Shown: positions 1 through 38,272 of the stretch, piece by piece
Position numbering within the stretch: position 1 is the first letter of the stretch
Layout of the letters: each line of letters begins with the position of its first letter
Assembly (NCBI GenBank): GCA_964640935.1
Contig: CAZXIY010000001.1
Coordinates: 12,147 to 50,418, forward strand
Length of the DNA: 38,272 nt
From: an uncultured Methanomassiliicoccales archaeon
GTDB taxonomy: Archaea; Thermoplasmatota; Thermoplasmata; Methanomassiliicoccales; Methanomethylophilaceae
Direction of reading: 5' to 3'
The notes under the pieces: generated by a model
Database searches by the model: none
What the model was told of the DNA's origin: nothing
The model's input: only the letters and a program-made list of their open reading frames with translations
Translations under genes and position numbers: made by a program

Positions 1-1
1 C

Positions 2-1492
2 TTCAAGGCCTCCGGACACGTCGACGAGTTCGCCGACCTAATAACATACTGCACCAAGTGCCAATCGCCTTTCAGGGCGGACCATCTCGTGAAGGATTTC
101 TACGAGAATGCGGACGTACTCACCCCGGAACAGCTCGAGCAGGCATTCAAGGATCATAACGTCAAATGCCCCGAATGCGGAGGGGAGCTCGGGAAGGTCG
201 AAGAGTTCAATCTTATGTTCAAGACCACCATCGGACCAGGTTCCGCACGTGTAGGATACCTCAGGCCGGAGACGGCACAGGGGATATTCGTGAACTTCCT
301 CAACCTCTACAGGTACAACAGGGAACGCCTTCCGCTCGGAGTGATACAGACCGGAAGGGGATACCGCAACGAGATCGCCCCCCGTCAGGGAATGATCCGC
401 ATGAGGGAATTCAACATGATGGAGGTCGAACTTTTCGTCGACCCCGACGACAAGGATTGGGTCAGGTTCCCGGACATAGAGAACGAGACCATGACGCTCC
501 TCCCGAACACCGGAAAGGAGATCACCGTGACCGTCGGAGATGCCGTCAAGAAAGGCATCATTGCCAACAAGGTCCTCGCGTACTTCGTGTACACGACCGA
601 ACAGCTCCTCGTGAAGCTCGGCATTGACCCCGCAAGACTCAGATTCAGACAGCATCTCCCGGACGAGATGGCCCACTACGCAGCGGATTGCTGGGATGCA
701 GAGGTTCTCCTGTCCTACGGATGGACGGAGATAACCGGTATCGCCGACAGGGGATGCTGGGACCTTTCCCGCCACGCTCAGTTCTCAGGCCAGGACCTTT
801 CGCATTTCAGAAAGTTCGATGAACCGCACGAGATAGAGGAAGACAAGGTTAAGGCCAAGCACAAGGCCCTTGGACCCAGATTCAAAGCGAAGGCAAAGGA
901 TGCTGCGGCAGAGATCGAGAAGCTCTCGCCGGCAGATGTAAAGAACGGCAAGATCTCGATAAAGCTCGACGGCGAGACGATCGAACTCGACGGAGAATAT
1001 TTCGAGATAGCCCATGTGAAAGAGAAGGTCGCAGGCGAACGCATAGTCCCGCATGTGATCGAACCGTCACACGGGCTGGACAGGATATTCTACTCCATAC
1101 TCGAGCACTCGTACGACCGCGACGAGAAGGAGGATTACACAGTCCTTCACCTGAAACCCGTCGTCGCCCCGATAAAGGTCGGCGTGTTCCCGCTGATGGA
1201 AAAGGACGGCCTCGATACCATCGCCCACGAGATCTACGATCAGATACACTGTACCGGCACGGAAGCGTACTACGACGGATCGGGCACGATCGGCAAGAGA
1301 TACGCCCGCATGGATGAGATTGGTACCCCTTGGTGCATCACCGTCGACTACGAATCGGTGGAGGACGGGGACAAGAAAGGAACCGTGACCATCAGAGACC
1401 GCGACTCGAAGGAGCAGAAGCGTATAAAGGCCTCCGAAGCGAAAATCGTCATCGACAGGCTGATCGCGGGGACTCCGTTCTCATCGATCTGA
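2..1492 (+). CDS. glyS: glycine--tRNA ligase (archaeal/eukaryotic alpha2-type GlyRS), 5' end cut by window edge
   Basis: The frame is open from the window edge (FKASGHVDEFADL... precedes the first Met at 89). Motifs RPETAQGIFVNF and YRNEIAPRQGMIRMREFNMMEVE are present. C-terminal anticodon-binding signature IGKRYARMDEIGTPWCITVD. TGA stop at 1490-1492. Confidence 0.93.
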   Translation, partial: FKASGHVDEFADLITYCTKCQSPFRADHLVKDFYENADVLTPEQLEQAFKDHNVKCPECGGELGKVEEFNLMFKTTIGPGSARVGYLRPETAQGIFVNFLNLYRYNRERLPLGVIQTGRGYRNEIAPRQGMIRMREFNMMEVELFVDPDDKDWVRFPDIENETMTLLPNTGKEITVTVGDAVKKGIIANKVLAYFVYTTEQLLVKLGIDPARLRFRQHLPDEMAHYAADCWDAEVLLSYGWTEITGIADRGCWDLSRHAQFSGQDLSHFRKFDEPHEIEEDKVKAKHKALGPRFKAKAKDAAAEIEKLSPADVKNGKISIKLDGETIELDGEYFEIAHVKEKVAGERIVPHVIEPSHGLDRIFYSILEHSYDRDEKEDYTVLHLKPVVAPIKVGVFPLMEKDGLDTIAHEIYDQIHCTGTEAYYDGSGTIGKRYARMDEIGTPWCITVDYESVEDGDKKGTVTIRDRDSKEQKRIKASEAKIVIDRLIAGTPFSSI

Positions 1493-1530
1493 CCTCGGCC
1501 AATCGATATTTAATACCTGTGAGAAAAGGA

Positions 1531-1560
1531 GCGGGAAACCGCCCCTTTTCCCGCTTTTTA
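1531..1560 (+). terminator. hairpin plus T-run downstream of glyS
   Basis: GCGGGAAA (1531-1538) pairs with TTTCCCGC (1547-1554) and is followed by TTTTT (1555-1559). Confidence 0.6.
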
Positions 1561-1661
1561 TCTCATTTCGGCAGACATCCGCCGGACGCTGGCATGGTTT
1601 CATTGGTTTCTCGGCAACCATTATATCTCTGGGAGACAGATTGTATTCCCGAGGTGTAAAA

Positions 1662-2846
1662 GTGGGAGTAAAAGACCTGCAGGATCTGAAAAAGATCTCT
1701 ATGCTCAGATCTCAGATCGAGAGCAAGACGATCGACGAGATTATGGACACCGATTTTCCGACGATAGGCCCCGAGGAGAAACTCGTGGATGCGCTCCTTG
1801 TGATGCGCAAGTCCGGTTACCAGGATCTGCCTGTCGTGGACGATGGCGAATATATCGGTACTGTGAATTATGGGGCGATCCTGAAAAAGAAGAACGTGGC
1901 TCTTGACACGAAGGTAAGGAACATCGTCAACACTCCTCCGGTAGTGACGAAGAACACCAAGATCACCGACGTCGCAGAGCTCATGGTGATGAACAACAGC
2001 AGACAGGTACCTGTTGTGAACGCCAGCAGAAAGAAGATCATAGGTGCCATAGGAAGGAACCGCATGATCGACATAGTCACCGGAATCAAGGCCTTCAAGG
2101 AGATCAAGGTCTGGGAGATAATGACCAACCCCGTGGAGAGCGTAAAGGACACCGCGATGCTCGATGATGCCCTCGAAATAATGAGGTCCCTCGACATAAG
2201 AACTGTGCCAGTGGTCGACAGCGCCGGCATGATAGCAGGTGTCGTCGGCATGAGAGAGGTCATAGACAACAACTGGAAGAACACCAACAAGACCGTCGGA
2301 GATATCTCCGGAAAGAACAAGAAGGCCGTTGTGACAGTGGAGTCCGTATGCAAGTCGGCCGTCAGCACCGTGAAGTGGGACGACGACGTCGAAGACGCGG
2401 TGGAGCTCATGTCCAAGAACAAGATCTCCACGCTGCCGGTACTCGAGGGCAACGATCTTGTGGGCATAATAACCCAGTATGACATAATCGAACTCATATC
2501 CGCATGCAAGGAGAGGTCGTTCCTCTTTGTTCAGATAAGCGGACTCGACGATGCCGACAAGGCATACACGAGCGCGATGTACGACTGCATCAAGGACGAG
2601 GTCGACAAGATCAGCAAGATCATCAAGCCCGAGTCGCTGAGCATCAACGTCGCCAAGTACAAGGAGAAGGGCGAGAAGAACAAGTACAGCGTAAGTGCCA
2701 GGCTCATCACCGACGGAAGAGCGATAAGCTCCAAAGAGGTCGGCTGGGATCTGATCAAGACGACCGACGACCTCATGGCCAAGATCCCGGCCGCGGTCAT
2801 CGACGAGAAGGACACCAAGGACTGCTTCCGCAAGAGAAAGAAATAA
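1662..2846 (+). CDS. four-CBS-domain protein with C-terminal HPF/RaiA-like module (function unknown)
   Basis: Four successive CBS-type repeats (e.g. IDEIMDTDFPTIGPEE..., VRNIVNTPPVVTKNT..., VWEIMTNPVESVKDT..., VESVCKSAVSTVKWDD...), followed by about 110 aa with a different pattern. GTG at 1662 sits 5 nt after GAGGTG (SD-like). Alternative starts are TTG 1641 and ATG 1701. TAA stop. Confidence 0.8.
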   Translation: MGVKDLQDLKKISMLRSQIESKTIDEIMDTDFPTIGPEEKLVDALLVMRKSGYQDLPVVDDGEYIGTVNYGAILKKKNVALDTKVRNIVNTPPVVTKNTKITDVAELMVMNNSRQVPVVNASRKKIIGAIGRNRMIDIVTGIKAFKEIKVWEIMTNPVESVKDTAMLDDALEIMRSLDIRTVPVVDSAGMIAGVVGMREVIDNNWKNTNKTVGDISGKNKKAVVTVESVCKSAVSTVKWDDDVEDAVELMSKNKISTLPVLEGNDLVGIITQYDIIELISACKERSFLFVQISGLDDADKAYTSAMYDCIKDEVDKISKIIKPESLSINVAKYKEKGEKNKYSVSARLITDGRAISSKEVGWDLIKTTDDLMAKIPAAVIDEKDTKDCFRKRKK

Positions 2847-2912
2847 GCCAAGGCCCTTCTCAACCATTTTCTCTAAAACCTTTTTAATATCTTTTCTCTG
2901 TACCCGATACAT

Positions 2913-5531
2913 ATGTCGCAATACGATTCCGCCGCGATCGAAAAACGCTGGCAGGAAATGTGGAAGAACGAAGAGATCTATCGTTTCGACCCCAAATCCG
3001 ACAAGCCGGTCTTCAGCATTGACAATCCCCCGAGATACACATCCGGGTCGCTTCACCTCGGTCACGCGACTGGTTATTCGCTGATCGATTTTGCAGCACG
3101 TTACAATAGGATGAAAGGATGCAACGTGTTCTTCCCCCTGTGCTTCGACGTCAACGGAACGCCGATAGAGGTGAAGGTGGAGAAGAAATACCACATAACC
3201 AAGCTGGACCTGCCCAGAAAGGAATACAGGAAACTGTGCTCGGATTACGCCAACGGCTTCATTGCCGAGATGACGCATCACTTCGAGATCCTCGGAGAGA
3301 GCATGGATCCCAGCATCTACTATCAGACAGACGCCCCGTATTACAGGCGCATAACGCAGCTCTCGTTCGTGGAACTGTTCAACAGAGGGCTCGTCTACAA
3401 AGGGAACTTCCCAGTCAACTGGTGCCCGAGATGCATGACCGCTCTCGCGGATGCCGAAGTAGAATACACCGAGAACGTGAACAAGCTCAACTACATCAAA
3501 TTCCAGATAGACGGCGGAAGCAAGGATGACTACGTACTTGTGGCGACAACAAGGCCGGAGCTCCTCTGCACATGCAAAGTGGTCGCTGTCCACCCGGACG
3601 ACAAAGATAAACAGCACCTCATCGGCAAATACCTCGTCACCCCCCTGTACGGGAGGAAGGTCAAGGTCATATCCGACCCGAAGGTCGATCCCAAATACGG
3701 TACCGGCAACGTCATGATCTGCACGATCGGCGACAAGGACGATCTCGAATGGGTTATGAAATACCACCTCGAGATGGAGAAAGGTATCGATGAGTACGGC
3801 AAGATGACCGAGCTCGCGGGAAAATACGCAGGTATGCCTGTGAAAGAGGCACGCGAAGCCGCCATAGCCGATCTCAAAGCTCAGGGCATCCTCGTCAAGC
3901 AGGAGGATAATCCACAGAACGTCTCCATATGCTGGAGATGCCACACGCCGGTGGAATTCCTCCAGGTCCCGCAGTGGTTCCTGAAAACGCTGGATTTCAA
4001 GAAAGAGGTCCTTGAGAGGGCCGACGAGATCAACTGGTACCCGGACTTCATGAAGATCAGGCTCCAGGACTGGGTCAAATCCCTCGAATGGGATTGGGTC
4101 CTGGGAAGGCAGCGCATATTCGCCACACCTGTCCCGATATGGGAATGCAAGGAATGCGGACATGCGGTCTGCGCCACGAAGGACATGTGCTACTGCGATC
4201 CGACGGAAGATAAACCGCCTGTAGACAAGTGCCCCGAGTGCGGATGCACCGAATTCGTAGGATGCACCGATGTCTTCGATACGTGGATGGATTCATCTGG
4301 TTCAGCTCTCTACAACACATACTGGGAGAGGGATCCGGAACTCCACAAGAAGCTCTTCCCGATGTCCATGAGGCCACAGTCCCATGACATCATCAGGACC
4401 TGGGCGTTCTATTCCATACTCAGAAGCGAGCAGATAGCGCAGTCCAGGCCGTGGAACGACATAATGATCCATGGATTCATAATGGCCCCGGACGGGACCC
4501 CTATGCATTCGTCCATCGGCAACGTCATCGATCCGATACCGATAATAACCGAATACGGCGCGGACGCTCTCAGGTACTATGCAAGCACATGTTCGCTGGG
4601 CATAGACCACGCCTTCAGGGAGAAGGACGTCGTGCGCGGAAGGAAGCTCTGCAACAAGGTCTTCAACATCGGGCAGTTCGTCGGACGTTTCTTCGATTCT
4701 AAACCGAAGGAATGCAAGGACCTGAGACCGTCCGATAAGTGGATCATCAGCAGATACTCACAGACGGTTAAGTCGGTCACGGAATACCTCGATACATACA
4801 CATTCGACAAGGCAATGAGGGACGTCGAGAACTTCATATGGCACGAGCTCGCGGACCACTACATCGAGATGGTCAAGTCCAGGAAGGACGACGCTGTGAA
4901 ATACACGCTGTACAACGTGTTCCTCGGAGCGATCAAGATGCTCGCCCCGTTCATGCCGCATGTGACCGAGGACGTTTATCAAGAGCACTTCGCCAAATAC
5001 GAAGGAGCGAAGAGCATACATCTCATGTCCTGGCCGGAACCTATATTCATCGATGCCGAAGCAGAGAAGACGGGGGATGTCCTCAAGGACGTCATCGCCG
5101 CCGTCCGCGTATGGAAGTCCGAGAAGAAGATCCCGCTCAACGCCGAACTCCAGCTCATGGAGATAATCGGCGAGGACTCATCGGCATTGGAATGCGCCAG
5201 ACAGGATATCATGGAGACCACGAAGGCAAAGGATCTCGAGATGGTCCAGAAAGCGGATCTGACCGAAGACTTCGTCGCCGTGAAACCCGTGCATTCGAAA
5301 CTCGGGCCGATGTTCAAGGCCGATGCCAAGACCATAGTGGCGGAGATCGCCAAGATGGATCCCGCGGATGTTGCTAAGCAGCTCTCCGAGGGCGGCGTCA
5401 AACTCAGCGTCGGAGGAAAGGATATCGTTCTGACGAACGAGTTCCTCGAACTCGAGAAACGTCTGATGCTCAACGGCAAGGCTGTCGACACCATACAGGT
5501 CGACAACATGCTGATAGCCATCGAGCAGTGA
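2913..5531 (+). CDS. valS: valine--tRNA ligase (archaeal type)
   Basis: Class I aaRS with HIGH-type motif SLHLGH. CP1/editing signatures TTRPELL and GTGNVMICTIGDKDDLEW resemble archaeal ValRS. YGADALRYY follows the KMSKS position. Length (872 aa) fits ValRS. Confidence 0.85.
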   Translation: MSQYDSAAIEKRWQEMWKNEEIYRFDPKSDKPVFSIDNPPRYTSGSLHLGHATGYSLIDFAARYNRMKGCNVFFPLCFDVNGTPIEVKVEKKYHITKLDLPRKEYRKLCSDYANGFIAEMTHHFEILGESMDPSIYYQTDAPYYRRITQLSFVELFNRGLVYKGNFPVNWCPRCMTALADAEVEYTENVNKLNYIKFQIDGGSKDDYVLVATTRPELLCTCKVVAVHPDDKDKQHLIGKYLVTPLYGRKVKVISDPKVDPKYGTGNVMICTIGDKDDLEWVMKYHLEMEKGIDEYGKMTELAGKYAGMPVKEAREAAIADLKAQGILVKQEDNPQNVSICWRCHTPVEFLQVPQWFLKTLDFKKEVLERADEINWYPDFMKIRLQDWVKSLEWDWVLGRQRIFATPVPIWECKECGHAVCATKDMCYCDPTEDKPPVDKCPECGCTEFVGCTDVFDTWMDSSGSALYNTYWERDPELHKKLFPMSMRPQSHDIIRTWAFYSILRSEQIAQSRPWNDIMIHGFIMAPDGTPMHSSIGNVIDPIPIITEYGADALRYYASTCSLGIDHAFREKDVVRGRKLCNKVFNIGQFVGRFFDSKPKECKDLRPSDKWIISRYSQTVKSVTEYLDTYTFDKAMRDVENFIWHELADHYIEMVKSRKDDAVKYTLYNVFLGAIKMLAPFMPHVTEDVYQEHFAKYEGAKSIHLMSWPEPIFIDAEAEKTGDVLKDVIAAVRVWKSEKKIPLNAELQLMEIIGEDSSALECARQDIMETTKAKDLEMVQKADLTEDFVAVKPVHSKLGPMFKADAKTIVAEIAKMDPADVAKQLSEGGVKLSVGGKDIVLTNEFLELEKRLMLNGKAVDTIQVDNMLIAIEQ

Positions 5532-5538
5532 GACCGAT

Positions 5539-5562
5539 CCGCGGGGGTATTGTCCCCCGCGG
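5539..5562. terminator. perfect 9-bp GC hairpin between convergent valS and helicase genes
   Basis: CCGCGGGGG (5539-5547), loop TATTGT, CCCCCGCGG (5554-5562). T-rich tracts follow on the + strand (ACTTTTTAAATTTT). Confidence 0.6.
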
Positions 5563-5621
5563 ACATTTACACTTTTTAAATTTTGAAAAGAAAAGATAGC
5601 GGGGCTCTCGCCCCATTCCCT

Positions 5622-7028
5622 TCACTGAAGGACCTTGACCGTTATGTGCTTGCCCTTGTGCTTGCACTTGGTGAGATCCATGGTCATCCTGTTGCCGAAA
5701 TCTCTGTGAACTTCGACGACCGACGATTCCGGACCGACCTGTATCTTTCCGATGGCCGCGTCGCGTATCCTCGCGTTGCGTATGATGAAATCGGCAAGGG
5801 ACACCTTTCCGTAACCGTCGTCCTTTCCGAGGTTCACCTCGAACTTCACCATTCCGAACACATCGGAGATCTGATCGTAATCGATGACCTTCCTGACGGT
5901 ATCCTTCATGCCGTCCTCTTCCGGAACATCGCGCTTCTCGATGCTCATCCCAGTACGGAGCTCGAACTCCCTCACAAGGTGCTCTTCCTCCGATGTCACG
6001 AACGACACAGCAATGCCTTCCTTTCCGGCACGTCCGGTCCTTCCGATACGGTGGATGTATGTGTCGATGTCATCGGGCATGTCGTAGTTTATGACGTAAC
6101 CGATGTCATCTATATCGAGACCTCTTGCGGCGACATCCGTGGCTATGAGTATATCGATCTTGTCGGCCTTGACATCGCTTATGACCTTCTCCCTTCTCGA
6201 CTGCGGAAGATCGCCGTGGATGGCCTCCACCTTGTAATCGAGATCTGTAAGCCTCTCATCGAGGATATCGACCATCTTCTTGGTCTGGCAGAATATTATC
6301 GCCTTCGGCTTATCGATGTCAAGTATCCTGCAGAGTGCCCATGTCTTATTCCTCCTTCCGACGGAGATATAGTACTGCTTTGTAAGATCGAGGACCATCT
6401 CATCCTGGGAGACGGTGATCTCCTTAGGATTCTTCATGTAGTCGTATGCGAGCCTCTTGACATTCTCCGGCATTGTCGCCGAGAAGAGGAGGATCTGCTT
6501 GTCGCCGGGCATCGATGACATTATGAACTCTATATCCTCGATGAAACCCATATCGAGCATACGGTCAGCCTCGTCGAGTATGAGCATATCGATATGCGTG
6601 AGGTTGAGAACACCCCTCTCGATCATGTCCCTGACCCTTCCGGGCGTTCCGGCAACGATATCGGTGCCTTTTTCAAGCTTCTTGATCTGCATCTCGATGG
6701 ATGCTCCGCCGTATATCGCGGTCGTCTTGTGCCCGGAATATTTCGAGAGCTTGTCCATCTCGCCTGCGACCTGGTTCGCAAGTTCTCTCGTAGGTACGAG
6801 AACGATCGCAGCGGGGATCTTATTCCCGGAACTGATCCTTCCGAGGACTATCGCCCCGTAGGCTCCCGTCTTTCCTGTACCCGTCTGGGCCTGTCCGAAC
6901 ATATCTATGCCGTCGAGACCTTTCTTTACGGACGCCTTCTGGATCGGGGTCGGTTCCTCCCAACCCATATCATCCATTGCTTTGGCAACGTCCTCTGTAA
7001 CTCCGATGTCTGTGAATTTTGAAATCAT
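5622..7028 (-). CDS. DEAD-box ATP-dependent RNA helicase with C-terminal DbpA-type RNA-binding domain
   Basis: Q motif/PTPIQ, AQTGTGKT (motif I), DEAD, SAT and HRIGRTGRAG are present. The C-terminal ~75 aa (GMVKFEVNLGKDDG...ITVKVLQ) resembles the DbpA RBD. The first ATG is at 7028; the ORF-track start at 7037 is TTG. Confidence 0.9.
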   Translation of the reverse strand: MISKFTDIGVTEDVAKAMDDMGWEEPTPIQKASVKKGLDGIDMFGQAQTGTGKTGAYGAIVLGRISSGNKIPAAIVLVPTRELANQVAGEMDKLSKYSGHKTTAIYGGASIEMQIKKLEKGTDIVAGTPGRVRDMIERGVLNLTHIDMLILDEADRMLDMGFIEDIEFIMSSMPGDKQILLFSATMPENVKRLAYDYMKNPKEITVSQDEMVLDLTKQYYISVGRRNKTWALCRILDIDKPKAIIFCQTKKMVDILDERLTDLDYKVEAIHGDLPQSRREKVISDVKADKIDILIATDVAARGLDIDDIGYVINYDMPDDIDTYIHRIGRTGRAGKEGIAVSFVTSEEEHLVREFELRTGMSIEKRDVPEEDGMKDTVRKVIDYDQISDVFGMVKFEVNLGKDDGYGKVSLADFIIRNARIRDAAIGKIQVGPESSVVEVHRDFGNRMTMDLTKCKHKGKHITVKVLQ

Positions 7029-7248
7029 TATAACCAAACCTACTGCCTGAGACTGACTCAGACACCATTCAGCTTACGCGCGAGCGTACTGTAACTGCGT
7101 TTAAATACCTATCTCATAAGATGGTATTTCTGACTGCAGGGACTTGCGATTTTCGTAATGCAGACGTCCGTTGGCATATCGTATCTGCAGTCTGAATGCA
7201 AAATACGTATCGCACGGCAGCAGACAAAAAACCCAGGCATTCAAAAGA

Positions 7249-7256
7249 TTTATATG
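7249..7256 (+). promoter_or_regulatory. TATA box for tRNA-Gly
   Basis: TTTATATG is preceded by A-rich CAAAAGA (BRE-like). The box ends 29 nt upstream of tRNA position 1. Confidence 0.55.
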
Positions 7257-7284
7257 AGACAATATAATCTCCCGCTTATCCCGT

Positions 7285-7357
7285 GTGGGCGTAGTGTAGC
7301 TGGTTATCACTTAACCTTGCCAAGGTTAGAACTCGGGTTCGAATCCCGGCGCCCGCA
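7285..7357 (+). tRNA. tRNA-Gly (anticodon GCC)
   Basis: Hand-folded cloverleaf. Acceptor GTGGGCG/CGCCCGC has one G-U pair. Anticodon stem TAACC/GGTTA with loop TTGCCAA (anticodon GCC). T arm TCGGG-TTCGAAT-CCCGG. Discriminator is A. CCA is not encoded. Confidence 0.9.
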
Positions 7358-7361
7358 CCTA

Positions 7362-7382
7362 CCGACTTCGATCGGGTTTTTT
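7362..7382 (+). terminator. short hairpin plus T6 after tRNA-Gly
   Basis: CCGA-CTTCGA-TCGG followed by TTTTTT (7377-7382). Confidence 0.55.
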
Positions 7383-7512
7383 GAGACTTGTTTGTTATTT
7401 GAGACGAAGTACTGATCCGAACATCCCCTCTTTGAGAGACTTATCAAAAATTATTGCTTTATTCGTTGATGTCCTGCAATATTCTAAATAAAAGGATTGA
7501 CGATTATTTGCT

Positions 7513-8070
7513 ATGGCTCTCAGTAAGAATCAGACGATTCTGATTGCTGTGGTAGCTATAGCCGTGATAGCCGTAGCCGGCATCGCAATCGCAATGAACA
7601 GCAACAACAATCCAAATCCAGAACCAAAAGAAACTGGCCTTACGGGAACATATGATTACAATGTTGCCGGGAGCAATATCGATCCAACTGAGAAATTTAA
7701 TCTCAAAGGGACTACAACCGTATATTTGAACAACGGTTCTTCATCGCCCAGAAGCAATAACATCACTGAAAGTGGAGCTGGCAGTCATCCAAAGTGGGCT
7801 TTTGATGCAATAAGTGTCCCAGTTTATCATATTGGTGATGCCGACAAATCTGGTATTGGACAGAAGAATGCAATGCTCAGCGGTGCCGTGTTCAAAGAGA
7901 ACACCACTATCGAGTACCACGAAAACGTCATAAACGTCGGCGTGTACACCGCGACGTTGACGGGGGGACTCACCCAAGCGATATACGCGGACGCCAACGG
8001 TGTCGTGTACAAAGTGGTCACATCCGACGGAACGTACACACTTACATACACACTCACCAGCCACACCTGA
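7513..8070 (+). CDS. hypothetical membrane-anchored/secreted protein
   Basis: N-terminal hydrophobic helix (ILIAVVAIAVIAVAGIAIA), then an Asn/Pro-rich linker (NSNNNPNPEPKE), then a Thr/Gly/Tyr-rich, probably beta-rich domain. No family recognised. TATA-like TAAATAAAA lies about 19 nt upstream of the ATG. Confidence 0.6.
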   Translation: MALSKNQTILIAVVAIAVIAVAGIAIAMNSNNNPNPEPKETGLTGTYDYNVAGSNIDPTEKFNLKGTTTVYLNNGSSSPRSNNITESGAGSHPKWAFDAISVPVYHIGDADKSGIGQKNAMLSGAVFKENTTIEYHENVINVGVYTATLTGGLTQAIYADANGVVYKVVTSDGTYTLTYTLTSHT

Positions 8071-8097
8071 ATAGATGCTCAAACCTCTGAATCAAAC

Positions 8098-8122
8098 GAA
8101 CAGCGGTCCTTGACCGCTGTTC
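8098..8122. terminator. perfect 11-bp hairpin between convergent genes
   Basis: GAACAGCGGTC (8098-8108), loop CTT, GACCGCTGTTC (8112-8122). Confidence 0.6.
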
Positions 8123-8178
8123 GCCATCCTTTTCATCACAATCTTACAGAAGCGACAGTCCGATCCATCCATAGGCGG

Positions 8179-9039
8179 TCAGAAGCTCCGGACCCACTGA
8201 TTCAAGACCTTCGACCTCACGCGCAGATCGAATACCGTTTTGTTCTTCCCGAAGAATGACGTGGGCAATTTATTCGACATGGCACACATCGATTCGATAT
8301 CATCGATAAGATCGTTCCTGACCGATGGCTCGATCGTATAGCAGCATACCATCTTCGGCAGGTGCACAGTCACCGCTTCGCCGATGGAATCTATATCGCC
8401 GGCATTGACCGATCTCACTTTGTCTTCTTCGATGCGGAACACCTTTATGAAATCGCTTACAGCGAATTCCTTTGACAATTCCACGTACTTAGCGCCCTTC
8501 TCCGTTATAAAAGCGTTCAACAGACCGTTGTAGGCGGCATTCCCCATATCCAACAGCGGCTTTAATTCGAGATAATAGGAATCGATTATCTCGCCGGGTC
8601 CGAGCAGTATGCGTCTGTTTATCGTCCCATCGGATCTGTCGGCATCGTAAATACGACCGAGAAGCTCCTTGCCAACGACCTGATATCCTTCTTCTTTGGA
8701 ATAATCGTATGATTTTTCAAAACATCTGATCGCGGCGTCCGAATCGACCCCCAGTATGCAGTATCCTTTCAGGAACCATGCATCCGGTGATCCGGTATCG
8801 ATGTCCAATGCCTTGTTCGCAAGATCTTCCGCTCTCCCCAACTCATTGCAATCAATCGAATCCAGCGAAGCTTTTAGAAGATTGATCAGTGTAAGACGGC
8901 TGTCTATCTCCACTTTGCCTGACGTGCTCGGCTCGTTGATTATCTCCGAACCGCAGTGGACGCAGAACCCTCTTTTCATATTATCGTCGAGGTGCACCTC
9001 ACCGCCACAGTTCGGACATTTCAACGCTTTCAGGACCAT
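8179..9039 (-). CDS. hypothetical protein with N-terminal zinc ribbon and TPR-like helix pair
   Basis: CPNCGGEV...CVHCGSEI forms a zinc ribbon right after the ATG at 9039. AEDLANKALDIDTGSPDAWFLKGYCILG is TPR-like. The longer ORF-track N-terminus (to 9135) looks like an extension. Confidence 0.6.
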   Translation of the reverse strand: MVLKALKCPNCGGEVHLDDNMKRGFCVHCGSEIINEPSTSGKVEIDSRLTLINLLKASLDSIDCNELGRAEDLANKALDIDTGSPDAWFLKGYCILGVDSDAAIRCFEKSYDYSKEEGYQVVGKELLGRIYDADRSDGTINRRILLGPGEIIDSYYLELKPLLDMGNAAYNGLLNAFITEKGAKYVELSKEFAVSDFIKVFRIEEDKVRSVNAGDIDSIGEAVTVHLPKMVCCYTIEPSVRNDLIDDIESMCAMSNKLPTSFFGKNKTVFDLRVRSKVLNQWVRSF

Positions 9040-9235
9040 ATCTTTCACTAGTCCAGGTGAAGTTAATAATAATATCGAAGATGCATGGCCGGACGGACAA
9101 ACACATAACTTACAACCGATCTTTCGTGAGACCAAAGATTTGCATCCGTCGGAAAGCGGATACGCGAACCGACATTATATCTGTCGGCAGACACATCTGT
9201 CCGCATCCAGTGAATCACAGGGATGTTGAACAACG

Positions 9236-10414
9236 ATGAATCCGGATCTGATGGACGATCTGTCGAAAGAACGCCCGGTAGGTTCTTCCGCGAACACGGA
9301 GATCCTCGGCCGTTTGGAAGAACTGCTGAAAGGGATGGGCTATGGCATACAGTCCCTGCCGTTCGAATGCAAGGTGTGGGAGAACGGCATCTCATTCCTC
9401 AAGATCAACGATAACATCATCGAGGTCAAGGCGAGTCCGTTCTCCGAACCATTCGACGGAGAAAGACCCGCTGTCTTCGTGAGATCCTTGGAAGAACTTC
9501 GGATCTGCGAATGCAATGACCGTATCCTCGTCATGTGCGACGAGATCGTTTCCGATCCGCTGCAACCCAAAGACTATCCTTTCTACTATCCGGATGAGCA
9601 CAAGGCCCTGATAGAACTGCTCGAAAGCAAACATCCAGCCGCCATTATAGCAGCTACCGGCAGGAATGCGTTATGCGGCATGGATCCGTTCCCGTTGTTC
9701 GAAGATGGCAATTTCACGATACCGTCGGCATACGTTAGCAAGGGGCTCCTCCATGACGACGGCATATGCGAATGCACGAGACCCGCCCATCTGTCGATAC
9801 GGTCCCAGAAAAAAGAGGCCGCGAGCCGCCAGATCGTTGCCTCCAAAAAAGCAGATGACCCAGATGGTAAGATCGTGATCTGCGCCCATATGGACTCCAA
9901 ATACGATACGCTCGGCGCCCTTGACAATGCCGCGGGGGTCGCCGTCCTGTTGGAGGCCGCCATGGAAATGAGCAACGAGTCATACGATATCGACGTGGTC
10001 CCGTTCAACGGCGAAGAATACTACGAAGCGAGCGGCGAGGTGGAATACCTGAAGTTCATAGAGCAGAATGATGACGATGTGGCACTCGTGATAAACATCG
10101 ATTCGCCCTGCCATACCGGTTCGAGGATCGGAGTATCGTTCTACAATTTCGATGACAGGATGAAGACCATAGCCGACGAACTTGCTGGGGAGCAGCCCAG
10201 GATCGAATACGGGCAGGAATGGTACGCCGGCGACCATGCTGCGTTCGCATTCGACGGCACACCATGCATAGCGGTGACATCCTCTGATATCTTCGAAGGT
10301 GCCCTGGACGATACGCATACGATGAGAGATACCGTTGACAATGTTGATCTGGGTCTTGTGAGATACGCGGCGGATTTCGTCAGCGGGTTCGTAAGATCGA
10401 TGTCAAAGGAATGA
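9236..10414 (+). CDS. M28-family zinc aminopeptidase-like protein
   Basis: ICAHMDSKYDTLGALDNAAGVAVLLEAA and VVPFNGEEY match the M28 metal-ligand pattern HxD...DNxxG...EE. Confidence 0.8.
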   Translation: MNPDLMDDLSKERPVGSSANTEILGRLEELLKGMGYGIQSLPFECKVWENGISFLKINDNIIEVKASPFSEPFDGERPAVFVRSLEELRICECNDRILVMCDEIVSDPLQPKDYPFYYPDEHKALIELLESKHPAAIIAATGRNALCGMDPFPLFEDGNFTIPSAYVSKGLLHDDGICECTRPAHLSIRSQKKEAASRQIVASKKADDPDGKIVICAHMDSKYDTLGALDNAAGVAVLLEAAMEMSNESYDIDVVPFNGEEYYEASGEVEYLKFIEQNDDDVALVINIDSPCHTGSRIGVSFYNFDDRMKTIADELAGEQPRIEYGQEWYAGDHAAFAFDGTPCIAVTSSDIFEGALDDTHTMRDTVDNVDLGLVRYAADFVSGFVRSMSKE

Positions 10415-10436
10415 TGCCTGTGAGCATCATTCCTTT
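10405..10436. terminator. 13-bp perfect inverted repeat spanning both convergent stop codons
   Basis: AAAGGAATGATGC (10405-10417), loop CTGTGA, GCATCATTCCTTT (10424-10436). The peptidase TGA (10412-10414) and the rarA stop (10427-10429) lie in opposite arms. Confidence 0.55.
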
Positions 10437-11746
10437 CCGATCCTTTCGAACCACTTCTTGATATATTTCTCATAACCGTTATCCGACGGACGATAGAATC
10501 TCTTGTCCGCAAAGCCGTCCGGCAGGTATTGCTGTTTCACATAATGGTTCTCGAACTGATGCGGATACTTGTAATCGAGTCCTCTGCCGAGGCTCTTGGC
10601 CCCGGAGTAATGAGCATCTCTGAGATACGGCGGTATCTGCCCAGTCCCGGTCTCCGCTACGCATTTCATCGCCTCATCAATCGCGACGTTTGCCGAATTG
10701 CTCTTAGGTGCGCATGCGACGTATGCGACCGCCTGTGCCAGTATTATCCTGGACTCCGGCATGCCTATGCGTTCGACGGCTTCCGCCGCCGATACGGCGA
10801 CAGTCAGGGCCTGTGGATCGGCGTTGGACACGTCCTCTGCGGCGCATATGATGATCCTACGAGATATGAATCTCACATCCTCTCCGGCATAAAGCATCCT
10901 TGCAAGGTAGTAGATCGCGGCATCTGGGTCAGATCCGCGCATGCTCTTGATGAACGCGGAGATCGTATCATAGTGATTGTCACCGTCCCTGTCGTAGCCG
11001 AGCACGCGTTTCTGTATGCACGATTCCGCGACCTTCAGATCCATATGTATGCGTCCATCTGATCCTGGATCAGTTGTCAGAGCTCCGAGCTCTATCGCAT
11101 TCAGGGCAGCCCTCGCATCGCCGTTAGCCATGTCGGCAAGAAATTCCACGGCGTCTTCGTCCATGTCGACGCCCATACCCCCGAGCCCCCTCTCCTTATC
11201 CGTCAGAGCCTTTCTGATCAGCACGGAGATGTTCTCTTTCGACAGGGCTTTGAGCTCGAATATTATGGAACGGGATATCAGGGCCCTGTTCACCTCGAAA
11301 TACGGATTCTCCGTTGTGGCACCTATCAGTATGACCGTCCCGTTCTCGACGAATGGAAGGAGATAATCCTGCTGTGCCTTGTTGAAACGATGGATCTCGT
11401 CGATGAATAATATGGTCCTCTTATGCTCCATGCCCAGAGCATCCTTCGCCTGTTCCACCTCTGTCTCCATGTCCTTCTTTCCGGCGGACGTGGCGTTCAG
11501 CTCTCTGAATCTCGCGTGCGTCGTATTGGCAATGACCTGGGCCAGAGTTGTCTTTCCGGTGCCCGGCGGACCATAGAAGATCAACGAATTCAATCTGTCC
11601 GCCCTGATGGCGCGGGAGAGGAGCTTGTCCTCGCCTATGATATGCTCCTGGCCGACGACCTCGTCCAGTGTCCGCGGCCTCATCCTGCTTGCCAGCGGAG
11701 CCTCCTTGCTGAGAATGTCCTTCCGGGTGTATTCGAACAGATCCAT
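10427..11746 (-). CDS. rarA: replication-associated recombination protein A (RarA/MgsA/WRNIP1-type AAA+ ATPase)
   Basis: N-terminus PLASRMRPRTLDEVVGQEHI, Walker A GPPGTGKTT, Walker B ILFIDEIHRF. The C-terminal MgsA-type region has HYDTISAFIKSMRGSDPDAAIYYLARM. Confidence 0.9.
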   Translation of the reverse strand: MDLFEYTRKDILSKEAPLASRMRPRTLDEVVGQEHIIGEDKLLSRAIRADRLNSLIFYGPPGTGKTTLAQVIANTTHARFRELNATSAGKKDMETEVEQAKDALGMEHKRTILFIDEIHRFNKAQQDYLLPFVENGTVILIGATTENPYFEVNRALISRSIIFELKALSKENISVLIRKALTDKERGLGGMGVDMDEDAVEFLADMANGDARAALNAIELGALTTDPGSDGRIHMDLKVAESCIQKRVLGYDRDGDNHYDTISAFIKSMRGSDPDAAIYYLARMLYAGEDVRFISRRIIICAAEDVSNADPQALTVAVSAAEAVERIGMPESRIILAQAVAYVACAPKSNSANVAIDEAMKCVAETGTGQIPPYLRDAHYSGAKSLGRGLDYKYPHQFENHYVKQQYLPDGFADKRFYRPSDNGYEKYIKKWFERIGKE

Positions 11747-11917
11747 CGATACGAAAAGTCATGAATTCATATTAATACCGAACGATTCTGATTCTGCCGA
11801 ATAGAAATGAACAAAAACAAATACCGATCATGGACAGAACTGCGTCCGGCCGAGTTATGGTTTGAAAGTCCCGAAGCGACGGCGGCGAACCGTCGCGTTC
11901 GGAATTCTGAGACAGGT

Positions 11918-12055
11918 TTACTTCATCTTCTTTTCGAGTTTCTGAAGTTTTCTCTTGGCTTCGTTATCTCCGGCGCTGGCCTGTTTCGATAGCTCTTCCG
12001 CTTTGGCCTTTTTGACCTTGTTCTTTTTCTCAAGCTGCTTCTTGCTCATCGCCAT
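11918..12055 (-). CDS. candidate 45-aa lysine-rich small protein (not in the ORF track)
   Basis: Translates as MAMSKKQLEKKNKVKKAKAEELSKQASAGDNEAKRKLQKLEKKMK with a TAA stop. TTTATAAATA lies about 40 nt upstream on the minus strand (near 12098-12107). A 12-bp hairpin (11871-11902) lies 15 nt downstream of the stop. Confidence 0.4.
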   Translation of the reverse strand: MAMSKKQLEKKNKVKKAKAEELSKQASAGDNEAKRKLQKLEKKMK

Positions 12056-12145
12056 TTATATCGCTTCTCCCGTTTGTCCGACAACCTATTTATAAACTAC
12101 TATTTTCGGACGCCGTATATCCCGCTCCAACATACGTCTGCAGCA

Positions 12146-13582
12146 TCAGTAGGTGCTGTGTATCATGTCGTTCTTGATATCCCACAGCTTCTTAGACAGG
12201 TCCACGAAGTACGTCTGCGGGTTGGAGAAACGCTTGGTCTCGTCCCACAGCGTGCCTAACTGCTCGGAACAGTATTTGCGTACCTCCTCAAGCGGAGGCA
12301 CCTTGTAGACAAGTTCGCCGTTCTTGAAGATCGGCACCTGAAGCTCCTTTGCGGTGAATTCGGTCAGGACCTTCTTCTTCCATGTGTTCTTGGGATCAAA
12401 GATCTCCAGAGGCTTGCTCTCATCGATCGTCTCGTCGTAGACGCAGAGCTGGTCCGCGATGGCCTTCCCGTCGCTGCCGAAGAGCCTGTAGACCTTCTTG
12501 AAATGAGGCGTGGTGATCTTGTCGGTGTTCTCGGAGATCTTGATCTTCGGAATGATATTCCCGTCCTCGTCCTCCATCGCCGCGAGCTTATACACGCCGC
12601 CGAATACCGGGTCGCTGTGGGCGGTGATGAGATTGTCTCCGACGCCGAACGCATCGATGCATGCTCCCTGATCCAGAAGATCGCGTATGAGCCATTCGTC
12701 GAGGGCATTTGATACGACGATCTTACAGTCCTTCATGCCCGCCGCATCCAGCATCTCTCTCGCTTTGCGCGTAAGGAAATAGAAGTCGCCGGAATCCAGA
12801 CGGATCCCGCATTTCGTTATCCCTTTCGGGATGAGGGCCTCTTTGAATGCTTTTATCGCATCGGGCACGCCACATTTCAGCGTGTTGTAAGTATCCACGA
12901 GAAGCGTGGCGTTATTCGGATACAGCTCGCAGTACGCTTTGAACGCATCGAGTTCCGTATCGAACATCTGTACCCATGAATGGGCCATGGTGCCGCTTGC
13001 CGGCACGCCGTACCATTTGTCCGTGACAGTGCAGGCGGTCCCGCCGCATCCGCCGATATAAGCCGCCCTGGCCCCCAGGATCGCCGCGTCGGTGCCCTGT
13101 GCCCTTCTGGAGCCGAACTCCAGGACCGTGCGGCCGCCGGCCGCACGCACTATGCGGCTGGCCTTCGTGGCGATGAGCGTCTGATGGTTTATCGTGAGAA
13201 GAGAGAACGTCTCGAGTATCTGGGCCTGTATTGCGGTCGCCCTTATCGTGACGATCGGCTCTCCGGGGAAAACAGGCGTGCCTTCCGGTATGGCATAAAC
13301 ATCTCCGGTGAAACGGAAATCCCTCAGGTAGTTCAGGAACTTGTCCCCGAACACACCTTTCGAACGCAGGAATTCTATATCGCTATCGGAGAAACGCAGT
13401 TCTTTGATGTAATCGATGAGCTGCTCCAATCCCGCTGCGATGGCGAATCCGCCCTTGTCGGGGATATGCCTGAAGAATATGTCGAAGTAGACGATACGGT
13501 CCTGAAGACCGCTCTCCATGTAGCCGTTGCTCATGGTATATTCATAGTAGTCGCAAAGAAGTGGGATGTTCCTGCAGTTCAT
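12146..13582 (-). CDS. pncB: nicotinate phosphoribosyltransferase
   Basis: PLLCDYYEYTMSNGY at the N-terminus, plus SGTMAHSWVQ and FGVGDNL, are typical NAPRTase motifs. A TATA (TTTATAA) ends 22 nt upstream of the ATG at 13582, which supports that start over 13630. Confidence 0.88.
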   Translation of the reverse strand: MNCRNIPLLCDYYEYTMSNGYMESGLQDRIVYFDIFFRHIPDKGGFAIAAGLEQLIDYIKELRFSDSDIEFLRSKGVFGDKFLNYLRDFRFTGDVYAIPEGTPVFPGEPIVTIRATAIQAQILETFSLLTINHQTLIATKASRIVRAAGGRTVLEFGSRRAQGTDAAILGARAAYIGGCGGTACTVTDKWYGVPASGTMAHSWVQMFDTELDAFKAYCELYPNNATLLVDTYNTLKCGVPDAIKAFKEALIPKGITKCGIRLDSGDFYFLTRKAREMLDAAGMKDCKIVVSNALDEWLIRDLLDQGACIDAFGVGDNLITAHSDPVFGGVYKLAAMEDEDGNIIPKIKISENTDKITTPHFKKVYRLFGSDGKAIADQLCVYDETIDESKPLEIFDPKNTWKKKVLTEFTAKELQVPIFKNGELVYKVPPLEEVRKYCSEQLGTLWDETKRFSNPQTYFVDLSKKLWDIKNDMIHSTY

Positions 13583-13736
13583 CCGATTCGCGTACGCAGA
13601 CACGTTATAAATAATGAACTCAAACAGCACGGCAAGATGCCGTCCTAACGGTTTTCACCACTGATATTGACGGTGAAGGTCGCCGGCGATGTCAAACCAT
13701 ATATACGACAAAACATAGGGTGGCAGTCGGATAGAT

Positions 13737-15155
13737 ATGGAAGGCACCGAGAGAACAAAAGGAGTTGAGACACTACTAGGCAATCCGAAGAAAGCGGTAT
13801 TGGCTATGTCCATACCGCTCATAATCGCGATGATAGCTCAATCCGCCAACAATCTCATCGATGCCGTTTGGGTCGCCGGATTGGGCTCGAGCGCATTGGC
13901 CGCAGTGGGTTTCGTATTTCCCCTCTTCTTCATCATAATCGGCGTCGGCAACGGACTGGGCGTAGGTACGTCATCCGCTATAGCCAGACATATCGGCAGG
14001 AACGACAAGGCCAGCGCGGATGCCGCAGCCACCCAGGGTCTCATGATGGCCATCGTCGGCGGTGCGGTCGTGACTGTCCTAATCCTGATATTCCTGAGAC
14101 CTATAATGATGGCCCTCGGGGCCGGTGATACGATCGACGACTGCGTGAACTACGCATTCCCGATATTCCTGTCCACGATCATCTTCCTTATCAACGCCAT
14201 GCTAAGCAACCTGCTGAGGGCAGAGGGGGACGCCAAGAGATCGATGAACACCCAGATCCTTTCCGCAGGCATCAACATCATCCTCGATCCGCTTTTCATA
14301 TACGACTATGGTCTCGGTCTCGGTATAGCCGGAGCGGCATGGGCGACGGTCATCGCGGTCCTGTTCCCGCTCGCCCTGATGCTCTACTGGTTCTTCATCA
14401 AGAAGGACACTTACATCAAGATCTCCAGGAAGAACATGCGCTTCAACAAGGCCATCGACAAGGACATCCTCCGCGTGGGGATACCCGCATCGATGGAGAT
14501 GATGCTCATGTCCGTCTTCTCCATGCTCATGAACATGATAATAGTCCTCGTCGGAGGAACGGACAATGTCGCCGTGTACTCATCGACATGGAGATTGATA
14601 CAGATGCTCATGATCCCGCTGATGGCCATAGGCGGTGCCATCGTACCGGTATGCGCTGCCGCATACGGAGCAAGACGGTATGACAAGGTCAAAGAGGCCT
14701 ACAAATATTCTCTGAAGATCTGCGTGGTGATAATGGTCATACTGACGGTGCTAGCTATAGCTCTGGCGGAATACCTGGTCATCATATTCACGTACAACGA
14801 CAGCACGGCATACCTCAAAGATAACATGGTCCTGTGCCTCAGGATCGTTTGCCCGTTCCTGCCGTTCGCATCATGGGGTTTCGTCGCATCCGGTCTGTTC
14901 CAAGCCGTCGGAATGGGTGTCAAATCATTCGTATGCACCCTGGTCAGGAACGGCCTCCAGATACCGGCCTGTTACATAGTGGCCATCACGATCGCGACGT
15001 TCTCCGGCGTCATGTGGGCGATACTGATCACCGAGATCATAGGTTCGATTGTCGCCGGAATATGGAGCGTGCTCGTACTCCGTGCCCTGCTGTTCAAATA
15101 CAGACCGCCATCATTCGAGATCGAGGACGACGATAAAAAGGCAAACAATATCTGA
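13737..15155 (+). CDS. MATE-family efflux transporter
   Basis: About 12 predicted TM helices. The N-terminal PLIIAMIAQSANNLIDAVWVAGLG pattern is typical of MATE/NorM-DinF proteins. Confidence 0.9.
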   Translation: MEGTERTKGVETLLGNPKKAVLAMSIPLIIAMIAQSANNLIDAVWVAGLGSSALAAVGFVFPLFFIIIGVGNGLGVGTSSAIARHIGRNDKASADAAATQGLMMAIVGGAVVTVLILIFLRPIMMALGAGDTIDDCVNYAFPIFLSTIIFLINAMLSNLLRAEGDAKRSMNTQILSAGINIILDPLFIYDYGLGLGIAGAAWATVIAVLFPLALMLYWFFIKKDTYIKISRKNMRFNKAIDKDILRVGIPASMEMMLMSVFSMLMNMIIVLVGGTDNVAVYSSTWRLIQMLMIPLMAIGGAIVPVCAAAYGARRYDKVKEAYKYSLKICVVIMVILTVLAIALAEYLVIIFTYNDSTAYLKDNMVLCLRIVCPFLPFASWGFVASGLFQAVGMGVKSFVCTLVRNGLQIPACYIVAITIATFSGVMWAILITEIIGSIVAGIWSVLVLRALLFKYRPPSFEIEDDDKKANNI

Positions 15156-15868
15156 TGAGTGACATATCGGAGTCGCGGTGCCGATCGATGAACATTACGA
15201 TTGACGGAACGGATATCGGGGTCAAGAGGAAGAATATCCGGAATATCCACGTCTATGTTAAGCCCGACTGCACCGTCGTAGTGACCGCCCCGATGTGGAT
15301 GAGCGATGACGAGATATACGGATTCGTGTCATCCAAATCGGAATGGATACGCAAACATCTCGACAGGTTCGCATCTGCTGAGGTACGCCCTCCGCAGGAC
15401 TACGAAGATGGGAGTACGATACGTGTTTTCGGCGATGACTTCCCGCTCTCTGTACAGACCGGCACAGGGTATTCGATGCTGTTCTCCGACGGCCGCATGA
15501 TCCTCACGGTACGTCAATCCTGCACGCAGGAGCAAAAGGAGAAGTTCGTCAAGAATTGGTACCGCGACCTGCTTGGACGCGAAATAGAGAAGACCCTTCC
15601 TAGATTAGAGATATCCACCGGCCTTCGTTGCAGCGGGTGGCAGATCAGGGATATGAAGACCAGGTGGGGAACGTGCAATACCCGCACATGCAAGATCTGG
15701 CTGAATCTCCGTCTAGCGGAAAAGTCGCCGGACTGCCTCGAATACGTGATAATTCATGAACTGATACATACGCGGATAAAGAATCACGGTCCCGAATTCA
15801 AGAATGCCATGGACATGCTCCTTCCGGAATGGCGTTCCGTTAAGAAGAAGCTGAATTCGGTGAATTGA
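15155..15868 (+). CDS. DUF45/YgjP-like zinc metallohydrolase (HExxH)
   Basis: WGTCN...IWLNLRL...EYVIIHELIHTR matches the DUF45 (M48/SprT-like zincin) signature. The ATG overlaps the MATE TGA by 1 nt (TGATG). An alternative ATG lies at 15188. Confidence 0.75.
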   Translation: MSDISESRCRSMNITIDGTDIGVKRKNIRNIHVYVKPDCTVVVTAPMWMSDDEIYGFVSSKSEWIRKHLDRFASAEVRPPQDYEDGSTIRVFGDDFPLSVQTGTGYSMLFSDGRMILTVRQSCTQEQKEKFVKNWYRDLLGREIEKTLPRLEISTGLRCSGWQIRDMKTRWGTCNTRTCKIWLNLRLAEKSPDCLEYVIIHELIHTRIKNHGPEFKNAMDMLLPEWRSVKKKLNSVN

Positions 15869-15877
15869 GACCGATGA

Positions 15878-16945
15878 TCAACCGATCCTTTTGGTCACCT
15901 GCATGACCGTTCCGCTCCTCACGCCGTCCTTCATTTCCGCGGACAGCGTGAACACGTATCCCCCGTGATCGTACTCCATCCTGGTGTCGTCCCCCATCAT
16001 ATCCGCCAGCGATTCTTCGATCATCGGTCTCAACTTCTCGTTGACGGCCTTGAGATCCTTCTGACGTTCCAACTCCTTGGCGTTGTTGACGTATGTCTCG
16101 ATCATCCCGGAAAGATCGGAAGGAAGGATCTCGACGTGTCTGGTCGTCAGGTAATTCACGATCTTCTCATCCTTTTCTGTCCATTTCGGCGTGATACCTC
16201 TGACGATGTGCTCATCGAACCACTTCTTAGCCGTAGACATTACCTCGGTCATGTCCTTCTTGTCAATGACCACTATACGGCAGTCCTCCGCATTCGGGGT
16301 CCATGACTTGGGGTCGTCATAATCACTGTCCTTTAGGAAACCCACGGCGAAGACTATCTTCGACAGACCGCTGAGTTCAGCATACAGCGACGCCTGGAGA
16401 ACATAGTTCTCAGGTACCTTCGTCGCATCTCCGTTCTCGTCGAGCCATTTGTCCGGATCGGAGGCGGTCTTTATCTCGAGGACCGCGGCCCTCTTGCCGT
16501 TCACCCTGATGTACCCATCGACCATGCCGCCGAACACCCGTTCGGAGCGAAAATGATCGAAACTGCAATCGTATTTTGATACTGGCTCATCCACGCTGAT
16601 AGAACCGTCGCAGGACGACAGGAGATCTTTTCCCAAGAACTGAACAGCATTATCCCTGACATACGAACGGATTATCGGTTCGATAGTATTGCCGGCCTCC
16701 GTGTATTTGGTGGTCTCGTATTCCGAATATATCCTGGCTATGTTACAGGCGGCCTCGAATTCCGTTGTATAATCGTCGATGCCCAGGACAGCGGCCAATC
16801 TGGAACCGGTTATCTTGCCGTGAGATGCCGGATCGAATCTTATGACCTTGTCCCCCTCGTCGATCTCCCTTATCTTCGATTTGTCGCCTTTGATCATGTT
16901 ATCGAACTTCGAAAGGACCGCCCCTCGTATAAAACTTGACGGCAT
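15878..16945 (-). CDS. YqaJ-like PD-(D/E)XK exonuclease-domain protein with C-terminal extension
   Basis: ITGSRLAAVLG, GNTIEPI and MVDGYI...AAVLEIKT fit the YqaJ/lambda-exonuclease-like motifs (D...E-x-K). The start is 15 nt downstream of the DUF1848 stop. Confidence 0.65.
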   Translation of the reverse strand: MPSSFIRGAVLSKFDNMIKGDKSKIREIDEGDKVIRFDPASHGKITGSRLAAVLGIDDYTTEFEAACNIARIYSEYETTKYTEAGNTIEPIIRSYVRDNAVQFLGKDLLSSCDGSISVDEPVSKYDCSFDHFRSERVFGGMVDGYIRVNGKRAAVLEIKTASDPDKWLDENGDATKVPENYVLQASLYAELSGLSKIVFAVGFLKDSDYDDPKSWTPNAEDCRIVVIDKKDMTEVMSTAKKWFDEHIVRGITPKWTEKDEKIVNYLTTRHVEILPSDLSGMIETYVNNAKELERQKDLKAVNEKLRPMIEESLADMMGDDTRMEYDHGGYVFTLSAEMKDGVRSGTVMQVTKRIG

Positions 16946-16960
16946 CGGTGTCGGACGCCG

Positions 16961-17884
16961 TCAAAGAAAGTCAGTCAGCCGGGAGTTGGACGGCCCCTTG
17001 AGACTGACGACATTATCGTCCTTCTCGAGATGCCCCGTCAGCATCTCGCTGTTCACGTCGTATGAACGGTCCCCCCTGGATCCTCCGCCGGGGTTGGCAT
17101 AGCAGTAGACGCAATTATGCCTGCATGTGCCATATGCTCCGACATCAATGTTCTTAACACACAGGCACCCCTCTCTAAGGGGGGCATAACACCTCTCATA
17201 AGGAATTCCGAGACCGCGGAACGTCTCTCCGTCTATGCACCCCCTCCTGCGGATGCCGTATTCGGAAAGATCCGCCGAATTGCAGCATGATGTGAGTTCG
17301 ATGCCGTGAGATTCCGCGGTACGGCCGGCCATGGCGGCGAATTGCACTTTCTCTGTATCGGCGACGCCTCTCAGACACGACCCGTCCGGAAGTTCTCTGA
17401 ACTTCTCGTACATATCCAGGAAACTGAAGACACATCTCTCTGTGTGTCCTTCGAAACCGGAACATAGTTCTTCAAATTTCTTCGTATGGTAGCCGATGTC
17501 CATGCCGTCACCGAATATCACAGGGTCGTACCGCCAGATGATGTTCCGCCTGCCGATCCTATCGGATAATTCGATGAATGACCGTTTTATCTCATCCTTA
17601 TTCCGAACACCTGGCTCTATGTCCTTGCCGTAAGGCGTGACCGTCACCTGGAAGATGTATCTGAAACCCATATCGTCGATCTCGTCGAGATGACGTATCA
17701 TAGGCCCCGGATCCTTAGTTATGAAAACTATGCAATCGACCTTCTTAGGATCCAGATTTATCCGGTACACCACATTCTTGCATACGGGGTTGCGGACCAG
17801 CACATGACCGGCCCTGAGCCTGTTCATGAACCATTCCGAATGGAACGCCGGAACGTCGGTACGTCTGCTAGCCCCGATTATCAT
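16961..17884 (-). CDS. DUF1848-family protein (radical-SAM-like C-terminal Cys cluster)
   Basis: MIIGASRRTDVPAFHSEWFMNRL is the typical DUF1848 N-terminus and fixes the start at the 17884 ATG. C-terminal CRHNCVYC is a CX3CX2C motif. Confidence 0.7.
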   Translation of the reverse strand: MIIGASRRTDVPAFHSEWFMNRLRAGHVLVRNPVCKNVVYRINLDPKKVDCIVFITKDPGPMIRHLDEIDDMGFRYIFQVTVTPYGKDIEPGVRNKDEIKRSFIELSDRIGRRNIIWRYDPVIFGDGMDIGYHTKKFEELCSGFEGHTERCVFSFLDMYEKFRELPDGSCLRGVADTEKVQFAAMAGRTAESHGIELTSCCNSADLSEYGIRRRGCIDGETFRGLGIPYERCYAPLREGCLCVKNIDVGAYGTCRHNCVYCYANPGGGSRGDRSYDVNSEMLTGHLEKDDNVVSLKGPSNSRLTDFL

Positions 17885-17939
17885 GTCACAGAGAACGGGG
17901 ACAGGACATAAGTAATCTGCACCCGATGACCGTCCGCAG

Positions 17940-18623
17940 ATGATCGATGCCAGAAAAGAATTGGACCTTCTCGGGGACGAGAAGAATGCAGAATTCATCA
18001 ACAAGCTCACACCCGGCGGTTTCAGATTCATCGGTGCCAGGGTCCCGGAGGTAAGAGCCCTCGCAAAAAGGATCGCGAATGATGACTGGCACAGATACCT
18101 GGACGAATGGACGGAGACATGTCAGGAGGATGTGATGCTCAGAGGGCTCGTCATCGCTTACGCAAAGATGGGCACGGACGAACGCCTTTCCCTGTACGAA
18201 GAATTCGTGCCGATGATCAGAAATTGGGCCGTGTGCGATTCGTTCTGCATGACATGGAAGGTCAAAGACGCAGATAGGAGCAAGGTATGGGATTTCATCG
18301 AGCCGTACATGCATACATCGGATGAGTTCCAAATGAGATTCTCCACGGTTATGATGATCTCAAATTTCATGACCGACGGATACGTGGACCGCGTGATCTC
18401 AGAGATGGATGCCGCCGATAACGACGGATACTATCTCAAGATGGCCGTGGCATGGGCGATATCGGTCTGCTTCGTAAAATATCCGGAAAGGACGATGATC
18501 TATCTCCGCGGTCCGAACCGCCTAGACGATTTCACCTACAACAAGTCGCTTCAGAAGATCGTCGAATCGTATCGCGTCGATGATGCGACCAAAGACGTCA
18601 TAAGGGGTATGAAGAGGAAATGA
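17940..18623 (+). CDS. DNA alkylation repair protein family (AlkC/AlkD-like HEAT repeats)
   Basis: An all-helical repeat protein with RVPEVRALAKRI, NWAVCDSFC and YLKMAVAWAISVCF, resembling the Pfam DNA_alkylation family. Divergent from DUF1848 across 55 bp. Confidence 0.75.
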   Translation: MIDARKELDLLGDEKNAEFINKLTPGGFRFIGARVPEVRALAKRIANDDWHRYLDEWTETCQEDVMLRGLVIAYAKMGTDERLSLYEEFVPMIRNWAVCDSFCMTWKVKDADRSKVWDFIEPYMHTSDEFQMRFSTVMMISNFMTDGYVDRVISEMDAADNDGYYLKMAVAWAISVCFVKYPERTMIYLRGPNRLDDFTYNKSLQKIVESYRVDDATKDVIRGMKRK

Positions 18624-18641
18624 CCCTCCGCTTGCAAAGGT

Positions 18642-19172
18642 TCACGCTTTCTTATTGAGCTCTTTTATCTCTTTGATGATCGCATCGGCGTTGTCCTTGC
18701 CCACGCGAGCTCCTTTCCTAAGATAGAAGGACCATCCGCGTTCTTTGCATACATCCCTGAATTCTTCGCTTGTCACCGCGATGACCTTTCCCGCAGGCAG
18801 GGCATCGATCAGCATCGCGAACATCTCCTTCGGAACGCATACTATCACTTTGTCGAAAGCACGGGAGATGTATTCCGTCTTGCCCACGAAATCCTTCCTT
18901 TCCTGAAGTTCCTCGTAATCCTTCTTGCACGACGGCACCTCGGCATACTGCATTATGACGTAATTCGCCGGTATGAAACCGAATCTGCCGCTTATGATCG
19001 CGAAAGAGATGTCGCAGACCCTGTCCAACCTTGCCACGAGGTGCTTGACCTCGACCAGCCTGCCGCCGAACATCTCGAATGCACTGGCGATACCTTTCTT
19101 CAGGAACACGTTCGAATCATTGGATATCACCATTACGCGCTTGTCATTGCTCTTTACCGCTTTAGGTTCCAT
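18642..19172 (-). CDS. hypothetical alpha/beta protein co-transcribed with hypA-hypD
   Basis: 176-aa ORF. Its ATG at 19172 lies 1 nt after the hypD stop (19174-19176). No family confidently recognised. Confidence 0.6.
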   Translation of the reverse strand: MEPKAVKSNDKRVMVISNDSNVFLKKGIASAFEMFGGRLVEVKHLVARLDRVCDISFAIISGRFGFIPANYVIMQYAEVPSCKKDYEELQERKDFVGKTEYISRAFDKVIVCVPKEMFAMLIDALPAGKVIAVTSEEFRDVCKERGWSFYLRKGARVGKDNADAIIKEIKELNKKA

Positions 19173-19173
19173 A

Positions 19174-20256
19174 TCATAGCCTCTTTATTCCCGAGAAGCG
19201 GAAAGCTATGTTGCAGCTCCCCTCGCTCGATACCATGCACGGGCCCCTCGGGCTCATGGGCTTGCAGGCCTTCCCGAACATGGGGCACTGCTCAGAGCGT
19301 ATGAGCCCTCTGAGCACTTCTCCGCATCTGCACCCTTTCGCCTCCGCCTCCACCTCCGGGGTGTTGGCGAGAACATCCTCATGCACCTTCGTCGCATCGC
19401 AGTAGGAATACTTGTCCTTCAGAGCGAGAGCGCTCTTCTTGATGACCGGGAATCCTCTCCAGGCCCTGTCGACCTCGTCGAATGTGTCGGCCATGAGCTT
19501 CCTCGCCTTCAAATTGCCCTCCGGACGTACGAGTCTGGTGTACTCGTTCTCGACCTTCGCCTCGCCGTCCTTCACCTGCTTGCACAGCATGTATGACGAC
19601 ATCAGGATGTCCAGCGGCTCGAAGCCGGCGACGACCTGCGGCATGTGATATTTTGTTACGAACGGCTGGAAGACATCAAGTCCTGTTATGACGGCCACGT
19701 GCCCCGGTTCTATTAATCCCTGGACTTTGGTCTCGCCCATATCGAATATAGCTTCGAGCGCCGGCGGGCAGATCCTGTGGCAGCTGTAGATGCTGAAATT
19801 CTCCGGGACCTCCTTCTGCAGAGGAACGCATGTGGATGGTGCGGTGGTCTCGAATCCCACTGCCACGAACACCAGATCCTTCTTCTGATCCGAGGCCATC
19901 CTGACGGCATCCTCTATCGAGTACACGATCCTGACGTCCGCCCCCTCTGCCTTCGCATCATTGAGCGTCCCTATCGTTGTGGGCACCCTCATCATGTCGC
20001 CGAATGCGCAGACCGTTATCCCGGCCTTCGCCAACGTTATGGCATCTGCAATCTCCCTGCTGGTGGTGACGCAGACCGGACATCCCGGCCCCTGCCTTAT
20101 CTCGACGCCGACATCTGCGAGCATCTCCTCGAGCCCGAATCTTACGATCGTGTCCTGGTGCGTCCCGCACACGTGCATGAACGTGCATTTCACATCCATG
20201 TCGCGAATCTTTTCCAGAATCTTCTTCGCCGTCGCCTCGTCCCTGTATTTAAACAT
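19174..20256 (-). CDS. hypD: [NiFe]-hydrogenase maturation protein HypD
   Basis: MHVCGTHQDTIVRFG, GPGCPVCVT and FGDMMRVP motifs are present. The ATG at 20256 overlaps the hypA TGA by 1 nt. The ORF-track N-terminal extension is Arg-rich and implausible. Confidence 0.9.
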   Translation of the reverse strand: MFKYRDEATAKKILEKIRDMDVKCTFMHVCGTHQDTIVRFGLEEMLADVGVEIRQGPGCPVCVTTSREIADAITLAKAGITVCAFGDMMRVPTTIGTLNDAKAEGADVRIVYSIEDAVRMASDQKKDLVFVAVGFETTAPSTCVPLQKEVPENFSIYSCHRICPPALEAIFDMGETKVQGLIEPGHVAVITGLDVFQPFVTKYHMPQVVAGFEPLDILMSSYMLCKQVKDGEAKVENEYTRLVRPEGNLKARKLMADTFDEVDRAWRGFPVIKKSALALKDKYSYCDATKVHEDVLANTPEVEAEAKGCRCGEVLRGLIRSEQCPMFGKACKPMSPRGPCMVSSEGSCNIAFRFSGIKRL

Positions 20257-20633
20257 CAATCCGCCTCCACAATCCTGAGATTCTTGACGCAGCACGACTG
20301 CCCCGCGATCACTTTCACGTCGCCGTTGCATTTCGGACATGAGAGCACCGGTATAGTATGCTCTCCGTAGTCGCTCTCCAGCATCTTGACCTCGCCTTCG
20401 TACCCGCACGATTGGCAGTGCACGATGATCTTCTCGTGCTCTATCACGAGTTTGGATCCCTCTAACTTGGTATCTCTGGTGACAACCTCGTACGCGAACT
20501 CCATCTGTTCGGTGCCGAGACTGGTCATATCCCCTATGGTGAGCGTGACCTCTTCCACCTTCTCGACATTGTATTTCTCGAGTTCTCCCAGAATGGCGGT
20601 GACCAGATCCGATACCACAGAAACCTCATGCAT
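20256..20633 (-). CDS. hypA: hydrogenase nickel-insertion protein HypA
   Basis: Starts with MHE (the MHEVSVV N-terminal Ni site). Two CxxC pairs (CQSCG...CPKCNG) form the zinc site. Confidence 0.88.
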   Translation of the reverse strand: MHEVSVVSDLVTAILGELEKYNVEKVEEVTLTIGDMTSLGTEQMEFAYEVVTRDTKLEGSKLVIEHEKIIVHCQSCGYEGEVKMLESDYGEHTIPVLSCPKCNGDVKVIAGQSCCVKNLRIVEAD

Positions 20634-20697
20634 CGAGACCGTGAACGGCATCATGCTTTTTACTTATGCGCCCGCCTGCAGGACAGAAAAGAGTGGA

Positions 20698-21354
20698 TCA
20701 GGGGGGTTTCGCCGAATCGCACATCTTCCTTATGGAGCACTTTCCGCACTTTGGATTGTTCGGAAGGCAGACGACCTGCCCGTGCCTCACGAAATAGCGG
20801 TTGATATCGCTCCATCTTTCCCGCGGAGTGATGCGCATGAGTTCGAACTCGGTATCCTCCGGATCCTTGGTCTTAACAAGACCTATCAGATTCGATATCC
20901 TGTGCACATGCGTGTCCACGCATACCGACGGTATGTCCATGGCATACGACCTGACGCATGCTGCCGTCTTCCTTCCGACCATCGGAAGTTTGAGCAACTC
21001 GTCCGTATCCGACGGGACGACGGATCCATATGAATCCCTGAGGACCCGACAGCATTCTACAATCGCCTTGCCCTTCTGTTTCGGGAATCCGGCCGGCCTT
21101 ATCAGCTCAACGACGGTATCTACGTCCGCATCTGCCAGGGCCTCGATTGAATTGTATCTCGAAAAAAGGCTGTCTGATGCCTTGCGCGTATTGTCGTCCC
21201 TTGTCCTCTGGGACAGTATAGTGGCGATCAGAACATGGAACGGGTCCGGCGGCCATTCGGGATTGAGACCTTCCGAAGAACGGCCGGGGTATGCCCCTTT
21301 GTTGTACTCCGGAGCAAGAGTGTCTAATATCCAGCATATGTCTTTTTCAGCCAT
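20698..21354 (-). CDS. nth: endonuclease III (HhH-GPD DNA glycosylase/AP lyase)
   Basis: HhH motif LPMVGRKTAACV, catalytic VDTHVHR region, and C-terminal 4Fe-4S loop CLPNNPKCGKCSIRKMC. Confidence 0.9.
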   Translation of the reverse strand: MAEKDICWILDTLAPEYNKGAYPGRSSEGLNPEWPPDPFHVLIATILSQRTRDDNTRKASDSLFSRYNSIEALADADVDTVVELIRPAGFPKQKGKAIVECCRVLRDSYGSVVPSDTDELLKLPMVGRKTAACVRSYAMDIPSVCVDTHVHRISNLIGLVKTKDPEDTEFELMRITPRERWSDINRYFVRHGQVVCLPNNPKCGKCSIRKMCDSAKPP

Positions 21355-22583
21355 TTCTCAGCCTCCGCCGCCATGAACAGCGACCCTGTTACCAGAACGC
21401 ATCCGTCGCCGCGATCGTTCATTGCCCTTCTCATCGCGTCGTCGAAGTCCTCCTCGACGAATACGCGGCCGACGTATCTTTTGACTGCCGAGGCAACTTC
21501 AGCAGCGGGCCTCGCCCGTTCGGTATGCGGTAGCGTGACGACGACCTCCGACGCTATCTTTGAGATGTTCTCGGATACGCCGTTCAGATCCTTGTCCGCG
21601 AGTATCCCGAATACGATCGTGACCTTCCCGTATATTCTGGCTATGTTGCTTGCCATGACACTGCTGCCGGCCTTGGTGTGCGACACGTCGATTATCAGCG
21701 GCATTCCGCGGATCTTCTGCATCCTACACGGCCACACCACGTTCTTCAGACCTTCGCGGATGAACGGTTCGAATCTCTCGCATTCGGCCGTCCTTCTGAC
21801 AGCTTCTATGGCCATCGCCGCATTCTTCGACTGATAGTCACCTGCTACTCCTACATCGAACGTCTCGCCTTTGTATGACATGGTCAGTCCGTACATGGAC
21901 GACGAGACGACAGTAGGCTCATCAACGATACAGACATCCGTCGCCGCAGACGCGGCGACATCCTCTATGACCTTCAATGCATCTCCGCTGTTGACTGTAA
22001 CGACGGGTATGTTCCTCTTTATTATACCCGCTTTCTCAAAAGCTATCTTCGATATCGTATCGCCGAGATACTGCGTATGCTCCATGCTTATGTTGGTAAT
22101 CACTGACACTTCTGGCACAATGATATTGGTTGCATCGAATCTTCCGCCCATACCCACCTCTATGACGGCATAGTCCACCGCCATCCTGTGGAAATAGACA
22201 AAAGCTATAGCGGTCGTGACCTCGAAGAACGTGCACATCATCCCGGATGATCCCATGTCCTCTACGATTGGCCTCATGAACCCCGCTATATCGATCAGGT
22301 CATCGTCGGATATCTTCTTCCCGCAGATCTCGATGCGTTCGTTGAAATCCGAGATGTGCGGCGATGTGTACAGTCCCACCTTAGCTCCGGATGAACGGAT
22401 TATGGATTCGATCATCGCACATGTCGATCCTTTTCCGTCCGTACCGGCGACGTGTATCGTCCTGAATGTGTTCTGAGGGTCGCCTAACCTCGACATCAGT
22501 TCGGTTATATTTTTCAGGCCGAGCTTTATTCCGTGAAGGCTGAGACCGTAGAGCCAGTCGATTATTTCCTGCTTATCGCTCAT
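21324..22583 (-). CDS. folC: folylpolyglutamate synthase/dihydrofolate synthase family (Mur ligase fold)
   Basis: HVAGTDGKGST P-loop, LYTSPHI, and FolC-like N-terminal helix. Overlaps nth by 31 nt and ends in TAG. Confidence 0.85.
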   Translation of the reverse strand: MSDKQEIIDWLYGLSLHGIKLGLKNITELMSRLGDPQNTFRTIHVAGTDGKGSTCAMIESIIRSSGAKVGLYTSPHISDFNERIEICGKKISDDDLIDIAGFMRPIVEDMGSSGMMCTFFEVTTAIAFVYFHRMAVDYAVIEVGMGGRFDATNIIVPEVSVITNISMEHTQYLGDTISKIAFEKAGIIKRNIPVVTVNSGDALKVIEDVAASAATDVCIVDEPTVVSSSMYGLTMSYKGETFDVGVAGDYQSKNAAMAIEAVRRTAECERFEPFIREGLKNVVWPCRMQKIRGMPLIIDVSHTKAGSSVMASNIARIYGKVTIVFGILADKDLNGVSENISKIASEVVVTLPHTERARPAAEVASAVKRYVGRVFVEEDFDDAMRRAMNDRGDGCVLVTGSLFMAAEAEKWLKKTYAGY

Positions 22584-23382
22584 GTCCTGCCTCTGAGCAC
22601 ATCCCGTCCACCATCTCGCTGACCGTCATACCTTTCTTCTTCGCTATCTTCCTGAACAGGTTCATCGCCCCGGATCCGTACTGGGCGGCCTTCTTCTTCT
22701 TCGCAGCGACCTCTGGCTGCCCGATGCTCTCGGCCACCTCTCTCAGGGCCTCTTTCCTGACGTCCCCGGGTATCAGGTCCTTCATGTCTATCCTTCCGAC
22801 GACATCCGTGACGGCAGCATCGAGATACGGATAAAGTATGGTCTTACCGAAATGATCCGCCACCGCTTTCTCGTGCTTCAACGTCTCGTTGAGGAGCCTG
22901 GTCATGTCGGCTCCCATCTGATCCCTGAGGTCGTCGGCAGAAAGCCCGATATATTTGGAATAGCCGGCAAAAAGCTCGTCCGCCCCCTGCCCGCCTATAA
23001 TCAGATCTTCTTTGCATTCTTTGGACACATAGTAGAGCGGGATCTCGAATGACAGAGTTATGGGATTCACAGTCCCGGTTATGGAGACCATCTGACGGAT
23101 GTTCTCCTCGATATCATCCTCGGATATCAGCACATGTTTCCAACCCAATCCTATGACCTTGGCAAGGTCCTCTGATTCTCTGACATCGTACGCATTCTCC
23201 ACTCCGGCAGTATACAGAGTGACCGACGACGCATATTCTTTGACGATCGACGCCACTATGCCGCTGTCCAGCCCACCCGAGAATGCAACGGCGATATCCT
23301 TTCCGCCGACCATCCTCTCGATGGTCGACCTTAGAGCCTCTGTCAGTTCAGATGACATGTCCATGCGGGAAAAAGCGAACAT
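22573..23382 (-). CDS. asparagine-synthase-like PP-loop ATP pyrophosphatase (no glutaminase domain)
   Basis: AVAFSGGLDSGIV (SGGxDS PP-loop) and GGQGADELFAGYSKY (AsnB C-domain-like). An A/T-rich TATA-like box sits directly upstream of 23382, so the true start may be the ATG at 23364 or 23358. Confidence 0.7.
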   Translation of the reverse strand: MFAFSRMDMSSELTEALRSTIERMVGGKDIAVAFSGGLDSGIVASIVKEYASSVTLYTAGVENAYDVRESEDLAKVIGLGWKHVLISEDDIEENIRQMVSITGTVNPITLSFEIPLYYVSKECKEDLIIGGQGADELFAGYSKYIGLSADDLRDQMGADMTRLLNETLKHEKAVADHFGKTILYPYLDAAVTDVVGRIDMKDLIPGDVRKEALREVAESIGQPEVAAKKKKAAQYGSGAMNLFRKIAKKKGMTVSEMVDGMCSEAGHER

Positions 23383-23584
23383 TACCCATTTATTACTATC
23401 CCACCGTATCTACGCCAAGCTCGTTAGTACGGAACAGCCCCAGTGTTCGGTTTTTGAAGATGTCATTCGGGCATGGTCGTCCGACCCTTCGATAACGACG
23501 AACATAATGTACGCCATATTGGCCCGACTTTATTCATGAGTGGTATAGTATCATCAATCAAAAAACATCATCTCTAGAGAAACC

Positions 23585-23594
23585 TTTTTATATA
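23585..23594 (+). promoter_or_regulatory. TATA box of the nikR-like gene
   Basis: TTTTTATATA ends 18 nt upstream of the ATG at 23613, consistent with a leaderless or very short leader. Confidence 0.5.
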
Positions 23595-23612
23595 GAAGCT
23601 CTCGGGAGTGCT

Positions 23613-24044
23613 ATGAGGAGCGTAACGAGGATAGGCGTATCTCTGGAACCCGACCTTTTGGAAGAGTTCGACGAATGCATATCCGAAAAAAAGTATGTCA
23701 GCCGTTCGGAGGCCATACGCGATCTCGTGCGCGATTCCTTAGAAGAGAGCAGACTGGACTCCGGCGACAACTATGTCTCCGGTATAATCGTGACGATATT
23801 CGACACGACATCCTGCGGCTCTACGCAGACCCTCCCGGCCATCCGCAAAAATCACATAGATTCGATTTCGGCAATGATGAATAAGAATCTAGGAAACGGA
23901 AAGGTCATGGAGATACTGATCGTCAGCGGAGAGATGCAGGAGCTGAAGGGACTCGTCAGCGAGATCTCGTCCACGAAAGGCGTGATGAGGAGCAAACTCA
24001 CCACGATCGCTCCCGACACGTTCGATATGCATAATGTCAGATGA
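23613..24044 (+). CDS. NikR-family ribbon-helix-helix regulator (divergent C-terminal domain)
   Basis: N-terminal RHH RIGVSLEPDLLEEFDECISEKKYVSRSEAIRDLVRD is NikR/CopG-like. The C-terminal ACT-like domain aligns by eye to NikR but lacks the His/Cys ligands. Confidence 0.7.
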   Translation: MRSVTRIGVSLEPDLLEEFDECISEKKYVSRSEAIRDLVRDSLEESRLDSGDNYVSGIIVTIFDTTSCGSTQTLPAIRKNHIDSISAMMNKNLGNGKVMEILIVSGEMQELKGLVSEISSTKGVMRSKLTTIAPDTFDMHNVR

Positions 24045-24061
24045 CAATGGTGGTAAGATAA

Positions 24062-24625
24062 ATGGATGGAAAGAAGATCGACAGGCTACTAGGCAGCGAG
24101 AACGGATACACGTTCCTACAGGGCATGCCTGTACCCGATGCCGAGTGCCAGGATACAATCGACCACGATTCTGTTTGCAAAGAATGCGGCGCTTACAAAA
24201 AAAGTTACATTTGCCAGGAAATGGAAGGGAGCGACGGAAGGTCGCTATCTGATCTGGCACATTATGATGAGGCCGCTGTCCTGTCGAAAGATTATAAGGT
24301 CGATAGGGACGACAGTGCCTCCATATACAGGATAAGGAACTCTTTCCAGAACCTCTGCAGGATGGTCAGCCTGGAATACCAGGCATCTGGGGAAGATGTG
24401 TTCCCGATGTCCAGTTTCACAGGAAAATGCTCGCACTGCAACGAATGCAACTGCGTCAAGGGGACTCCATGCGGATGCCCGGACAGCAGAGTGTCTCCGA
24501 TGAAGTGCTACGGCATATCCGAGGACAAATATTTGGATGAGATAGGGGTCAAGCACAGTTCCGATCCGGACACGCTCACCCTTTGCGGCCTGTTCCTTAC
24601 CAAGAAGCAGGTCAAGACGAATTGA
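24062..24625 (+). CDS. Cys-rich predicted metal-binding protein (DUF2284-like)
   Basis: CKECGAYKKSYIC near the N-terminus and CSHCNECNCVKGTPCGCPDSRVSPMKCYGI near the C-terminus resemble the DUF2284 pattern. Starts 17 nt after the nikR-like stop. Confidence 0.55.
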   Translation: MDGKKIDRLLGSENGYTFLQGMPVPDAECQDTIDHDSVCKECGAYKKSYICQEMEGSDGRSLSDLAHYDEAAVLSKDYKVDRDDSASIYRIRNSFQNLCRMVSLEYQASGEDVFPMSSFTGKCSHCNECNCVKGTPCGCPDSRVSPMKCYGISEDKYLDEIGVKHSSDPDTLTLCGLFLTKKQVKTN

Positions 24626-25160
24626 AACCGACCACCATCGTCGACGTTCTGGCACCGATAGGCTGACCGAAGTATTCCTTCAGCATCATATCGGAGGTCG
24701 GCGACGGAGAGGCCGATACGGCATCTGTTATCGTATCGGCGTCTCCGAACCCCAGAAATTCCATCGGCGGCATCACGAATCTTTCTGTGCCGTCGGATCT
24801 GACATTCGCGAACAATACGAAATCTGACGAGACCCAGATGACATCTGGACGTCCGAGGAGCTCTTCTTTCATATCGTCGTTCACCATAGTGCCGACGATC
24901 TCTCCGGACGATGACACCATCTGTATCACCGCGCTCTTCGTCCATCTTCTGTACATCCCGTTGTCGTAGATCACGCAAAGACGGTACTTCCTGCGCATGA
25001 TCTCTTCGTAGGCATCGTTCACGACATCCATCTGCGTAACCGACCTGACGCTGCGTTCCTCCTCCAGGATCCTCTCGGAGATCGCATCATCCATCGGAAA
25101 TGCCGCAACTATGCCCGAGATCCCGTTGATGATCTCGGCAGCCTCGTCAGCGATACCCAT
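24612..25160 (-). CDS. hypothetical protein
   Basis: 182 aa from the first ATG (25160); the ORF-track start at 25211 is TTG. Its 3' end overlaps the convergent DUF2284-like gene by 14 nt. No family recognised. Confidence 0.5.
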   Translation of the reverse strand: MGIADEAAEIINGISGIVAAFPMDDAISERILEEERSVRSVTQMDVVNDAYEEIMRRKYRLCVIYDNGMYRRWTKSAVIQMVSSSGEIVGTMVNDDMKEELLGRPDVIWVSSDFVLFANVRSDGTERFVMPPMEFLGFGDADTITDAVSASPSPTSDMMLKEYFGQPIGARTSTMVVGFNSS

Positions 25161-25246
25161 GTGGTGGGCATCGCATACCGAATTAAAAGAAACGCCGATT
25201 CGACGGCACAACTTTATTAATAATAAGGAACGGTTAAAGCAGACCG

Positions 25247-27496
25247 ATGAGGAAGCTCATAATAACTGAGAAGGCAAATGCCGCCAGAAGGATCTCCACC
25301 ATCCTGTCCGATGGGAAATCGCATTCGAAGAGCAACGGCGGTGTCACTATCATTTCATTCTCGGCCGGAGGCGACGATTACGACGTGGTCAGCCTCAGGG
25401 GCCACATTATCGAACTCGACTACTCGTCCGAGTTCAACGATTGGAGCGCGAGTTCTCCAGTAGATCTCGTTTACGCTCCGCAGGTCAAGACGGTGCGCGT
25501 CAAGAGCATACTGGACGCGATTAAGGAACTCGCCGACAAGGCCGACGAGATAATAATCGCGACCGACTACGATAGGGAAGGGGAACTCATCGGCATGGAG
25601 ACCGTGACCGCGGTCCACGTCGATATGTCGAAGGTCAAAAGGGCCAAGTTCAGCGCCCTCACCAAAGGAGAAGTGGAGGCGGCGTTCAGCAACCTCGCTC
25701 TTCCGGACGAAAGGCTCGCTGCGGCTGCCGAAGCGAGGCAGATCATCGATCTGTCATGGGGTGCCGTCCTGACGAGACTCATATCCCTGTCCGCCGGACA
25801 GGTGGGCAAGAACTTCATGTCCGTCGGAAGGGTACAGAGCCCTACGCTCAAGCTCCTGGTGGACAGGAACGACGAGATCTCCAAATTCATTCCCGTTCCG
25901 TTCTGGAAGATCATCGGAAAGTTCGGTATGCTCGCGTTCAAGGGGGAGCACGAATCCAACCCATTCTGGAAGAAGGAAGAGGCCGATGCCGCCTTCGCCA
26001 TATGCAAGGATGTTAAACAGGGTACCGTCGAGCAATACGAAGTATCCATGAAGGAAGAGTACAGACCATCCCCGTTCGACACCACGCAGATGCAGGTCGA
26101 GGCCAACAAGATCGGGATACCTCCGGCTGCAGCGATGAAGCTCGCAGAGGATCTGTACACCGGCGGTTACATCTCATATCCGCGTACCGAGAACACAGAG
26201 TATCCGAGGAGCCTCGGTCTCAGGTCGGTACTGGAGAAACTTAAGGAATCTGATTTCAAGGCCGAAGCGACGGAGATACTGTCGCAGGAGACCATATCGC
26301 CGTCCAGAGGAAAGAGAAGGACCACGGACCACCCTCCGATATACCCTACATCAGGGGCGAAATCGGAGAAGATGAAAGGCGACAAATGGAAGCTTTACGA
26401 ACTCATCGTCAGAAGGTTCCTCGCCACACTCGGACCTAATGCAGAAGCAGAGATCACCAAGTGCGTCGTCGATGTCTCCGGACAGAAGTTCAACGCCGAC
26501 GGCTATGTCCTTAAGAAAGAGGGCTGGAAGAAATATTACAAGAAATATCTGACGATACAGCACGTCACGATACCGAAACTGGAGATCGGTTCGGAGATCG
26601 ACGTGAGATCCATGGTCACCGAAGAGGCAGAGACCAAACCGCCGTACAGGTACAATCAGGGTTCTCTCATCCAGGAGATGGATAAGCTCGGGCTCGGCAC
26701 CAAAAGTACAAGGCACGACATCATCGGCAAGCTGTACTCCAGGAACTACGTCCAGGGCAACTACATGATGCCCACCGCAAGCGGCATAGCTCTCACGAAA
26801 TCGCTGGAGAAGCACGGCGGCGGCATAACCGAGCCGGAGATGACATCGAAGCTCGAGAGCGACATGGTGAAGATCAGCAGCGGAGAGAAGACCATCGAGA
26901 ACGTCGTCGAGGAATCTCAGGGAATGCTGCATGATGCCGCAGAGAAGATCGACAAGGACAGCCAGGAGATCGGCGACGAGATAAAATCGGCCCTCCACGC
27001 ACAGCAGTTCATCGGGATCTGTCCGAAATGCGGCAATAACATGACCATCAAGAAATCGAAGAACGGGAACTTCATCGGGTGCGACGGATATCCGGAATGC
27101 ACTTGCGCGTATCCTATGCCGAGAGGGGCCCTCGTCCAGACGACAGAGGAGAAATGCGAGGTATGCGGACTTCCGAAGCTCAAGGTCATAAGGAAGGGCA
27201 ACCCGCCTCAGATCATCTGCATAGACCCGAAATGCAGCAGCAACACATCCAAGACATACCTCGGAACGTGCCCGACCTGCAAGAAAGGGACCATCAGGAT
27301 AATGTACTCCAGAGCGGGAAGGCGCTTCGCCGGATGCTCCGAGTGGCCTACATGCACTCAGACGTACCCGCTTAGGCCGAGAGGGACCATAACTCCCACA
27401 GGCAAGGCCTGCGAGCTTTGCGGAGCTCCGATGATACAGCTCGGCAATATCGAGGAATGTATCAACACCGCATGCCCCAGCAGGGCCAGAAAGTGA
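25247..27496 (+). CDS. topA: type IA DNA topoisomerase with four C-terminal zinc ribbons
   Basis: Toprim N-terminus (KLIITEKANAA, ATDYDREGE), active-site GGYISYPRTEN, and four CxxC...C..C ribbons in the last ~170 aa. Confidence 0.92.
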   Translation: MRKLIITEKANAARRISTILSDGKSHSKSNGGVTIISFSAGGDDYDVVSLRGHIIELDYSSEFNDWSASSPVDLVYAPQVKTVRVKSILDAIKELADKADEIIIATDYDREGELIGMETVTAVHVDMSKVKRAKFSALTKGEVEAAFSNLALPDERLAAAAEARQIIDLSWGAVLTRLISLSAGQVGKNFMSVGRVQSPTLKLLVDRNDEISKFIPVPFWKIIGKFGMLAFKGEHESNPFWKKEEADAAFAICKDVKQGTVEQYEVSMKEEYRPSPFDTTQMQVEANKIGIPPAAAMKLAEDLYTGGYISYPRTENTEYPRSLGLRSVLEKLKESDFKAEATEILSQETISPSRGKRRTTDHPPIYPTSGAKSEKMKGDKWKLYELIVRRFLATLGPNAEAEITKCVVDVSGQKFNADGYVLKKEGWKKYYKKYLTIQHVTIPKLEIGSEIDVRSMVTEEAETKPPYRYNQGSLIQEMDKLGLGTKSTRHDIIGKLYSRNYVQGNYMMPTASGIALTKSLEKHGGGITEPEMTSKLESDMVKISSGEKTIENVVEESQGMLHDAAEKIDKDSQEIGDEIKSALHAQQFIGICPKCGNNMTIKKSKNGNFIGCDGYPECTCAYPMPRGALVQTTEEKCEVCGLPKLKVIRKGNPPQIICIDPKCSSNTSKTYLGTCPTCKKGTIRIMYSRAGRRFAGCSEWPTCTQTYPLRPRGTITPTGKACELCGAPMIQLGNIEECINTACPSRARK

Positions 27497-27498
27497 AT

Positions 27499-27954
27499 TT
27501 ATCCGATCGTCACTATGCGATGGGCAGGATCCTTGCAGTCGGGATCGTGGCAATTCGGATCCGCACAGCTGTCGCTGTCGATGAACGACACGTCTTTGCG
27601 ACCGGGTATCGTGCCAATGGCGCGTTCCGTCACCGAGCACATCACATCGTATTCGATGCCGTACACTATCACGTTGACGATCGAAGTGTAATCTCCGACC
27701 TTGTTCGCGAAGACCGACTTGGAACGGACATTGCCGTTCTCCGTCGTGCATGACAGGGACAGCAGCTCGTCGCCCGAATTGAAATTGGCTTTGATATGCC
27801 CTATGGCGGCCGCTCCGGCGGCAGCGCATCCTTTGGCTATCTCCGATATGACTCCGATGAAAACTTTATTGGCGTCATCCGCGGACATGCCGCCGAGATC
27901 TCCGCTGATCCTGACGACCGCGATCGTCGGTATGAATTCCGGATCGGACGTCAA
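27499..27954 (-). CDS. hypothetical protein, possible detached CobW_C-like domain with Cys/His/Asp-rich tail
   Basis: The only in-frame start overlapping the upstream stop is TTG (TTGA overlap at 27951-27954); the first ATG is at 27888. C-terminal tail is DSDSCADPNCHDPDCKDPAH. The domain assignment is inference only. Confidence 0.45.
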   Translation of the reverse strand: MTSDPEFIPTIAVVRISGDLGGMSADDANKVFIGVISEIAKGCAAAGAAAIGHIKANFNSGDELLSLSCTTENGNVRSKSVFANKVGDYTSIVNVIVYGIEYDVMCSVTERAIGTIPGRKDVSFIDSDSCADPNCHDPDCKDPAHRIVTIG

Positions 27955-28544
27955 TTCTCGATCGCCTCGACGGCCTGCTCGATACCTGTTCCTATATCGG
28001 CCCTTACATTCATTATAACACCAGAATATCCGAATTCCCTGATACCGTCCGTTATCTCGGATATCTCAGCATCGTCGACCGTGTCCACTTTGTTCAGAAG
28101 AACGAGATCGGCCACTTTGAGATGATTCCTCATCGGCCTCTCGAACATCTTCTTCGTCTTGACGAATCTCTCGGCGTCTATAACATCCACAATAGAGATC
28201 CTATCCACACCGAGTCCCGGAACTCCGTCCAAAGAACTGAGGATGTACGACGGATCCGCGATGCCCGTAGGCTCGACGATCACCGTATCCGGGGAGTACT
28301 GCGTGTTAAGCAGCCTGAGATCGTCTATGAGGTTTGCCTTGAGCGTACAGCAGACGCATCCGCCCTTCAAATCCCTGACCATGAGGCCATTCTTCTCGAG
28401 CACCTCGCTGTCGACCCCCATGGCACCGAAGTCGTTCTCGATGATGACGACCTTCTTCCCCTCTTTCATGAGCGGACCGGCCATCTTCAAAATTACGGAC
28501 GTCTTGCCGACACCTAGCATTCCGGACACTATGATCAGATGCAT
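27951..28544 (-). CDS. COG0523/CobW-family G3E GTPase, N-terminal domain only
   Basis: Walker A GMLGVGKTS, the hallmark GCVCC (CxCC) metal motif, VEPTGIADP, and NKVD guanine-specificity motif. At 197 aa it is shorter than full-length COG0523 proteins. Confidence 0.8.
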   Translation of the reverse strand: MHLIIVSGMLGVGKTSVILKMAGPLMKEGKKVVIIENDFGAMGVDSEVLEKNGLMVRDLKGGCVCCTLKANLIDDLRLLNTQYSPDTVIVEPTGIADPSYILSSLDGVPGLGVDRISIVDVIDAERFVKTKKMFERPMRNHLKVADLVLLNKVDTVDDAEISEITDGIREFGYSGVIMNVRADIGTGIEQAVEAIEN

Positions 28545-28578
28545 TTGAACTGCATATCGTTTCCAGAATGATAAACGT

Positions 28579-28755
28579 TTAGAGAATTGGTTCCTCGAGG
28601 TTGTTGAAATGGTTGTTCATATCGTCGATCTCTCTCGATATGCGGGCGTTGCGGCATACGGAGCATTCTAGGTCCTTGCCTAGATGGATCTTTACATCCA
28701 CCTGCGAGGAGTCGAGACCTATTATGCGTCCGCATTTGCAGTACGTCTTCCTCAT
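28579..28755 (-). CDS. small zinc-ribbon protein (58 aa)
   Basis: MRKTYCKCGRII...CSVCRNA has two Cys pairs. The first ATG is at 28755; the ORF-track start at 28830 is TTG. Lies 34 nt upstream of the COG0523 gene. Confidence 0.45.
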   Translation of the reverse strand: MRKTYCKCGRIIGLDSSQVDVKIHLGKDLECSVCRNARISREIDDMNNHFNNLEEPIL

Positions 28756-29208
28756 CCTGCCGATGCCAGCCACGCTGAATACGGTATTGGTACCGTCCGG
28801 CAAAATACGTAGCGCACCTGCATTACCCAATCTGAATACCCCTTACAAGAGTCGCGCGATCATATCCGAAAGATCGGAAATCACACGACACCACCCTGCG
28901 AAAAATACAATGCCGATACACCATATAAGCATATCCGTAACAGACATTATGAACGGTGTTAACATCCATGATTATACCCTTTAATTTCAAAGGTATCTCG
29001 TGCATGATTAAATACAATGAAAATTGCGAGCCAGACTAAACATCGTTTAGTCATAAAACGCCAAAAATCGCCAGATTTCCGATGTATCCGAACGGTTTTC
29101 CGAATTACTGTTGCAGGCTATTTATAGGGTATTTATAGGTCTGAAAAAAATCGATTTTCCAGTGGAAATAGTGGGGGTCGAAGGAGGCCTTGCGGCCCCG
29201 TTCGACGA

Positions 29209-30474
29209 TCAAATTGTAAAAGTCTTCTTACCGAGGAATACGGCCTTGGAACCGAGTTCTTCCTCTATTCTGAGGAGCTGGTTGTACTTCGCCGTACGCT
29301 CGCCGCGGGCCGGTGCTCCGGTCTTGATCTGACCGGTGCCCCATCCGACCGAGAGATCGGCAATGCTCACGTCCTCTGTCTCTCCGGAACGATGGGATAT
29401 GACGACGGAGTAGCCGTTGTCGAAGCTCATCTGGGCCGCGTCCCCGGCCTCGGAGACGGTGCCTATCTGATTGACCTTCAGGAGAAGGGCGTTGGCCGCT
29501 TTCATCTCTATGCCTTTCGCAAGACGCTTCGTGTTCGTCACGAAAATATCGTCGCCGACGATCTGCACCTTGGAACCGATCTTCTTGGTGAGTTCTGCGG
29601 TCGTCTCGTAATCGTCCTCGAAGAAAGGATCCTCGAGGCTTATGAGCGGATAGTTCTCGGTCAGCGACACGTAGTGGTCGGCGAGCTCTCCGGAGCTCAT
29701 CTTCTTCCCGTCAAGAGAATAAACACCGTTGTCGTAGAATTCGCTGGATGCGGCATCAAGGGCGAGGAACACATCTTTGCCAGGCTCATATCCTGCAGCG
29801 GATATTGCTCCGATTATCGTCTCCATCGCCTCTGCGGAAGTGTTCACAGGAGGTGCGAATCCGCCCTCGTCGCCGAGGTTGATGGCCGATACGCCGTATT
29901 TCTTCTTCAGGTTCGATTTGAGGGCCATGTAGACCTCGGACGACATCCTGAGGCACTCCGAGAACGATTTCGCTCCGGCCGGGATAATGAGGAACTCCTG
30001 TATCTTGAGATTTCCGCCGGCGTGCTTTCCGCCGTTGATGATATTCAGCATTGGGACCGGCAGTGTCACGCCGTTGTCGCCAATGTGCTCGTAGAGCGGG
30101 ACGCCGTCCGCCATGGCTCCGGCCTTGGCCGCGGCCAGGGATACTGCCACAATAGCGTTAGCTCCGAGCCTCGACTTGTTCTCCGTGCCGTCCAGCTCGA
30201 TCATGGCCATATCAATGGCGCGTTGATCTGTCGGATCCATTCCGACGAGCCTCTTGGCTATCTCCCCGCGGACGTTGCTGACAGCTGTGGCGACACCTTT
30301 GCCGCCGAATCTTTTGCCGCCATCGCGGAGTTCGCAGGCCTCCCATGAACCGGTCGATGCACCGGACGGGGCGATGGCCCTTATCCTGTGCCCTTTGATC
30401 GTTATCTCAGCCTCAACGGTCGGATTCCCCCTGGAATCCAGGACCTCCCTTGCCCATACTTTCTCGATCTTCAT
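29209..30474 (-). CDS. eno: enolase
   Basis: [31 protein letters not shown] and SHRSGETED are all present. Confidence 0.95.
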
Positions 30475-30488
30475 TCAGATACCTTCAA

Positions 30489-31376
30489 TCAAGCTTTGTA
30501 AAGTTCCATGTCGTGAAGGAACAGTTCTTTATCCTTATCTGTGAGCGATTCGTCGCTGGTTGAAACGACCATCGACGTCGCAATCTTCGATCCGCCGTTG
30601 ATGATCTGATAGAGCATCGTCAATATAGTGTTCAGACCGTTCACTGATATGAGCTTCCCCAGATCGTCTATGACGACCACAGGCATGTTGTTCTTAGAGA
30701 CGTATTTCGTGATCTCGCCCATCAGCGTTCCGAGCTTTGACATTTCAACATACCCTATGCGCGGTTTGCTGGACAGACCCAGTATCGTGACATGGTCGTC
30801 CTTGAACCTGTCGGTGACGGTCTTGGACCTGCCTGATGTAACTATGAGAAGATTGCAGCCTTTGGAAAGAAATGAAGAAGCGACTTTGTAAACAAGTTCC
30901 GGTTCGTCCTCAAAGACCACGTATGATTTTCCGAACCTTACATCGCTGACGTCCTCTTCCTGTTTGTCATCGGGGGACGGTTTCGAAAATAGTCTGAATT
31001 TACTCTTCTTCTCGCGTACATGCTTCGCTTCTGATTCTGAAGCGATGCTGCGCACCTTGTCCAGGATGTCGGTGCTCTTGAATGGTTTTTGGATGTACCC
31101 GTAGATGAAGGGATTGTCCTTGGGGATCTGTTCCTTTCCGGTGGTGAGGATTATCGCCTTGACATCGGATCCCGCCTCCAGCGAATCGAGAACGGTCAGC
31201 CCGCTCTCTCCGCCGACCTGAGAATCAAGAATTATAGCATCAGGCCTGAACGAATCTATCTTCGCAATGGCCTCCTCGATACTGCTGGCCCTGTCTATCT
31301 CGTACCCATCGACAGTTAGGATCTCGGCAATGATCTCCTGTATGGCGATGTTGTCGTCGATTATCAGAATCTTCAT
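30489..31376 (-). CDS. response regulator receiver domain fused to DUF835-like C-terminal domain
   Basis: The REC domain has DD (IIDDN), the phospho-acceptor D in AIILDSQ, T in ILTTG and K in IQKPF. The C-terminal ~150 aa (YVVFEDEPE...LLIVTSGR...VVIDDLGKL) resembles archaeal DUF835. Confidence 0.8.
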   Translation of the reverse strand: MKILIIDDNIAIQEIIAEILTVDGYEIDRASSIEEAIAKIDSFRPDAIILDSQVGGESGLTVLDSLEAGSDVKAIILTTGKEQIPKDNPFIYGYIQKPFKSTDILDKVRSIASESEAKHVREKKSKFRLFSKPSPDDKQEEDVSDVRFGKSYVVFEDEPELVYKVASSFLSKGCNLLIVTSGRSKTVTDRFKDDHVTILGLSSKPRIGYVEMSKLGTLMGEITKYVSKNNMPVVVIDDLGKLISVNGLNTILTMLYQIINGGSKIATSMVVSTSDESLTDKDKELFLHDMELYKA

Positions 31377-31558
31377 CCACTCTCTCCCTTACGGATGAAA
31401 TTATCCAAGCACAACCATGCCTTCAAGGTATAAAACACTAACAACCCTGCCAGACTGCAGGTCTGCGATATCTAAGAGTGAAGGCCGGGCGGGTCCGCAT
31501 GGACCGCCCAAGCTAACTGTTTGAAAAGGCCTGCAGGCCGATGAGAAACAGAGGAAGC

Positions 31559-31708
31559 TTACTGCTTCCTGCTCTCTTTCGCCTTAGGCCTGAGGTTGCT
31601 GTATCCGCACTTGCGACACTTCGTCGCATGCTTGGGGTTAGTAGCGTAGCAGTTCATACAGACGGTCTTGTCCAGTAGCCTGCCCTCAGCCTCTTTGAAG
31701 CGTGCCAT
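31559..31708 (-). CDS. rpl40e: 50S ribosomal protein L40e (not in the ORF track)
   Basis: Translates as [49 protein letters not shown]. This is the classic L40e CxxC...CxxC zinc ribbon, 49 aa, TAA stop. Confidence 0.85.
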
Positions 31709-31813
31709 TATTATTCCTCTGAACCATCCCAATATGCAGGTATTATTTATAGGATTCGTAGAAGCTGGTCTGGTGTTCGCGAGCCATTTATACCTTCACG
31801 CCGATTCAGTGGC

Positions 31814-32239
31814 ATGGAATACGATGACTTCGCCAAATTGTACGAGCAAGGCTACGATTGCGCGCAGTCGGTCATCTTCGCCATGAAGGATAAGATCGAT
31901 GCAGATCTCCCGACGGTAATGAAGACTGTATCCTGTATGGGTATGGGTCTGTTGGAAGGGAGCGTGTGCGGTGCGGTCCTCGGCGCGTATGCCGTCATCG
32001 GCCTGAAGTACGGCAACGATCATCCTGACCTAGCTACCAAAGGTCTGGCACTGATAAAGAAGGAACAGTTCATGGCCGAATTTAAAAAGAGATACGACGG
32101 ATTCACATGCCCGCAGCTCATGAAGCTCGACATACGCAAAGAGGAAGATAACCTCAAGGCGTACAGTACCGGCGTCTACGAACACTTTTGCCCCAGGCTC
32201 TGCTACGATGTGACAGAGATACTCGAGAAGATCCTTTAG
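31814..32239 (+). CDS. C_GCAxxG_C_C family protein
   Basis: YDCAQSV, GSVCGAVLGAYAVIG, FTCPQL and HFCPRLC match the family's conserved Cys pattern. Ends in TAG. Confidence 0.75.
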   Translation: MEYDDFAKLYEQGYDCAQSVIFAMKDKIDADLPTVMKTVSCMGMGLLEGSVCGAVLGAYAVIGLKYGNDHPDLATKGLALIKKEQFMAEFKKRYDGFTCPQLMKLDIRKEEDNLKAYSTGVYEHFCPRLCYDVTEILEKIL

Positions 32240-32245
32240 GCCGAC

Positions 32246-33187
32246 TCAACGGAACAGTTCCCTCTGGGTCAGATAGTCCTTTCCTTTGGATACGCCGTCG
32301 GATGCTCCCATCTCGTGCGTCAGGAATAACGGGTTAACAGCCTCCGCGATCTCGGCCGCCCTTTCATCTGTGAACGGCCTGTGCGTATCGACAGAGCATA
32401 TGTACGCATATGCTGCAGATAAACGATCCATCACAGAAAGTTCCGAGAATCCATCGTCGTTCTGCGGACGTGAGAGTATGCCGTATGACGTGTTGCAGTG
32501 AAGATGCATCGTCATTATCGAATCCAGCATATCCTGCGGATATTTCCCGACGATGTCCAGGATCGTATCTATCGATTCGCTCTCGCTCTTCGATCCTCCT
32601 GCCGAGATCAGGAGATGTCCTGTGTCCAGGCAGAGGCCCCAGTTCTCGAATTCTATCTTCTTCTCAAGGAGCCTGTATCCGCCGGCATCCAGCATCTGAA
32701 GGCCGGGCCACCACTGGTTCTCGAAGAGCAGTCTGAAAGGCGGCTCTCCGTTCGGGAATTCGGAAACCACATCGTTCATGATCTCGGCAAATGATGACAG
32801 GACCTTGCTCGGATCGTCCGAGTATTCGGTCCTAAGAAGCTCGTCCAGATTCGCGCTTCCGGCATGCATCACGCCGTATTCCGGTTCCAATACGGAAGCT
32901 ATGCCGATGGAATCTACGATATTTTTGATTATCTGGCTCTTATCTGCCCCGTAATAAATGAAACGTATGTCTGATTCCGACAAATCGTCCGGTACCTCTC
33001 TGGTCCCGTTCCATATACCGTACCAATCCGTCGCATACGGAAGGTGCACGGAGACGACGTCGTCGGTGTATCCATCCGGTACGGGGGTGTAGCCGGTCAG
33101 CAATTCTATCCCGTCGCCGTCCGGTAGAAAATCCGACACCTCGTCCATCGGAGAGTACACGGAATGATTCACAAGATGCTGCAGCAT
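32246..33187 (-). CDS. xylose-isomerase-like TIM-barrel protein (sugar phosphate isomerase/epimerase family)
   Basis: The successive motifs MHAGS, LLFENQ, LCLDTGHL and TMHLHCN match the metal-ligand spacing of this fold. The start is 7 nt after the upstream gene's stop. Confidence 0.55.
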   Translation of the reverse strand: MLQHLVNHSVYSPMDEVSDFLPDGDGIELLTGYTPVPDGYTDDVVSVHLPYATDWYGIWNGTREVPDDLSESDIRFIYYGADKSQIIKNIVDSIGIASVLEPEYGVMHAGSANLDELLRTEYSDDPSKVLSSFAEIMNDVVSEFPNGEPPFRLLFENQWWPGLQMLDAGGYRLLEKKIEFENWGLCLDTGHLLISAGGSKSESESIDTILDIVGKYPQDMLDSIMTMHLHCNTSYGILSRPQNDDGFSELSVMDRLSAAYAYICSVDTHRPFTDERAAEIAEAVNPLFLTHEMGASDGVSKGKDYLTQRELFR

Positions 33188-33194
33188 ACGATCA

Positions 33195-33779
33195 TCAGAA
33201 GAGTTCGAAAGCCGCCGTCAGAGCGGCGGAAACTGCCGTGTGGTAGTCGGAACTGCTTCCGACTATCAGAGCGTCATTCTCTGTCATATTCGTTATCTCG
33301 CGTATCTTGCGGGCAACGGCCGGACGCTCCTTGTCCAGATCCCAATCTGGAGGGATCATTAGAGATCCGTTGCGAATGACGACGGTAGTGCAGCCGTCGG
33401 CTCCGGCCTTTATTCCGGCGTCCCTCTGCTGCATACCGTTCTCAATCTTGCCGGCCACGCCGAAGACGAGCACGGCCTGACTGTATTCCCCGACGACCGC
33501 GTCGCCCAGGTCGATGTCTACGACCTTAACGGGCAACTCGGCCAGGAAACCCAGTCCGGAGCGGGTTATTGTGATCCCCGTCTGTTTGATGCTGATCATC
33601 TCCCACTCGCGGAGGGTCTCCAGGATGCGCCTCATACTCCCCTCGCCGACGCCTATCTGCTCGGCGAGTCTCTTCCTTCCGATCCTTTTACCGTCCGAAA
33701 GGATATGCAGTGCCCAATATACGTTCGCATCCGTGAAACGGAACATTGGGCCGTACTGCGCTGCATCTATTATTCTCAT
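33195..33779 (-). CDS. winged-HTH protein (DUF4443-like), co-transcribed with SAM synthetase
   Basis: N-terminal wHTH-like RIGRKRLAEQIGVGEGSMRRILETL. The ATG lies 2 nt after the mat stop. The family assignment is tentative. Confidence 0.5.
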   Translation of the reverse strand: MRIIDAAQYGPMFRFTDANVYWALHILSDGKRIGRKRLAEQIGVGEGSMRRILETLREWEMISIKQTGITITRSGLGFLAELPVKVVDIDLGDAVVGEYSQAVLVFGVAGKIENGMQQRDAGIKAGADGCTTVVIRNGSLMIPPDWDLDKERPAVARKIREITNMTENDALIVGSSSDYHTAVSAALTAAFELF

Positions 33780-33781
33780 CC

Positions 33782-35005
33782 TCAGAACGTCCTGACCTTT
33801 CCATTGATGATAAGGTCTGTGACTTTATCAACATTGTCAAGCCAGTCATTCGCGATGACCTGTGCGTCAGATCTCCATTTCGCGAGCTTGTTCTCGTTCT
33901 CCATGGTGACGAGCTGCACGTTGCAGTTGAGCGGCTCGGTCACAGGTTTTCCGATCTGGGACAGTATCCTGACACGTACTTCGACATCGGGAGAGACCTC
34001 TTTGGCGACATCCTCGGCGATGAGCTTCGACATGACGTTGTAGATCTTTCCGATGTGCGTGATCGGGTTCTTTCCGGACGTTGCCTCCATGGACATCGGC
34101 CTGTACGGCGTGATGAGCCCGTTGGCCCTGTTGCCCCTTCCCACGGAACCGTCGTCTCCCATCTCCTGGGACATTCCGGTGCATGTGAGGTAGTACACGC
34201 CTCTGTTGTAATCGTCGCCGGTGTTGACATCGACCGTCAGATTGAGGCCGCTGTCGCCGATGATGTCGAGTGCGTTCTGTGTTACACGCTCTTTGAGATG
34301 TTCGATCGCGGATGCGTAGTGGGAAGCGTCGGCGATATGTTTGTCGACCATAGCGCAGGCGACGGTAAGTGTCATGTCGCTGCCTACTCTCGATGCCATG
34401 ACCTTGACGTCCTGGCCGGTCTCCGGGAGCTCTTTCTTCAGTTTACCGTTGATGTACTCCTCGGTATTGAGGACGAGCCTGTCGGTGATCGAGTACGGGG
34501 CGTATCCTACACCGAAGGATGTGTCGTTCGCAAGGAACTTCGAGGTCTGGTACACTCCCCTGAGGTCATCAGAACCCTGTCCGAGCCTGGCGTCGATGAC
34601 GACTTCGGAGTCGACATCGAGGTTGGGGAATGTCTTTCTGAGGTATTCCCTGGCGGCCTTCAGTGCGATAGGTTTGCACGGAAGGGATTTCACATCTTTC
34701 GTCTTGATGTCCTCGACGTGTGTGGTCGCGCGTCCGACCAATAGAATATACGACGGGTCGATGATCGTTCCGCCGCCGAATCTCGGAGCTGCCTGACCTG
34801 CGGCGATCTGCGTCTCGTCGGTGTTGTGGTGCAGCACTGTGCCGAACTCTTTTTTGTACATCCTGCACAGGGCTTTGCTCACTTCTTCAGCAAGAGCGTC
34901 TGCGACGCTGTCCGGGTGACCGATACCTTTCCTCTCGACAAGTTCGATCTTTCTCATCGGTACAGGTATCTCGCTTATTCCCTCGACGTAAATGTTCTTA
35001 GCCAT
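33782..35005 (-). CDS. mat: archaeal-type S-adenosylmethionine synthetase
   Basis: [30 protein letters not shown] and [11 protein letters not shown] are typical of archaeal MAT. The ATG at 35005 is preceded by AAGGAAGGG. The ORF-track start at 35041 adds 12 unlikely residues. Confidence 0.92.
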
Positions 35006-35051
35006 CTTTTTCCCTTCCTTAAAGGTTAACAATGTTGCCATGAGCTTATCG

Positions 35052-35059
35052 TTTATAAA
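35052..35059. promoter_or_regulatory. palindromic TATA box shared by divergent mat and HTH-CBS genes
   Basis: TTTATAAA ends 24 nt before the + strand ATG at 35084 and begins 46 nt from the minus-strand ATG at 35005. Confidence 0.5.
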
Positions 35060-35074
35060 TGACGTTGACGTAAT

Positions 35075-35090
35075 TATTCATATATGAATA
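35075..35090. promoter_or_regulatory. 16-nt perfect palindrome overlapping the predicted start of the HTH-CBS gene
   Basis: TATTCATATATGAATA is a perfect self-complement. It contains the ATG at 35084. Confidence 0.5.
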
Positions 35091-35668
35091 TCAATACATA
35101 CCTTATGAAATTCCCGCCGACATCGGACATAAGAAAAATGAGAAAAACCCTGGACATCACGCAGGCTCAGCTAGCCGCCGCGTCCGGCATCAGCCAAAGC
35201 ACGATAGCCAAAGTGGAGAGCGATTCCATCTCTGCAAGCTACGTCACGGTGGTGAAGCTGTTCGAGACCTTGGACGTCATGCACAAGGACGATCACAGCG
35301 ACCTCACGGCCGCGGACGTCGCATCCAAAGGCGTGGTAACGATACAAAGCAACGACACCGTTCACGGCGCATCGGATCTCATGAAATCCACCGGTTATTC
35401 TCAATTGCCGGTGTTCGAAGGTGAGATACCCGTCGGGAGCATCTCCGAGAGGATAATATTGGAACTTGTGAGGAAGGGCATGACGATGGACGAATTGTCC
35501 GCCAAACCGATCTACAAGGTCATGGGCGAATCCTTCCCGGTGATATCCGACATAACGCCGATAACCACTGTGACGTCCCTGATGTCAGATTACAGCGCGG
35601 TGCTTGTAGCAAAGAAAGGGAAGACCGTGGGCCTCATAACCAGCGCGGATATGCTCAAACTGATCTGA
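35084..35668 (+). CDS. XRE-type HTH plus CBS-pair transcriptional regulator
   Basis: The HTH is LDITQAQLAAASGISQSTIAKVE. Two CBS motifs follow (AADVASKGVVTIQSNDTV..., IYKVMGESFPVISDITP...). An alternative ATG lies at 35105. Confidence 0.8.
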   Translation: MNINTYLMKFPPTSDIRKMRKTLDITQAQLAAASGISQSTIAKVESDSISASYVTVVKLFETLDVMHKDDHSDLTAADVASKGVVTIQSNDTVHGASDLMKSTGYSQLPVFEGEIPVGSISERIILELVRKGMTMDELSAKPIYKVMGESFPVISDITPITTVTSLMSDYSAVLVAKKGKTVGLITSADMLKLI

Positions 35669-36566
35669 CGGATGAGTGCGTGACCTGGTAGAGCTGCAGA
35701 TCTGAAGGAACGACAGTATCCGGGAATATACTGACGGCCTCCCCCAGGGATACTGAGGCATCGTTGTAACGGTTGCTTATGTGCGTCAGGAAAAGCTCTC
35801 TGACGCCGCATTCCTTCGCAACCCCGGCAGCATCCGCAGACGTCGAATGCGAATGCATCTTTGCGAGTGAACCGTCCTTGGAAACATATGTCGCCTCATG
35901 GATGAGGACGTCGACGCCTCTTACGGCTTCGATCACGGATTCGCACGGTGCCGTGTCGCCGGTGTATGCCACAGAGCATCCAGGACGTCTTTTTCCCATG
36001 ACCTGGTCCGGCGTCACGCCGTTCACGGTCTCCCCGTTCTGCAGCTTCGCATAATCCGGTCCGGGTTTGATACCCAATGCCGCCGCGCGGTTCTTGTAAA
36101 AGAAACCGGGTCTGTCCTTCTCTCTCAGGACGAAACCAATCGACCCCGGCGTATGCTGTGTAGAAAAAGCGGTGACAGAGTATGATCCGGCCGCTACAGC
36201 ACCGCCGCCGACGAGTTCCGTGACCTCCAGCGGATAGTCAATCTCGCCTTCGCAGGCGTTCATTAGGGCCTCGATCGCGGTCCTTATTCCTTTCGGACCG
36301 TAAACTGATATAGGATTCTTCCTGCCGGACATCCCCATCGTCTGCAGAAGACCCGGAAGTCCGAGTATGTGATCGCCGTGCAGGTGGGTGATGAAAATAC
36401 GGTTCACTTTCATGAACGAGAATTGCGACACCATCAGCTGACGCTGCGACCCTTCGCCGCAGTCGAACAAAGTCACGTCGTTGCCGCATCTGACTGCGAC
36501 ACACGGCAGAGATCTGTCCCTCGATGGGACGGACGCGCCGGTACCAAGGAACAGGATCTCGAACAT
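35655..36566 (-). CDS. rnz: ribonuclease Z (tRNA 3' endonuclease)
   Basis: FLGTGASVPS, ITHLHGDHILGLPGLL (HxHxDH) and the metallo-beta-lactamase fold motifs are present. Length of ~300 aa fits the short-form RNase Z. Confidence 0.9.
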   Translation of the reverse strand: MFEILFLGTGASVPSRDRSLPCVAVRCGNDVTLFDCGEGSQRQLMVSQFSFMKVNRIFITHLHGDHILGLPGLLQTMGMSGRKNPISVYGPKGIRTAIEALMNACEGEIDYPLEVTELVGGGAVAAGSYSVTAFSTQHTPGSIGFVLREKDRPGFFYKNRAAALGIKPGPDYAKLQNGETVNGVTPDQVMGKRRPGCSVAYTGDTAPCESVIEAVRGVDVLIHEATYVSKDGSLAKMHSHSTSADAAGVAKECGVRELFLTHISNRYNDASVSLGEAVSIFPDTVVPSDLQLYQVTHSSVRSV

Positions 36567-36576
36567 CTCTGCAGTC

Positions 36577-36786
36577 TTACCCTAGATAGTCCGGGATGTC
36601 GTTCTTCGTTTCTTTCTTGAAAGCTCTGTAATGGTCTTTGCAGAGACGGACCTGTCTCGCATCGGCGTTCTTGAGCTTCAGCGAGGTCTCGCTGACCTTC
36701 TTGATGTTGAATGATCTCTCAGCGGGCTTATCGCAGCCCTCCACATCGCAGATCTCCTCTTTCGGAGCATGTGGTGATGGTGACAT
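36577..36786 (-). CDS. small CCCH-type putative zinc-binding protein (69 aa)
   Basis: CDVEGC...CKDH. Lies 10 nt upstream of rnz. A palindromic TTAATTAA TATA-like box lies 24-31 nt upstream of the ATG. Confidence 0.5.
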   Translation of the reverse strand: MSPSPHAPKEEICDVEGCDKPAERSFNIKKVSETSLKLKNADARQVRLCKDHYRAFKKETKNDIPDYLG

Positions 36787-36944
36787 ACTCCCACTGATTG
36801 TGGTCGCGCTTAATTAATTTGTTCTAAATAGCACGTCGAGACCGCGGTAACGCCGCCTGCTGGTCGGTCCGGGCAGGGCTCGGTATCCCCGCGGTGGGCA
36901 ATCATGTTTTTCTATGACCGCCGTGATAGCGTCCGGCGACAGAA

Positions 36945-37523
36945 ATGAGACCGATGCCGTACCTGCCGATGATAGGGGTCGCATTCTACGTTATCTGCTG
37001 GATAACGGCTGCGATGATGATGCCCGAATGGAGATTCATGCAGGTATGGCCGAGCACGCTCGGCACTGCGGCATCGCCCGGACAGCTGATATTCAACACG
37101 GGGATGGTCGTATCGGGCGCACTGATGGCCGTGTACGGTTATTCAATGCACACTGTGTCCGAGAACATCTGGCTCAGACTGTCATTCATCCTGGCGTCAG
37201 TCGGCGGGGCCCTGCTCATGGGCGTCGGGATATTCAACGACGACATCGCGTACATGCACGAACTGTTCACTATGTCGATGTTCACGATATCCATGATATC
37301 GATAATCTACCTCGGGGCATATTTCATAAGCACCGGAAGAAAGAATATCGCGGTCGTGCTTCTGCTGTCCGTATTCGCCGTCTGCATCAGCGGACCTCTG
37401 ATATCGAATCCCGCCTGGGATACCATCGGCACGATCTTCATAGACGTCTGGTCGTTCACCGTCAGCTTCGCCGCATGGAGATACCCGTTCTGGAAGAACG
37501 ATGGGGGAAGGTGCTCCTCATGA
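36945..37523 (+). CDS. DUF998-like integral membrane protein
   Basis: About six hydrophobic helices. STLGTAASPGQLIFNTGMVVSGALM resembles the DUF998 signature. Preferred over the Arg/His-rich overlapping frame 36914..37618. Confidence 0.65.
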   Translation: MRPMPYLPMIGVAFYVICWITAAMMMPEWRFMQVWPSTLGTAASPGQLIFNTGMVVSGALMAVYGYSMHTVSENIWLRLSFILASVGGALLMGVGIFNDDIAYMHELFTMSMFTISMISIIYLGAYFISTGRKNIAVVLLLSVFAVCISGPLISNPAWDTIGTIFIDVWSFTVSFAAWRYPFWKNDGGRCSS

Positions 37524-37618
37524 ACGATCTGGATATATTCTCGGCGTGCGTCGTACTGATCACGATAGCATCGGTGATAGTATTCTCATATGCCTACTAC
37601 AAACGCAGAACTAGATAG
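37520..37618 (+). CDS. candidate 32-aa single-TM micro-protein
   Basis: Translates as MNDLDIFSACVVLITIASVIVFSYAYYKRRTR. The ATG overlaps the upstream TGA (ATGA). Hydrophobic core with a basic tail. TAG stop. Confidence 0.3.
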   Translation: MNDLDIFSACVVLITIASVIVFSYAYYKRRTR

Positions 37619-37657
37619 AATTATTATATGCTCGCATCTGATTAACGCCCCGTAATC

Positions 37658-38260
37658 ATGAAGAAAAGACCATACATGGCGGCCGTCGGATCTATGATGT
37701 TCGTGGTCTGCTGGTTCATCGCATCCAAACTCGATGCCGGATGGGTATTCCTGAAGGATTTCCCGTGCATGCTCGGGACCTCGATATCCCCCGGAAGATT
37801 TGCTTTCAATCTCGGATTAGTGTCATTCGGCTCAGGTCTTATGATGGCGGGAGCGACGATGCACAATGCATCGAAGGAACTCGCGATCAGACTCCATTTC
37901 CTTTTCGTGGCGATAAGCGGAGCATTCGCATTCATGATGGCGTTCATAAACGACGATGTGGCGATATGGCACGAGGTCGTTACAATGCTGGCGTTCGTCT
38001 TCGGCATCGCATCCATAGGCGTTCTCGGAATTCATTTCTTCATGACCGGCCAGACGGCGAAAGGAGCGATAACGGCAATCTGCATCGGAGCTACGACCCT
38101 CGCATCGCTGGGAGCCAGCACCGCCGCAGGTGATACGTTCGGAACGATCGGCCTGGTGATCATAGCGACGTCTATCGGCCTGATATCCGTGTTCAATGAA
38201 TATTGGCTTCCGGCCGCATCTGACGATATCGTTCTCGGGGACACCCCGAAACCTGCTTGA
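37658..38260 (+). CDS. DUF998-like integral membrane protein (paralog of 36945..37523)
   Basis: Same architecture as the upstream gene, with shared motifs (MLGTSISPGRFAFNLGLVSFGSGLM; FINDDVAIWHE versus FNDDIAYMHE). Confidence 0.65.
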   Translation: MKKRPYMAAVGSMMFVVCWFIASKLDAGWVFLKDFPCMLGTSISPGRFAFNLGLVSFGSGLMMAGATMHNASKELAIRLHFLFVAISGAFAFMMAFINDDVAIWHEVVTMLAFVFGIASIGVLGIHFFMTGQTAKGAITAICIGATTLASLGASTAAGDTFGTIGLVIIATSIGLISVFNEYWLPAASDDIVLGDTPKPA

Positions 38261-38272
38261 GTCACGGTTTGT

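Follow-up and report, generated by a model that had tools for sequence, protein, structure and literature searches.

The window, a stretch of 38,272 nucleotides from a Methanomassiliicoccales archaeon of the family Methanomethylophilaceae, carries between two aminoacyl-tRNA synthetase genes a gene that is very probably the Methanomethylophilaceae orthologue of the archaeal hibernation factor HibA/AHA, with ribosome binding predicted for its product by homology (Table 1). The product joins four CBS domains to a C-terminal HPF/RaiA-like module. An earlier note on this DNA had read this arrangement, and its position between glyS and valS, by eye, and both are supported by the open reading frame, by Pfam matches and by the occurrence of the peptides it quoted in the translation. 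The family has been described twice. HibA of Pyrococcus abyssi consists of four CBS domains (residues 1–269) and an HPF/RaiA-like C-terminal part (residues 270–392) and is carried by 47% of archaeal genomes (Madru et al., Nat Commun 2026, PMC13324472); AHA is an independent description of the same family from Haloferax volcanii (Souza et al., bioRxiv 2026, PMC12934967). The statement in the earlier note that HPF homologues are generally unreported in archaea is thus outdated, as HPF-type domains are widespread there. The CBS-HPF fusion is already known from publications of 2025–2026, and the gene in the window is an ordinary family member. The survey queries used for AHA include a protein of Methanomassiliicoccales archaeon RumEn M2 (A0A0Q4BAF9; PMC12934967), so this order is already covered by the AHA catalogue.

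When the complete protein is compared with PDB sequences by phmmer, chain 9sr9_H, a 392-residue protein deposited as 'Dehydrogenase', ranks first (E 6e-22, 81.6 bits), ahead of the next CBS protein at 51.7 bits. According to the data statement of Madru et al. (PMC13324472), 9SR9 is HibA-ATP from P. abyssi. The phmmer alignment is colinear, pairing residues 31–392 of a 401-residue translation (see below) with residues 6–374 of 9sr9_H, and BLASTP against the HibA sequence (taken from the 9sr9_H alignment) reports 25% identity over 362 residues (E 5e-21). A relative with 63% identity is annotated as 'CBS domain-containing protein/ribosome-associated translation inhibitor RaiA'.

Table 1. Features of the hibA-type locus, in window coordinates, with the evidence for each
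Feature	Coordinates	Strand	Basis
glyS, class II glycyl-tRNA synthetase type	1..1492	+	5' end cut by window; Pfam tRNA-synt_2b, HGTP_anticodon
13-bp hairpin followed by T5 run	1526..1564	+	Terminator-like scan; in glyS-hibA spacer
TATA-like TTATAT	1621..1626	+	Read from the sequence; 36–41 nt upstream of start codon
Shine-Dalgarno-like GAGGTG	1651..1656	+	Read from the sequence, putative function; 5 nt before GTG start
hibA/AHA-type gene	1662..2846	+	394 codons from GTG plus stop; open reading frame list, 100%-identical P0006, HibA match
N-terminal extension, residues 1–23, predicted helix	1662..1730	+	Orthologue alignment; AF2 helix at residues 3–20
CBS tetrad, residues ~24–284	1731..2513	+	Pfam CBS, AF2 model, Foldseek
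Extended loop after CBS3, residues 205–223, WKNTNKTVGDISGKNKKAV	2274..2330	+	Alignment to HibA PTC loop
CBS4 ribose-phosphate motif G-I-I-T-Q-Y-D, residues 268–274	2463..2483	+	Orthologue alignment (n=25)
HPF/RaiA-like domain, residues 285–385	2514..2816	+	AF2, Foldseek, PDB profile matches, PF02482 below cut-off
Basic C-terminal tail KDCFRKRKK, residues 386–394	2817..2843	+	Orthologue conservation
valS-type class I aminoacyl-tRNA synthetase	2913..5531	+	Pfam tRNA-synt_1 (E 1.6e-80), Anticodon_1

The mechanical listing of open reading frames begins this frame at a TTG (1641..2846, forward strand, 401 aa). We place the start at the GTG at 1662, because the database protein P0006, which is 100% identical to the gene product, is 394 aa long and because the N-terminal peptide MGVKDLQDLKKISMLRSQI is kept in relatives down to ~55% identity; the GAGGTG 5 nt upstream fits this choice, which agrees with the position given earlier. 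The TTG at 1641 and an ATG at 1701 were both rejected as starts, since the N-terminus is conserved and a Shine-Dalgarno-like sequence precedes the GTG. The stop codon is at 2844–2846. The N-terminal ~23 residues are conserved across the Methanomassiliicoccales orthologues and are without counterpart in the P. abyssi HibA alignment, in which residue 24 of the window protein is the first to be paired, with HibA residue 6 (BLASTP).

The C-terminal module is predicted to have the fold of bacterial hibernation factors. Two AF2 models, one of the complete protein run with 25 aligned orthologues (pLDDT 78.3) and one of the isolated module (pLDDT 75.6), agree at this moderate confidence on the order of elements, β1 (residues 289–293), α1 (299–320), β2 (323–333), β3 (341–350), β4 (353–361) and α2 (364–393). 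The β-α-β-β-β-α order that had been claimed by eye is therefore reproduced in two models, and the module boundary claimed at ~2511 is close to the domain border that the HibA alignment places at residue ~285 (nucleotide ~2514). When the isolated module is compared with the PDB by Foldseek, the first 29 ranks are all occupied by HPF, RaiA, YfiA or pY chains (E down to 1.4e-6), including chloroplast pY, the HPF proteins of Vibrio cholerae and E. coli, the factors of T. thermophilus and M. smegmatis, and the HPF bound to a hibernating ribosome from the pathogen of Lyme disease; RaiA of P. urativorans has TM scores of 0.69/0.76. The PDB copy used by Foldseek runs to 2026-04-08, and its matches include no 9SR* (HibA) entry. 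An ACT or other ferredoxin-like fold, which the earlier note had named as the outcome that would speak against its reading, was rejected, the Foldseek ranking containing no such competitor.

Sequence comparisons point the same way once the profile is broad enough. PF02482 (Ribosomal_S30AE) is the sole Pfam match of the C-terminal 118 aa, covering profile positions 11–85 of 88, and at 18.8 bits (E 0.0028) it stays below the gathering cut-off of 23.7 bits; the same family is matched by 15 of 19 orthologous C-termini at E<1 (best E 1.9e-5). The Pfam comparison that the earlier note had proposed thus returns only the expected family, below its cut-off. None of the NCBIfam models matches the C-terminus of the protein, and a phmmer search of PDB sequences with nothing but the last 118 aa gives only chance-level matches (IF3, neuroligin and ferrochelatase; E ≥ 0.55). 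A narrow profile built from close orthologues is also weak against the PDB, although its top two matches are RaiA and HibA (E 0.097 and 0.16), and hhalign of this profile with the single HibA C-terminal sequence is uninformative (probability 4%). These results called for a broader profile, which was built from 34 distant relatives, drawn from a search of 50%-identity clusters, together with the window sequence. It matches the C-terminus of 9sr9_H with E 4.8e-9, E. coli HPF with 5.4e-6, another HPF with 5.8e-6 and P. urativorans RaiA with 6.2e-5, as well as more than 20 further HPF/RaiA/YfiA chains. It also matches PDB 9L96, a CBS protein of 406 aa whose C-terminus is HPF-like, and on which a literature search found nothing relevant. 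The HPF-like reading of the module is well beyond chance, and the architecture of the protein, its fold and its homology to HibA and bacterial HPF are shown by these comparisons.

Two details of the module recall archaeal members in particular. In the broad-profile alignment there is an insertion of ~5 residues in the β2–β3 hairpin relative to E. coli HPF, and the AF2 models have a long terminal helix; both features are known for the archaeal HPF domain (PMC13324472, PMC12934967). In the basic tail R390 is invariant and R/K dominate positions 391–394 among the orthologues. The module profile from close orthologues, searched against 1.84 billion cluster representatives at 50% identity, recovered 479 clusters. 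The best 150 of these are mostly proteins of 355–413 aa with the match at the C-terminus, and represent the same CBS-HPF fusion; some other matches are stand-alone proteins of 100–130 aa.

Pfam finds CBS in four stretches of the window protein (E 3.6e-40), which correspond approximately to CBS1 (residues 24–75), CBS2 (84–137), CBS3 (148–204) and CBS4 (224–284), and the AF2 model of this part has four β-α-β-β-α units. Its best Foldseek match is SriA, a hibernation factor that binds the 50S subunit, on the Methanosarcina acetivorans 70S ribosome (E 2e-20, TMt 0.86), followed by MJ1225, AMPK gamma and Dri. AHA is regarded as descended from a SriA-like ancestor (PMC12934967), and SriA as the closest structure agrees with that derivation. 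The interface of CBS3 and CBS4 is the AMP/ATP site in both HibA (PMC13324472) and AHA (PMC12934967); HibA binds one adenine nucleotide, with a Kd for AMP of 12 uM (PMC13324472), and AHA has two AMP molecules at this junction (PMC12934967). The CBS4 motif of the window protein, aligned to GILTVKD in HibA, is strongly conserved among the aligned orthologues (G268 in 25/25, T271 in 23/25 and D274 in 25/25) and is likely an adenine-nucleotide site, judging from this conservation. The CBS3 motif differs: it is GVVGMRE in the window protein and an invariant G-x-V-G-M-x-E among the orthologues, whereas HibA (GLVTLHD) keeps the canonical nucleotide motif G-h-h-T-x-x-D. Because of this difference the number or identity of the ligands may not be the same as in HibA.

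The other conspicuous element of the tetrad is the 19-residue loop that follows CBS3. It aligns with residues 190–207 of HibA (RFKAQYGELAGEKIPPFS), the 'PTC loop', and in both HibA (PMC13324472) and AHA (PMC12934967) the corresponding loop inserts into the peptidyl-transferase centre. Residues 206–221 have pLDDT below 50, making this the lowest-confidence internal segment of the AF2 model. A G-D-[IL]-S-G core is kept in the loop of the orthologues, with D214 invariant and G213 present in 22 of 25.

By homology to the factors seen by cryo-EM in P. abyssi (HibA) and H. volcanii (AHA), the HPF/RaiA-like domain would be placed at the decoding centre of the 30S subunit, within its mRNA/tRNA channel, with the basic tail directed to the mRNA exit channel. 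The CBS tetrad would be docked on the 50S subunit, at PTC, uL5 or L1-stalk positions, and the long CBS3 loop would extend into the peptidyl-transferase centre. With the HPF-like domain on one subunit and the tetrad on the other, one protein would bridge the two, its single chain blocking mRNA as well as the tRNA sites A, P and E, and would keep idle 70S ribosomes from coming apart when cells are starved or stressed. An adenine nucleotide, with AMP favoured, is probably held by the CBS module at the CBS3/CBS4 interface. The published functions are in keeping with such a role: translation in extract is inhibited by 6 uM HibA, an effect that depends on the C-terminal domain, and deletion of hibA leaves ~60% fewer 70S ribosomes in stationary phase and doubles the regrowth lag (PMC13324472), while deletion of the AHA gene depletes 32 ribosomal proteins and reduces viability (PMC12934967). 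Ribosome binding, inhibition of translation and nucleotide binding would by analogy be expected in the Methanomethylophilaceae source organism.

The earlier note went further and proposed a CBS-gated ribosome-binding module acting as an energy-sensing shut-off device. The proposed architecture, adenine-nucleotide binding by the CBS module included, corresponds to what is published for HibA/AHA; gating of ribosome binding by the nucleotide is a hypothesis. Since neither AMP nor ATP changes the ribosome-binding states of HibA (PMC13324472), an energy-sensing switch is hypothetical across the family, its characterised members included.

When one genome was scanned for each species, 126 relatives were recovered, and every one of the 80 best is on a Methanomassiliicoccales contig; the closest, with 71% identity, is from a goat-rumen Methanomethylophilaceae MAG. 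The contigs of several relatives are in bins with bacterial names, which looks like mis-binning. The earlier note had singled out the phyletic distribution and the synteny of the fusion for checking. The fusion is present in most of the best 150 clusters described above, and in 72 of the 73 related loci that have enough flank the gene directly follows a glyS of the same orientation; valS is directly downstream in 33 of 69. The glyS orthologue in the relatives is 570 aa long. Across loci the hibA-type factor is less conserved (51–71% identity) than either flanking synthetase (65–79% for glyS and 62–90% for valS). Synteny is absent from the main text of the HibA (PMC13324472) and AHA (PMC12934967) papers, and the terms 'tRNA synthetase' and 'operon' were not found in the latter.

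Linkage to glyS need not mean cotranscription. The hairpin in the 169-nt glyS-hibA spacer has a predicted RNA fold of -26.6 kcal/mol (z -5.09), with none of 200 shuffled sequences folding as well, and is likely the end of the glyS transcript. Along with the TATA-like box, a candidate promoter of the hibA-type gene, and the Shine-Dalgarno-like sequence, it suggests that this gene has a transcript of its own, in which case the two genes probably share a position and not an operon. The results of a sigma-70 promoter scan were set aside as meaningless in an archaeon.

We considered whether the protein might instead be a CBS-tetrad regulator that acts away from the ribosome, either as a transcription factor of the HhpR type or as a metabolic sensor, with a C-terminus that is only a generic ACT/ferredoxin-like module for ligand binding or dimerisation. 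CBS tetrads do occur in many contexts, the window protein has weak NCBIfam matches that include HhpR and CbpB, and the sub-threshold score with PF02482 could be taken in the same sense. Nevertheless, the whole protein is closest in the PDB to HibA and not to PH1780/HhpR-like or other tetrads, ribosome hibernation factors fill all of the first 29 Foldseek ranks for the C-terminal domain, and the profile E-values to HPF/RaiA are significant. A separate tetrad of 279 aa is moreover encoded upstream of glyS in one relative, and its best PDB match is the uncharacterised Pyrococcus horikoshii tetrad PH1780. Together these observations make an off-ribosome regulator very improbable indeed.

A different view accepts the homology to HibA and supposes that function has changed in this lineage, for example to an inhibitor of the 30S subunit alone or to a protein with a ligand other than AMP or ATP. 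The departure of CBS3 from the canonical motif would fit this, as would the N-terminal extension, conserved throughout the order, and the faster evolution of the factor compared with the flanking synthetases. Against this, the loop keeps its core, and neither the CBS4 site nor the HPF domain nor the basic tail has been lost; nothing points to any particular alternative ligand, and such a change seems improbable. Slightly less so, though still unlikely, is a broader proposal in which the Methanomassiliicoccales orthologues form a functionally distinct sub-type, with an extra N-terminal helix, a remodelled CBS3 that may change the number or kind of ligands, and a linkage to glyS that could tie expression to aminoacyl-tRNA synthetase genes. 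The reading that we favour is that of a HibA/AHA-type hibernation factor.

The CBS-HPF fusion answers an old question, how archaea silence and store ribosomes, with structures and genetics published in 2025–2026, and it also joins a bacterial type of HPF with nucleotide sensing of the AMPK-gamma kind. The window contributes a clear orthologue from the Methanomethylophilaceae, a gut or rumen lineage of methylotrophic methanogens, and illustrates that raw sequence is enough to recognise the HibA/AHA family. In practice it helps annotation, as the name of the protein in public records goes no further than 'CBS domain-containing protein'. Three minor additions concern this lineage, namely the linkage to glyS, the helix at the N-terminus and the changed CBS3 motif, and they may or may not have functional weight.

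Among known systems the closest is HibA itself (P. abyssi PAB0961, PDB 9SR9–9SRF and 9T7H; T. barophilus F0LKU5). The window protein shares with it the order of four CBS domains and an HPF/RaiA-like domain in a colinear chain of nearly equal length (394 vs 392 aa), the long loop after CBS3, the canonical CBS4 nucleotide motif and the long terminal helix. It differs in that identity is only a quarter of aligned positions, in its additional N-terminal helix, in its CBS3 motif and in its strongly basic tail (FRKRKK), and HibA is of hyperthermophile origin whereas the window protein comes from a mesophilic methanogen lineage. AHA (H. volcanii HVO_2384, UniProt D4GWN2), compared here by its published description, is the same family under another name, with its CBS tetrad on the 50S subunit, its CBS3 loop in the peptidyl-transferase centre and its HPF domain on the 30S subunit (PMC12934967); it has two AMP molecules at CBS3/CBS4, whereas only the CBS4 motif is canonical in the window protein.

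The bacterial HPF/RaiA proteins (YfiA, pY; PF02482) share the β-α-β-β-β-α fold with the window module (TM 0.6–0.76). They are stand-alone proteins of ~95–120 aa, or long HPF with a dimerisation domain, whereas the window module is part of a 394-aa CBS fusion and has the hairpin insertion and the longer last helix; from its profile matches it is homologous to PF02482 but outside the curated bacterial model. SriA-D/ARC of M. acetivorans (PDB 9ZNF, 9ZNG and 9ZNI) and Dri of P. calidifontis (9E6Q and 9E7F) are, like the window protein, archaeal CBS-tetrad hibernation factors, but Sri is one tetrad alone and Dri is two fused tetrads, both without HPF, whereas the window protein combines one tetrad with an HPF-like domain. 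AMPK gamma of eukaryotes has the same four-CBS disc, with many chains among the top Foldseek matches (E ~1e-17), and its nucleotide sites correspond to those of AHA (PMC12934967). It has ~15% identity to the window protein, has no HPF domain, and is a regulator of a kinase and not of the ribosome.

The gene for the HibA-type hibernation factor lies directly downstream of glyS in 72 of 73 Methanomassiliicoccales loci (from the set of related loci L001-L083; window 1-5531), and valS is its immediate downstream neighbour in 33 of 69. The factor itself is less conserved across loci (51-71% identity) than glyS and valS (62-90%). Synteny is not mentioned in the main text of either the HibA paper (PMC13324472) or the AHA paper (PMC12934967), and the terms 'tRNA synthetase' and 'operon' are absent from the latter, the only one checked for both. 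Nine archaeal glyS-hibA contigs (L005, L007, L008, L040, L042, L062, L065, L066, and L070) are in genome bins that carry bacterial names, including Bacteroides salyersiae, Dialister hominis, Prevotella hominis and Lachnospiraceae; they appear to be Methanomethylophilaceae contigs that were mis-binned when gut metagenomes were assembled into genomes.

The spacer after glyS contains a hairpin followed by a T-tract (see table), with a predicted RNA folding energy of -26.6 kcal/mol (z -5.09) that is equalled by none of the shuffled sequences. This is likely the end of the glyS transcript, and the hibernation-factor gene therefore probably has its own promoter.

Features of the window discussed in the text
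Feature	Window position	Strand	Remark
13-bp hairpin, then TTTTT	1526-1564		spacer after glyS
N-terminal ~23 residues of the factor, MGVKDLQDLKKISMLRSQIESKT	1662-1730		helix predicted
DEAD-box helicase gene with DbpA RNA-binding domain	5622-7037	-	
tRNA-Gly(GCC) gene	7285-7359		beyond DEAD-box helicase gene (region 5622-7359)
Archaeal-type S-adenosylmethionine synthetase gene	33782-35041	-	
HTH_3 + CBS-domain regulator gene	35084-35668	+	

Many of the related loci also have the DEAD-box helicase gene downstream of valS. Further along, the S-adenosylmethionine synthetase and HTH_3/CBS regulator genes are adjacent and divergent (window 33782-35668). S-adenosylmethionine (SAM) is a possible ligand of CBS domains, and because these domains can bind it, the two genes could constitute a SAM-responsive regulator pair. 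Four ORFs of 175-318 aa (7513-8070, 8179-9135, 18642-19172, and 36914-37618) match no Pfam family at a cut-off of E ≤ 1e-5.

The window begins within glyS, and the view past its 5′ end comes from a relative with 55% identity (L001). Just 5′ of glyS in that locus (L001:2377-4122) lie a pair of genes for universal stress proteins and a gene for a 279-aa four-CBS protein that stands alone, such that a second CBS tetrad neighbours the hibernation factor there. The top PDB sequence match of this protein is PH1780 (2yzq, E 6e-26), with the Sri proteins ranking behind.

The predicted N-terminal helix of the factor is kept across Methanomassiliicoccales orthologues, and nothing in P. abyssi HibA aligned to these residues. 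At the other end of the protein, the profile of the C-terminal domain matches residues 288-390 of PDB chain 9l96_a (also 9l98, 9l9c, and 9l9v; E 6.8e-5), a 406-aa 'CBS domain-containing protein'. A literature search on 9l96_a found no paper naming the protein; it is probably a further solved factor of the HibA/AHA type.

Follow-up and report, generated by a model that had tools for sequence, protein, structure and literature searches.

Gene context of DUF1848 and an AlkD-like DNA glycosylase homologue in a Methanomassiliicoccales archaeon

Genes at the locus

The stretch of DNA analysed here (the window, 38,272 nt) derives from a gut methanogen-like archaeon of the order Methanomassiliicoccales. 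According to the ORF list and Pfam searches, the genes for a DUF45 zincin, a YqaJ-like nuclease, DUF1848 and an AlkD-like protein are all real and lie side by side, and the gene calls at the locus are far beyond chance. The features are:

13737..15155, plus strand: MATE efflux transporter (Pfam MatE, E=3.7e-52); context only, outside any conserved unit
15155..15868, plus strand: DUF45/YgjP-like HExxH zincin, 237 aa (Pfam YgjP-like, E=7.9e-57)
15878..16945, minus strand: YqaJ/lambda-exonuclease-fold PD-(D/E)XK nuclease (Pfam YqaJ, E=9.6e-8)
16961..17884, minus strand: DUF1848, 307 aa (Pfam DUF1848, E=1e-91)
17885..17939, no strand: divergent intergenic region between DUF1848 and AlkD, 55 nt (from the sequence)
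17940..18623, plus strand: AlkD-like HEAT-repeat alkylpurine DNA glycosylase homologue, 227 aa (Pfam DNA_alkylation, E=3.9e-14)
18642..19172, minus strand: 176-aa conserved protein between HypD and AlkD; context, syntenic in Methanomassiliicoccales
20698..21354, minus strand: Endonuclease III-type HhH-GPD glycosylase/AP lyase (Pfam HhH-GPD, E=1.3e-22); context

An earlier note on this DNA had named the same four families, and profile searches confirmed all of them; therefore, a refutation by reassignment of the nuclease or the HEAT-repeat protein does not apply. The TGATG stop/start overlap of the MATE and DUF45 genes described there is present in the sequence, and so are the 55 nt that separate the divergent DUF1848 and AlkD genes, with the DUF1848 start at MIIGASRR (17884). 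All DUF1848 homologues start at this position, and a mechanical ORF reaching up to 18031 was rejected as an artefact. The 15-nt gap given for DUF1848 and the YqaJ-like gene depends on the start codon: it is correct with the annotated start and widens to 63 nt with M17 (16897). The latter is likely the true start; homologous proteins have their first residue at position 16/17 of the window protein, and the AF2 model shows disorder over residues 1-14. The DUF45 and YqaJ-like genes are convergent with a gap of 9 nt. For the 176-aa protein no match was found in Pfam, NCBIfam or PADLOC; its homologues are found at the corresponding place in L002-L005, L101 and L136. The HhH-GPD gene, 2 kb from AlkD within the same conserved syntenic block, has its position matched in L087/L088.

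Features of the four proteins

A profile of 28 homologues of the AlkD-like protein aligns end to end with Bacillus cereus AlkD (3bvs, E=1e-4). W96, D100 and W172 align with the WxxxD and GW positions of AlkD, which means that the catalytic Trp/Asp/Trp triad is kept.

In DUF1848, seven cysteines are invariant in 84 of 84 sequences, among them the C-terminal CX3CXYC motif (C254, C258, C261). Foldseek matched the AF2 model (pLDDT 85) weakly to TIM barrels, among which were the radical SAM enzymes Elp3 and PFL-AE, and sub-threshold Radical_SAM matches (residues ~245-275, profile positions 4-30) were obtained for 12 of 21 members; solved structures gave no sequence match. Membership in the radical SAM family is not established by these matches, which are below threshold and cover the Cys loop only. 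JGI names several DUF1848 proteins COG1533 'DNA repair photolyase', the group of spore photoproduct lyase (SplB). DUF1848 is like SplB in CX3CXYC, in the aromatic residue before the last Cys, in the TIM-barrel-like fold and, in some lineages, in a DNA-repair gene context. However, the domain carries its Cys motif at the C-terminal end and not in the first beta-alpha loop, four further Cys are invariant, and the Radical_SAM matches are confined to the loop; SAM cleavage by DUF1848 would be putative. Judged by eye, one member of the family carries a GNAT-like fusion.

The DUF45 protein, whose translation contains a HELIH motif, matches Pfam YgjP-like over its full length (193 bits). The SprT-like Pfam match is above threshold (33.5 versus 25.6 bits) and restricted to residues 163-221, the HExxH region. 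Thus, the zincin helix is common to DUF45 and the DNA-protein-crosslink proteases SprT, Wss1 and Spartan. In contrast to these proteases, the closest solved relative of DUF45 is the minigluzincin projannalysin (4jix, E=4.7e-5 with the C-terminal part), and no DNA-binding module was identified in DUF45.

The nuclease scores 32.9 bits with Pfam YqaJ (cut-off 22), and D143, E157 and K159 are invariant. Its AF2 model (pLDDT 90.6) matches lambda exonuclease, LHK-Exo and 3k93 in Foldseek with probability 1.0. The C-terminal extension, put at ~150 aa in the earlier note, is actually ~85-90 aa long (two helices and a three-stranded sheet), because the conserved core and the short-form homologues both end at about residue 265. 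The protein shares the lambda-exonuclease fold and the D...ExK motif with Lambda Red and RecET-type YqaJ-RecT modules. Unlike these, it has an extra C-terminal domain and no single-strand annealing protein adjacent to it, its neighbours being DUF1848 and DUF45, and the closest named families are those of Mollicutes, MPN551 (NCBIfam, E=1e-41) and MAGa7180 (E=4e-36), both below the family cut-offs. No relatives of the nuclease were found in viral contigs.

Gene order in Methanomassiliicoccales

AlkD, with or without Ogt, adjoins DUF1848 in nine of the ten DUF1848 loci of Methanomassiliicoccales, and its divergent arrangement with DUF1848 is ancestral synteny in this order. The order-wide block reads FolC, Nth, HypA, HypD, p176 and AlkD<-Ogt, followed across the divergent region by DUF1848, SBF, UbiA and UbiE. 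In the relatives, AlkD follows Ogt as second gene in an operon whose genes overlap; no Ogt homologue was found anywhere in the window. At two archaeal AlkD loci (L101, L136), DUF1848 is missing beside AlkD. As the block includes functionally unrelated genes (HypA, HypD, SBF, UbiA), the conservation of AlkD with DUF1848 within the order could be simple inheritance.

The 55-nt region contains a central AT-rich element (cataagtaat, 17907-17916), located ~26-28 nt from both start codons, which is a candidate for a shared archaeal TATA box of leaderless divergent transcripts. In DUF1848 orientation it reads ATTACTTAT and recurs in the window, L083 and L175. A shorter ATACTTAT is present in L085 and L087, in the latter upstream of an inserted zinc-ribbon gene and not of DUF1848.

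Adjacency of Ogt and AlkD is common (14 of 85 AlkD-like loci scanned). Bacterial repair pairs and operons of Ogt/Ada with AlkA/AlkD resemble the locus in the Ogt->AlkD order of the relatives and in the catalytic triad of the window protein. The window differs from them by having no Ogt, Ada-type regulator or AlkB, and by the addition of DUF1848, an uncharacterised putative Fe-S protein, on the opposite strand of a common promoter region.

DUF1848 neighbourhoods in other genomes

The neighbourhood sample comprised 80 diverse DUF1848 loci, with 77 DUF1848 loci lying outside Methanomassiliicoccales; 85 AlkD loci were scanned as well. The answer to whether co-localisation exceeds chance differs between gene pairs. 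For DUF1848 with alkylation-repair genes the linkage is above chance, as seen in the order and in two bacterial operons. In the first (L022), Ogt, an EndoIV-like AP_endonuc_2 protein, AlkD and DUF1848 follow each other on the same strand with gaps of -4 to 29 nt. The second (L116) is a tight same-strand array of a 1882-aa SF1 helicase/REase, AlkD and DUF1848. The two DUF1848 proteins are 41% identical and come from divergent bacterial lineages; in a rough NJ tree both proteins place near the archaeal clade. Outside Methanomassiliicoccales, the pair was seen in one of the 77 DUF1848 loci (L022) and one of the 85 AlkD loci (L116).

The sole recurrent partner of DUF1848 is a putative SAM methyltransferase, adjacent in 12 of the 80 loci and matched in none of the 85 AlkD loci, used as control. 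It was found again in contigs outside the set from which its profile was built (L185, L186, L187). Its assignment derives from a GxGxG motif and weak sub-threshold matches, and it appears to be a previously unnoticed partner. In the UG25 paper, DUF1848 is described as the UG25-associated cluster, and the window DUF1848 matches the PADLOC model RTasDUF1848 (E=1e-34). UG25, a methyltransferase-RT fusion with DUF1848 as accessory, and the stand-alone partner are thus both methyltransferase-DUF1848 associations. The window differs from UG25 in that no RT or methyltransferase gene lies beside DUF1848, whose chromosomal position is conserved across the order and not island-like.

One alternative, which we regard as rather unlikely, is that the cluster is meaningless and reflects how gene order was inherited and genes were deleted in a compact genome, and that DUF1848 works as an Fe-S enzyme in small-molecule or cofactor metabolism, with no relation to DNA. 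It would agree with the unrelated genes conserved in the archaeal block and with the 150 immediate neighbours in the 80 loci, which represent 148 Pfam families, none dominant, most DUF1848 genes being solitary. Among annotated neighbours, GNAT acetyltransferases come first with 4 of 150, the GNAT-like fusion exists as well, and the clusters that recur within 5 kb are of generic kinds (histidine kinases, ABC transporters, AraC regulators). However, this explanation is opposed by the two bacterial operons, by the fusion of one DUF1848 member to a PcrA/UvrD Tudor domain, by the association with the UG25 methylase-RT and by the methyltransferase-like partner, which accompanies DUF1848 on mobile elements.

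The nuclease and the zincin

In the window, the YqaJ-like and DUF45 genes lie at the site that in most relatives is taken by the gene for the SBF transporter and, after it, those for UbiA and UbiE. They accompany DUF1848 only here, in L004 and in L176, and are a lineage-restricted convergent pair, repeated in L004, L174 and L176. In these three loci DUF45 has other upstream neighbours, and its coupling to MATE is found in this window alone.

The earlier note had proposed one dedicated four-gene module for alkylation or adduct repair, in which AlkD excises, DUF1848 performs the key chemistry, DUF45 removes DNA-protein crosslinks like SprT/Wss1 and YqaJ resects. A conserved module of this kind was not borne out by the neighbourhoods, and we consider it distinctly improbable. 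The genes are tightly spaced in the window, all four are together again in L004, and DUF1848->YqaJ-><-DUF45 recurs in L176; the different flanking genes of this trio in L176 and L004 lend some weight to a true link among the three. The SprT-like match of DUF45 would also fit, as would a Caproiciproducens genome (L089) in which a YgjP-like gene follows AlkD after 12 nt. Against this, neither YqaJ-like nor DUF45 genes occurred within 5 kb of the 77 DUF1848 loci outside the order (the nearest DUF45-like ORF lies at 7.4 kb, in L050), and near the 85 AlkD loci there was no YqaJ-like gene and DUF45 once. Within the order most DUF1848 loci carry neither gene; in L175 a distance of 3.6 kb separates the YqaJ-like gene from DUF1848, and in L174 this gene is non-adjacent at an inferred ~8 kb (L174 versus L083), with unrelated genes between in both. 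Short-form YqaJ homologues lie in unrelated contexts, the SprT-like match is confined to ~59 aa, and DUF45 and the nuclease are transcribed towards each other instead of in one direction, with DUF45 coupled to the MATE transporter here.

Mobile contexts

That DUF1848 serves primarily as effector in a mobile cassette of restriction-modification-like or DNA-hypermodification/defence type with the methyltransferase, its archaeal copy being domesticated or solitary and the nuclease and DUF45 being further defence-type genes, appears very improbable: the pair is cargo of an E. coli integrative conjugative element (ICE; 30 of 5426 genomes), adjoins an integrase (L185) or a transposase (L186) and is part of a methyltransferase/UvrD-like helicase/unknown/DUF1848/Schlafen-AlbA_2 array (L187), PADLOC lists RTasDUF1848 under DRT, and DUF1848 genes with the partner turn up in all parts of the DUF1848 tree, as a mobile cassette should, but neither a methyltransferase partner nor an integrase or other defence gene is present in the window, the archaeal position is fixed across the order, the AlkD/Ogt/EndoIV-like operons indicate repair, and ~80% of the 80-locus sample has neither partner nor AlkD neighbour, while a toxic restriction-type effector is not expected to be so often solitary.

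Interpretation

With little more than even confidence, we explain the locus as a lineage-specific juxtaposition of two older pieces and not as one dedicated four-gene machine. The first piece would be an alkylation-repair block, an Ogt-AlkD operon divergent from DUF1848 across a shared promoter region of ~50 nt, ancestral in Methanomassiliicoccales and, by the rough tree, grouping with the clostridial-type AlkD->DUF1848 operons. Ogt would have been lost in the window genome, and therefore AlkD now begins 55 nt from DUF1848. The second piece would be the convergent nuclease/zincin pair, confined to some members of the order and placed directly behind DUF1848 at the SBF-UbiA-UbiE site of the relatives. 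The nuclease is probably co-transcribed with DUF1848. In the window lineage both proteins may assist by processing ends or protein adducts; the comparisons do not mark them as obligate partners.

The AlkD-like protein has the catalytic triad and, judging from its family, most likely excises cationic alkylpurines. DUF1848 would be an Fe-S enzyme whose TIM-barrel-like core bears a CX3CXYC loop of radical-SAM type and four further invariant Cys. Because its partners include AlkD/Ogt/EndoIV-like proteins, the putative methyltransferase, the UG25 methylase-RT and the Tudor fusion, methylated or alkylated nucleic acid may be its substrate. Thus, of the idea in the earlier note, the link of DUF1848 to DNA methylation or alkylation remains plausible, whereas the four-gene module does not stand. 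We infer at most the role of 'enzymatic core' given there to DUF1848, whose commonest partner family-wide is the putative methyltransferase and not AlkD, YqaJ or DUF45. Only the AlkD-DUF1848 pairing is found again in other organisms, and this turns DUF1848 into a testable candidate for an enzyme acting on methylated or alkylated DNA.

Genes of the cluster and their surroundings

Open reading frames are present at every position given in the earlier note, and its four family assignments were all borne out by Pfam profile matches. The genes of the cluster and of the wider window to which we refer are listed here.

Genes of the cluster and its flanks (window coordinates, strand, assignment)
5622-7037, minus strand, DEAD/DbpA helicase
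10427-11746, minus strand, RarA/MgsA AAA+ ATPase
13737-15155, plus strand, MatE (MATE transporter), Pfam E=3.7e-52
15155-15868, plus strand, YgjP-like/DUF45 zincin, Pfam E=7.9e-57
15878-16945, minus strand, YqaJ-like nuclease, Pfam 32.9 bits against a cut-off of 22
16961-17884, minus strand, DUF1848, Pfam E=1e-91
17940-18623, plus strand, DNA_alkylation (AlkD-like), Pfam E=3.9e-14
18642-19172, minus strand, p176, a protein of 176 aa encoded between HypD and AlkD and conserved throughout the order
20698-21354, minus strand, endonuclease III homologue

One flank carries, in order, p176, HypD, HypA, an endonuclease III-type glycosylase, a FolC-like ligase and an Asn-synthase-like gene; the other carries a NAPRTase, the RarA/MgsA ATPase and further housekeeping genes. 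For p176 no match was obtained in Pfam, NCBIfam or PADLOC. The base composition of the window is flat, the sole structured RNA found near the cluster by RNA search is a tRNA-Gly (7285-7359), and nothing in the window suggests an island or a prophage. The best homologues of the DUF1848, AlkD-like and YqaJ-like proteins are found in Methanomassiliicoccales (Methanomethylophilaceae, Methanoplasma). The overlap of the MATE stop and the DUF45 start as TGATG can be read directly in the window sequence, as had been noted before. The mechanically called DUF1848 reading frame extends to 18031, but its homologues all begin with MII(C/G)ASRRTD. The real start is therefore at 17884, and with it the 55-bp divergent gap to the AlkD-like gene holds.

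Linkage of DUF1848 to alkylation-repair genes

Within the Methanomassiliicoccales, ten distinct DUF1848 loci share one gene order: FolC, Nth, HypA, HypD and p176 are followed by an Ogt-AlkD pair, in which Ogt precedes AlkD in the direction of transcription, then by the divergent DUF1848 gene and by SBF, convergent to it, UbiA and UbiE. In these loci Ogt and AlkD overlap by 4 nt, the divergent start-to-start gap measures 30-55 nt, and AlkD adjoins DUF1848 in nine of the ten. The window has the YqaJ-like and DUF45 genes in place of SBF, UbiA and UbiE, and no Ogt gene or remnant was found anywhere in its 38 kb. Two further archaeal AlkD loci (L101, L136) have no adjoining DUF1848. Since the syntenic block includes functionally unrelated genes, conservation inside the order alone is weak evidence for a common function.

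The intergenic region between the divergent genes contains an element, ATTACTTAT, which precedes the DUF1848 start by about 26 nt in the window and in two related loci (L083, L175). A shorter form, ATACTTAT, occurs in L085 and L087, in the latter upstream of an inserted zinc-ribbon gene. In the window the element is equidistant (about 27 nt) from the DUF1848 and AlkD start codons within the gap 17885-17939 and could be a candidate shared bidirectional TATA box for leaderless divergent transcripts. Ogt, which in relatives lies between AlkD and the element, is lost in the window; the spacing is still about 55 nt.

The AlkD-like protein matches PF08713 with 53.3 bits (cut-off 21). When 28 homologues are combined into a profile, its positions 4-215 align from end to end with residues 10-232 of Bacillus cereus AlkD (3bvs, E=1e-4). 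In all 28, W96, D100 and W172 are invariant, and these residues fall on the WxxxD and GW positions of 3bvs. They match W109, D113 and W187, which we take to be the catalytic residues of the B. cereus enzyme. Within the AlkD/HEAT-like-repeat family, inactive members are known. Clostridial homologues share about 50% identity with the archaeal protein.

For neighbourhoods beyond the order we used 80 DUF1848 loci from 80 species (L003-L082; three Methanomassiliicoccales, three other methanogens and 74 bacteria), with the locus of Methanoplasma termitum (L002) looked up separately outside this sample, and 85 loci of the AlkD subfamily, of which 80 are metagenomic, mostly clostridial, and five are genome look-ups. 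All DUF1848 flank reading frames were searched with single sequences and profiles. The 150 immediate neighbours of DUF1848 match 148 different Pfam families, the commonest being GNAT acetyltransferases with four occurrences; recurrent families found up to 5 kb away (histidine kinase, ABC transporter, AraC, aminotransferase) were regarded as generic background. On a plasmid of Roseburia sp. 831b (L184, 3322-5942), DUF1848 follows genes for a protein-ADP-ribose hydrolase (macrodomain) and Sir2 on the same strand.

AlkD-like or Ogt genes stand beside DUF1848 only in Methanomassiliicoccales and in one Bacillota genome (L022) among the 80 loci. This genome has a tight same-strand operon of Ogt, AP_endonuc_2, AlkD and DUF1848 with gaps of -4 to 29 nt. 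Seen from AlkD, Ogt is nearby in 14 of the 85 loci, mostly directly adjacent, the EndoIV-like AP_endonuc_2 adjoins in four, and DUF1848 adjoins in one (L116). The latter, on a human-gut contig (343-7605), is again a tight same-strand operon (gaps of 3-10 nt) in which AlkD and DUF1848 follow an SF1 helicase of 1882 aa with DUF4011, AAA_11/12, MTES_1575 REase and DUF3320 domains. The DUF1848 proteins of L022 and L116 have only 41% identity with one another and share 39-42% with the window protein; in a rough neighbour-joining tree they are placed beside a monophyletic archaeal clade. This position and the clostridial affinity of the archaeal AlkD suggest that the AlkD-DUF1848 pair was exchanged between Clostridia and Methanomassiliicoccales and has long been kept. 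By a rough, inferred estimate of one AlkD gene per about 3,000 genes, fewer than 0.1 adjacencies would be expected in about 80 loci; as one case was obtained from each direction, the adjacency is above chance. The pair occurs in independent lineages, yet is rare overall. Of what the earlier note had proposed, a link between DUF1848 and alkylation repair stands, by the AlkD adjacency seen both within the order and in two bacterial loci (L022, L116), and the locus is an alkylation-repair neighbourhood with an uncharacterised putative Fe-S enzyme.

Features of the DUF1848 protein

DUF1848 is a large family of about 5,000 clusters at 50% identity. The window protein matches PF08902 over the full profile (residues 2-263 on positions 1-262 of 262; 307.8 bits against a cut-off of 30.5). 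Seven cysteines (C200, C216, C240, C242, C254, C258 and C261) are invariant in all 84 sequences compared, from archaea and many bacterial phyla, and so are R118, D120, G249, Y260 and Y262. The last three cysteines, in C254-RHN-C258-VY-C261, form the CX3CX(aromatic)C cluster motif of radical SAM enzymes. In the radical SAM superfamily the cluster loop is N-terminal and follows the first beta-strand, whereas the DUF1848 motif lies near the C-terminus, after the last barrel strand, as judged from the sequence and the AlphaFold model. Matches to the radical SAM profiles are below threshold, with about 14-18 bits for Radical_SAM (PF04055; cut-off 29.5) and no more than 17 bits for PF19238 (cut-off 26.7). 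These alignments cover residues ~245-275 only (profile positions 4-43). Among 21 DUF1848 members the Cys loop gave sub-threshold matches to Radical_SAM positions 4-30 in 12 and to Radical_SAM_2 in 14.

The AlphaFold model (pLDDT 85) shows an alternating beta/alpha, TIM-barrel-like fold. Foldseek matches to TIM barrels are weak (E ~1e-2), and those of highest probability include the radical SAM enzymes Elp3 and PFL-AE. By sequence, no solved-structure relatives were obtained at E<=1 except noise. In the viral library (BFVD) the best match, A0A7M1RU68_5 of the uncultured phage cr272_1 (E=1.7e-6, query TM-score 0.63), is part of a giant protein of a crAss-like phage; several phage radical SAM proteins come next, all with weak matches. 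DUF1848-like genes are also present in a 735-kb uncultured phage genome (LR756501). Our literature search found no functional study of DUF1848, PF08902, MPN551 or DUF45.

A methyltransferase-like partner and mobile elements

The sole family that recurs right beside DUF1848 across phyla is a protein of about 270-400 aa with no Pfam assignment. With an iterated profile it was found in 12 of the 80 DUF1848 loci, which makes it the most frequent partner, and it lies directly upstream on the same strand in eight of these, often with a 4-nt overlap. The profile had no match in the 85 AlkD control loci, and it found the partner again beside DUF1848 in three contigs that had not entered its construction (L185, L186, L187).

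Occurrences of the partner gene (locus, coordinates)
L019, 9168-10004
L023, 9168-10004
L053, 94-1005
L063, 6408-7493
L014, L017, L036, L043, L059, L065, L067 and L070, further loci of the 12
L183, 8207-9004, further contig
L185, 7146-8000, further contig
L186, 426-1631, further contig
L187, 3200-4456, further contig

Members of this family carry a YxxRY motif and SFGxGxGxD, the glycine-rich motif I of Rossmann-fold SAM methyltransferases. Several have weak methyltransferase matches (among them Methyltransf_31 with 2e-5 and 6e-6, Methyltransf_33, Methyltransf_23, Rsm22), and weak PDB matches were to arsenic and N-methyltransferases. No mention of the family was located in the literature.

Of 5,426 complete E. 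coli genomes, 30 contain the pair of partner and DUF1848. In strain S10 (L183; NZ_CP010229.1, 903560-905289) it is a two-gene cassette inside an integrative conjugative element (ICE), placed among the conjugation genes on the opposite strand. The gene order is integrase, partner, DUF1848 in L185 and partner, DUF1848, transposase in L186. A faecal virome contig (L187, 3200-10555) has five genes on the same strand, encoding the partner, a UvrD-like helicase, a 769-aa protein without a Pfam match, DUF1848 and a Schlafen AlbA_2/HATPase_c_4 protein; this array looks like a defence system. A published paper reports DUF1848 as an accessory gene of UG25, a methyltransferase-reverse-transcriptase fusion, and assigns no function to it. 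The PADLOC model RTasDUF1848 matches the window protein with E=1e-34. A UG25 system would have a methyltransferase-reverse-transcriptase gene next to DUF1848; in the window, neither a reverse transcriptase nor a methyltransferase gene is found near it.

The main alternative for the family at large is that DUF1848 may be the effector of a mobile modification or defence cassette. The partnered DUF1848 genes are scattered over the whole tree, and the operons in L022 and L116 place DUF1848 next to AlkD.

Among fusion proteins, P0385 (410 aa) carries at residues ~300-360 a C-terminal Tudor domain of the PcrA/UvrD type (5dma, E=1.7e-6; also 7egs and 6yi2, ~2e-6), a domain which binds RNA polymerase. 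This fusion links the DUF1848 family to the biology of DNA-repair helicases. Further architectures were judged by eye: P0442 has a second domain that contains a CX3CX2C motif (no PDB match), P0372 a GNAT-like fused domain, P0459 an N-terminal extension of 240 aa and P0393 a fused C-terminal domain of about 300 aa with a YIDGFAGSG motif. For the last of these, neither a PDB match nor any similarity to the partner family was obtained; it may resemble the three-Cys-motif partner proteins.

We infer that DUF1848 holds one or two Fe-S clusters and that its substrate is nucleic acid, most probably methylated or alkylated DNA. The nucleic-acid reading is adopted because the non-random partners are AlkD, Ogt and EndoIV-like genes, a methyltransferase-like protein, a methylase-reverse transcriptase and a repair-helicase domain. 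DUF1848 may still have a role that does not concern DNA.

The YqaJ-like nuclease, the DUF45 protein and the four-gene arrangement

The nuclease model (pLDDT 90.6) finds lambda exonuclease (1avq), LHK-Exo (3syy) and a phage-related exonuclease (3k93) with a Foldseek probability of 1.0 and target TM-scores of 0.53-0.68; by sequence, no solved-structure relatives of the family were obtained. D143, E157 and K159 are invariant and correspond to D...ExK of PD-(D/E)XK nucleases. Scores for the NCBIfam families MPN551 (139.8 bits, cut-off 250) and MAGa7180 (124.6 bits, cut-off 225) indicate that the protein is a relative and not a member of these Mollicutes families. A scan of viral contigs in IMG/VR gave no relative, and a viral origin was discarded. 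YqaJ-RecT recombination modules have an adjacent annealing protein, whereas no single-strand annealing protein is found beside the nuclease in the window, L004 or L176; its window neighbours are DUF1848 and DUF45.

The gap of 15 nt reported earlier for DUF1848 and the nuclease applies if translation begins at the first ATG. As the homologues begin at window residue 16/17 and residues 1-14 are disordered in the model, the start is more probably M17 (16897), which would widen the gap to 63 nt, still short enough for co-transcription. The C-terminal extension, put at about 150 aa before, comprises about 85-90 aa, since the conserved core reaches to about residue 265, where short-form homologues end; it is modelled as two long helices and a three-stranded sheet.

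The DUF45 protein matches PF01863 at residues 29-235 (193 bits, cut-off 26), its translation contains HELIH (HExxH), and towards the C-terminus it is similar to the minigluzincin projannalysin (4jix, E=4.7e-5). SprT/Wss1 proteases of DNA-protein crosslinks combine a SprT-like domain with a DNA-binding module. The window protein has a partial SprT-like match (33.5 bits, above cut-off, residues 163-221 only), and Pfam detected no DNA-binding domain in it.

The earlier note had read the four genes as one uncharacterised repair module with DUF1848 as its enzymatic core, and this we consider unlikely. Across the 80 DUF1848 and 85 AlkD loci the four families are not generally linked. All four occur together only in the window and in L004, another locus of the order, which has Ogt in addition, and in none of the 77 DUF1848 loci outside the order and none of the 85 AlkD loci. 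Outside the order, no YqaJ-like gene and only stray DUF45 genes occur near DUF1848 or AlkD. Among the 80 loci a YqaJ-like gene is near DUF1848 in L004 alone, and DUF45 in L004 and in one locus at 7 kb. Beside AlkD no YqaJ-like gene was found in 85 loci, and DUF45 adjoins once, 12 nt after the AlkD-like gene in a Caproiciproducens locus (L089, 5001-6377), the sole bacterial AlkD-DUF45 pair.

Long-form YqaJ-like homologues all come from the order. In L176 DUF1848 is followed by YqaJ in the same direction and by a convergent DUF45, with quite different flanks and no AlkD; L174 has YqaJ with a convergent DUF45 and no adjacent DUF1848, which, from the gene order of L083, is probably about 8 kb away on the same contig; and in L175 YqaJ lies 3.6 kb downstream of DUF1848, with no DUF45. 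The six places of short-form homologues (L177-L182) represent one identical, unrelated neighbourhood. In L175 and L176, too, the DEAD/DbpA helicase gene is found close to YqaJ, a sign of regional synteny. The convergent YqaJ/DUF45 pair, present in four of five loci, is a feature of this order, as is its loose proximity to DUF1848, and the direct DUF1848-YqaJ adjacency in the window looks like a derived state that arose through loss of intervening genes. Since the trio of DUF1848, YqaJ and DUF45 survives with different flanks in L176, a functional link among these three is possible. The earlier observation is confirmed and its interpretation partly supported: the alkylation link stands, and the four-gene "module" is mostly a local accident of gene order of little general interest.

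Possible function and relevance of DUF1848

How AlkD-type glycosylases and Ogt repair alkylation damage is well understood. The AlkB route depends on O2 and is closed to strict anaerobes, and to our knowledge no study has characterised DUF1848. One reading, which we regard as attractive because the sampled DUF1848 carriers (80 loci) are mostly anaerobes, and at the same time as doubtful, is that DUF1848 might be an O2-independent, radical-SAM-type Fe-S enzyme which repairs or processes aberrantly methylated DNA bases, e.g. 1-methyladenine or 3-methylcytosine. It would then be the functional counterpart in anaerobes of the O2-dependent dioxygenase AlkB. On mobile elements and in UG25, where a methyltransferase accompanies it, its role would be to correct off-target methylation, an analogy drawn from the co-evolution of DNMT and ALKB2, which has been reviewed (PMC9246332). 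Such an AlkB counterpart would explain the operons with AlkD, Ogt and EndoIV-like genes, the pairing with methyltransferases, the solitary housekeeping copies and the abundance in anaerobic lineages.

The interest of the locus lies mainly in testable hypotheses on DUF1848. For this family a testable profile emerges, with seven invariant cysteines, an unusual C-terminal radical-SAM-type loop and alkylation-repair neighbours in archaea and Clostridia. It also includes a methyltransferase-like partner not reported before, carried by conjugative elements and virome contigs, and a Tudor-domain fusion in one member. If DUF1848 acts on methylated DNA, it would represent a new enzyme class for DNA repair or modification in anaerobes and would explain the accessory gene of a defence reverse transcriptase.
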